A stretch of DNA of 42,829 bases from a virus (IMGVR_UViG_3300032212_000699:1-42829), one strand, 5' to 3'. Positions 1 through 42,829 are shown, numbered from the stretch's first letter. A program made the numbers and translations. Notes: generated by a model from the letters alone, not told the origin.

Positions 1-83
1 TCAATCACTTGCAGAGCCATGTTGACCAGATGCAGACCAAGCGGCGGCGGACTTTTCGCCTGCGCTGGTGTTGTTGTTGGGTA
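1..83. repeat. Terminal direct repeat, copy 1 (circular-contig overlap)
   Basis: Bases 1-83 (tcaatcactt...gttgggta) are identical to 42747-42829 and include the int stop codon. Confidence 0.95.
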
Positions 84-1176
84 TGTACCTGGCGTAAGTG
101 TCTGCGGTGAAGCGCCATGATTTGTGGCCTGCTTGTTCGGCTACCCACATGGGGGATTCTCCAGCCATCAGGGCGGTTGATATGCGAGTGTGGCGGCATT
201 GGTATGGGTAGCGGTAGCGTACGCCTGCGCGTTTTAGAGCGGGTTCCCACATGGTTTTTCGGATGGGTTGGTCGCCTGTCCAGCGCTCGCTGGTTCTGGG
301 GTTCTGGAAGATTTCCTCGCCTTTGAGGTATGTGTGAGATTTCTGGGCTTTGAGTGCAGTGATTGCGTATTCGTCCAGGTCAACGAATCGTTCGCCTGCT
401 GAGGTTTTGGTGTCTTCGAATTCACTTGCCGCTTGGGTGAGGGCTTTGTTGATGCATGCTCTTTTGTTGATTAGGTCGATGTCTGGCCAGTCGAGTGCGA
501 TGAGTTCTGAGGGGCGTAGGCCTGTGCGTAGCCAGAATTTCACCATGTTTTTATTTTGACCGGTCAGGATGTTGATGATTGCTTGTTGTTCATCGTAGCT
601 GAATGGGTCGATCTTGTTTACTTTTCGGGGTGAGCCTCGTTTCTGTCGTTTGATTTTCCAGCCAGCTAGCGGGTTGATTTCGATAATCTCATCTTCCACG
701 GCATCATCCAGTGCAACGCGCATGGGTGACATGACATTGCCCATTGTTTTGGCAGATATGTCTTTAGTGGTAGCCCATTCTTTGGCGTGGATGCGCTTGA
801 AGCCTGATACGGTTAGGTGTCCGAAGGCGGGGATCAGCTGGTTTCTGATCATCTTTCGGTAGCCATCCCACGTCGATGATTTGAGGTATGGCTTTACCGA
901 TTGCAGCCAATTCTCCAGATAAATGTTTAGCAGTAGAATGTCACCTGGTTGATGGGCGAACAGCTGTGCTTTCTTGCTGCCAGGAAAGTGGGTGATGTAA
1001 TTGAATGAGCCCTCAGCAATCGCCAGTTCAATGCTTGCTTTAAATCGCTCTGCCCAGGCTAAGTTTCTGGGGGTGGGTTCTTTCTTGATGCGCTCTTTGC
1101 AGCGAACTCCTTTGTAGTAGAAGTCTATTTCGATGCTTGATTTGCTGCTTGGCCTAACGCCTTGCCTTCTACCCAT
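1..1176 (-). CDS. int: Phage tyrosine integrase with N-terminal arm-binding domain
   Basis: N-terminal IEIDFYYKGVRCKE arm-binding motif; catalytic motifs TGLRPSEL, YQCRHT, AGH...YARY; 3' end abuts attP across the circular junction. Confidence 0.95.
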   Translation of the reverse strand: MGRRQGVRPSSKSSIEIDFYYKGVRCKERIKKEPTPRNLAWAERFKASIELAIAEGSFNYITHFPGSKKAQLFAHQPGDILLLNIYLENWLQSVKPYLKSSTWDGYRKMIRNQLIPAFGHLTVSGFKRIHAKEWATTKDISAKTMGNVMSPMRVALDDAVEDEIIEINPLAGWKIKRQKRGSPRKVNKIDPFSYDEQQAIINILTGQNKNMVKFWLRTGLRPSELIALDWPDIDLINKRACINKALTQAASEFEDTKTSAGERFVDLDEYAITALKAQKSHTYLKGEEIFQNPRTSERWTGDQPIRKTMWEPALKRAGVRYRYPYQCRHTRISTALMAGESPMWVAEQAGHKSWRFTADTYARYIPNNNTSAGEKSAAAWSASGQHGSASD

Positions 1177-1376
1177 TTGTAATATTCCTCAACATTGATT
1201 TGGCGGCGTTTGTCTGGATCTAGGATCCAGATTGTACCTTCTTGCCACTTGCCTGCTTTGATTTTAGAGTTAATGGCCTCATTTGAATAGCCAGACTCCT
1301 CGCAGAATTTACTTTGTAGTAGCCATTTCAATGACATAGTGGTTGCTCGCTGCTTGTAGCCATCTCGCTTCCTCAC
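1125..1376 (-). CDS. xis: Excisionase
   Basis: Small winged-helix-like protein (KFCEESGYSNEAINSKIKAGKWQEG...INVEEYYKWVE) overlapping the int start. Confidence 0.8.
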   Translation of the reverse strand: MRKRDGYKQRATTMSLKWLLQSKFCEESGYSNEAINSKIKAGKWQEGTIWILDPDKRRQINVEEYYKWVEGKALGQAANQASK

Positions 1377-1693
1377 ACTCTTAATATTCTGGTTGGCATG
1401 CTTTTGGCTGAGTGTTCATGCCAGTCATGCCAGCCGCCTCTAACGTTCTGTTTTTCACCATTCACAATCGCGCGGTACGAGTTGGTGATGTTTGTTTTGA
1501 ACAGTAGTATTTTAGTTTCTACTGGCTGTTCGAGCTGGAATGACATTGAAGTTATCCAGCCGATAAAGTCTGTGCTTGGTCGATAGATCGGAGGCTCTCG
1601 CATTAGTCGGTCTAACATTTGTATTTCTTGCGACCGTTTTCCCCATGCGCTTAGCTGTTCCGGCGTGGCCTTGCGTAATAAAAACTCATTCAT
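1373..1693 (-). CDS. Hypothetical protein
   Basis: 106-aa ORF whose stop overlaps the xis start (GTGA). Confidence 0.65.
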   Translation of the reverse strand: MNEFLLRKATPEQLSAWGKRSQEIQMLDRLMREPPIYRPSTDFIGWITSMSFQLEQPVETKILLFKTNITNSYRAIVNGEKQNVRGGWHDWHEHSAKSMPTRILRV

Positions 1694-1728
1694 ATTGCAC
1701 CATCCTTGTGCTGTGTTTCCGGTAAGGT

Positions 1729-1747
1729 GGGTAACAACCCGTTAGGC
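1729..1747 (+). other. attI-like simple recombination site heading the cassette array
   Basis: GGGTAAC-AACCC-GTTAGGC: inverted L and R boxes with a 5-bp spacer and no attC stem; the R core GTTAGGCGC is complementary to GCGCCTAAC of attC1. Confidence 0.55.
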
Positions 1748-2059
1748 GCCTGCATCTTTGCGTGTTGGCGTACTGTACGGATCATCGCCCATGCAATAAT
1801 CGTCACACGTGCAATTAGGGTGTATGCATTCAGACTCTTTAACTGGCGTTACCTTTATTTGGTATTTTTTGCCGTTGATTGTCACCTGCTTTTTGGCCCC
1901 GCTGGGGTGGCCGTGCATCATGTGCGAAACAAGAGCGGATACCACATCCGCCTCAGCGTCGCGCTTTTCAAGTGCGATTCCGGCATCCCTGCCGTGGCGG
2001 TAAAGAAAAATTGAATCCGTTAACGGACTATGGCCAATTTTTATATTTTCGAGTTTCAT
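1742..2059 (-). CDS. Cassette 1 hypothetical protein
   Basis: 105 aa, RBS GGAG; stop TAA lies within the GTTA core at 1741. Confidence 0.75.
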   Translation of the reverse strand: MKLENIKIGHSPLTDSIFLYRHGRDAGIALEKRDAEADVVSALVSHMMHGHPSGAKKQVTINGKKYQIKVTPVKESECIHPNCTCDDYCMGDDPYSTPTRKDAGA

Positions 2060-2072
2060 TTTAATCTCCAGC

Positions 2073-2151
2073 GCCTAACAAGGCGCATTAAGTTCGCTCA
2101 CTCTGTTCGCTGCGACGCGCTACCGCGCGCGCCTTATGCGCAACGTTAGCT
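2073..2151 (+). other. attC site 1 (79 bp)
   Basis: R'' GCCTAAC, spacer AAGGC, L'' GCATTAAG ... L' CTTATGC, spacer GCAAC, R' GTTAGCT; one unpaired base in L''. Confidence 0.88.
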
Positions 2152-2436
2152 GCAAAAGCCGTTCACATCTCTTGAGTGCCATCCATAACTAAGGGCGTTA
2201 CTTATAAGTTTTCGGTCAAGCCAGTTTGAAATCTGTTCTGGTAGAGAGTTTTCCCAAGTTTCGCGTTCTTCTTTGGTGTTGAATTCATACAAAACCCAGA
2301 TCTGATCTCCCATTGTTTGTGGTATCCATGCATGGCGAGTGGCAGAAACAGGAACATGAGGTTTTAGTGTTTCTGCTGGTCTTGTGTCGCATTCATATAA
2401 GTCCACTCTTAAAGCGCTAATAGTTTCGTGTTCCAT
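2146..2436 (-). CDS. Cassette 2 hypothetical protein
   Basis: ATG at 2436 after GGAG; stop lies inside R' of attC1. Confidence 0.75.
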   Translation of the reverse strand: MEHETISALRVDLYECDTRPAETLKPHVPVSATRHAWIPQTMGDQIWVLYEFNTKEERETWENSLPEQISNWLDRKLISNALSYGWHSRDVNGFCS

Positions 2437-2458
2437 CTTTTTCTCCAATTAAAATTAC

Positions 2459-2582
2459 AGCTAACAATTGGCTCCAAGGGAGCAATGGCCGCGGCGTTTC
2501 TTGTCTTCGTTAAAGCTCAGTGTTTCAATTGTTCTCGGTTAGCTCAGTGTTGGCCATCGCCCCCTGAGCCTGTGCGTTAAAT
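2459..2582 (+). other. attC site 2 (124 bp)
   Basis: AGCTAAC AATTG GCTCCAAG ... CCTGAGC CTGTGC GTTAAAT, with an internal stem ATGGCC/GGCCAT. Confidence 0.85.
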
Positions 2583-2780
2583 ATCTTTCAGCCACTGTGC
2601 CAAAGTTGGGCCGCGTTTATCGCGTAGCCAGCACAGTAGCTCCATCAAGCGCATGGCGGCGTTATCTGGCCGCCGCTCACCGCGCTCCCATTTGCTCCAC
2701 GTCATGGGGTGAACTCCCATCGCCTGAGCCATCTCCCGCTGGGAGAGGCCCAGTTTTTCCCTGACATCAAATGGCGTCAT
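2577..2780 (-). CDS. Cassette 3 XRE/HTH_3 protein (antitoxin-like)
   Basis: REKLGLSQREMAQAMGVHPMTWSKWERGERRP is a typical HTH; stop lies in R' of attC2. Confidence 0.85.
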   Translation of the reverse strand: MTPFDVREKLGLSQREMAQAMGVHPMTWSKWERGERRPDNAAMRLMELLCWLRDKRGPTLAQWLKDI

Positions 2781-3016
2781 TAGCCGTTACCATTAGGATT
2801 AGATGGGGCGCGCTTAAAAATTGCTACGCCTGATGGAACACCAAATTCTTCACGAACTTCCCTGTTGAGGTTTTTACCGGCATTCCGGCCATGAGCGCGA
2901 GGATTAGACGCGATGGAGGCGCGAAGGCCAATTTTTGACTTCAGGTTGGAAAGTTGCTCGGCACTCAAATTAGTTTCAGCCCATTCTTTGCATTCATTTG
3001 TAAGCTGGATGTTCAT
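2780..3016 (-). CDS. Cassette 3 hypothetical protein coupled to the HTH gene
   Basis: 78 aa, RBS AGGAG, TAATG overlap with the HTH gene. Confidence 0.75.
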   Translation of the reverse strand: MNIQLTNECKEWAETNLSAEQLSNLKSKIGLRASIASNPRAHGRNAGKNLNREVREEFGVPSGVAIFKRAPSNPNGNG

Positions 3017-3066
3017 GTCTTTTCTCCTTGATTCCGGCTTGGCCTTATTGCCTGCCTTTGATTATT

Positions 3067-3094
3067 AGTATAACCCAATGGGTTGCCGTGTCAA
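3067..3094 (-). promoter_or_regulatory. Sigma70 promoter with operator palindrome inside cassette 3
   Basis: Minus strand TTGACA-16 nt-TATACT; inverted repeat AACCCAATGGGTT (3072-3084) in the spacer. Confidence 0.7.
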
Positions 3095-3109
3095 GAATCA
3101 AAAAGAGAA

Positions 3110-3158
3110 ATTTAACAATTAATTCCAGCGGATAAACCGCTGAATACGTGCGTTATAT
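3110..3158 (+). other. attC site 3 (49 bp, minimal)
   Basis: ATTTAAC AATTA ATTCCAGCGG ATAAA CCGCTGAAT ACGTGC GTTATAT; canonical extra C in L''. Confidence 0.85.
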
Positions 3159-3169
3159 GCTATTCATGG

Positions 3170-3511
3170 TTAGTAGCATTCAGAGAAAAGGGCGTTACCT
3201 TTCTCAGTTGTTTTTTGCCATTGCTTAACAAGTTTTTTGTAGTCATCAGCCAACTTTCCGAGCTTTGCGCCTATCTTCACTTTTTTGTCTATATCTTTGC
3301 AGGCGTTGAATTCTGGTATCAGCTCATTTTGAGCGTTTAAATTGTCTTCAATTGCCTTGCTTATTGCTTCTGACTCAGCGTCGTTTTTGTTGTTTCTAGA
3401 TTCAAAATAGATTTGCGCTGCTTGATCTCTAATGCGCCCAGAATGGTCACACCTATTAATCAAAGTTATCAGCTCTGACTTTGTCAGTTTTTCAAAAGGG
3501 ATGTTTTTCAT
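3170..3511 (-). CDS. Cassette 4 hypothetical coiled-coil protein
   Basis: Likely ATG at 3511 (MKNIPF) after GAGG. Confidence 0.72.
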   Translation of the reverse strand: MKNIPFEKLTKSELITLINRCDHSGRIRDQAAQIYFESRNNKNDAESEAISKAIEDNLNAQNELIPEFNACKDIDKKVKIGAKLGKLADDYKKLVKQWQKTTEKGNALFSECY

Positions 3512-3523
3512 ATCCAGCCTCGC

Positions 3524-3649
3524 ATATAACAATGCAAATTCACAAACGACCGTGGCCCGCGTTGCTTGTTTGAATTGTCAATTAAATTAATGTTCATCGT
3601 TGTTGTCTATTTCGGTGTTGCCCACGGCGTGTGATTTGCGCCGTTATAT
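3524..3649 (+). other. attC site 4 (126 bp)
   Basis: ATATAAC AATGC AAATTCAC...CCGTGG / CCACGG...GTGATTT GCGCC GTTATAT. Confidence 0.85.
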
Positions 3650-3835
3650 TTCGCTTTTACTGTTATCTGGCAATAGGTTAAAGGCTGCCTCTTTCATTTG
3701 GTCAACCAGATACTCAAGGTCTGATAAGCTTCTATGGTCAAACCTTAAATACCCACCTTGCCCGTCATTAATTTCACACCAACAAGGGTGTGGTGCGCCT
3801 ACGCTGCCTGTAAAATTTCCAACTTTCTTTTCCAT
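3644..3835 (-). CDS. Cassette 5 hypothetical protein
   Basis: ATG at 3835 after GGAGG; stop lies in R' of attC4. Confidence 0.72.
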   Translation of the reverse strand: MEKKVGNFTGSVGAPHPCWCEINDGQGGYLRFDHRSLSDLEYLVDQMKEAAFNLLPDNSKSEI

Positions 3836-3848
3836 TCTCGCCTCCAAA

Positions 3849-3934
3849 ATATAACTAATCATTCAACCAGACGGTCATGTCTCCGTCTGCTTCCTGCAAG
3901 GGCATCATGCCGCTTGGTTAATTCCACGTTATGC
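3849..3934 (+). other. attC site 5 (86 bp)
   Basis: ATATAAC TAATC ATTCAACC ... GGTTAAT TCCAC GTTATGC; extra C in L''. Confidence 0.88.
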
Positions 3935-4174
3935 CTTTTCCCCGTGGATATCCGGGAAATGCTTTTCTATTTCTCTTGCAGTGTCGAAATCGGGGCAGAT
4001 AATAATTTCTCTGCCATCCTTTAGCGCGATATTCCCCGGTCTATTTCCGTGACCGCAGCAGCTCGCAACAGTTTCAATGCCGCAATCGTTTAGCGATTTC
4101 ACCAGCGGCTTTATGCATTCATCAATTCCGTTATTTATTTTATTGCAATCGTTATTTCCGCATAAGTTACTCAC
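3929..4174 (-). CDS. Cassette 6 small Cys-rich protein with Tyw3-like motif
   Basis: GIDECIKPLVKSLNDCGIETVASCCGH; stop lies in R' of attC5. Confidence 0.72.
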   Translation of the reverse strand: MSNLCGNNDCNKINNGIDECIKPLVKSLNDCGIETVASCCGHGNRPGNIALKDGREIIICPDFDTAREIEKHFPDIHGEKA

Positions 4175-4175
4175 C

Positions 4176-4361
4176 CTAATGCACCTCCCTGTGTGTAATT
4201 ATTCTTGCGCCGTCTGTATGCTCAATTTCAGGGTCACACCAACAATTAGCGCCATTTTCCAGATCATGCTCTGGGTAGCAGTCGGGCATAACTACACGCT
4301 CGTTCTGATCCGCTTTGTCAGCGTTTGTGGTTGGTGTTCCATGTTCGTTGCTATCACTCAT
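4176..4361 (-). CDS. Cassette 6 hypothetical protein starting inside attC6
   Basis: 61 aa with H...CWCDP...H motif; RBS GAGGA and ATG lie within attC6. Confidence 0.7.
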   Translation of the reverse strand: MSDSNEHGTPTTNADKADQNERVVMPDCYPEHDLENGANCWCDPEIEHTDGARIITHREVH

Positions 4362-4413
4362 AATCTCAATCCTCAGTTGTTCAGGTCGCGGCCAGCACAG
4401 CTACACGTTATAC
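4286..4413 (+). other. attC site 6 (128 bp)
   Basis: GCATAAC TACAC GCTCGTTCTG ... CAGCACAGC TACAC GTTATAC. Confidence 0.8.
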
Positions 4414-4416
4414 CGC

Positions 4417-4689
4417 TTAATCAAATTCTATATATTCATCTCCAGAATATGTATGTAGGTAAAATGTTGGCAGCGGTCCATTTCTAAACATCAACATTTG
4501 TTCGTCTGGAATATTACTCAATATTTCCCGTAGCTCTCCGACTGTTGTTGGTTGGCCAATTTCATACCTAAAACTTTTAGGTGGCGACCCGATAGCTTCT
4601 GCTCCAGTCGGTATAACTAAACGCTCTACGCCGACACTTCGCGTCGGTGTTTCATCGTTCTTTCTGGCTTCACTATTTCCGGTGGTCAT
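4417..4689 (-). CDS. Cassette 7 hypothetical protein starting in the half attC
   Basis: ATG at 4689 (MTTGNS) after GAGGA; ERLVI is encoded across L''/R''. Confidence 0.7.
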   Translation of the reverse strand: MTTGNSEARKNDETPTRSVGVERLVIPTGAEAIGSPPKSFRYEIGQPTTVGELREILSNIPDEQMLMFRNGPLPTFYLHTYSGDEYIEFD

Positions 4690-4700
4690 AGTTAAATTAT
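4611..4700 (+). other. Half attC site 7 (R''/L'' only; right end approximate)
   Basis: GTATAAC TAAAC GCTCTACG is present and complementary to GTTATACCG at 4407; no matching L'/R' before the ssb stop at 4724. Confidence 0.6.
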
Positions 4701-4723
4701 CCTCGCTCTTTCGGGTACCCTGG

Positions 4724-5185
4724 CTAAAACGGGATATCATCATCGAACTCATCAAACCCTTGTGCAGGTGCTGGGCTTTGATTGCTCGGTGCTGCGCTGC
4801 TTTGGTTTTGATGCTGGTTTTGTCCGCTGCTGTTACCTGGTGCGCCTTTGCTATCGAGCATTTGCATTTCGCCGGCGATGATTTCGGTGGTGTAGCGGTC
4901 TTGGCCGCTGGTTTTGTCTTGCCATTTACGGGTGCGGAGGCTGCCTTCTATGTAGACTTTTGAGCCTTTTTTTAGGTACTCGCCTGCGATTTCGCCTAAG
5001 CGATTAAAGAAGATGACGTTGTGCCATTCGGTGCGTTCTTGTTTTTCGCCGGTCTGTTTGTCTTTCCATGATTCGCTGGTGGCGATGGTGACGTTGGTGA
5101 CGGCTGCGCCGCTGGGCATGTAGCGCACGTCTGGGGTTTTGCCCAGGTTGCCAACGAGTATGACTTTGTTAATGCCTCTGGCCAT
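4724..5185 (-). CDS. ssb: Single-stranded DNA-binding protein
   Basis: [15 protein letters not shown]...TEWH...[17 protein letters not shown] and C-terminal DDDIPF. Confidence 0.97.
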
Positions 5186-5616
5186 TAGGTGGTTGCTCCT
5201 GACTGGTTTAGCATGGCGGGTGCTGGCCATGCAGCAAGTATGGCGTTGTCTTCTAGTTCTGAGATGCAGGCGGGGCATAGGCGCTTGCCGTCGTCGTCGG
5301 TGGTGAGTTCTTCTTTTCGTGTTTCTTTGTTGCAGCGCTGGCAGTCTAGCCGGTTGTCGGTGGTGAGCGGTGGTTTTGGGTTGGTTTGGCGTATGATCTC
5401 CAGCCCTTGTTCGGTGATGATGTATGGTACGGCGTGCGTTGATGTCGGGCTCATTCTCTTCGCCGCGGCGGTTAGGATGAAATCACCATTCTCAAGGTAT
5501 TGGGCTGCCGGGCGGTGTTTGTTGTTCATGACGCCCGCTGCTTTCATGGCGATGTACATCGCTGTTGTGGTGACGCCTAGCTCGATTGCGGCCTGGCCTT
5601 TTGTGTAGGTTTTCAT
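5185..5616 (-). CDS. KilAC/antirepressor-C-like protein with C-terminal Zn-finger motif
   Basis: QAAIELGV...[11 protein letters not shown]...ITEQGLE pattern plus CQRC/CPAC. Confidence 0.6.
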
Positions 5617-5617
5617 G

Positions 5618-6025
5618 TTATGCCCACCTGGTGTGGTTGGTTAGTAGTCTTAGGTATAGCGTTTTCTGTTTAGGGCCAAGGCTAGTGAGGTCGGTTAGTT
5701 TGATCGACTGTCGGCGCTGCTTGCATAGCGCTTCTGCGTTTTTCGCGTTGTGAAAACTGACGAGTAGGCATAGAAAGGTGGCATCTTTTCTGGTAATTCT
5801 GTTGATGATGCTTTTAATGCGTCCGATCGCTGGTGGCAGGGCGCGATGGCTTTTTACGTTGTCTAGCCTTGTTGCTATGTCTGGGTATATGCCAAATAAC
5901 CCGGTGCGACCGGTTTGCCGCTCTATGTAAATGACTGATTCTAGCCACGCTTCACAGAACGCCTCGCGCGGGGTGGTGATACCATCCCGCTCTTCGGGTT
6001 TTAGTGCGAGAAGCGCGGCGCTCAT
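5618..6025 (-). CDS. Hypothetical protein
   Basis: 135-aa ORF tightly packed in the leftward operon. Confidence 0.65.
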   Translation of the reverse strand: MSAALLALKPEERDGITTPREAFCEAWLESVIYIERQTGRTGLFGIYPDIATRLDNVKSHRALPPAIGRIKSIINRITRKDATFLCLLVSFHNAKNAEALCKQRRQSIKLTDLTSLGPKQKTLYLRLLTNHTRWA

Positions 6026-6252
6026 TACTCAGCGACCTGGCTGGGGAATTGTACTACGTTGGTGATGTTGCCGATTCTACCCATGACGCGTTTATTGGCG
6101 CTGTTGCGCAAAGGAGTGGGTGCTGCTGGCACCTGCTTAACGTAGGTAGTGATTTCGGCCGGTGGAATCACCAGAGCCTCACTGATGCTGCGCAGTAGGT
6201 TGCTGAACATCAGCTGGTTGGTGTGGCTGGGTAGTGTTATGACGAGTTCCAT
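6025..6252 (-). CDS. Hypothetical protein
   Basis: 75 aa, RBS GGAGG, TAATG overlap. Confidence 0.65.
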   Translation of the reverse strand: MELVITLPSHTNQLMFSNLLRSISEALVIPPAEITTYVKQVPAAPTPLRNSANKRVMGRIGNITNVVQFPSQVAE

Positions 6253-6263
6253 GGGTGCCTCCG

Positions 6264-7058
6264 TTATGCGCTGAAGTTGCCGATGTATGCGTTAATTTCT
6301 TCGAGTGTTTTTTCTTTTAGCGTGTCTTTAAATTCCTGCGCGACTGCTTCCTTGTGGACGTCTAGCTGGGTGATGCGCAGTATGTAGCGTGGGTTGTCGG
6401 TATCTGCGTGGATGCTTAATCGTAAGGTGTATTCACGCTCGCTGAGGTCTTCGTATGGTTTGCATTTGAATATGAATGCGGCGGGCAGGTTGTCGCCTTT
6501 TGCCCCGATTTTTTCAAGTGAGCTTTTGGATGCTGCGAGGCTACCGTGTTCGTGTTCGCCTCTTTTAATAGCCTCAACGGTAATTTTTCGAATGGAATTG
6601 ATGGCTGTTTTTGTGTCGATTTCGCCGTCGTTCTCATCGATGGCGGTGATGTAGTCGCGCCAGTCTTCTAGCCACTCCGACAATGTTTTTTGGTCGGTCT
6701 TATTGCAGTTGATAGATAACATCGCGCTGTAGGGTGCGCTCTTTGTGAGGCAGAGTATGGCGGTGTGCTCTGCGTGGCCGGGTTTGGCTTGATTGCCGAG
6801 GTCAAAAAATGCGACGGCCGTCATGTTTTCAGCACCGATGAATAACTGCTCTGCGCCGGTGTTGATGTAGTCGGCAAAGTCCATCAGTGATGATGTGGTC
6901 ATGCAGCCCTTGAAGCGGCTGCGCTGTTTTTGAAACTTCTCGAGTGATTCTAGTTTTAAGTTGCTAGCGATGGCGATAACCGGCGTATCTGCCTGTTCAA
7001 TTTGGGTGACTGTTGCGGCAAGGCTTTCAATTTTTTCTATGGCTGAACGGTCGATCAT
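6264..7058 (-). CDS. DUF2303 (YfdQ-like) phage protein
   Basis: SLEKFQKQRSRFKG...FDLGNQAKPGHAEH...QKTLSEWLEDW...LPAAFIFKCKPYEDL. Confidence 0.85.
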   Translation of the reverse strand: MIDRSAIEKIESLAATVTQIEQADTPVIAIASNLKLESLEKFQKQRSRFKGCMTTSSLMDFADYINTGAEQLFIGAENMTAVAFFDLGNQAKPGHAEHTAILCLTKSAPYSAMLSINCNKTDQKTLSEWLEDWRDYITAIDENDGEIDTKTAINSIRKITVEAIKRGEHEHGSLAASKSSLEKIGAKGDNLPAAFIFKCKPYEDLSEREYTLRLSIHADTDNPRYILRITQLDVHKEAVAQEFKDTLKEKTLEEINAYIGNFSA

Positions 7059-7060
7059 GA

Positions 7061-7420
7061 TTATTCTCCTTGTGATTTTTTGATGTAGTCAGGCGCTGTT
7101 GCGCTGGGCATCATTGAAAGTTGGTCGATAGGGTAAAGCGTGATCTGGCCGCCCTGATTGACGAACATGGGAGTTGATGTTTTATCGTTTTCACCCTGTG
7201 TGCCGTTTGCGGTTGGTTTTTTATATACCAGCTCGTGGTCCACTGTGACTTGCGCGCTGTTTTCAATGCGCTTGAGTGTGAGGTTGATTGAAATCTTGCC
7301 TTCTCTGCCGTGATGGATGACACCCGCTGCCACATCTGAAAGCGTGTGAGCTATTTTTTGGTCGAATACGCCGCCGTATAAATTGGCGAGAAATTCCTGT
7401 ACCTCTGTTGGTGTGGTCAT
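7061..7420 (-). CDS. YfdP-like phage protein (DUF2303 partner)
   Basis: FLANLYGGVFDQKIAHTLSDVA...TPMFVNQGG; usual neighbour of DUF2303. Confidence 0.75.
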   Translation of the reverse strand: MTTPTEVQEFLANLYGGVFDQKIAHTLSDVAAGVIHHGREGKISINLTLKRIENSAQVTVDHELVYKKPTANGTQGENDKTSTPMFVNQGGQITLYPIDQLSMMPSATAPDYIKKSQGE

Positions 7421-7546
7421 ATTTCCCCTCCTGTTGTTTGGTTTTACTAAGCCCCGGCCCTCGACTACGCGAGAGGCTGAGCCTGTGACACCTCAACCTT
7501 TAACCCTCAGTGCACAGTGGCGGGGTGGTGTGTTGGCGTGGGAGTA

Positions 7547-7588
7547 ATGGTGTACAATCGTGCAGTATATGTCAAGAACAATTGTGCA
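7547..7588 (-). promoter_or_regulatory. PL-like promoter with two repressor operators
   Basis: Minus strand TTGACA (7575-7570)-17 nt-CACCAT; operators TGTACAATCGTGCA 7551-7564 and AGAACAATTGTGCA 7575-7588. Confidence 0.75.
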
Positions 7589-7723
7589 CTTTTATAAAAA
7601 AAGTTAGACTGAGTGTTGATTAGGGTATGGCGGGCTGTGCCGAGTTAAGCGGTTGCGTGATGTAGTGCCAGGAGGCAGGTAATTACATCGCCTGCCTGCT
7701 CGAGTGATTTTTTATAAAAATAA

Positions 7724-8083
7724 TTGGAGAAGGTTGTGGATAAAGATGACGTTAAAAGTGTAGTTAAAAACTACCTGAAATCAGAAGAGGGCAGGTTATT
7801 GATACTGGAACTTATAGCGGGCGAAGCCGGTGATGATGCTCTTATTTTTTCTTCTTCTCAAATAAATCAGATTTATCAATCCCGGAAATCAATTCCAGGC
7901 AAGAATACATGGAAGATAGACGTTAATGGGAATAAGGTTGCTTTTGCACGATTACATAATGACCGTGTTATTGAGGCTTACGCTCCTGTTTCTTTAGATA
8001 AGGCGAGCATTTATGCCGCCTCTATTATTCATGGTTATCAACCACCACGTTCCCTTGTTCGTCTCGATAAACCGATTGATTAA
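7724..8083 (+). CDS. Hypothetical protein (immunity-region moron; start uncertain)
   Basis: AT-rich 119-aa ORF converging on and overlapping the 66-aa ORF. Confidence 0.55.
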   Translation: MEKVVDKDDVKSVVKNYLKSEEGRLLILELIAGEAGDDALIFSSSQINQIYQSRKSIPGKNTWKIDVNGNKVAFARLHNDRVIEAYAPVSLDKASIYAASIIHGYQPPRSLVRLDKPID

Positions 8084-8225
8084 ATTCGACCTGAACCAGA
8101 TCATCGGCACGCTGCTTTAATCTGTAGAAGTCTAGTGTGGAGAAGTCTAGCCACGTGTCGTCATCATAAGCGTTGAGCATGTCTTTGAAGGTTCCAACGG
8201 TAATAGAGGGTTTGTATTTTTTCAT
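8025..8225 (-). CDS. Hypothetical protein downstream of cI
   Basis: 66-aa ORF starting 20 bp after the cI stop. Confidence 0.6.
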   Translation of the reverse strand: MKKYKPSITVGTFKDMLNAYDDDTWLDFSTLDFYRLKQRADDLVQVEFNQSVYRDEQGNVVVDNHE

Positions 8226-8245
8226 TTTGATTGCCTTTGTCCCTT

Positions 8246-8599
8246 TTACTTTTTGTCGTTACTGTATTTAGCTTCTTGCTCGGCCACTCGGTTGATGTAG
8301 TCGCGGCCCTGTTGCGATGAGCTGGTATAGTTGTTGATTAGTGTTTGCAGATGGCCGTTCTTTATGAGGTCCGTCTGTAAGTTCGGCATGATTAGTTGCC
8401 AGCCGCTGAGTTTAAATGCTTTTGCTAAATCGTCTGCTATTTCGATCGATGGCTTTCGGTCGCGGTTTAGAATGAAGTGAATCATTCTGAGTGATACGCC
8501 GCTTTTTATTGCCAGCTCTTTTTTTGACATGCCAGTCACCAATAAAAGAGCATTTATATTTTGAATGAGTGTTTCGGATGATGCTGGTCTTTTGTTCAT
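8246..8599 (-). CDS. CI-like repressor (XRE HTH, no S24 peptidase domain)
   Basis: GMSKKELAIKSGVSLRMIHFILNRDRKPSIEIADDLAKAF; divergent from cro; likely start MNKRP. Confidence 0.85.
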   Translation of the reverse strand: MNKRPASSETLIQNINALLLVTGMSKKELAIKSGVSLRMIHFILNRDRKPSIEIADDLAKAFKLSGWQLIMPNLQTDLIKNGHLQTLINNYTSSSQQGRDYINRVAEQEAKYSNDKK

Positions 8600-8624
8600 A
8601 ATCAGTAGCATAGGCTCACTCGCG

Positions 8625-8686
8625 GGAACATTGGTGCAATTCATGTACAATTGTTCTTGACAGTTAAGTGTACAATCGTTCACTAT
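8625..8686 (+). promoter_or_regulatory. OR operator region and PR promoter
   Basis: GGAACATTGGTGCA 8625-38, TGTACAATTGTTCT 8644-57 and TGTACAATCGTTCA 8669-82 match the PL operators; TTGACA at 8657-62. Confidence 0.8.
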
Positions 8687-8693
8687 TCGGGGC

Positions 8694-8894
8694 ATGGAAA
8701 AAACATTTTTAGAAAAAACTCTCAGAATGGTGGCCTCATCAGATATCCCGGTGGCTAAGATGTGCGCAGAGGTTGGTGTTTCCATCCGCTGGTATTACAA
8801 GCTGACCAGCGGCGACATTAAAGACCCCAGTGTTAACAAGATCCAGCGGCTGCATGATTATCTTGCTGAGCGGCAGAAGCCGGACGCTGCATGA
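8694..8894 (+). CDS. Cro-like HTH protein
   Basis: VAKMCAEVGVSIRWYYKLTSGDIKDPSVNKIQRLHDY. Confidence 0.85.
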   Translation: MEKTFLEKTLRMVASSDIPVAKMCAEVGVSIRWYYKLTSGDIKDPSVNKIQRLHDYLAERQKPDAA

Positions 8895-8903
8895 TGGATA
8901 ACG

Positions 8904-9269
8904 TTATTCGCTTTCCGTTGGAGCGCTGGTTTCCTGAACAGCGGGCGCGGGCGTTAAAGGAGTTCTGGTGGATTCCACCAGCGTCAATCGAGGCTTTTCT
9001 TCGAGGGCATCTTCCTGTGTCACATGCAAAGAGGCCCATGAAATGAGGCGGTCTATCGGGGGTGCGAGTGCGTCGTCATCATTAACGGCATCGCGCTTTT
9101 CTTTGAGGTGGTTGAGTACGCTTTTAATGGCGTGCTGTTCCAGGTTATTGATGGCCCCTGTGAGTAGGCCAATCTGGAAACTCATGATTAAGTTTTCATT
9201 AGTCAGTTCTTCGATGCGTTGGTGTGGTGTGCGGTCTTCTAGCACGGATACCTTCGCGTTATTAGTCAT
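8904..9269 (-). CDS. Hypothetical protein antisense within the early-right operon
   Basis: ORF fills the cro-cII gap; ATG at 9269 after GAGGG. Confidence 0.55.
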   Translation of the reverse strand: MTNNAKVSVLEDRTPHQRIEELTNENLIMSFQIGLLTGAINNLEQHAIKSVLNHLKEKRDAVNDDDALAPPIDRLISWASLHVTQEDALEEKPRLTLVESTRTPLTPAPAVQETSAPTESE

Positions 9270-9407
9270 AGGGGCTTCCCTCGTTTTGTTGTTTGTTTCT
9301 GGCGATTTAAATAATAACACGGGTGTTGCTCCTATTTTTTTAGCGTTTTAGCGCAGGTTAATTGATTTCGATGGCCTGGGCACTGTGGTTACAGGGAGGG
9401 GTTCACA

Positions 9408-9902
9408 ATGACAAAGGAGCGTGATCAGTACGGTGTTGATCCACTGGATGCTGCGATATACGACGCGGTGCATGATTACTGTGATCCGGTAACAGGCCGC
9501 CGTGGGGTGCCTGCGTTAAGTAATGCGATGGGGTGGGGCGCTTCAATGTTGCAGAACTATGCGAATCCTAATGAGCCTTCGCAGTTTTCAATAACACAAA
9601 TTCGCGCCCTTATTTTGCGCACTGGCGACAAGCGCCCGTTGCGCCAGTTGGCGCATGACGTGGGCGAAGCGTGTTTCCCGCTGTTGGTGACTCAATTCCC
9701 GGGTGATTCAGATTTGCTATCGGCGTGGGCTGATTGGCAGGCGGAGATTGGCGAGACGATGCAGAAGGCGAAGGCCATTTTAGATGATGGCAAGGTGGTG
9801 GCTGTTGAGGTAGATGAGTTAAGGCGTGAGCTGATCGAGGATTTTGAGAAGGGGTTAGCGCTGCTGGATGTGTTCAAGGGTATGCAGGAGCCTGAGAAAT
9901 GA
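9408..9902 (+). CDS. CII-like phage regulatory protein
   Basis: ALSNAMG...LQNYANPNE...GDKRPLRQLA...AILDDGKV pattern; position after cro. Confidence 0.75.
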   Translation: MTKERDQYGVDPLDAAIYDAVHDYCDPVTGRRGVPALSNAMGWGASMLQNYANPNEPSQFSITQIRALILRTGDKRPLRQLAHDVGEACFPLLVTQFPGDSDLLSAWADWQAEIGETMQKAKAILDDGKVVAVEVDELRRELIEDFEKGLALLDVFKGMQEPEK

Positions 9903-10002
9903 TTTGGCTGTTATCACTTCTGTTAGTTGTGCTTTATGCGCTGGTGCGGCTTGGCGCAAAGGCGGCGATTGAGTTTGATTTTAGTATGCCGGTGATCGAC
10001 TG

Positions 10003-10380
10003 ATGCCGCCTGAAATAATTGGCATTGCGGGTGATCCGCGCGCGATTGAGGCGGTGAGTACGTTTCTTGTGCAGGGTGGTTGTTATGTGATTCAGCCTGA
10101 TGCAAATGCCTGGGACGCGGTTCTTTATGAGATTGCTGATGCGCTGGGCCACCCGGAGTGCGGCCTGGTGGTGGTGCTGGTGGCGACTGATGCGGCGGCT
10201 TTGTTTGTGCGTGACCGTGGCGGGTTGGTATTACACCTGCGCTGTTGTGAGGACGATGAGCGGCCTTGTGTTGATTTTATTGATGGTGACACTGTGTTGA
10301 GGGGTGATCCTGACGCGCTTTGTTTGGCGGTGAAGGATGTTCTTACTGAGGGTAAAACGCTGGAGGTGTGTGATGGGTGA
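10003..10380 (+). CDS. Hypothetical protein, possibly degenerate dNMP-kinase-like
   Basis: IIGIAG start and FVRDRGGLVLHL motif, but no GK[ST] P-loop. Confidence 0.5.
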   Translation: MPPEIIGIAGDPRAIEAVSTFLVQGGCYVIQPDANAWDAVLYEIADALGHPECGLVVVLVATDAAALFVRDRGGLVLHLRCCEDDERPCVDFIDGDTVLRGDPDALCLAVKDVLTEGKTLEVCDG

Positions 10381-10543
10381 GCTTCTATTGCAGTTGTTTA
10401 TTGTATTGGGTGTGGTCGGTGTTGCGTGGTTGGTGGTGTGTGCGATTCCTTATTTTGAAATTATTCAGAGAAGCCGCGCCGGGTGTGCTGAAGACCGTGC
10501 GGGTGATGATTGGCAAGACGATGCTTCTAGCGGCGCTCGCTGA
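10373..10543 (+). CDS. Small membrane protein
   Basis: N-terminal hydrophobic helix; overlaps the upstream stop. Confidence 0.5.
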   Translation: MGELLLQLFIVLGVVGVAWLVVCAIPYFEIIQRSRAGCAEDRAGDDWQDDASSGAR

Positions 10544-10766
10544 TCCTAAGGTTTTTAACTACGTGATCTTGGTGCTTTATGCGCTTAACGCAGGTCGGTG
10601 GGCGTGGCATGGCAGTTGGGTTGATGTGAGTTATTGGTTCTTTGCGTTTGGAATTACAGCAACGGTGACATGGGGGTATGGGCGGTGATGTTAAATTTTT
10701 TCGTGCTTATAGTGGGTGTTGTTATTGGTGGTTTTTCAGTTCTGTTTTGGTTGTTAAAAGAATCTG

Positions 10767-10970
10767 GTGGGCTTTGGTTTGGTGATTAAGGCGAGAAGTA
10801 TCGGTTGTATTACAGATGTCGTGGCAACTGCTTTTGTCGGCCTTTCTGATAGTGCACGTTCGGCGACATATCAGCTTACTTGTTACCGTGATGCATTGCC
10901 TGAAGTCGTTACTGAAAAAGACAAGCGGCCTTATTACCGGCAGCTTGAGAAGAGGGGGCGTTACCGATGA
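10767..10970 (+). CDS. Hypothetical protein
   Basis: ATGA overlap with the next gene; C-terminal RPYYRQLEKRGRYR. Confidence 0.5.
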   Translation: MGFGLVIKARSIGCITDVVATAFVGLSDSARSATYQLTCYRDALPEVVTEKDKRPYYRQLEKRGRYR

Positions 10971-11308
10971 GTGAAAATGGATTTGATTATAAGCAGTGGG
11001 CGTTGGCAAGGTTTAAACATTACCGCGAAGCGGCGGTGGCTGAGGGTGTTGATGCTGATTTTTCACTTGAGTACGCCTATAAAGCTGCGGTGTTGGCTGA
11101 GTTGTTAGCGGCTGCTGGGCATGGTGAAGCGTTGGCGGCGGTGGTGATTGGTGATGTGCCTTTGGCTGAATCTGGTGTTGTGTTGAGTGATGAAAAACGT
11201 GCGCTTGAGTTGTTGATGGATAATCATTTTGACCGCCATACGCCGTGCATGGTTTGTATTCCGAAAAGTAAATGGCGCGAAGCGATGGAGTTGGCTGGTG
11301 GTAGCTAG
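10967..11308 (+). CDS. Hypothetical protein
   Basis: 113-aa ORF in the operon. Confidence 0.6.
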   Translation: MSENGFDYKQWALARFKHYREAAVAEGVDADFSLEYAYKAAVLAELLAAAGHGEALAAVVIGDVPLAESGVVLSDEKRALELLMDNHFDRHTPCMVCIPKSKWREAMELAGGS

Positions 11309-11490
11309 GCGAGCAACGCATGCGGACCCGACCTTTGAGGCTGCTTGCCGCATGCAGATTAACGAGCTTGGCTGCAAGGCGTGTGTGCGACGGTTGATGC
11401 TGAGTGATGGCACTGTGCGTTGTTCGCAGGGGAAAACGTTTCCGCGTTGTAAGCGTGAATTTAAGGGCTTTAAGTTGGATGAGGGGGTGA

Positions 11491-11688
11491 ATGATGATTA
11501 AGTTGAATAAGCTAATTGCGTATTTTAGCGGCGCTCGAATGTATTTAGCAACGGCAATTGCTTTGCTTGTATGGGGTGATCTGTATGAGGCCACGCCCGG
11601 TACTTTTCTCGCTGCACTCATCTTGTTCTTTTTTTACTTTTTAGCGCGTATTGATGAGTCTATTCGGGCGCTTGGGGGTGGTAAGTGA
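11491..11688 (+). CDS. Two-TM small membrane protein
   Basis: Two hydrophobic segments; GTGA overlap with the next gene. Confidence 0.55.
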   Translation: MMIKLNKLIAYFSGARMYLATAIALLVWGDLYEATPGTFLAALILFFFYFLARIDESIRALGGGK

Positions 11689-12326
11689 TTAAGCGTATTC
11701 GGCAGTGGTTTTGTGGGCATCGTTATGGGTTTTGGGTTTATCAGAAGCCTGTTAAGCCTGGTGATAAGCCGGTGGAGCATAGCGTTTGTCGGAAGTGCGA
11801 TTATTTAAGGGTGCGTGACGGGGCAAAGAAAGCCGAACGGATAGCGGGGCTCAGAAAAGCAGCTGAATACCAAAAGGCACTGGGTAAGATGCTGGAAAAT
11901 GTCGCGGATGTTGCTGAAAAGCCTTTATCTTTATTTGCTGAAATTTCCGCGTGGAGTGCTGGCATGGCGCATTTAAGCATGATTAGTAGTGCGCCGTTAA
12001 AGCCGTTTGTGGGCAAGGGCAAGCCGACTAAAGCCAGTGCGGATTTGAAAGATGGTGAAGAGTTGATTGTGCTTAGTGGTGCGTCTGTTGAGGTGAGGTC
12101 TCAAGCTGAATTAGAAGGGCTTTTTAATAAATTCAAAAAACGCCATTCTGAGGGTGATGTTGTAATTATTGATAAGGATAAAGAAAAGCGTGCTGGTGCG
12201 GTGTGTAAGCAGGCGGGGCTGAGTGGGTGTAATGTTTCGCCGGTTGAGGTTTCTGTTAGTGGAGCAATTATGGATAGGGATTTTGTTGATATGGTGGCGG
12301 GCGCTGTGAAGCGGGGTAAGGAATGA
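11685..12326 (+). CDS. Hypothetical protein with N-terminal C-x-H...CxxC motif
   Basis: WFCGHRY...CRKC; overlapping start and stop with its neighbours. Confidence 0.6.
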   Translation: MIKRIRQWFCGHRYGFWVYQKPVKPGDKPVEHSVCRKCDYLRVRDGAKKAERIAGLRKAAEYQKALGKMLENVADVAEKPLSLFAEISAWSAGMAHLSMISSAPLKPFVGKGKPTKASADLKDGEELIVLSGASVEVRSQAELEGLFNKFKKRHSEGDVVIIDKDKEKRAGAVCKQAGLSGCNVSPVEVSVSGAIMDRDFVDMVAGAVKRGKE

Positions 12327-12589
12327 CAAGCGAGCAGCTTGCGACCATCGGTACTAATGAAGCTGTGGCTATAGTGGGTGCTGTGTCGCATGAGCATCTA
12401 AAGCAGTTGTGGGATCGTCGGTTGACGCCTGATGCGCTTGGTTTGAGTGAGGCGCAAGCAAGGGTGCTGTTGATCGCGCAAAATACGGCTTATATGTTCG
12501 CGCAGCAGCAGTTGGTGTTGAGGGCTGCACATGAGGTGTTGGGGATGATGCGGGTTTATGCTGATGTTAATGGTGGGGTGAGTGGATGA
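12323..12589 (+). CDS. Hypothetical protein
   Basis: ATGA overlaps on both sides. Confidence 0.6.
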   Translation: MTSEQLATIGTNEAVAIVGAVSHEHLKQLWDRRLTPDALGLSEAQARVLLIAQNTAYMFAQQQLVLRAAHEVLGMMRVYADVNGGVSG

Positions 12590-14085
12590 ATCAATTCTCA
12601 ATGCTTCAAACCCATGAGCTACGCATTGATCTGTTTGCTGGTGGCGGCGGTGCTTCTACCGGTGTTGAGCAGGCGACGGGTGAGGCGGTTGATATTGCGG
12701 TGAATCATGACCGGGATGCGATCGCGATGCACCAGGCGAATCACCCGGGCACTGAGCATCATGTGAGTGATGTGTTTGAGGTGAGCCCGATGGATGTGAC
12801 TAAGGGTCGGCCTGTTGGGTTGTTGTGGGCATCGCCAGATTGTAAGCACTTTTCTAAAGCGAAGGGTGGTAGGCCGGTGTCGAAGAAAACACGGTCGCTT
12901 GCGTGGGTGGTGATTAAGTGGGCGAAGCTGGCGCGGCCTCGCGTGATTGCGCTGGAGAATGTTGAAGAGTTTCAAAAATGGGGCCCGTTAACGAAGGATG
13001 ATAAACCTTGCCCTGAGCGTGTTGGGCAGACGTTCCGGCAGTGGGTGGGTGAGCTTGAAAGGCTGGGCTATAAGGTAGATTCGCGTGAGCTGCGGGCGTG
13101 TGACTATGGTGCGCCGACTACCCGTAGGCGTTTGTTTCTGGTGGCGCGTTGTGATGGGTTGCCGATTGTATGGCCAGCACCGACGCATGGTGCGCGGGGT
13201 AATCCCCTGGTTAAGCGTGGCAAGTTACTGCCGTGGCGCACCGCTGCAGATATTATCGATTGGCGTATTCCGGTTAATTCGATCTTTATGACTAAGGAGG
13301 AGGGTAAAGCGGCGGGATGTAAGCGGCCGTTGGCGGATAATACAATGCGGCGTATTGCTAGAGGCGTTGAGCGTTATGTGCTGGATGCGGATGAGCCTTT
13401 TATTGTGCCGAATACACAAGGTGGTTTAGTGGTGCCGTCGATTGTGCCGATCGCTAATTATGGTGGTGGGCAGGTGGCTGCTAATGATGCGGGTGAACCG
13501 CTGCGTACGATAACTGCTAATCCTAAGGGTGGATCACATGCGTTAGTCTCTGCCTTCCTGGCGAAGCATTACGGCGGTGGCTATACCGGTGCGGGCATTG
13601 ATGCACGTTCGCCAACCGATACGGTGACGACGCAAGATCATCATGCATTAGTCACCAGTTCAATGATTAAGTTTCGCGGGTCTAATGTTGGTTCTGCAAC
13701 CGATGAGCCGGTGCCAACGATCACGGCGGGTGGTACACACATAGGTGAGGTGCGCGCATTTTTGATGAAGTATTACGGCGCGGGTGAAGGGTCTGAGGTT
13801 GATGGGCCATTGCACACGGTAACGACTAAAGATCGCATGGGCTTGGTGACGGTTGCCGGTACTGATTACCAGATTGTCGATATCGGTATGCGGATGCTTT
13901 CACCGCGTGAGCTTTTCCGTGCGCAGGGCTTCCCTGATGATTATGTGATTGAGTTTGGCGCGGATGGTAAACGACTGAGCAAGGCCGCGCAGGTGCGGAT
14001 GTGTGGCAACAGTGTTTGCCCGCCGTTGGCTAAGGCGATTATTGAGGCGAATGTAGGTGTGACTCAGCGGCTGGTGGCTGCGTGA
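12586..14085 (+). CDS. DNA (cytosine-5) methyltransferase
   Basis: Motifs DLFAGGGG, SPDCKHFS, ENV, RRRLF, RAQGFP, GNSV. Confidence 0.95.
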   Translation: MNQFSMLQTHELRIDLFAGGGGASTGVEQATGEAVDIAVNHDRDAIAMHQANHPGTEHHVSDVFEVSPMDVTKGRPVGLLWASPDCKHFSKAKGGRPVSKKTRSLAWVVIKWAKLARPRVIALENVEEFQKWGPLTKDDKPCPERVGQTFRQWVGELERLGYKVDSRELRACDYGAPTTRRRLFLVARCDGLPIVWPAPTHGARGNPLVKRGKLLPWRTAADIIDWRIPVNSIFMTKEEGKAAGCKRPLADNTMRRIARGVERYVLDADEPFIVPNTQGGLVVPSIVPIANYGGGQVAANDAGEPLRTITANPKGGSHALVSAFLAKHYGGGYTGAGIDARSPTDTVTTQDHHALVTSSMIKFRGSNVGSATDEPVPTITAGGTHIGEVRAFLMKYYGAGEGSEVDGPLHTVTTKDRMGLVTVAGTDYQIVDIGMRMLSPRELFRAQGFPDDYVIEFGADGKRLSKAAQVRMCGNSVCPPLAKAIIEANVGVTQRLVAA

Positions 14086-14096
14086 TGGTTCAATAT

Positions 14097-14126
14097 TTGA
14101 CAGGCGAGCGGGAGTGGGGCTATAGT
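14097..14126 (+). promoter_or_regulatory. Promoter of the c4-ant unit
   Basis: TTGACA-18 nt-TATAGT. Confidence 0.65.
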
Positions 14127-14222
14127 CAGCCCGTCGTCACACAATTGACGACCGGGATTGACAGCCTGAAACTCCGAGCGCTAAGGCGCTCACTCGAAGC
14201 GCTTTTTTTACGTCCAAGATTT

Positions 14223-14298
14223 ATGGTGGGCTGTATGGGGGCGCTTTCGAGCGCGCCGACCCTCGGATCGGTCTGTCAACCCCGTATGGCCTGCCACC
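14223..14298 (+). ncRNA. c4-like antisense RNA (P1 c4 / P4 CI type)
   Basis: Closing stem GGTGGGCTGTATGGGG/CCCCGTATGGCCTGCCACC; internal CTGTCAA (14273-79) is complementary to the flanking repeats GATTGACAGC at 14156 and 14306; lies upstream of ant. Confidence 0.75.
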
Positions 14299-14354
14299 TT
14301 AAAACGATTGACAGCGTTTGTGGCAGTTCTCCAATACAGACCGAGGACGCTGAC

Positions 14355-14921
14355 ATGGAAAATCTCATACCTATCGCTAGTAGATTCATTGCTGGTACCC
14401 CCACTAAAACCGTTAATGGCCGTAAGCTACATTGTTATCTTGAGGTTGGGCGTGATTTCTCAAACTGGATAAAAGGGCGCATTGAGCAGTATGGTTTTGA
14501 AGAGGGTATCGATTACATTGTAACGCTCGCCAAAACGGGCGAACGTCGAAATATCAAAAAAACCAATTACTTTGTCTCGCTCGACATGGCCAAAGAGCTG
14601 GCGATGGTTGAGCGCACTGACAAAGGCAGAGAGGCCCGCCGGTACTTCATTGAGTGCGAGAAGCAGATCAGAGAGCCATCGCCACAGAAAACCCTTCCCG
14701 CGCCCCCTGTGAAGCGACAGCAGCTATTCGTTGCAACGGTGGAGGGTGATAGGGTGGGTTCTATGTTGCCCGTCTCTGATGACTTTATGTTGATTAGCCG
14801 TGAAGAGCTGAATGCGCTGCGCCGTCCGTTTGATTATTTCAATGTCGTGGCCCCTGATGCGGTGGCTGTGTTTGCGGATATCGAGCGACGCCGCGGTGGT
14901 GTTGTGGGTGGTGATCGGTAG
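14355..14921 (+). CDS. AntA/AntB-family antirepressor (in-frame Ash-like upstream extension from 14082)
   Basis: VNGRKLHCYLEVGRDFSNWIKGRIEQYGFEEGIDY...LDMAKELAMVERTDKGREARRYFIECEK. Confidence 0.9.
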   Translation: MENLIPIASRFIAGTPTKTVNGRKLHCYLEVGRDFSNWIKGRIEQYGFEEGIDYIVTLAKTGERRNIKKTNYFVSLDMAKELAMVERTDKGREARRYFIECEKQIREPSPQKTLPAPPVKRQQLFVATVEGDRVGSMLPVSDDFMLISREELNALRRPFDYFNVVAPDAVAVFADIERRRGGVVGGDR

Positions 14922-14923
14922 GC

Positions 14924-15790
14924 ATGGGGATTACGACTAACTGGAATGAGCACGAAGATGCTGCGCTCTATGAGTTACCTCATCGGGCGCAGTTGCTTTA
15001 CTTGCGATGTTTGCGGCGTTACATGGACTATTCGACAGGTGTGGTGGGTCGGTCTCGTGAGGTTAGTCGGGATATGTTCTGTGATGTGCTGGAGGTCTCT
15101 GAAAGTTATACGGCCAATAATCGACGTGCTAAACCGACGTTGCGCGAGGTGCGAATATCGTTGAGCCAATTGGAGCGCGTTGGTTTGATTGAACGGTTGC
15201 CTGGTAGGCGTGTGAGTAAACTGATTGAGACCTATGTTTTTTTCTTGCCTTTGGCAGCATGGGATAATTCCGTATCGAATAGTGACGTCACAGTGACGTC
15301 ACAGTCACGTCACACTAGTCACGTCACCACAGAACCAGAGTTAAAAGAAAATGTTACGCAGAGTGACGTCACAGTCACGTCACAGTCACGTCACACTAGT
15401 CACGTCACACATCCGGTATCCGGTAATACTACTGCTACTACTCACGCGCGCGAGGCTCGGTTCTTTGCGATGCATGAAGGTTGGGTGGCGGATGGTGAAA
15501 GTTTAAAAGCGCATGCAAGGATGCAGGGGGTGTTGATTGACTCTCTGCCGACTGATGGTTATGCGGAGGTGTTGGGTGAGTTTAAGTCTTTCTGGATGGG
15601 GCAGGCTCGTGAAGAGACGCAGGCTGGTTGGGAGGGTAAGTTGGTGAAATCGATTAAGCATAAGTTGAGTCAACCGAAAGGAGGTGGTGATGGGCAGTCC
15701 AGAGCAAGTGGGTGCGGTGGTAAGTCGGGCGCTGACAACTTCATTAGTGGGATCAAAAAAAGAGCCCAGCAACGAGGCGGTGATCAGTGA
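14924..15790 (+). CDS. Replication initiator with DnaT-like C-terminal domain
   Basis: FAMHEGW...LGEFKSFW...QAGWEGKL; contains iterons. Confidence 0.8.
   Translation: MGITTNWNEHEDAALYELPHRAQLLYLRCLRRYMDYSTGVVGRSREVSRDMFCDVLEVSESYTANNRRAKPTLREVRISLSQLERVGLIERLPGRRVSKLIETYVFFLPLAAWDNSVSNSDVTVTSQSRHTSHVTTEPELKENVTQSDVTVTSQSRHTSHVTHPVSGNTTATTHAREARFFAMHEGWVADGESLKAHARMQGVLIDSLPTDGYAEVLGEFKSFWMGQAREETQAGWEGKLVKSIKHKLSQPKGGGDGQSRASGCGGKSGADNFISGIKKRAQQRGGDQ
15281..15408. repeat. Replication-origin iterons: two blocks of four AGTSACGTCAC
   Basis: Blocks 15281-15327 and 15362-15408 are nearly identical and separated by an A-rich spacer. Confidence 0.85.
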
Positions 15791-16205
15791 TGCATTGTTG
15801 GTGTTTGTTGATGAACTGTTCGTTAAGCTCAATGCTGATTATCCGTTGACTTGGGCTGCGCAGTTTAAGGGTGATGATGGTGCTGCGCTGGCTGATGTTG
15901 CGCATGCGACGTGGGCGGAAAGGTTGGTGGGATTTACGCCTAAGCAGATTATGCGTGCTTATGCGAAGCTGGATGCGTTACCTGAGTACGTTAAGTTTGC
16001 GCCTGGTCCTAAGGCGTTCAGGTTGTTGTGTGTTGCGGTGAAGCGGGCGGATGAAGAGCATGAGCGTTTTCTAGCAAGGCGTGAGCGGCGTTTGTTGCCC
16101 AGGCCTAAGCCTTCGCCTGAGGCGTTGGCTGAGCGGCGTAAGAAGATAGCTGATGCATTGGGGCGGCCGTTGTCGTTACGTGGTAGTAGTCAGGGAGGTG
16201 AGTGA
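15690..16205 (+). CDS. Replication protein P-like / helicase-loader-like
   Basis: Follows the initiator; LF..L...Y...W...W...L.G...P.P..F pattern. Confidence 0.55.
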   Translation: MGSPEQVGAVVSRALTTSLVGSKKEPSNEAVISDALLVFVDELFVKLNADYPLTWAAQFKGDDGAALADVAHATWAERLVGFTPKQIMRAYAKLDALPEYVKFAPGPKAFRLLCVAVKRADEEHERFLARRERRLLPRPKPSPEALAERRKKIADALGRPLSLRGSSQGGE

Positions 16206-16206
16206 T

Positions 16207-16593
16207 ATGGCGAGGATGTTGAGTGGCGACACCAATCAAATCAAGGTAGCTGAGGCGTTGCTGTTTGTTTGGGCGCGTGTGGAGGAGGCTGAGCTTCGGC
16301 GGTTGGCACCGGGTTGTACGCTTTCAGGGATGCTGTGTGGTAGTGGTGGGGGTGAGATGCCGAATGGTGTGACGGTTGAAGATATCGAGATGGTGGGTGT
16401 AATGATGCAAGATTTGGCGGTGGTGTTTCCTTCACAGTATCGGGTGTTGTATTTGTATTACAAGAAGCGGATGAAGATTGATGATGTGCGAAAGGCGATG
16501 GATGATATTTCTCGGTCGTCGGTGAAGAAGTTACGTGTGAGTGGTTTGGTTTATGCGGTGGCTTGGATGCGGCGACATGAAAAAAAGTGTTGA
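16207..16593 (+). CDS. Late antiterminator Q-like
   Basis: Helical C-terminal HTH-like region; followed by a promoter and terminator, then the holin. Confidence 0.65.
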   Translation: MARMLSGDTNQIKVAEALLFVWARVEEAELRRLAPGCTLSGMLCGSGGGEMPNGVTVEDIEMVGVMMQDLAVVFPSQYRVLYLYYKKRMKIDDVRKAMDDISRSSVKKLRVSGLVYAVAWMRRHEKKC

Positions 16594-16618
16594 CGGGGGT
16601 TAACCTTAAATGTATAAA
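16590..16618 (+). promoter_or_regulatory. PR'-like late promoter
   Basis: TTGACG-17 nt-TATAAA. Confidence 0.7.
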
Positions 16619-16656
16619 TTCATTCAACCTGCGGTTTTGTGACTGCGGGATAAAAG

Positions 16657-16684
16657 AAACCAGCTTAGCGGCTGGTTTTTTTAT
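16657..16684 (+). terminator. tR'-like intrinsic terminator
   Basis: AAACCAGC-ttagcg-GCTGGTTT followed by a T tract. Confidence 0.8.
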
Positions 16685-17003
16685 GCCTGACTTTTAGCAA
16701 CAGCCACTCCCTTCCGGCTATGTTGGTTAACGTGTTGGGCTTTGCGGCTGAGTGCTCCCTCTCCTGGTACGAAGGCCGCTTCTTTAATTTCTTTACGCCA
16801 CTTCTGATATCACAACCGCGCTTGATGCGCAGGGGTTGCGCGATGACTGGCTTGATAGTCGGAGTGGTGTGTGTGGTTTTTTTGATTGGCGCTGCTGTAG
16901 GTGCTGCACTGGTGATGTGGTTGAGGTGTGGTGATGAGTGGTGAGCTTGTGGCCTATGGGATTTTTGATATGGTTAAAGATTGCATGGGTGGGCATCGCG
17001 AAG

Positions 17004-17228
17004 ATGGATAAGTTTCCGGTTAATGCTAATTCAATTGTTGCCTATATTGTTTCAGTGTTCGCAACGGTTAAGGGTGTTGTATCTGATATCGATCTCGTGA
17101 CGTTGATTGGTATAACAATCGGCGTGGTGACGTTGCTCGTCAATTGGTATTACAAGCACCAGCAGCACAAGCGTGATGAGATCAGGCTGAAGATGCAGCA
17201 GGGTGAAGATGTTATTTCCGATTCATGA
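17004..17228 (+). CDS. Holin (HP1-like)
   Basis: Two hydrophobic segments, then TLLVNWYYK and a charged tail. Confidence 0.75.
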   Translation: MDKFPVNANSIVAYIVSVFATVKGVVSDIDLVTLIGITIGVVTLLVNWYYKHQQHKRDEIRLKMQQGEDVISDS

Positions 17229-17235
17229 TTGTTTT

Positions 17236-17280
17236 GGGTCCTTCCTGAGGGTCTGCCCATCACGGGTAATTCGAACCGCG
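17236..17280 (+). other. Lambda-like cos site 1 (cosQ + cosN)
   Basis: GGGTCCT (identical to lambda cosQ), 22 nt ending in ACG, 12-mer GGTAATTCGAAC, then CGCG, as in lambda ACG-N12-CGCG; genome encodes a GpA-type terminase. Confidence 0.72.
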
Positions 17281-17363
17281 CTTTTTTTCTAGATTTGGAG
17301 TCCTATAGGGGGTTCCGGTTCCGGGTCTTCTTTCTTCTTTCTTTTGTTTATTGGTGGTGAGTA

Positions 17364-17744
17364 ATGGCGAAGCTAAGCAAAAAAGAGAAAGCGGCAACGC
17401 GGCTTGAATTACAGAACCCTGAATACGCCGGGTTAACTGGTCAAGAGAAAGCGTTGCAGTACAATGCGAGCACAGTGGCCTCGACGCGATTTGTCTCGGG
17501 CGCTGAGATGATTGCAGTAATCAGCGCAGCTGATCTGGCTAATTTAACGTTGGATCAAAAAACCAATCTGTTACTACTTCGAGATGAGGAAGTAGACCTG
17601 GACACAGCCGAAGGGATTGCAAAAGTTGAAACCGTTTTTTTTAGCGAATCATCTGCGTATGTGAAAGTGATTGCGCTCAAGAACATCACTGTTAAAAAAT
17701 TCAAACAGATTACCCATGCTGATGTTCAGGAGGTGCTTAAGTAA
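17364..17744 (+). CDS. Hypothetical protein (inter-cos module gene 1)
   Basis: 126 aa; TAATG overlap with the next gene. Confidence 0.7.
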   Translation: MAKLSKKEKAATRLELQNPEYAGLTGQEKALQYNASTVASTRFVSGAEMIAVISAADLANLTLDQKTNLLLLRDEEVDLDTAEGIAKVETVFFSESSAYVKVIALKNITVKKFKQITHADVQEVLK

Positions 17745-18166
17745 TGGCGCAGGATTTAGGGCAAGACTTTAGCACACACGGCGTATTAACAGCCGTTGCT
17801 GGGTTGGCGGCGGTAGCGGCTGGCGCAGTTGATGACGCAACAGAAATGAATTTTAATGAGGCGAATGCACCTCTCGCCATTGCTTTAGAATGCCGCATGG
17901 CGATGGGCGCAGGGTCGCCGGATGGAAATCAGCAAGTATTGATTCACTGCCGGTGGGCGTCTACCGCTGGGCAGCCCGATGATGCCGATAACATTAAGCA
18001 AACGTATGCGATATCAGTGCCTACGGCATCAGTTAATTTCGATGCAAATTTCAGGGTGCCCATTATATTACCGTACTTGACGATACGTGTTGAGAATGAT
18101 CAGGTTGCAGGGCCGACGGCAACGCCTACGCTTAAATACGGGGAAATCTTCGGCAATCAAGCATGA
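17744..18166 (+). CDS. Hypothetical beta-rich protein (module gene 2)
   Basis: 140 aa, RBS GGAGG; ATGA overlap with the next gene. Confidence 0.7.
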   Translation: MAQDLGQDFSTHGVLTAVAGLAAVAAGAVDDATEMNFNEANAPLAIALECRMAMGAGSPDGNQQVLIHCRWASTAGQPDDADNIKQTYAISVPTASVNFDANFRVPIILPYLTIRVENDQVAGPTATPTLKYGEIFGNQA

Positions 18167-19737
18167 CCATTAGCATACCCGGCTGGGATGAGATCTGGGG
18201 TGACCCTAATCTAGCGATAGGAAAACAACCCACCAGTGACGTTGTCTTAAACGACGGTGTTTCTCCTCGGCCCTTAGATTTCCTGTACCTACTGCGAAGA
18301 AACGTATTAGATCTAACAGGTAAGACAAAGCTTGCCAGCGAAGGAGTCGCGCCGCCTTACGATGTTGATGTTGATGGGCATCATGGCCTGTTTGATTCAA
18401 GCGGCATCTGGAACGATGATTCGGCTTATAACAAGGCGGTAACTGATTATACAGTCTTTGCGATTGGCACTTATCATTCGGGTGGGAAATATTGCACAGT
18501 TCAGGAAATCAACACTGGTAGTAATAAACCCGAGCAGATTACTTTAGGCTCTAGCGGCTCATCAGTCCGCATCGGTTATCGGGGCAGAAACGGTAGTACG
18601 TATTGGTCACGGTTGAGCGATACAGCATTTTCTGATGGTGATCTTGTTGTGATGGTTGGTCTTCGTCGTGGTGACGAACTACGGCTATTCGTCAGCGGCA
18701 AAGATGAAGGGACAACGAGTGGGATTCATGTGGACTCGTGGAGGGCCGAAGCAATTGTTTTGGGTGGCTCGCACAAAGGGTCGGGCGGCTGGAACTACGA
18801 TTTAAACGGTAATATATATACAGCCGGTGGATTCGAGGGTGCCTGGTCTGATGCTCAGGCGTTGGCGTTTACGCGTGACCCTTATCGTTATTTGTTTAGT
18901 ACGCGGAATATTTCACCTGCGCCGGGTGTTGCGCCTGCAGCCGGTGGATCGCTAACCGCCAGCGCAGCATGGCGAATCTTAAATCAGCATGAGCAAGATT
19001 CAGCGTATAAGATCAAAGCGAAATCCGCGGTTGATTCTGCATACAAGGTATTCGGGCAAACCGCGCAGTCATCTGCATGGCGACTGTTTTCGAGTATTGG
19101 GGAGGATTCAGGGTGGAAGATAAAAGGCCAGCTATCACATAACAGTGCATGGAAAACCTTTAACCAGACCGCACAAGGTTCGGCCTGGTCGATCTTTAAT
19201 CAGCAAGACTCAGATTGTGCGTGGAAAGTGTTTGGCTTGGCGCAAGTCGATACTGATTGGCGTATTTTAAATAGCTCACTGATGCAGGATACTGCGTGGC
19301 GGATTCTTGCGAGTAATCAGGCATCGCAGCCAATCGCGTGGAAAATTATAAACACGCTGCAGCAGGCGTCTGCTTATCGATTATTGACGCAGGCGGTACA
19401 GGATTCTGGTTGGGCGGTGCTTAACCAGCTGTCACAAGACTCAGGCTGGGCGCTGCTCAACACCACGCAACAGCAGGCGCTGTGGAAGATTCTGGCAACA
19501 GAACAGGCCGGCAGTGCTTACAAAATATTAAACAGCGCCAGCGTTGATTCATCCTGGCGTGTGCTCGCACAACAGTTACAGGCAAGTGGTTGGCGGATAT
19601 TCACTACTGCCGAGATTGATTCGGCGTGGATGGTTGATGGCGTGTTGGTCGTGCCGATCACCAGCATCGAATTCACCGCGAGTCAACGCGACATCATCAT
19701 ATCCGCAACGGAACGAACCATAATATTCACAGGATAG
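18163..19737 (+). CDS. LamG/concanavalin-A-like domain plus 19 Trp/Tyr ~12-aa repeats (putative virion fibre)
   Basis: YTVF...LRLFVSG...IVLGG...LNGNIY...AWSDAQ...PY pattern, then S-A/G-W/Y-K/R-I/V repeats. Confidence 0.7.
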   Translation: MTISIPGWDEIWGDPNLAIGKQPTSDVVLNDGVSPRPLDFLYLLRRNVLDLTGKTKLASEGVAPPYDVDVDGHHGLFDSSGIWNDDSAYNKAVTDYTVFAIGTYHSGGKYCTVQEINTGSNKPEQITLGSSGSSVRIGYRGRNGSTYWSRLSDTAFSDGDLVVMVGLRRGDELRLFVSGKDEGTTSGIHVDSWRAEAIVLGGSHKGSGGWNYDLNGNIYTAGGFEGAWSDAQALAFTRDPYRYLFSTRNISPAPGVAPAAGGSLTASAAWRILNQHEQDSAYKIKAKSAVDSAYKVFGQTAQSSAWRLFSSIGEDSGWKIKGQLSHNSAWKTFNQTAQGSAWSIFNQQDSDCAWKVFGLAQVDTDWRILNSSLMQDTAWRILASNQASQPIAWKIINTLQQASAYRLLTQAVQDSGWAVLNQLSQDSGWALLNTTQQQALWKILATEQAGSAYKILNSASVDSSWRVLAQQLQASGWRIFTTAEIDSAWMVDGVLVVPITSIEFTASQRDIIISATERTIIFTG

Positions 19738-19746
19738 GTAAATAAA

Positions 19747-20229
19747 ATGCCAGCAACATTACAGTTTAATCTTACAGGCGGTGCGGCTAATTCCGATCCA
19801 GGCGCTTCATTGGGTGGTGTGCACTCAAGTGTGCAGGTAAGCGCTACAGCGCTGAATAACATATTTGACGATGTGTCGCCTGCTGAAGCATCAGCCGGTG
19901 ATTCAGAGTATCGAGCCATCGACGTGCAGAACGTTGGCGATGCCATCGCCTCGGGCGTTGAAATCTATATGAGCACAGAAACATCAAGTGCTGATACACA
20001 GATCGATATGGGGGCTGTAGCAGCGCCCATCGATAGCACCGAGTCTGTTGTTGATGAGAGTACTGCGCCAGCAAGTGTGACATTTGCACACCGCGTAACA
20101 GGAGCAAGGCTTGCGTTGCCTGATATTGCAGCCGGAAGCTATTGTCGTGTTTGGCTCCGCCGTGTGGTCGGTGTTGGGGCAACCAATACTGGTAGCGACC
20201 AGGGAACGCTGGCGGTTGATTTCGCCTAA
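19747..20229 (+). CDS. Putative virion structural protein (module gene 4)
   Basis: SLGG...NNIFDDVSPAEASAGDSEYR...VWLRR motif resembles phage virion proteins. Confidence 0.6.
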   Translation: MPATLQFNLTGGAANSDPGASLGGVHSSVQVSATALNNIFDDVSPAEASAGDSEYRAIDVQNVGDAIASGVEIYMSTETSSADTQIDMGAVAAPIDSTESVVDESTAPASVTFAHRVTGARLALPDIAAGSYCRVWLRRVVGVGATNTGSDQGTLAVDFA

Positions 20230-20561
20230 TGTCTGACTTCCTGCTCATCACATTTAATGAGGGCGGCACGGGTTATATCAACGCTGACTTTCAAGATAAG
20301 AATAAAACATCTCAAGTACCAACATCGGCGCGGTACCGCATTGATTGTAAGACGAACAGTGTCGAGGTCTTAGATTGGACGGCGATTGCAAATCCGCAGT
20401 CGGTTCATGAGATCACGATAACCTCAGCCGACAATGCAATCATCGATCAAACACAAGAAGTAGAGACAAAAGAGATCACCGTTGAAGCAACGTATGGTGC
20501 CGGGGATGTGATACCGGGGCAGGTTGCATACGGTGTGAAGAACCTAAACAACTATCCATAA
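20229..20561 (+). CDS. Ig-like/BppU-like small protein (module gene 5)
   Basis: 110 aa, beta-strand-rich; TAATG overlap. Confidence 0.55.
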   Translation: MSDFLLITFNEGGTGYINADFQDKNKTSQVPTSARYRIDCKTNSVEVLDWTAIANPQSVHEITITSADNAIIDQTQEVETKEITVEATYGAGDVIPGQVAYGVKNLNNYP

Positions 20562-20568
20562 GGTTCCG

Positions 20569-20614
20569 GGGTCCCTGGCACAACACCACCAACCACGGGT
20601 AATTGGAACCGTGG
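20569..20614 (+). other. Second cos-like site
   Basis: GGGTCCC, 22 nt ending in CCACG, 12-mer GGTAATTGGAAC, then CGTGG; same spacing as cos 1 and 11/12 identical core. Confidence 0.65.
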
Positions 20615-20658
20615 AAAGTACAAAATATTCAGGCTTCTTAGCGCCTCGTTGACAGGCA

Positions 20659-21069
20659 TTAAGCCATATAGCCAAGTATAGTTAGTACGTCTTGCGGTAC
20701 GCGCCCTGTGATGATCAGGAGCTTTCGCCATACGCCGTAGGGAATTTTTCGCGCGCCGCTTTTATATTCGCGGATTCGCCGGTCGCTAGAGAGCCCCAAT
20801 AGTGGGGCGAGTTTTGCATCACTACCATATTCAGGAAAGTGCTGTTGTAAGTGTTTAAAGTAGGCGTCGACCACGTCTTTATGTGGTGGTTCCCAGCCTT
20901 CGTGCTCACGCAATAGATGTGTGCGCGGGTAATCATCTTCGTTGATGGTCTCCTGAGGTGGGTAGTGTTCCGCCTTCAGGTTTTGTTTAAGTGTTTTAAT
21001 AGCGGCTTTAGTGGCCTCATCAAATATAATTTGTTGCTGATCACTTATGCCAGGTAGATCAATTTTCAT
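20659..21069 (-). CDS. KorC-like HTH transcriptional regulator
   Basis: GWEPP...LAPLLGLSSDRRIREYKSGARKIPYGVWRKL resembles IncP KorC. Confidence 0.7.
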   Translation of the reverse strand: MKIDLPGISDQQQIIFDEATKAAIKTLKQNLKAEHYPPQETINEDDYPRTHLLREHEGWEPPHKDVVDAYFKHLQQHFPEYGSDAKLAPLLGLSSDRRIREYKSGARKIPYGVWRKLLIITGRVPQDVLTILGYMA

Positions 21070-21087
21070 AACTGTTTCCTTTTAGTT

Positions 21088-21114
21088 AAAAAAAAGGTGG
21101 GGCCTTGTGGCCCC
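21088..21114 (-). terminator. Intrinsic terminator/attenuator between the two moron genes
   Basis: GGGGCC-4 nt-GGCCCC followed by a T run on the minus strand. Confidence 0.6.
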
Positions 21115-21119
21115 TCCCT

Positions 21120-21407
21120 TTACCGTGGTGACAGCTCGATAGATCGAACGTCAGAAACACGGATGTTGACCAAGCTCAGTGTCCCGGTGGCTATCCTTTC
21201 CCAGTGGCCTTGGTTGTAAATATTAAGCAAGGCATAAAAAAGGTAGTCCGGTAAGAGAATGTCCGTTCTTTCCACTTTAATCCCGATGTGTTCTTTGTAA
21301 AACACTCGGGTGGGAAGTCCAACCATTCTCCCTGAACCCCGTCGAACTAACCAGAAATGTGCATTTGGAAAGTTCGTCCGTATGGTCGCTACATCTGAAA
21401 GTTTCAT
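21120..21407 (-). CDS. Small protein with partial type I HsdS-like motif
   Basis: MKLSDVATI...LLPDYLFYAL...GT...NIRVSDVRSIEL. Confidence 0.65.
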   Translation of the reverse strand: MKLSDVATIRTNFPNAHFWLVRRGSGRMVGLPTRVFYKEHIGIKVERTDILLPDYLFYALLNIYNQGHWERIATGTLSLVNIRVSDVRSIELSPR

Positions 21408-21479
21408 CTCGTTCACCTTCGGTGGCATCGACTAGCCGCCTCTGTAACGAGTGGCTTTCTGCGTGCCACCATGTTTATT

Positions 21480-21508
21480 ATAATAGGCGCATTGCGCCTA
21501 AGTGTCAA
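21480..21508 (-). promoter_or_regulatory. Promoter with KorC-type operator
   Basis: TTGACA-17 nt-TATTAT; inverted repeat TAGGCGCA-T-TGCGCCTA at 21484-21500. Confidence 0.75.
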
Positions 21509-21712
21509 GTAAAACAAAGCGAATAATCATAAAAGTTTTTAGGTTTCTAAAGGTCTTTTTATAAATCGTCTGGTAATTAAAAAGCTTTGTATTGCAGTCT
21601 GGCCAAGCCTTAGCAGGTACAGGCGAGCGGTTAATTTTTCGATCTAACTATATCTAGCGCGGGGCGGGGTTTTTTGTACCGCCTCTTAGAATTCCGCTAG
21701 TCGAGTGTGTAA

Positions 21713-22306
21713 ATGCCAACCCAGCTAGAAATTGCTAAGCATCTCGATTTTGTTGATGACCGCAGCGTGCGTGAGGTGCTGCCTAAAGTCGCACGGCAAA
21801 TCGGCATTGATCATGAAGCTGATGAAAAGTGGTTTCAGACTGCCTCAATGGACCAGATACGTGTTGGCTATGTTCGGCATATGCGTGAGGTGGCGTCCGG
21901 GCGCGGTGATCAATACGAGTTAACCCGTGAGCGTACGCGTCTGGTTAAAGAGCAGGCGGATGCTGAAGAGCGCAAGAATTTAGAGGCTGATCTTGTTGTC
22001 CGTCATATCGATGTGCTCACTGCAGTGCTTTCACAAACGAGCGTAAAAATAGCAGCCAAGCTTGAGGCTATCCTCGTGCGTATTAAGCGTGAAGTGGGTG
22101 ACTTGCCGCCTAAAGCGCTGGAAATAATCGAAACAACCATTATCGACGCAAGGAACCAAGCCGAAGCGATGGAGTTAGATTGGGAATACTTTGATGAGAT
22201 GGAAGAAGCTGCGCGAGGCGGTGAAGAGGGGTCTAGCAGCCCTGAAAGTACCGGAGCCCTTGAGGGCGTCGCAGTGGATGGAAAAGCACTTTTACCTGGT
22301 AGCTGA
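21713..22306 (+). CDS. Terminase small subunit (Nu1-like)
   Basis: TQLEIAKHL...YVRHMREVASGRG...ERTRLVKEQAD; precedes terL. Confidence 0.88.
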   Translation: MPTQLEIAKHLDFVDDRSVREVLPKVARQIGIDHEADEKWFQTASMDQIRVGYVRHMREVASGRGDQYELTRERTRLVKEQADAEERKNLEADLVVRHIDVLTAVLSQTSVKIAAKLEAILVRIKREVGDLPPKALEIIETTIIDARNQAEAMELDWEYFDEMEEAARGGEEGSSSPESTGALEGVAVDGKALLPGS

Positions 22307-24194
22307 GTCTTCCTATGTAGAACAAGAGTGGCGTTCATTTCCATATCAGTCCGGCATCATCGACATGATGGGCATGGATGCGATTGAAGATTTCGATTGC
22401 ATCAAATCTGCCCGCGTTGGTTACACCAAAATGCTGGTGGGTGTGCTCTGCTACTTCGCGCAGCACAAGCGCCGTAACTGCGTTATCTATCAGCCGACCG
22501 ATGGTGACTCAGACGATTTCTGTAAAGATGAAATTGAACCCGCACTGCGTGATGTAAAGATCATGCGCACCGTGTTTCCTAACACGCTGCTAAAGCATAA
22601 AGACAACACCCTTCAGAAAAAAAGGGGGTTAGGTGTCGCCATCCACATGAAGGGTGGCACATCCGCAAAGAACTATCGCCGCATTTCGGTTGATGTTTCG
22701 GCGATGGATGAGCTAGATGGCTTCGTTCAGGATGTTGACAAAGAAGGTAGCCCGCGCCTGCTAGCAGGTAAGCGCACCGAGGGTGCGACCTTTCCAAAGA
22801 AAATACGTGGTTCTACCCCAAAGATAAAAAACTTCTCGATGATCGAGGCAGGGTGGAATGAGGCTAAATTACAGTTAAGGTTTCGGGTGCCTTGCCCCCA
22901 CTGTGGTGAGCGCATCACCCTGCAGTGGGGCGGTAAAGATAAGCCCTATGGTTTTAAGTGGATCGACGGTGATCCCGCAACCGTTCAGCACCTCTGCAGC
23001 AAGTGCACCACGCTATTCAGTCAGTCTGATTACATCAGCGTATCAAAGCAAGGCCGCTGGCAGTCGGATAGTGGTACCTGGTTTGATGAAGCGAATCAGG
23101 TATTCAGAAATGCACAGGATGAAGAGGTGCCCGCGCCGATATCGGTGGCCGTGCATGTCTGGACGGCCTACAGCCCGCAAACCACGTGGGTCAAGATTGT
23201 TACTGAATTCATTGCTGCCAACAATAAATCGAGCGCAGGAGATGACAGTGAATTAAAAACCTTCATCAACACCACTCTTGGTGAAACATGGGAAGCGGAG
23301 GTCGAAGAGACCGACGAAAGTGCGCTCATGGAGCGTGCTGAAGATTACCCGATTGGCGTTGTACCTATGGGTGGCTTGGTATTGGTCGCTGGTGTGGATG
23401 TTCAGGGTAATCGTTTTGAGGTTACCGTCTGGGCAATTGGCCGCAATGAAGAGATGTGGGCGGTTGCCTACAAAGTCATTGACGCCAACCCGGCGGTTGA
23501 AAGCGAGTGGAATAAACTCGCTGAATATCTTGATGAACCCATACCGCATGCAACGGGTGCGATGCTTAAAATTGAGGGTTCAGGTGTTGATACCGGCGGG
23601 CACTTCACTCACCAGACATACATATTCTGTCGTGAAAGAGAAAAAAACACTTATGCCCTAAAAGGCGACAGCCAGCCCGGTAAGCCGATTAAGGCGCGGC
23701 GCTCGTGGGTAGATATCAATCACAACGGGCGCGTTATTAAGCGTGGTGTAAAGCTCTGGTTTGTCGGTGTTGATACGGTTAAGGATTTGATCTTCGGTCG
23801 GCTGGGTGTCACCGAGCCCGGTCCCGGTTACATCCACTTTTCCAAGGAGCTGCCAGAAACTTTCTATAAGCAGCTAACGGCAGAGGTGCGCATCATGGAG
23901 CGCACCAGAGCTAGAGAGCAATATAAGTGGGTTAAGAAAACCGCCGGCATCCGAAACGAGGTGCTTGATTGTACTGGCTACGCGTTGTTCGTTGTTGAGA
24001 AGCTAGACCTTCGTGGTTATTCACAGAAAAAGTGGGACAGGCTGGAGGCGGCAATACAGCCCGCCACCACCGATATGTTTGCAGGTCCACAACCAGCCCC
24101 GGTCGGTATTGGTAACCCAGAAAAACAGACGCCACGAACCGGTGGTAATCAAGGTAACGACTGGATCAAAACAAGCCCTGGAGGCTGGATTTAA
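22194..24194 (+). CDS. Terminase large subunit (lambda GpA family)
   Basis: KSARVGYTK, MDELDGF, GSTP, VPCPHCG, GVDVQ, NEVLDC. Confidence 0.96.
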   Translation: MRWKKLREAVKRGLAALKVPEPLRASQWMEKHFYLVAESSYVEQEWRSFPYQSGIIDMMGMDAIEDFDCIKSARVGYTKMLVGVLCYFAQHKRRNCVIYQPTDGDSDDFCKDEIEPALRDVKIMRTVFPNTLLKHKDNTLQKKRGLGVAIHMKGGTSAKNYRRISVDVSAMDELDGFVQDVDKEGSPRLLAGKRTEGATFPKKIRGSTPKIKNFSMIEAGWNEAKLQLRFRVPCPHCGERITLQWGGKDKPYGFKWIDGDPATVQHLCSKCTTLFSQSDYISVSKQGRWQSDSGTWFDEANQVFRNAQDEEVPAPISVAVHVWTAYSPQTTWVKIVTEFIAANNKSSAGDDSELKTFINTTLGETWEAEVEETDESALMERAEDYPIGVVPMGGLVLVAGVDVQGNRFEVTVWAIGRNEEMWAVAYKVIDANPAVESEWNKLAEYLDEPIPHATGAMLKIEGSGVDTGGHFTHQTYIFCREREKNTYALKGDSQPGKPIKARRSWVDINHNGRVIKRGVKLWFVGVDTVKDLIFGRLGVTEPGPGYIHFSKELPETFYKQLTAEVRIMERTRAREQYKWVKKTAGIRNEVLDCTGYALFVVEKLDLRGYSQKKWDRLEAAIQPATTDMFAGPQPAPVGIGNPEKQTPRTGGNQGNDWIKTSPGGWI

Positions 24195-24418
24195 TGTCAT
24201 CCGTAACAGAAGCGCAAACAATGGTAAGTCACTACACCGCTGCAGAACTGAAGGCGTTGGAAGGGCAGAGCTACACTATTAATGGCCGCTCTCTAAATCG
24301 TTCTAATCTCACTGAGATTCGTGCGGGGCGTCGTGAGTGGGAGAATAAATTACGTGATGCTCAGGCTAGAAGTAAAGGTGGCTCCAGCTTATTTTCAGTA
24401 GTGGATTTTCGCGGATGA
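24194..24418 (+). CDS. Head completion protein (gpW-like)
   Basis: GQSYTINGRSLNRSNL; lies between terL and portal. Confidence 0.8.
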   Translation: MSSVTEAQTMVSHYTAAELKALEGQSYTINGRSLNRSNLTEIRAGRREWENKLRDAQARSKGGSSLFSVVDFRG

Positions 24419-25968
24419 ATGCTATTGAGCGAATCATAGCTGCCGTCTCGCCCGGTTGGGCGGTTAGTCGTGCAAGCGACCGGCGCGTGCTGGCTGCATA
24501 TGAAGCGGCAACCCCGTCACGCTTGCGTAAATCCAAAGCCGATAACGCCAGTGGTGATGCGGTGGTGGGTAAATCTGGCGCTGCATTGCGGGGTTATGCG
24601 CGACAGCTTGAGCAGAATTATGATCTAGCACAGGGCGTGCTCGATACCTTGGTAGACCGTGTCGTGGGGCCTCGTGGTATTAGCTGGGAGCCGTTACCAA
24701 AAAATACCGATGGAACACTCCATGAGGATTTTGCAAAAGAGTTAAAAAAGGTTTGGAAGGAAATAGCGCCAACCCTTAATGTCACGTGGGATCTGGATGA
24801 CGTTGAAACAGAGCGCTTGGCGGCGCGCACGTTGTTTCGTGATGGTGAATTCCTGGTGCAGTTTCTTGAGGGAAATATTCCGGGGCTAGACCATGGCAGT
24901 ATCGTACCGTTCTCAATTGAGCTAATCGAGTCTGATCTACTGCCGTTTGATCTGAATGACGAAAAAAAAGGAATCACGCAAGGGGTGGAGCGCAGCGCAT
25001 GGCTTCGCCCGCGGGCTTACCATCTGCTTAAGCAGCACCCGGGTGGCATGTCTTCACGCTGGGATTTTAACACCAAACGAGTGCCTGCAGAAAAGATGCT
25101 GCACCCTAAAATCATCGGGCGTCTTGGGCAGGCTCGCGGGGTTTCAATTTTTTCATCAACCATTATTAGAATTGAAGATTTAAAAGACTATGAAGAGAGT
25201 GAGCGTGTTGCGGCCAGAGTGGCGGCGGCGTTAACGGGCTTCATCAAAAAAGGCACGCCAGATTTATATAATGAACCTGATGATGGCAACGCACAGCGCA
25301 TGATTCACATGCAGCCGGGCATTATTGCTGATGGCTTAAAGCAGGGTGAAGACATTGGCACTATTGAGAGTAACCGGCCATCTGCATTGTTAACGCCTTT
25401 CCACTCCATTATGACGCGCCGTGTGGCTGCGGGTACCCGTACTAACTTCAGTAGCATAGCCAAAGAATATAACGGTAACTATTCATCAAGAAAACAAGAG
25501 CAGGCAGAGGCTACAGTCGGTTATGAAGGCTTAACAAGGTTTCTGGTTGGGAAGTACTCACGTCCTATTAAACAGCGCGCTATACAGGTTGCAATCATCT
25601 CGGGGCGTTTAAAGCTACCGCCAGATTTAGATATTTCAACATTGTTTGATGCGGAATTTAGAGGGCCGGTGGTTCTGTCGCTCGATGCAGAGAAAGATGC
25701 AAAAGCTCGCAGAGAGGCTGAACGTGCGGGGCATAAATCGGCTCAGCAGAATATTAGAGATGCAGGTGGTGACCCTGAAGAGGTTCGTAGCCAGAATAAA
25801 TCATGGCGTGAAAAAAATGATAAAGATGGCTTGGTATTTACCACTGATCCCAAATACGACAATTTAAATATGATCGAAGCCCCGGCACAGTCTGGGGCTT
25901 CTTCGTTAAAGCGTAATGACAACGAAGACGAAGACGAAGAGGAAGACGACGATGCCAGCAGCGATTAA
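24415..25968 (+). CDS. Portal protein, lambda family
   Basis: LRGYARQLEQN, RDGEF, GQARGVS, NYSS. Confidence 0.93.
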   Translation: MNAIERIIAAVSPGWAVSRASDRRVLAAYEAATPSRLRKSKADNASGDAVVGKSGAALRGYARQLEQNYDLAQGVLDTLVDRVVGPRGISWEPLPKNTDGTLHEDFAKELKKVWKEIAPTLNVTWDLDDVETERLAARTLFRDGEFLVQFLEGNIPGLDHGSIVPFSIELIESDLLPFDLNDEKKGITQGVERSAWLRPRAYHLLKQHPGGMSSRWDFNTKRVPAEKMLHPKIIGRLGQARGVSIFSSTIIRIEDLKDYEESERVAARVAAALTGFIKKGTPDLYNEPDDGNAQRMIHMQPGIIADGLKQGEDIGTIESNRPSALLTPFHSIMTRRVAAGTRTNFSSIAKEYNGNYSSRKQEQAEATVGYEGLTRFLVGKYSRPIKQRAIQVAIISGRLKLPPDLDISTLFDAEFRGPVVLSLDAEKDAKARREAERAGHKSAQQNIRDAGGDPEEVRSQNKSWREKNDKDGLVFTTDPKYDNLNMIEAPAQSGASSLKRNDNEDEDEEEDDDASSD

Positions 25969-28090
25969 AGCCCCCTATCAAATAGTAGCCAAAGGCGCTA
26001 ATCAGCCTGAAGCTGAGATGCGTATCTTTGGTGATATCGGCGAAGATTTTTGGGGGGAAGGCATTACTGATGAGCGGGTTGCTGCTGATCTTGATGCGCT
26101 GAATGATCAGGATCTTCGTGTGAGAGTTAATTCCTACGGTGGTTCTGTTGCGATGGGATTGGCGATTGCCAATGCGATATCAAACTATGCGGGTAAAACT
26201 ACGGGTGTCATTGAGGGGGTTTCAGCATCTATCAGTTCAATGATCCCTCTGGCTTGTGACCATGTAGAGATTGCAGATAACGCGCGAATGATGGTCCATG
26301 GCCCTCATGCTGGTTCATATGGATTCTCAGATGATCACCGTGAAGCAGCTGATATGTTGGATGGTTTTGCTGATGCGATGTCTCGGCTTTACATCAAAAA
26401 GACTGGTAAGTCTGCTGATGAAATCATGGGTCTACTAACGGACCGAAAAGATCACTGGTTCGGCGCTGAAGAGGCGCTGGCGTTTGGTCTTGCTGATGAG
26501 ATCACTGAAGGCTTGCGTGTCGCCGCTCACGGCTTTATGCAGTCACGTTTTGCTCCTTCGGCAATTGCAGCCTTTGGTGAAAAACCCCTTTCCCAATTAT
26601 TCGATGGAAAACAAAGTTCGACAACAGCGGCGGTCGCTGCTAACAACCCCCAACCAGAAGAGGTAGAAGAAATGCCAGATGCATTAGACAAAGATGATAA
26701 GGCGGCCAAACCAAAGGTCGTCGCTAAAACAACTCAGGTAGCTGATCCGAATGTGCCAGCAGCACGCAGCGAGACTGAAGTGCTCGCTGCCAACGACAAG
26801 CGCATTGGTGATATCCGCGCTGCCTTCCAGCCCTTTGCAGCGCATGAAGGCGTTCAGGCGTTGCTTGATGGCTTTGTGGGTGACAGCAACATTACAGTAG
26901 AGGTAGCCAATAATAAACTGCTGGCGCATCTTGGTAGTGGCACTGAACCGTTGGCGCGTTCACCGCACATCGAGCATGGTGAAGACAGTGCTGATAAGCA
27001 GATTAAAGCATCAATGGATGTGTTGTTGGTGCGTGCGGGTGTGCATAACATGCGGGGTAATGGTCAAGATGCCGTGGCAATTAACCTTTCCGGTAATGAT
27101 TTTCGCGGTGCTACGCTGATGGATCTGGCGCGTGCATCATTACAGCGTGCGGGTGTGAATGCAAAAGGGATGGACAAGCGTGCCATAGTGGCGGCGGCTT
27201 TTCAGTCGACCAGTGATTTCCCTGTGTTGCTTGAAAATACCATTCATAAAGTGTTGTTGCAGGCCTATGTGACAACGGCAGATACCTGGTCCCGTTTTTG
27301 TAAGGTGGGCTCGGTTTCAGATTTTCGCGCGCACAATCGTTACCGTACAGGGTCAATTGGCAACCTGGATTCGCTGAATGAGAATGGTGAGTTTAAGCAC
27401 AAGGCGATTCCAGATGGTGAGAAATCAAGCATCACGGCTGGCACCAAGGGTAATATTATTGCCATTACCCGTGAGGCGATCATCAACGATGATCTGCAGG
27501 CGCTAACAGACCTTGCGCAGATGTTGGGCCGTGCATTCCGCCGCACCATCGAATCTGCTGTTTATGCATTGTTGGCAGAAAACTCAGGTATGGGGCCATT
27601 GCTTGCAGACGGAAAGGCAATATTTCATGCCGATCATAATAACATCGGCGCGGGTGCTGCCATTTCAATGGCATCACTTGAGGCTGATAGTGTGTTGATG
27701 TCAGCGCAGAAAGACGTTAGTAATAATGACTTTCTTGATATCTCACCCGATGTGCTGTTGGTGCCTAAGGGTCTACGAGGAACTGCACGCACAATTAACG
27801 AGGCGGAGTATGACCCAGACACCGCCAATAAGCTGCATAAGCCCAACATCTCACGCGGTATGTTTAGTGACATTGTTGATACCCAGAGAATGACTGGCAC
27901 ACGACGTTACGCGTTTGCTAGCGTTAACGATGCGCCGGTTATTGAGGTCGCGTTCCTTGATGGCGTTCAAGAGCCGTACATTGAAACCAAAGACGGTTGG
28001 AGCACTGATGGTGCGGAGCTGAAAGTCCGGGGTGACTTTGGTGTGGCGGGTATCGATTACCGCGGCGCGGTAACTAACGCAGGCGTTTAA
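25952..28090 (+). CDS. ClpP-like prohead protease / major capsid protein fusion
   Basis: VRVNSYGGSV, SASISS, MMVHGP, then the capsid region STSDFP...ITREAIINDDL...DFGVAGIDYRG. Confidence 0.93.
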   Translation: MPAAIKAPYQIVAKGANQPEAEMRIFGDIGEDFWGEGITDERVAADLDALNDQDLRVRVNSYGGSVAMGLAIANAISNYAGKTTGVIEGVSASISSMIPLACDHVEIADNARMMVHGPHAGSYGFSDDHREAADMLDGFADAMSRLYIKKTGKSADEIMGLLTDRKDHWFGAEEALAFGLADEITEGLRVAAHGFMQSRFAPSAIAAFGEKPLSQLFDGKQSSTTAAVAANNPQPEEVEEMPDALDKDDKAAKPKVVAKTTQVADPNVPAARSETEVLAANDKRIGDIRAAFQPFAAHEGVQALLDGFVGDSNITVEVANNKLLAHLGSGTEPLARSPHIEHGEDSADKQIKASMDVLLVRAGVHNMRGNGQDAVAINLSGNDFRGATLMDLARASLQRAGVNAKGMDKRAIVAAAFQSTSDFPVLLENTIHKVLLQAYVTTADTWSRFCKVGSVSDFRAHNRYRTGSIGNLDSLNENGEFKHKAIPDGEKSSITAGTKGNIIAITREAIINDDLQALTDLAQMLGRAFRRTIESAVYALLAENSGMGPLLADGKAIFHADHNNIGAGAAISMASLEADSVLMSAQKDVSNNDFLDISPDVLLVPKGLRGTARTINEAEYDPDTANKLHKPNISRGMFSDIVDTQRMTGTRRYAFASVNDAPVIEVAFLDGVQEPYIETKDGWSTDGAELKVRGDFGVAGIDYRGAVTNAGV

Positions 28091-28157
28091 TCAATAGCGC
28101 TTAATGATGGCCGCTTTCGGGCGGTCTATCCCTAATTAAAATCGAGGAAATTAAAAA

Positions 28158-28523
28158 ATGGCAAATAACCATGTATATAGCGGTAAGCGTCTCACCTACA
28201 CAAATGGCGGTTCGGCAATTGCCTCGGGTGCTGTTGTTGTAGTTGGTGCGCTTGTTTGTGTAGCGTTAGGCGCTATCGCTAGCGGCGCTGTAGGTGAGTT
28301 GGCTGTTGAGGGTGTATGGAATCTACCCAAGCTTGATGCGGCAGTGATCGCACAGGGTGAAGAGGTTGTGTATGACGTATCGTCGAGTTCGTTTGATGAT
28401 AATGCAATGACCCCTGCTGCTGGTGATGTTTCAAATGCTTGTATTGCCTGGGAAGGTAAGGGTGCCACTTCTGGCGAAACCATCCAGGTGAAAATCAATG
28501 TAGGTGTTGGCACGGTCGCATAA
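28158..28523 (+). CDS. DUF2190-family capsid cement protein
   Basis: SGAVVVVG...VALGAIASGAVGEL..EGVWNLPK; follows the capsid gene. Confidence 0.85.
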   Translation: MANNHVYSGKRLTYTNGGSAIASGAVVVVGALVCVALGAIASGAVGELAVEGVWNLPKLDAAVIAQGEEVVYDVSSSSFDDNAMTPAAGDVSNACIAWEGKGATSGETIQVKINVGVGTVA

Positions 28524-28599
28524 GCGGCAGTCTGATAACCCGCAAGCCCTGAATCCTCAGGGCTTGCATTAACCAAAACCAACTAAGAGGAAAGAAACA

Positions 28600-29007
28600 A
28601 TGCGAATCAGTCGTATGCTTTCACTCGTCTGCGCGATGCTGGCGAGTTGTTTAATCTTCTCTGGTTCGGCAGTGGCGGATTCTCCGCCGTTGTTCGAGCT
28701 GGATGCTATGCAAACGGTAATGGATGGCAAAGCAACGCCAGCCACAGCCCATGTGGCGCGTGAAACGCTAATCGCAAGCGATGGCCTAACCCAGCAGTGT
28801 AAAAGCTGCCGCAGTCAAGACGTAAGCGCTCAGGGGGTAGCGTTGCCCTCGGGCAATAACGGCCCGATGTTGACCCTGTTAGCCATCGCACGAGAAACCG
28901 ATAAATCGACCGCAAATATCAAAGCCTGTAATACCTGCCGCAGCAAATCGAAAGGTGCCTCGGAGGTCGCCTTCCATCGACCGTGGGCGTGGCTAGCAGT
29001 TAAATAA
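28600..29007 (+). CDS. Exported protein with two CxxCRS motifs (moron)
   Basis: Signal-peptide-like N-terminus, CKSCRS and CNTCRS; flanked by hairpins at 28542-28567 and about 29021-29045. Confidence 0.6.
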   Translation: MRISRMLSLVCAMLASCLIFSGSAVADSPPLFELDAMQTVMDGKATPATAHVARETLIASDGLTQQCKSCRSQDVSAQGVALPSGNNGPMLTLLAIARETDKSTANIKACNTCRSKSKGASEVAFHRPWAWLAVK

Positions 29008-29062
29008 ACAAGCAATCAGAAGGGCCGGGCTAATGTCCGGCCTTTCTCATAGGGGTGGTGAT

Positions 29063-29398
29063 ATGGCGTTTGAAGAGGATATGTCTGTTTTCTTTGATGA
29101 GGAAGTTTTTGCAGATAAAGCCATCATCACACCAAAAGGCATCACGCATCCATCGAATAAGTCGGTGGAGGTTAGTGTCATCGCTGAGCAGCGTTATGTA
29201 GAAGGCACAAAGGTAGACGGCTACCGCTGGACGATCCAGGGTGATAAATCTGCTTTTGATGCGAAGGGTATCGGTTTCGGTGCGATGGTGACATTGTATA
29301 AAAACGACGGTTGTAAGTTGGTTGAGAAGGATATGGAGATCAAAGATCGTGAGCCGGAAGAGTCTGATAATGCCATGACGATGTGGGTGTTGCAGTAG
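29063..29398 (+). CDS. Head-tail joining protein
   Basis: MAFEEDMSVFFDEEVFA; position in the late operon. Confidence 0.65.
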   Translation: MAFEEDMSVFFDEEVFADKAIITPKGITHPSNKSVEVSVIAEQRYVEGTKVDGYRWTIQGDKSAFDAKGIGFGAMVTLYKNDGCKLVEKDMEIKDREPEESDNAMTMWVLQ

Positions 29399-30037
29399 GT
29401 GGGTGCATTTACCTTCAGGGTTGATGGTAATTTTGTTGATGTTCGGCGTTATATGAAGGGCATCGAAGCGGGTCTTAGAAAAGATGCGGTAGTGCCTGCT
29501 GTTAATAAAACAGCTGCGAGGGTAAAAACGGCGGTTGTCAGGCAAATATCAAAGGAAGCAGGCTCTAAACAAAAGCCTTTGAGAAAGAAGATAGTCGTCA
29601 TCAAGGCGCGTAAGGGGTCGAGCGCAAGGGCTCGTAACTTCGCGACGGTGGATGCTAGTGAGGCGAAGTCGATTAATCTAATTGAGTATGTTCGTCCAAG
29701 TCAGAGAAAAACTAACTTTTTTAATAAGTCCTCAAGAACTAAGCGTGGTGAGAAAAAGTACAAGGCGAAGGGTGTTATTGCCACGGTAGGAAAGAAGCGT
29801 AAGACCTATGGCGGTGCATTTATAGGCACTGCTAAAGGCGGTGATCTAAAGGTGTTCCGCAGAATTGGCAGGCGTAGAGACAAGATCACGCAAGTGCCTG
29901 GGCCGTCGCCGGGTGCGTATTTTAAAAGGCCAGCGACACATGCATTTATGAGGAAGGTGGCTGAAACCCATTTTCCAGTTGAATTGAATCGCGCTGTGAA
30001 AATGGTGATCGCCAGAGAGGCGCGTAAAAACAGATAG
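29399..30037 (+). CDS. Minor tail protein Z-like
   Basis: Basic protein with AVNKTA...GAFI...VFRR...GPS. Confidence 0.75.
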   Translation: MGAFTFRVDGNFVDVRRYMKGIEAGLRKDAVVPAVNKTAARVKTAVVRQISKEAGSKQKPLRKKIVVIKARKGSSARARNFATVDASEAKSINLIEYVRPSQRKTNFFNKSSRTKRGEKKYKAKGVIATVGKKRKTYGGAFIGTAKGGDLKVFRRIGRRRDKITQVPGPSPGAYFKRPATHAFMRKVAETHFPVELNRAVKMVIAREARKNR

Positions 30038-30050
30038 GGTGTTTTGGGTA

Positions 30051-30512
30051 ATGGCAGACCACAGAGAAAAACAAGTTATCGATGCTTTTATTTCGACAAT
30101 TACTGGCCTCGCAACTGCTGGTAATAATGTAGAAGCTGAGCGTGAATTCTCATGGGGTGATGATGTTTCTCATGCCATACAGATAGACCTCGGTCCTGAT
30201 GATCCGTCTGGTGACAGTGAGCAGTCTTGGCCCCTTGTTGCCAGCTGGACAACGCTGGCTGTCAGGCTTATTCATAAAGGCAGTAAGGCCGATGCATTGG
30301 GCGCACTTACGCTCATGCGGGCAGAGGTCGAAGTCGCGCTGATGGCGTACCACGCAGCGCAGACTAATCCGCTCGGGTTAGCTTTCGTCTCCGACATTCG
30401 AGAAATCGGTGCTGGTCCAGTGAGTACCGACGAGTGGGACGCAACAGAATCAAACCGTACCATCACCTGGCGCATCCGGTATACCCGTTCGCAATTTGAT
30501 CCAACTCAATAA
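30051..30512 (+). CDS. Tail terminator-like protein
   Basis: MADHREKQVIDA...EVEVALMA...LGLAFVSD...IRYTRS..DP. Confidence 0.65.
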   Translation: MADHREKQVIDAFISTITGLATAGNNVEAEREFSWGDDVSHAIQIDLGPDDPSGDSEQSWPLVASWTTLAVRLIHKGSKADALGALTLMRAEVEVALMAYHAAQTNPLGLAFVSDIREIGAGPVSTDEWDATESNRTITWRIRYTRSQFDPTQ

Positions 30513-30523
30513 AGGAATCAATC

Positions 30524-30748
30524 ATGGCAGAAGAGAAAAAGCCGTTGCAGCTGCAGCCGGCAGGGGTTCGCTTTGTCGGACCCAAGGCGGTAGAGGCAGA
30601 GAAGGCGTATAAGACTGCTGAGTCTAGGAAGTTAAAAGCGGCTGAATCTCGCATTGAAAAAGCGAATGCGAAACCTTTGAACCCTGGGCAGGCTGCGCAA
30701 CCCATAACAGAGGAGGCCACCAGTGCTGACCAGAAAAAGAACGATTAG
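30524..30748 (+). CDS. Small hypothetical protein
   Basis: 74 aa with RBS AAGGA. Confidence 0.55.
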   Translation: MAEEKKPLQLQPAGVRFVGPKAVEAEKAYKTAESRKLKAAESRIEKANAKPLNPGQAAQPITEEATSADQKKND

Positions 30749-31670
30749 ATGTGCAATCGAGGCGGTTAAAAATGTCGCTGAAACACTAACAGCTGCCGAT
30801 GCCATTACCGCTGAAAATATCAATGTTGCATTAGCCAATGAAAAGCGCATTGAGCCACCTGCCGTAGGGGCTGATATGGCGGCGGCTAAGTCGCTGTTTG
30901 TCAGTGCGCTGGTTGAGGTGACGTTTGATCTGCGCATCAAAGGTGCGGCCGCAGCGTACAGTGCCACGGTGTTGCCTGAGTTAGATGTACCGCTGCAAAT
31001 CTCGGGTGTTGGTGTCACTGTTGACACCACGCCGAGTGCAGAGAAGGCGACCTATAGCCCTTCCAGCGTGACCAGTACGCATAAAACAGCTACGTTTGAA
31101 GTCTATAACGATGGTCTGCTTTATACGATTACAGGTTGCGTTTCTTCGTGGACTGCTGATATCAGCAGTGGTGCGCAGGGTATGGTCTCGTTTACGGTGA
31201 CTGGGCATTGTACAGGCGTGGTGGACTCTGCTATCCCGGCAGATGCTCCATCGGCAATCGAAGCGCCCAAGGTGATAGGGCTTGGTTTTGATGTTGCTGG
31301 TTATGGTGCGGTGATCAGCAGCTTGAAGCTTAAGCCGGGTCTCTCGCCAGTGTGGCCGGATGACATTAATGCGGTCGATGGCTTTGGTGATGCGGTAATC
31401 ATTGATCGTAAATTCAAAGGTTCATTTGACCCATTGGCAGTGCTAGTGGCCACGCATGACTTCGAAGCTAAGTTCCGTGCCGGTACAGAAATGGCGATTA
31501 CCACAGGGCTTATCGGTAGTGTTCAGTACAACCAATATCAACACACGTTCGGAAAGGCTTATTACGACGCCATAGGCGGTGGTGACCGTGATGGCATCGC
31601 AGCTAATGAAATGGGTTTTGGTGCGTTGCCTGTGTCCGGTGATGATGAATGGGTGTGGGAGTTCAGCTAA
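30723..31670 (+). CDS. Major tail tube protein
   Basis: 315 aa, beta-rich; precedes the chaperone and tape measure genes; no sheath gene seen. Confidence 0.75.
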   Translation: MLTRKRTIRCAIEAVKNVAETLTAADAITAENINVALANEKRIEPPAVGADMAAAKSLFVSALVEVTFDLRIKGAAAAYSATVLPELDVPLQISGVGVTVDTTPSAEKATYSPSSVTSTHKTATFEVYNDGLLYTITGCVSSWTADISSGAQGMVSFTVTGHCTGVVDSAIPADAPSAIEAPKVIGLGFDVAGYGAVISSLKLKPGLSPVWPDDINAVDGFGDAVIIDRKFKGSFDPLAVLVATHDFEAKFRAGTEMAITTGLIGSVQYNQYQHTFGKAYYDAIGGGDRDGIAANEMGFGALPVSGDDEWVWEFS

Positions 31671-32059
31671 TGGCAGACGCAAATGATTCAGAAAACTTCG
31701 AACCCTTCTGGTTTACGCCGCTTCATTATCAAATTCCTGAGGCGGAGCGTGTCGAGGGTGGGCCTGAGTTTAAAGAAGGTGCGCCACGCTATAAGTTAAA
31801 ACCGCTCGATGGCATTGAAGTGGCTGATTACATCGGTCGTATCAATGCTAATGAGCGAGGTATGTATGTGTTTAGCTCAGGGGTGGTGGCGAGCCTGATG
31901 GTTGGCTTCTGCTCTTCGTGGGAAGGTCTCAAATTTAAAAGTGAGCCGCTTGCGTATGATCTTAAATCGCTCGGTAAAGTGCCGGGGCATGATCTGCACG
32001 CTTGTGCGGGTGCGATCATCGATCGCTCATATTTCGCTGAGGACGACCTAAAAAACTAA
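31670..32059 (+). CDS. Tail assembly chaperone (gpG-like)
   Basis: Ends in the slippery sequence A AAA AAC TAA. Confidence 0.7.
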   Translation: MADANDSENFEPFWFTPLHYQIPEAERVEGGPEFKEGAPRYKLKPLDGIEVADYIGRINANERGMYVFSSGVVASLMVGFCSSWEGLKFKSEPLAYDLKSLGKVPGHDLHACAGAIIDRSYFAEDDLKN

Positions 32060-32385
32060 TCACTGCAATCGATGTTCGGCGCAACGCAAAAGACTTTGAT
32101 TGCAGTACCTGTAAAGAAAAATATTGTGATGCAGAGGGGCGCTATCCCGGCTCATTAGGGCGTGCCCCTTATCCGTTGTGGGAGATAGCGCATCAAGCGC
32201 TGGGTGATCAAAAGCTTAAGTTCACAACCTGCCCACTACCCGCTATTACCAGTAAAACAAACTTGTTGCTGATGTTGCATGACAACTACAGGCGCGGGGC
32301 ATTTTACGATCCAACTAAACCCTACTTCAGGCAGCCCAATTACTACCTGGATGCAATGAAGTTTCTGGAGAATAACCGTGGGTAA
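32050..32385 (+). CDS. -1 frameshift extension (gpGT-like)
   Basis: The -1 frame is open from the slippery heptamer 32050-32056 to the stop at 32385. Confidence 0.7.
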   Translation, partial: KKLITAIDVRRNAKDFDCSTCKEKYCDAEGRYPGSLGRAPYPLWEIAHQALGDQKLKFTTCPLPAITSKTNLLLMLHDNYRRGAFYDPTKPYFRQPNYYLDAMKFLENNRG

Positions 32386-34357
32386 TCCTGAAGCAAGGTT
32401 TGATATCGTCGCTGGGGATAAAACCAGGGCGGCGTTTAAGACCTTTAATGGCAGCCTGAAAACTTCGGGCACCAATGTTAAGCGGCTTACTGCAGGCGTG
32501 CTAGGCCTGGTGGGTGTGGGCGGCATTGGTGCGTTGATTAAGGTTAATGCAGATGCGGCGGATTCTAATGCTAAGTTTGCCGACAAGCTGGGTATTTCAA
32601 CAGAAAAGCTGGCGGGTTTGCGTTATGGCATTGGGCAGATTGCTGGAGATGCCGGTGGTTTTGAAGAGGCATTAACCAAGGCATCTAAAAGGCTGGGTGA
32701 ATTCAATGCAACCGGTGGCGGTGCTGGTGCGGTCTGGTTAAAGAAACTAAGCCTGGATACGCAGGAGCTTGCGCAGTTAAAGCCTGATGAGCTGTTTTTA
32801 AAATATGCGGAGTCGGTTCGTGGGCTGAATGACCGTGGACAGCAGTTGGCGGCCATGTCTGCGTTGATGGGTGATGAGTCGCGTAAGTTCATTACCGTTA
32901 TTGATGAAGGGCCGGATGCATTGCTCGCTTATGCAGCAGAGGCTGAGGCGTTAGGTATTGCGCTTAATCGTGTTGATACCGCGAAGATTGAAGCGGCTAA
33001 CGATGCCATCGACCGTTCATCTAAGGTGTTCGCGGGTGTTGGCACGCGCATGGCAGTGGAGCTTGCGCCTTTCTTTGAGGTTGCTTCCAATAATTTTGCA
33101 GATCTTGCTGTTGAGAACAATGGTTTTAGAGATCAAATTCTTAGTGGAACAGAGGCCATTGCCATAGGTGTTGGTTACCTTGGTAATTCATGGCGTGGCT
33201 GGGAGTTAATCTGGAAAGGCTTAGCGGTCGGTTGGCTTGATTTTCAGTCGGGCACGATGGACGGCCTTGCTGCAATGGATCGTGGCATAACAAGTGTGGC
33301 GGATATTCTGCCGGGGCTGGATGCCGCGCCCAATGAAGACCTTCAGAAGTGGGCGATATCGGGCCGTGTTGAGTTAGGTGCGGCACGCGCAGAGCTGCTT
33401 GTGTTGGCAAGTGCGCCGATGCCGGTTGACCAGGTAAAGGCGTTTTTTGATACCGTGCGCGCAGAGTCTCAGGCTGCGGGTGAAGAGGTGGCGGCTAAGC
33501 GTAAAGCGTTAGTTGAGGGTTTTTCAGGTGGTGAAGAAGGTGGTGATTCTGGTGGTATGACAGCTGCGCAGGAAAAGGCGCTGTCTACTCATCGTCTCTT
33601 TCTAGCTGGCCGTATCGAAGCAACCGAGCAAGCTGGAAAGTCTGAGAATCAACGGTTCTTTGAGTCGCTTCAAAACCGAGAGTTGATGCTTCAAGAGGCG
33701 CAGGCTCGCGGGGTTGGGTCTGAAGAGCGTAACGCTGAATTGTTGGTTGGGATTACTCAGCAGCGTGAAGCCAAAGTCTTATCGATCACGCGGGCGGCAA
33801 TCAAGGAAAATGAAAAGGCAGAAAAGGCGCGAGCTAAAGCGCGTATAGGCATCGCAACCGGCATGCTCGGTAACTTGAGTACGCTGATGAACAGCGACTC
33901 AAAAAAGCAGTTCGAGTTGGGTAAAAAGGCGGCGCTGGCAGGCGCATTGGTCTCGGGTGCTGAGGCGGTGGTGTCAAGTTACGCAGCGGGTGCAAAGATT
34001 GGTGGCCCATGGTTAGGTGCGGCTTATGCGGCAACAGCGGCTATCGCAACCAAGATGCATATCGATGCGATCCGTTCACGCCAGTTTGGTGGTGGCGGTG
34101 CTGTTAGTGGTGGCGGTGGTGCGGGTGGCGGTGCGCAGCCTGTTTTTAATGCGGACCCGATTTCGGGTTTGCCGTCTCAGCAGCAACAGTCCGGGGCGGT
34201 CTCTAATATCTATATCCCCGATTTGCCGCCGTCTGGCAATGTCTCTGTTGAGATGGTGGATGCAATGCTGGATGCGATTGAAGACCGAATCAAGAATGGC
34301 GATAAGGTGATTATCCATCGTGGTTCTAGGCAGGCTCAGGAGATATTGGCTGCGTAA
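32378..34357 (+). CDS. Tail tape measure protein
   Basis: 659 aa, Ala/Gly-rich helical; ADKLGISTEKLAGLRY motif. Confidence 0.9.
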   Translation: MGNPEARFDIVAGDKTRAAFKTFNGSLKTSGTNVKRLTAGVLGLVGVGGIGALIKVNADAADSNAKFADKLGISTEKLAGLRYGIGQIAGDAGGFEEALTKASKRLGEFNATGGGAGAVWLKKLSLDTQELAQLKPDELFLKYAESVRGLNDRGQQLAAMSALMGDESRKFITVIDEGPDALLAYAAEAEALGIALNRVDTAKIEAANDAIDRSSKVFAGVGTRMAVELAPFFEVASNNFADLAVENNGFRDQILSGTEAIAIGVGYLGNSWRGWELIWKGLAVGWLDFQSGTMDGLAAMDRGITSVADILPGLDAAPNEDLQKWAISGRVELGAARAELLVLASAPMPVDQVKAFFDTVRAESQAAGEEVAAKRKALVEGFSGGEEGGDSGGMTAAQEKALSTHRLFLAGRIEATEQAGKSENQRFFESLQNRELMLQEAQARGVGSEERNAELLVGITQQREAKVLSITRAAIKENEKAEKARAKARIGIATGMLGNLSTLMNSDSKKQFELGKKAALAGALVSGAEAVVSSYAAGAKIGGPWLGAAYAATAAIATKMHIDAIRSRQFGGGGAVSGGGGAGGGAQPVFNADPISGLPSQQQQSGAVSNIYIPDLPPSGNVSVEMVDAMLDAIEDRIKNGDKVIIHRGSRQAQEILAA

Positions 34358-34906
34358 TTAGATGTTTTGTTTCGTGGCGTCAACTCGTTGCATAAATGAG
34401 TGGAAGCCGCGGATCGCGGCGCTTGCCTTATCCGCTGTAAAATCGCCATCGGCATACGTTCCAGCAAGGTTCAGTCTTACTTTCACAGATTGTGATGAAA
34501 GTAATTTCTCTATAAAGGTGCGTGTAGTGAGAAAGCGTTTGCTTGATGTGTCGCTAATGATTCCGCCTGTGGTGGATATCTCATAGTCGGTTAAACTGTT
34601 TGCAGCGCTTAGCGATGTTATTTCGCCGTCGATATTGAAGAGTAGGCTATTGTTATTTTCGATTCGTTCTAGTCCGGAAACCGTTGCAGTGATCACAATC
34701 TTATCTTTCAGTTTTGTGTTCCAGAAAAGCCCTAATTGAATTGCGCTGCCGCTGAAAGTATCGGTGCTTCCATAGACAAGTCCTGGTTCCATTGATAGCT
34801 CTGTTGACCCGTCAAACGTTGATTCTGTCTGTCGGATGTTGTTCGGCATGCCAGCCATGCAGCCAATTAGCATGCTAGCAAGCGCTACCGTTATCAGTTT
34901 TTTCAT
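34358..34906 (-). CDS. Lipoprotein moron on the opposite strand
   Basis: MKKLITVALASMLIGC lipobox. Confidence 0.75.
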   Translation of the reverse strand: MKKLITVALASMLIGCMAGMPNNIRQTESTFDGSTELSMEPGLVYGSTDTFSGSAIQLGLFWNTKLKDKIVITATVSGLERIENNNSLLFNIDGEITSLSAANSLTDYEISTTGGIISDTSSKRFLTTRTFIEKLLSSQSVKVRLNLAGTYADGDFTADKASAAIRGFHSFMQRVDATKQNI

Positions 34907-35020
34907 TGCAATGGTCTCGGGTTGTGGTAGTGCTATTCTTGGTCTTATCGGGTTCATCTGTCAATGTGAAAAATCATCTCGTTATAGTTCGGTCTAAATT
35001 ACTGATAAAAATCAACCACT

Positions 35021-35043
35021 AAACCCGCTTCGGCGGGTTTTTT
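35021..35043. terminator. Intrinsic terminator (possibly bidirectional)
   Basis: AAACCCGC-TTCG-GCGGGTTTTTT. Confidence 0.8.
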
Positions 35044-35076
35044 ACTTTGTGCCCTTTGGGTATTGCCCGGAATTCA

Positions 35077-35706
35077 ATGACCACACTCACCTTTTTTGCT
35101 AAACGAAACATCGTTACTGCGCCTTACCTGGTCGCGGGTGCTGATATATCGGCATCGGATGTTGATAATTCGTTCGACAGCGTTACTACTGATCTCTCAG
35201 GCATTGCTGATGATTATTGGCTGTATGTGTTGGCGGGTGCTAATGCTGGCTGGCACCAGGTGGTGACTGCGCTCACCAATAAAATCACCACCACCTCTGT
35301 GCTTGTTACTGAGGCTGCTGGTACCAACATCACGCTCGATGGTTATGAGCATGGTCAGGGCGCGCAGTACCAGCTTGAGACGGCATCGCAAATGATCATG
35401 GATACCGAGGTGCCAATTGGCCCACGTCCAAAGCGGGCGCTTAACGGTACGCCTGAAACCATCATCCATCGCATTGATACTTTATGGGATATTCAAACCG
35501 GCATCATCATGCCTGAGGATGTGAAGTATTGGGATGAATTCAAGCGCTCGGTATTGGGTGGTGAAACTTTCACGCTAGATCCTTACGGTACCATTGCTGT
35601 GCCTGTTGATCCTGTATCGGTAGTGCTGGATGTTCGCTCGCTCAAGTTGGAGCGTGTGCAAAACTCACAGATGCGCCAGCTTTCATTCAAGGCGCGTGAA
35701 ATCTAA
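35077..35706 (+). CDS. Tail tip / distal-tail-like protein
   Basis: Position after the tape measure gene; TAATG overlap with the large tail protein. Confidence 0.6.
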   Translation: MTTLTFFAKRNIVTAPYLVAGADISASDVDNSFDSVTTDLSGIADDYWLYVLAGANAGWHQVVTALTNKITTTSVLVTEAAGTNITLDGYEHGQGAQYQLETASQMIMDTEVPIGPRPKRALNGTPETIIHRIDTLWDIQTGIIMPEDVKYWDEFKRSVLGGETFTLDPYGTIAVPVDPVSVVLDVRSLKLERVQNSQMRQLSFKAREI

Positions 35707-38700
35707 TGCGCGCAGATTCCCTTGCCTTAATCGATGCTAATGCAGCCAACGAAAAAGAGCCTCGTTATCTAATCGTTCAGTCTTTGGATGATGCGGATAC
35801 CGATCTGCTTTACTTGCCATCGCACGATGATGTTGCGTTGCCCGGTGGTGGCACGGTGCTCACGGGTTTAATTGAAGGGCTGTCGGCTACCAGTCAAAAA
35901 CTTAACCCGGATCAGGGTCGTGCAGAAATCGGCTCGATTAATTATAAGATTGTCGATGTAGATGCGCAGCTCACTATCTATCTAAGCACCAAATATGGCT
36001 TTGGCTATAGTATTTTTGGTAAACGCACGCAGGTCTATTTCGGTTACAAAGGTTTTGAGTGGGCTGATTATGTGCTGGTGCAAACTCAGCAGGTAAGCAG
36101 TAATGAATATCACGATGGTATTTACTCAGTGGGTTGTCATGATATTCAGCGTGCCACGCGTAAGGATATTTTCGAGCCTAAAAAAACCAAACTAACCGCC
36201 CAGATACTGGCCTCAGATACGGTCGATGGTGCTGGGTCGCCGATACCGTTTACCTTGTCTGCTGTCAGTACCGCTGAGTTTGAGATGGTGGCGCACGGCA
36301 GCAGTTATTCTGACGCGCCCAATCTAACGGTTGGTTATCTGCGCATTAAAGATACCTTTATCCGTTACAACGGAAAAACGGCCGGTGAATACACAGGTTG
36401 TGTGGTGGTGTTTGGCACTCGTATGGAAACGTTTGATGCCGGTGAAGATGTCGAAGAGGTTATCTACCTTGAGATGCCAGCGCCAAAGCTTGCCTATGCC
36501 GTGCTCACGGGTATTCTGCATAATCAGGGCGGCGCTACGTTGCCGGCGCATTGGCATTTGGGTATTGATCCCTCGCTGGTGCGACTTTCTGACTTTACCA
36601 GTCGAATCGATTGGTGGGATGGAAACAACGACAGCGCAACCATTCCGCTGCGTTTTTGGGGTGAAACCAGAACCGATGGTAAGCGGTTTTTAGAAGAGCA
36701 AATCTACCTGGTAATGGGCGCGTATTCGCCAGTTTATGCCGATGGTGCGTTGGGCTTTCGTAGCATGGTATCGATCATCCCGAATGCGCCTACTGCGTTA
36801 GAGTTGAATACTTCTAATGTGGAGAGTTATGGGCCGCTGAAGCATGACTATTCATCGCTGCACAATCAGATTCGAATTCTCTGGAGTTGGGATCCTATAA
36901 AAGAAAAATTTGCGCGCGATAATCTACTGATTGGCGCTAATAGCATCGGGCAGCACGGCCCTTCAGATGTGTTAACCATTGAGGCGCGAGGGCTGCACGG
37001 ATCAATCCATGCCGAAGAATTTCTTAACGTTCGTTTTAATTCCATCGCGGATCGTTACCTTAATCCGCTTGAGCGCATTAAGCTTGTTATTCGTTTTGGT
37101 TTGAATGGTATCGAGATCGGCGATGTACCGCGTGTGAGCCTTGATGAAGTGCGAGACTTCGTGAGCAATGAGCCGCTTAGGCTATACCGCGCGATGGAAG
37201 TGCAGCAAGTGCGGGTGGACTGGCTTAATGGTGGGCTGAGTCTGGATCTGTTTGGCTCTACTAGCCGTGGTGAAACGCTGTCGTTGGCGTCTACTGCGGT
37301 GCTGCCAGATGCGCATTACATCGAAAATTCAAACGGTGAAATAGATTTAAAAGCGTACCTGGATAATAGGTATGGTGCCGGTGTTGTTTTTGATGACGTA
37401 ACGACGCCGGGTGTTGGGCATTTTATCGCTGATTGTGAATTGCCTGGTGCGGCGCTGATGAGTGATGCGCTTTATTACTATGATGGCTCGCTGCATGTTG
37501 ATGGTGGTGTGGTGGTCACAATCACAAAGAACGTGTGGTTGCGCCGTCGTGGGCACTTGCAGATTGATGGTGAGATTGATGGTGTTGGGCGGGGGCTGCC
37601 CGGGTCGCCTGCCTATACAGAGGTGCCTTCTGACGCAGAAGAAAGGGCTAATGTGCTGAATGGTGTTGGTGTTGCTGGTTATTTTGGTGCGACGCATGCG
37701 GGTGGCTTTTTATCGAAAAGTGATCCTACATTTAATTTTACATCGGGTTTATTGCATTCGAATAACTCGAGGTCTCAGGGTAGTTATGATATTCCCTATG
37801 CGGTTCCACCGTCGGTGGTCACGGTTAAAACTCTACCTAGATATGAGATAGCTTATGTTGATGGGGTTCTCGTTGGGATGCCTGATAATCTAATGGGTAG
37901 TGCAGGAGGGGGGGGTGGTGCAGCTATGCGCCGTCCTGCTGGTAGCACTTTTGTTGTACTACAGCCTGGTGGAGATGGTGGGGCTGGCGGCGCTGGCTTT
38001 ATTTCTGAGGGGCGAGGGGTGTCTTTTGGCGCAAGTGGGCGTATTGATTTAAGTGGTGCCTCCGGTGCGCCTGGTGTGTTGGACGCTACTTATCAGATGT
38101 ATTCAAGCGGTGGTGCGGGCGGTGCTCCTGGGGGCTGGCTTGACATTGAAGACGGTGATAGCCCGGTGGTTGCGCTGGGGAGATTTATCGCTAACCAGGG
38201 AGTTACGCCTGTTAGTGGTAATCGTGTAACGGCAAACCCGTGGAGCTTTACACCCGATCATTTTCATCAGGTTGATTTTAATGACGTGGATCTGCCTGTT
38301 TCTAGTTTTTTCCCTGGGTTCAATGGTGCAATTGATCAGTCTAAAGAGGCTCATGTTTCAGTGCCTATCATCGGCGGCGAAACGCCAGTAGCCGATCCAG
38401 ACATTGGCATACTTACTGCGCCCACTGGTATCTCAGTTGCCACTGGTAACGCAGCGCTAGACCGCCATGACGACGGCACAATCATTGCTGGTGTGCGCTT
38501 GTCCTGGGTGCCTAGCGTTGACAGTCGCACGCTTGGTTATGAGGTGCGGTACAAGCTCAGTAGCGATACAGAATACCGTTACACGCCGCTGGTGATTGGG
38601 CGTGAAGCAATCGAAGCGTTCATCAGCGGGCTAATCAGTGGTGCTGTGATGGATTTCGGTGTGCGCGCGGCGGGTGCGGATCGCATCAAATCTAACTGGA

Positions 38701-39704
38701 TTGATGCGCTGAGTGAAACGATCATAGGCAAAGAAGAGTTGCCCACTGGTATGACCGGTCTTGTGGTCTCACAATCGGGCGGTGGGCCGGTGGTGATTAC
38801 CTGTGATGAGGTCATTCATGCAGCATTGCCAGACTTTGCAGGTAACGTTTACCGCTTTGGGCCGCAAGATGATGCGTTGACCTGGGGCGATGCGACGCCA
38901 ATCAACACCAAGCCGGATTCAGACAATGTAACGGATGCTTCTTTGCCGCCGGGTGATCATCGTATCTTTGGTAAAAGGCAAGATATGGGCGGGCGGCAAT
39001 CGCTGAATGCGGTCTATCAAGATATAACAATCACGACCGACTATAACGCGATATCGGATGTTCAGCAGTTCCCTGGTTGGCCGGGAACGCTCACTAATTT
39101 TGTGATTAATCATGATGGGAAGTTGTTGCCAAGCAGCACCATGCTTGCTAGTGAGTTAACAGAAGAAGAGATTTACAACACCTTCATTCCTCATCCAGAG
39201 GCGATATGTACCTATGATACTCTCGTTTATGATTTAGGTTTTGACACCACTGCGCGTATTTTCGCAGATATAGCCTCGCACCTTGGCCCTGGCGCAACTG
39301 GCATTGCAAACCCGAAATTACAGGTTAAATATACAACCGATGCGGGCGCGTGGACTGATTGGGTTGATTGGGTGTCGGGTGAGGCGCTATGCCGGTATGT
39401 GCAGTTTCGCTTATTGCTGGATACCAGTGTGGGCGTAGCGGTAATCGACTCAATGCGCTGCGTGGCGGATCTAAAGGAGTGGTCGCAACACATGGCGGGC
39501 GTGGCGATTGGCACCGCTGGCACAGTGGTCACGTTTGATCGGCCGTACCACTTGCCGCCGTTTGCGAGTGTTCAGCTAGCCGGTAGCGTTGCAACTAGTG
39601 TTCGTCGTCGAAACATAACGGCCACGAGCATGCTAGTAGAAACGCTTGATGCAAACGGCGCGCTGGTAGCGGATGTTGTGGATATTGATCTGAAAGGAGT
39701 TTGA
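35706..39704 (+). CDS. Large central tail fibre / host-specificity protein with Gly-rich and FN3-like regions
   Basis: 1332 aa; GGGGG/GGAGG motifs; APTGISV...LSW...YEVRYK...GVRA. Confidence 0.75.
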   Translation: MRADSLALIDANAANEKEPRYLIVQSLDDADTDLLYLPSHDDVALPGGGTVLTGLIEGLSATSQKLNPDQGRAEIGSINYKIVDVDAQLTIYLSTKYGFGYSIFGKRTQVYFGYKGFEWADYVLVQTQQVSSNEYHDGIYSVGCHDIQRATRKDIFEPKKTKLTAQILASDTVDGAGSPIPFTLSAVSTAEFEMVAHGSSYSDAPNLTVGYLRIKDTFIRYNGKTAGEYTGCVVVFGTRMETFDAGEDVEEVIYLEMPAPKLAYAVLTGILHNQGGATLPAHWHLGIDPSLVRLSDFTSRIDWWDGNNDSATIPLRFWGETRTDGKRFLEEQIYLVMGAYSPVYADGALGFRSMVSIIPNAPTALELNTSNVESYGPLKHDYSSLHNQIRILWSWDPIKEKFARDNLLIGANSIGQHGPSDVLTIEARGLHGSIHAEEFLNVRFNSIADRYLNPLERIKLVIRFGLNGIEIGDVPRVSLDEVRDFVSNEPLRLYRAMEVQQVRVDWLNGGLSLDLFGSTSRGETLSLASTAVLPDAHYIENSNGEIDLKAYLDNRYGAGVVFDDVTTPGVGHFIADCELPGAALMSDALYYYDGSLHVDGGVVVTITKNVWLRRRGHLQIDGEIDGVGRGLPGSPAYTEVPSDAEERANVLNGVGVAGYFGATHAGGFLSKSDPTFNFTSGLLHSNNSRSQGSYDIPYAVPPSVVTVKTLPRYEIAYVDGVLVGMPDNLMGSAGGGGGAAMRRPAGSTFVVLQPGGDGGAGGAGFISEGRGVSFGASGRIDLSGASGAPGVLDATYQMYSSGGAGGAPGGWLDIEDGDSPVVALGRFIANQGVTPVSGNRVTANPWSFTPDHFHQVDFNDVDLPVSSFFPGFNGAIDQSKEAHVSVPIIGGETPVADPDIGILTAPTGISVATGNAALDRHDDGTIIAGVRLSWVPSVDSRTLGYEVRYKLSSDTEYRYTPLVIGREAIEAFISGLISGAVMDFGVRAAGADRIKSNWIDALSETIIGKEELPTGMTGLVVSQSGGGPVVITCDEVIHAALPDFAGNVYRFGPQDDALTWGDATPINTKPDSDNVTDASLPPGDHRIFGKRQDMGGRQSLNAVYQDITITTDYNAISDVQQFPGWPGTLTNFVINHDGKLLPSSTMLASELTEEEIYNTFIPHPEAICTYDTLVYDLGFDTTARIFADIASHLGPGATGIANPKLQVKYTTDAGAWTDWVDWVSGEALCRYVQFRLLLDTSVGVAVIDSMRCVADLKEWSQHMAGVAIGTAGTVVTFDRPYHLPPFASVQLAGSVATSVRRRNITATSMLVETLDANGALVADVVDIDLKGV

Positions 39705-40867
39705 TAGTGGTAAAAACATATGAGCAGCCTGTATATGGTAGCGATGCGTTTCCTGATTATTTTGTTAACGGGGATAATGCGCTAGCTGTACATCACGGCA
39801 TAGCGGGTGCATTTGCCGCGCATGCGGCGGCGGTGCCAGATATGACAGCGGTGGTGGATGCAGGGCTGGTGCAGTTTGGGGCTGCGCTTGTTGAGCAAGC
39901 GCAGCAAACAACGGGGGTTATCACCGCGCCTGTTACTAACCCGCGTAATGATATTGTTGTGGTTGATAGTGCGACGGGTGTTGTTTCGGTGGTTGCGGGT
40001 GTTGAGGCAGTGAGTCCGGCTGATCCGGCAATTCCAGCAGGGAAAAGCCCTGTGGCCAGGGTAAAGCTTTTAACGTCCACGACAGTCATTACTAATACTA
40101 TTATTGATGATCTTCGGCCGTTGATTAGAGGTGCATCGTCAAATAAACAAGGAGCTGATTTAGCAGTGGCAGACGCGTTACCGCTTTTGGATGACGGTGA
40201 TTGGAATTTTGTTGTTTCAGGTTCTGGCGGCAGTATTACGTCGTTTGACTCCGTAAGTTTGGGAGCAATTAAAACACTTGTTTTTGATGTCGATGCAGAG
40301 CTTGTGGACGGTCAAGATTTGGTACTCCCCGGTGGCGTTGATATTTCCGTCGAGGCGGGTGCTGTGCTGCAATTTGTTGAGTATGTAGTGGGCCGTTGGA
40401 AGTGCACTGGTTACCTGCCGGGCGGCGCATCGAATGGTAAACTTGCATTTAAAGATAATACTCAATGGTACTCTAGTACCACGTTAGTCGGTGACCTTGA
40501 GCTTGCTGATTTCTTTTTAGCTGCTAGTGGTCGTTATAAAGTCGACGGTTATTTGCCCGTGGTGAGCGGGAGCGCCAGCCCTAACTTTAAATTTTCATTC
40601 TCTGATTTGGGCGGCGGCGATGGAGGCTATATCTCTGTTAGAGCCATGACAGGGACGTCGCAAGCTGTATACCAGGGCGAGGTGGATGATGTTTTTACCG
40701 TCAATCTATCGCAGAATATCTATACGGGTATACATATAACTGGGGTTGTTAATGTCGGTGCATCGGCTCGGAACGTTACCTTGCAGGCTGGCACGGTGTC
40801 ATCTAGTATCATTGCAGGCCTGCTGGCGGGCGCTTATCTTAAGTTTAAAAAGATGAGGCAGGGTTAG
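39701..40867 (+). CDS. Tail fibre-like protein
   Basis: PDMTAVVDAG...TAPVTNPRNDIVV...PAIPAG.SPVARV...IDDLR motif of tail proteins. Confidence 0.65.
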   Translation: MIVVKTYEQPVYGSDAFPDYFVNGDNALAVHHGIAGAFAAHAAAVPDMTAVVDAGLVQFGAALVEQAQQTTGVITAPVTNPRNDIVVVDSATGVVSVVAGVEAVSPADPAIPAGKSPVARVKLLTSTTVITNTIIDDLRPLIRGASSNKQGADLAVADALPLLDDGDWNFVVSGSGGSITSFDSVSLGAIKTLVFDVDAELVDGQDLVLPGGVDISVEAGAVLQFVEYVVGRWKCTGYLPGGASNGKLAFKDNTQWYSSTTLVGDLELADFFLAASGRYKVDGYLPVVSGSASPNFKFSFSDLGGGDGGYISVRAMTGTSQAVYQGEVDDVFTVNLSQNIYTGIHITGVVNVGASARNVTLQAGTVSSSIIAGLLAGAYLKFKKMRQG

Positions 40868-40893
40868 CTGTGGCGGTTTACTGGGCGTATTGC

Positions 40894-41142
40894 ATGCGCA
40901 TATTGCTAATAGTCACGCTTACGCAAATAGCTGGCTGCACAATCAGCGCGGGTCTTGCTGTGCATGACAATGATTTTGACTCATTTAAGACAAGTAACCC
41001 TATCGGCGTGGTCAGAGGGGAAACAACAGCCAGGCTGCCATTTGGCGCAAAAGGTTTTTGCATGCATGCGTCCGGCATCCCTGATAAAGAGCGGGGTGGG
41101 TATGGCCTTAATATGTGCGGTGGGATGGTGCGGATTTGGTGA
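40894..41142 (+). CDS. Small lipoprotein
   Basis: MRILLIVTLTQIAGC lipobox; C-terminal Trp. Confidence 0.6.
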   Translation: MRILLIVTLTQIAGCTISAGLAVHDNDFDSFKTSNPIGVVRGETTARLPFGAKGFCMHASGIPDKERGGYGLNMCGGMVRIW

Positions 41143-41253
41143 GTTTAAAAGCTTTCCGGAACTAACGTGTAAGTGTTTGTATTTGTTAGGTGGTAAACTG
41201 CACTTTCGGGCGCTGTTTTTTGCCGCTAAAAAGAACTTAACAGGTTGATGTTT

Positions 41254-41319
41254 ATGGAAAATGTAAAGGTTTTGTTTGTTTGCATGGGCAATCTTTGCCG
41301 GTCTATTATCCTTGGGTAA
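41254..41319 (+). pseudogene. N-terminal fragment of a low-molecular-weight protein tyrosine phosphatase
   Basis: Translates as MENVKVLFVCMGNLCRSIILG*, with the VLFVC-x5-RS P-loop. Confidence 0.65.
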
Positions 41320-41521
41320 CGTTCAGTACCTTTTGCCTTATCTCTTTGCGTTTTTTAAGATCGTCCGATGCAATCACTAGCGCAACTTCACGTAGTAAGT
41401 TCATCAGTTTGAAATTCTCAGCTTCAATCGAGTGAATGTCGATTGTTATTTCCGCTGCCTGCTTAGTGAAGTGCGGGTGTTTCTGGATGGTTTTTAGGGC
41501 GTCTGCTGTTGGTTTTTTCAT
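41306..41521 (-). CDS. Hypothetical protein
   Basis: 71-aa ORF. Confidence 0.5.
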   Translation of the reverse strand: MKKPTADALKTIQKHPHFTKQAAEITIDIHSIEAENFKLMNLLREVALVIASDDLKKRKEIRQKVLNVTQG

Positions 41522-41577
41522 ATTGCAAAATCAATGAATCGTGGTTGAAGTAATTAACATGGGGAAATTCCATGTTT

Positions 41578-41605
41578 AAAATAGCCCCTCGGGTGGCGAG
41601 GGGCT
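41578..41605 (-). terminator. Intrinsic terminator
   Basis: AGCCCCTCG-5 nt-CGAGGGGCT followed by ATTTT on the minus strand. Confidence 0.65.
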
Positions 41606-41625
41606 GGTGGTAACGCTACAAGCGG

Positions 41626-41772
41626 CTACTTTTTCCGCTTGCCTTTTGTCTCATCCTGCCCAAGCACGCACGCAGCAAGCTGCCTAGCTTCTGCCTCCGT
41701 AGGTGTCTTCTTTTTTGATAGTACTAGTGAGGCAAGGGTGGACATTTTATCTGATGATTGTTTTTTAGCCAT
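41626..41772 (-). CDS. 48-aa basic protein (not in the ORF track)
   Basis: MAKKQSSDKMSTLASLVLSKKKTPTEAEARQLAACVLGQDETKGKRKK; RBS GGAG; followed by a terminator. Confidence 0.65.
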   Translation of the reverse strand: MAKKQSSDKMSTLASLVLSKKKTPTEAEARQLAACVLGQDETKGKRKK

Positions 41773-42601
41773 TGTTATAAACTCCAATATTGTTGTTTAG
41801 AGAAATATTTCAAGTCGTGACAAGGCAAACAAAATGGTCTAGTATTTCATTTGTTGGCCACGGTTGTTGCTTACCCTAATAAGGTAAGCGCTGCTGGTTC
41901 AACTTCACTCAACTCAATGAGGAAGCGCCACTGCTGGATTGCAAGGTCCATGGTGTTCTCCTTTTTTAATGTGCCTCGACGACACGGTTAGTGAAAAGGG
42001 GGTGTTTCAAGCATCCCCTGCTTTTTCATAAGCCCGTTAAATCTGAGCTCGTTCTCTTCTGTATTTTTCAATTCACGTACAACGCCTTGATAGTGAATCA
42101 TAAAAACTCAACATCTTGTGTTTATGTAGGTAGCCTAAAGTTAATTAAGAGTCCCGTCAACCACCAGAATAGAAAATTTCTGGTGTGTTGGTAGCATTAA
42201 ATATCAAATAATAACAATAGCATAGAGAGCATCACCCCTTTTTTTATAGGGTGGTTTTGTTCGAGAAACTGAAAAAGCTGCAATTTAACGCGACCACTAC
42301 ATGTAGTGTTTTCGCCAGTCGCTAGCTTAATAGAATTAAGTACTTACAGGTGACAGCAACCCGCGCGTATAGTACAAACGCCAATAGGAAAACTTGTTGG
42401 TTTGTTAATGTGAAGTGATGCTGAGTGTGTCTGGGTACGAACCAGGCGATCGGTGAGGTGTAAGGGGTTTGTTAGTACTGGCAATACCTGGCGCTTGAAT
42501 CACTTGCTGGCTTTGATTAGCAGGGCTTCGGTTAATAACTCCTAAGCGCTACCTGGCTATCAGGTTAAAACAGCGTTTCCAGATATCTTTTTTGCCGGGT
42601 A

Positions 42602-42624
42602 ATGTTGACCAAAAAGCAGACCAA
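42602..42624. repeat. Putative integrase arm-type sites
   Basis: ATGTTGACCA-N4-GCAGACCAA, repeated as ATGTTGACCA-N3-GCAGACCAA on the other side of the att core (42765-42786 = 19-40). Confidence 0.65.
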
Positions 42625-42702
42625 CCCCAGCCCATTCCAGCCCACCGGAGACCGTTTGCCGGTCTACGATGGTTTCTAACTTATTGATATTTAACGATTG
42701 TA

Positions 42703-42726
42703 TGGTGGAGGTGGGGGGAGTCGAAC
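42703..42726 (-). other. attP core: 3' end of tmRNA (ssrA)-like RNA
   Basis: Minus strand GTTCGACTCCCCCCACCTCCACCA (T-loop, acceptor 3' strand, ACCA), next to the int 3' end. Confidence 0.82.
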
Positions 42727-42746
42727 TGCCGTCCGTTCTTTTTGAA

Positions 42747-42829
42747 TCAATCACTTGCAGAGCCATGTTGACCAGATGCAGACCAAGCGGCGGCGGACTT
42801 TTCGCCTGCGCTGGTGTTGTTGTTGGGTA
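42747..42829. repeat. Terminal direct repeat, copy 2
   Basis: Identical to 1-83. Confidence 0.95.

Follow-up and report, generated by a model that had tools for sequence, protein, structure and literature searches.

Integrons are regarded as bacterial devices. They have lately been viewed as anti-phage defence libraries, as far as the available text of two reports goes (10.1101/2024.07.02.601686, 10.1101/2024.07.02.601719), and the classical system, in the accessible portions of its literature (PMC2727003, PMC5371416, 10.1101/030866), is characterized by attC boxes, an unpaired L'' base that acts in strand selection (PMC2727003), G|TT junctions and self-complementary cassette ends, along with short genes that lack promoters and have their stop codon in a core box. 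The phage CALINs of Qi et al. 2023 consist of attC-bounded small genes without intI, and the integron integrase IntI1 recombined the attC sites of such phages, according to the part of that paper available to us (PMC9892861). IntI also inserts outside attI, at genomic GWT sites (attG insertion; Loot et al., 10.1101/2022.09.11.507474, available portion), a route by which an array could be seeded in a phage.

Here, we describe a phage-borne array that shares all the listed features with the classical integrons and its attC-bounded small genes with the phage CALINs. Unlike classical integrons, it lacks intI, its genes are antisense to the attC sites and transcribed from the far end, the array stop codon lies in the complement of R' rather than in R'', a 106-aa gene occupies the position of intI, and some genes start inside an attC loop. 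The antisense genes, the conserved docking head and the head gene described below are not found in the available text of the phage CALIN paper (PMC9892861), whose main example, the attC cluster of phage TJE1, is sense and whose MW202573 cluster is reversed, a fact unremarked in that text. The array likewise departs from attG insertion, for which the accessible text reports no orientation bias (10.1101/2022.09.11.507474): all 7 units have the same reversed polarity, and the attI-like head is conserved in related phages. Phage attC clusters are thus already published (PMC9892861), and the reversed polarity and the head gene seem to be new; neither antisense phage cassette arrays nor the head gene was found described in the literature searched, the coverage of which left subscription journals mostly outside, and the available portions of PMC11551772, PMC8618304 and PMC8352920 contain nothing on reversed arrays or the head gene.

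The window, that is, the whole analyzed stretch of viral DNA (IMGVR_UViG_3300032212_000699, 42,829 nt), carries nine small ORFs in seven units between the excisionase side and ssb. ORF analysis placed all nine on the minus strand, as the initial annotation had stated, and the six full attC sites by which that annotation had split the array were recovered at the same positions. The features are as follows.

1-1176, minus strand: phage integrase (Int), a lambda-type tyrosine recombinase with an arm-binding domain (Pfam PF12167, PF14659, PF00589)
1125-1376, minus strand: excisionase (PHROG 9668, E 2.9e-13)
1373-1693, minus strand: head gene, 106 aa, putative member of a family without a name, placed and oriented as intI is in canonical integrons (family HMM 17 bits)
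1729-1747, plus strand: presumed docking site at the attI position (TAAC, then 5 nt, then G|TT at 1741), not typical of the head family
1742-2145, minus strand: cassette 1, 105-aa DUF7446 protein (gene 1742-2059; the complement of the left GTTA contains its stop codon)
2073-2151, plus strand: attC 1, top strand on plus (27.9 bits; fold z -3.0)
2146-2576, minus strand: cassette 2, 96-aa protein without family (gene 2146-2436)
2459-2582, plus strand: attC 2 (23.8 bits; fold z -1.8)
2577-3152, minus strand: cassette 3, 78-aa protein (2780-3016) and 67-aa HTH protein (2577-2780; HTH_3 / MqsA-type HTH)
3067-3094, minus strand: predicted sigma-70-type promoter of cassette 3, palindrome in the spacer (11/12 consensus bases)
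3110-3158, plus strand: attC 3 (41.3 bits; fold z -3.3)
3153-3643, minus strand: cassette 4, 113-aa protein without family (gene 3170-3511)
3524-3649, plus strand: attC 4, with a long AT-rich loop (12.6 bits, E 0.81; fold z -1.3)
3644-3928, minus strand: cassette 5, 63-aa protein without family (gene 3644-3835)
3849-3934, plus strand: attC 5 (32.3 bits; fold z -3.9)
3929-4407, minus strand: cassette 6, 61-aa ORF (4176-4361), then 81-aa CCGHG-motif phage protein (3929-4174)
4286-4413, plus strand: attC 6, weak; its loop also serves as a ribosome-binding site and encodes an N-terminus (15.6 bits, E 0.16; fold z +0.8)
4408-4689, minus strand: cassette 7, 90-aa ORF (4417-4689) reading through the decayed terminal site
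4611-4697, plus strand: decayed terminal attC that retains R'', spacer and L'' but has lost L', with a possible R' at 4691 (R'' matches the GTT at 4407 over 9 bases)
4724-5185, minus strand: ssb, immediately upstream of the array, an arrangement shared with phage G001 (PF00436)

By direct application of the CALIN criteria (two or more attC sites on one strand within 3-4 kb, intI absent), the array is an attC-type CALIN in a phage. No intI was found beside the array in the window (TIGR02249, Pfam), no Rfam family matched the array, and BLASTN of 1700-4720 against 50,697 phage and 72,556 plasmid records gave zero matches.

All six full sites conform to the R''/L''/L'/R' anatomy with an extra L'' base claimed at annotation, namely, R'' xxxTAAC, a 5-nt spacer, an 8-nt L'' with one unpaired base at position 4, a 7-nt L', a 5-6-nt spacer and R' GTTA; on the bottom strand, sites 1 and 4 have an unpaired A in place of G, located in a TT run. 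The half site annotated at 4611 held up as to R'', spacer and L'', but a matching L' is absent. A strict scanner found 6 sites on the plus strand and 0 on the minus strand of region 1700-4720, compared with a maximum of 2 sites in 2000 dinucleotide shuffles of that region and of 4 same-strand sites per 3 kb in 3618 whole-window shuffles. The two ends of every unit are mutually complementary, as had been noticed from the sequence, over 9, 8, 7, 9, 9, 8 and 9 bases in units 1-7, respectively; among 5040 permutations, the true end pairing alone reaches the summed score, and the R''/R' match inside each integrated site spans only 5, 4, 4, 7, 5 and 5 bases. A covariance model built from 26 bacterial sites (of 30 candidates), which is not fully independent of the scanner because the same scanner picked the training sites, placed all six sites on the plus strand, four of them at E 1.7e-7 to 1.9e-3; attC 4 and 6 matched weakly and the decayed terminal site not at all. 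Bottom-strand folding gave a divided result, with z -3.0, -3.3 and -3.9 for sites 1, 3 and 5, folds modestly better than those of their own shuffles for attC 2 and 4, and none better for attC 6; the constrained fold has a predicted probability of 0.003-0.40 in situ. Together, the anatomy and the end matches support the assignment of these sites to the attC type, with ends that match as G|TT recombination would leave them.

The gene is antisense to its own attC in 7/7 units, the polarity convention having been checked against the printed attC-aadA7 (PMC9892861 supplement, seen in part). The claim that the cassettes are inverted relative to bacterial ones was borne out when bacterial and viral sequences were compared with the same script. 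With one attC pattern, 76 bacterial cassettes comprised 32 sense, 1 antisense and 43 unclear, and 17/18 called loci were mostly sense; on viral contigs, the identical pattern and script yielded 0 sense, 17 antisense and 3 unclear among 20 cassettes, with the called loci antisense in 6/6. A second pattern gave 0 sense, 5 antisense and 2 unclear among 7 viral cassettes. These calls require a ribosome-binding site, a rule adopted after the cruder longest-ORF rule proved noisy on short units (bacteria, 73 sense and 11 antisense of 84; viral, 10 sense and 18 antisense). Reversed polarity is not universal in viral records: 3/12 pattern loci have one attC following a sense gene. A search pattern combining an inverted gene start with attC returned a single viral locus (L011), from which an array is absent. 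Top-strand insertion was considered as a cause of the reversed layout and rejected, given that gene and attC would flip together.

Next to the array, ORF 1373-1693 appears to be a divergent member of the head family and part of the system, on evidence that is weak but specific. The initial annotation had passed over this role, as well as the promoter of cassette 3 and the start of the 61-aa ORF inside attC 6. It is the best non-member match of the family HMM among 16,489 peptides, with a score reached by 0/2000 shuffles; hhalign aligned it to the family (60%, E 8.7e-5), and it is 21% identical to the protein of locus L288, as befits a distant member. When the family was sought by protein alone, an antisense attC array lay directly upstream in 8/9 further distinct phage loci, as against 3/80 loci of a comparison family (cassette 6), and the head-family start codon is 28-58 nt from the first G|TT. 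Among the other viral array loci L270-L284, which are cut at 4 kb, only L280 had a head-family ORF. What flanks the head gene differs between loci, a serine recombinase, a tyrosine integrase or other genes being present, and one genome bin combines a head gene on a phage-like contig with a full IntI. The modelled fold is helix, beta-meander, helix (L288 member, pLDDT 82). Searches with the head protein against Pfam, PHROG and PDB sequences gave no match, there was no atlas match of 0.9 and none in the phage collection, and a fold search with the L288 model was empty at Z 5 or E 0.001.

The presumed docking site lies 50 nt from the head-gene start, and its GTT at 1741 pairs with the R'' of unit 1 over a 9-base run. 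In position and in its TAA-5 nt-GTT spacing, it agrees with some bacterial attI sites, TAA being so placed in 11/867 GTTR sites of the window. In the family head matrix, it ranks 717/1549; the family head consensus is not matched, its upstream CCTTG element being present ~13 nt out of register, and because of this poor fit the window site may be damaged or of another type. A Pc-like candidate at 1540-1569 on the plus strand has 9/12 consensus bases, at a level where 8 were found against 10.3 expected by chance, and the genes are on the other strand. The 23-nt head stretch had four matches in metagenomes, its own host contig (L013) and three chance matches in a transporter gene.

We consider it probable that this is an integron-type array embedded in the leftward early operon, with antisense genes and no integrase of its own, and that a host integron integrase likely acts on it in trans, assembling and rearranging the units. 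As in integrons generally, new cassettes would come in at the left (head) end, and the oldest unit would therefore be at the right, where the site has decayed. With the docking position at the downstream end of the transcript, only cassettes antisense to attC would be read from the phage promoter, so that the phage would use a mirror-image cassette pool; host cassettes would be silent in the phage array, and phage cassettes in a host integron. Each gene would have its own attC in front, which can supply the ribosome-binding site and first codons, as predicted for cassette 6, where those of the 61-aa ORF lie within the attC 6 loop. The head gene may be a part of the platform, its product most likely being a small accessory protein or regulator and not a recombinase.

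Replication instead of transcription might select the inversion, keeping the bottom strands on a suitable template while the genes stay in the early operon, with the leading-strand template favouring a stable array or the lagging-strand template shuffling at induction. This is a possible but, in our view, somewhat unlikely answer to the question of why the layout is reversed, and it is compatible with an array served by host IntI. Placement relative to replication does alter excision rates (PMC5371416, available portion), and the G+C skew, positive on plus in 20/21 genome bins, suggests that plus is mostly the leading strand, in which case the leading template would carry the bottom strands and the array would be in its stable setting. 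The iteron-like repeats at 15281-15411 point the other way, as a theta fork starting there would pass leftward through the array and have the reverse effect. That the two modes predict opposite effects weakens the proposal, as does the occurrence of reversed arrays in phages with different integrases and gene orders.

An array built by IntI in an ancestor or another phage could also have arrived as a block and now be inert, with docking broken and sites decaying into coding or spacer DNA. The atypical head site, the divergent head protein, the weak attC 6 and the decayed terminal site read through by an ORF all fit such a relic, and so does the distribution of Int relatives, none of whose 10 viral loci (39-51% identity) has an array. 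Among 400 genomes of one class, 9 contain Int relatives, at 38-50% identity only; a DUF2303 search yielded no relatives, and no close relative with a different cassette order was present among the relatives searched. The suggestion of a shufflable array survives in part: the attC 3 body and the gene families recur in other arrays, but contigs of sequencing run X1, which drop rare variants, contain no joint that skips a unit and show no excision, circle or reordering of the units, and the missing joints are another point for the relic. The stretch is present in one run, which may be its source, and no RNA dataset was listed as containing it. We nevertheless judge a relic unlikely, as the ends of all seven units continue to match perfectly along 7-9 bases, a co-occurring phage has a site of 96% identity to attC 3, and run X1 holds a second attC 4 allele (9 differences) and contigs that leave attC 4 right after GTTA. 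That phage, G442, has the attC 3 body (45/47 nt, TAAC to GTTAT) between other cassettes of an array of its own, in which there are 11 sites and 10 units with self-matching ends; its attC 3 flanks are identical letter for letter to the loose ends at 3113 and 3156 in run X1, and it has nothing significant in common with window 1000-9000 beyond attC 3.

A phage enzyme, Int or the head protein, recombining the units without host IntI is very improbable, even with int and xis just downstream of the head gene here and at several head-family loci. The annotation of an ordinary phage Int as the sole recombinase proved correct: Int is of the lambda type, with gaps facing the IntI-specific insertion and no TIGR02249 match. 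The variable neighbours of the head gene also speak against this proposal, as does the head protein of ~100 aa, whose predicted fold is too small for a tyrosine recombinase. Capture of a piece of host chromosomal integron by a prophage, of a kind known from the available text of PMC9892861 and suggested by the resemblance of cassette 3 to the promoter-bearing pairs of chromosomal integrons, is scarcely credible here, given that bacterial cassettes of the same attC family are nearly all sense, the cargo relatives are phage genes, the array is inside the early operon away from the prophage edge, and the sites are heterogeneous.

If a host IntI does serve the array, such a phage-side version of opposite polarity would mean that phages use the same enzyme for accessory genes, with the gene pools kept apart. 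A fuller version, which we regard as rather doubtful, is an integron platform run by the phage, made up of a conserved head of the attI type, a dedicated head protein through which host IntI is recruited or steered, and a mirror-image pool made from phage genes by attaching attC in front. Were it true, the reversed polarity would be a firewall against the anti-phage cassettes of the host, and cassette genesis would be caught in progress where one gene occurs in both free-standing and cassette form or where two genes carry one attC. The head gene, as a single small protein, is open to deletion or expression assay.

The layout of cassette 3 resembles that of a toxin-antitoxin or regulator pair with a putative toxin. 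Like the toxin-antitoxin cassettes of chromosomal integrons, as described in the accessible part of PMC13108822, it has two genes, its own promoter and an HTH gene; unlike them, its 78-aa partner matches no known toxin family or fold, and the structure model of this protein found no PDB match.

The cargo would be ordinary phage early genes, packaged with attC more than once. Relatives of the cargo proteins are mostly free-standing phage genes, and the attC 3 body and gene families of the array recur among other phage arrays with different neighbours. One attC body on two different genes in co-occurring phages is a concrete substrate for testing how cassettes arise, and one gene family entering cassettes more than once is another. 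The 81-aa cassette 6 protein, with 106 viral relatives, clusters in its tree (99/96) with three free-standing phage genes, and a single clade for the three reversed-array members of the family was rejected (p-AU 0.0004). A homologue of cassette 1 forms a 242-bp inverted cassette with different neighbours in another phage array (L224).

The early region of the phage carries a genuine array of seven attC-bounded units whose genes are reversed relative to their own attC sites; attC clusters in phages as such are already known. The array lies within the following transcription unit:

Minus strand: leftward early operon with, in order, ... ssb (4724-5185), nine small ORFs, ORF 1373-1693, xis and int

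The initial annotation had placed six attC sites here with + as the top strand, and a strict box scanner applied to 1700-4720 recovered six on + and none on minus, shuffled controls giving a maximum of two in this region and of four in any 3 kb of the window. The reported complementarity of the unit ends also held, extending over 9, 8, 7, 9, 9, 8 and 9 bases, and of 5040 permutations only the true one pairs the ends this well. Within integrated attC sites the match between the two ends is poorer, and the pattern is the trace that the joining of circular cassettes at G|TT is expected to leave. Polarity cannot be read from the unit ends, whose complementarity is symmetric; it comes from the unpaired L'' base. 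The position of this extra base, read earlier as marking + as the top strand, agrees with that of attC-aadA7 in the PMC9892861 supplement, and PMC2727003 shows strand selection by this unpaired attC base, whose identity matters little. A covariance model built from 26 bacterial attC sites having sense genes scored the six sites on + at 41, 32, 28, 24, 16 and 13 bits, with one 10-bit echo on the minus strand. Of the six, numbered left to right, sites 4 and 6 are weak, and the fold of site 6 is no better than that of its shuffles.

All nine array ORFs are on the minus strand, as first described. Read on that strand, the units look like tidy cassettes, with a GTT core, a ribosome-binding site and a start codon, and five of the seven also have a TAA stop within their closing core; the attC interior alone is reversed relative to a usual cassette. 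As a control, one degenerate attC pattern was searched for in bacterial genomes (at least 126 loci) and viral contigs (12 loci), and one script called the polarity of the cassettes. Among the matches listed, 32 of 76 bacterial cassettes were sense, 1 was antisense and 43 were unclear, whereas viral cassettes were 0 sense, 17 antisense and 3 unclear (n = 20), and 0, 5 and 2 (n = 7) with a second pattern. Per locus, genes were mostly sense in 17 of 18 called bacterial loci, among the matches listed, and antisense in all nine called viral loci. A cruder rule used earlier gave the same direction less cleanly, at 73:11 sense to antisense in bacteria (again among the matches listed) and 10:18 in viruses. 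In three viral loci a lone attC follows a sense gene; one of these loci adjoins an intI fragment, and its coordinates are those of a bacterial contig among the controls. Many 360-530 bp cassettes of the Endozoicomonas array (L016-L020) have no ORF longer than about 60 codons on either strand and are possibly gene-less. The two published phage clusters checked differ, TJE1 being sense and the other reversed:

MW202573 (L143), 2069-3738: attC cluster, genes antisense to the attC sites

Reversed polarity, a conserved head (the presumed docking site in the attI position) and a head-gene family were not found in the literature searched, with the reservation that the figures or annotation of PMC9892861 may show this reversed example.

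The initial annotation recognized no integron integrase, and a TIGR02249 search of the window was indeed empty; its recombinase is an ordinary phage Int, with the arm-binding domain and without the IntI insertion. Fifteen further attC-bearing viral records, mostly incomplete, gave no TIGR02249 match above the cut-off. IntI recombines the folded attC bottom strand with attI, another attC or looser attG sites (PMC2727003; 10.1101/2022.09.11.507474), and IntI1 accepts phage attC sites (PMC9892861). We infer that a host IntI would insert cassettes at the head, that is, at the downstream end of the early transcript. Phages would keep a mirror-image pool because, with the head in this place, only antisense cassettes would be expressed; a host cassette would stay silent in the phage, and a phage cassette in the host. 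Older units would be displaced towards ssb and their sites would decay. Both IntI and prophage induction are frequently under SOS control. Replication geometry could be a further reason for the reversed layout, or the reason in place of transcription: G+C skew suggests that the leading template carries the attC bottom strands, but a leftward theta fork is expected to place them oppositely.

ORF 1373-1693, the head gene in the intI position, resembles ORFs in the same position in two other phages, G001 and G442. A scan with the G442 head protein as sole query returned 11 loci, 10 of them distinct, and omitting the query's own, an antisense attC array lies directly upstream in eight of nine, the exception being a 26-residue partial match. 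In nine loci inspected, 28-58 nt separate the start codon from a G|TT with a 6-12 base match to the R'' of the first cassette, and the intervening sequence is conserved and resembles bacterial attI sites beside intI; the window's own head, with G|TT at 1741, does not fit the family head matrix. Cassettes of these loci are 8 antisense, 1 sense and 3 unclear (n = 12). The two best outside matches of a head-protein profile among 16,489 peptides were the window ORF (17 bits, reached by none of 2000 shuffles) and the G001 ORF (14 bits), the next scoring 9. The predicted fold comprises a basic helix, a beta-meander and a closing helix, for which a fold search gave no clear match. In one of 400 genomes of one proteobacterial class the family was found; the gene is on a short, phage-like contig, and IntI is encoded in the same bin, but this is a single case and may reflect a binning error. 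Most other viral array loci yielded no head gene, so the gene marks one subtype.

Close relatives of the window phage were sought and none found, and no joint skipping a unit occurs in the contigs of sequencing run X1. Indirect signs of cassette mobility are good. The third attC recurs in G442, whose array has 11 sites and 10 self-matching units, with 45 of 47 bases identical, bounded by TAAC and GTTAT and surrounded by other genes; G442 and window 1000-9000 have no further significant DNA in common. Its flanks in G442 are exactly the loose ends in X1 at 3113 and 3156, and both phages were therefore present in that run, which also contains a second attC 4 allele, an attC 6 variant and contigs departing attC 4 right after GTTA. 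The cassette 1 gene (DUF7446) forms a discrete reversed cassette with different neighbours in the viral locus L224; no complete cassette was found for its two other viral relatives.

For the cassette 6 protein there are 106 viral relatives. Among the best 80, three lie within reversed arrays and one more precedes a sense attC; the closest, at 67-73% identity, come from phage genes that stand alone and have no attC. The window protein clusters with these three (99/96) in a tree built on 72 distinct rows and 81 columns, and a single clade of the three reversed-array members is rejected (p-AU 0.0004; the alignment is short). Repeated packaging of phage genes into cassettes is the simpler reading, although the data do not separate recurrent gain of attC from recurrent loss. 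The first ORF of cassette 6 begins within the loop of its own attC, which is allowed because the reversed layout puts a cassette's own site before the gene, and the last ORF of the array reads across the decayed terminal site. Three cassette 6 relatives (P0015, P0021 and L220) have additional N-terminal stretches, that of L220 read out of an attC loop; attC-derived N-termini may thus be common in uncultured-phage proteins. Cassette 3 encodes a 78-aa protein and an HTH protein behind its own promoter, and no toxin could be demonstrated in it. The G001 phage (L149/L257; G001:C1:14200-21300) has a reversed array of about 15 sites with ssb directly upstream, a similar HTH pair, a cassette 6 homologue, ORFs starting in attC loops, and an attI-like head and head gene. 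No DNA methyltransferase was recognized in the window's cassettes; by eye, methyltransferase-like ORFs are present in the reversed phage arrays L280, L282, L283 and L292.

The phage is lambda-like and temperate, with a genome of 42.8 kb. Its host contig, L013, contains the window sequence at 100%, next to host genes; the junction carries a tmRNA-like 3' end. The right end of the window has an attP-like layout (int end, tmRNA-like 3' end, phage arm) in which 127 bases of the left junction are repeated (window 42703-42829 and 1-83; L013:4237-4363). This repeat points to the presence of excised phage DNA; the alternative is an assembly loop. Because the attP-type join recurs at the left junction, the genome looks complete and possibly excising, despite its database class of provirus at 74% completeness. 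It also carries a P1/P7-type immunity module:

14120-14301, + strand: C4 antisense RNA with a1/b1 target, upstream of the antirepressor-like ORF 14082-14921

Nearby, ORF 12586-14085 (+, 499 aa) resembles a DNA cytosine methyltransferase by eye, and 11-nt iteron-like repeats lie at 15281-15411 within the replication-initiator-like ORF 14924-15790. Of the 21 bins of 2 kb, window 2001-4000, which overlaps the array, has the lowest G+C (0.447) and is alone in having negative G+C skew. The host DNA adjoining the prophage (L013:156-2555) encodes a type I restriction subunit of the EcoAI family.
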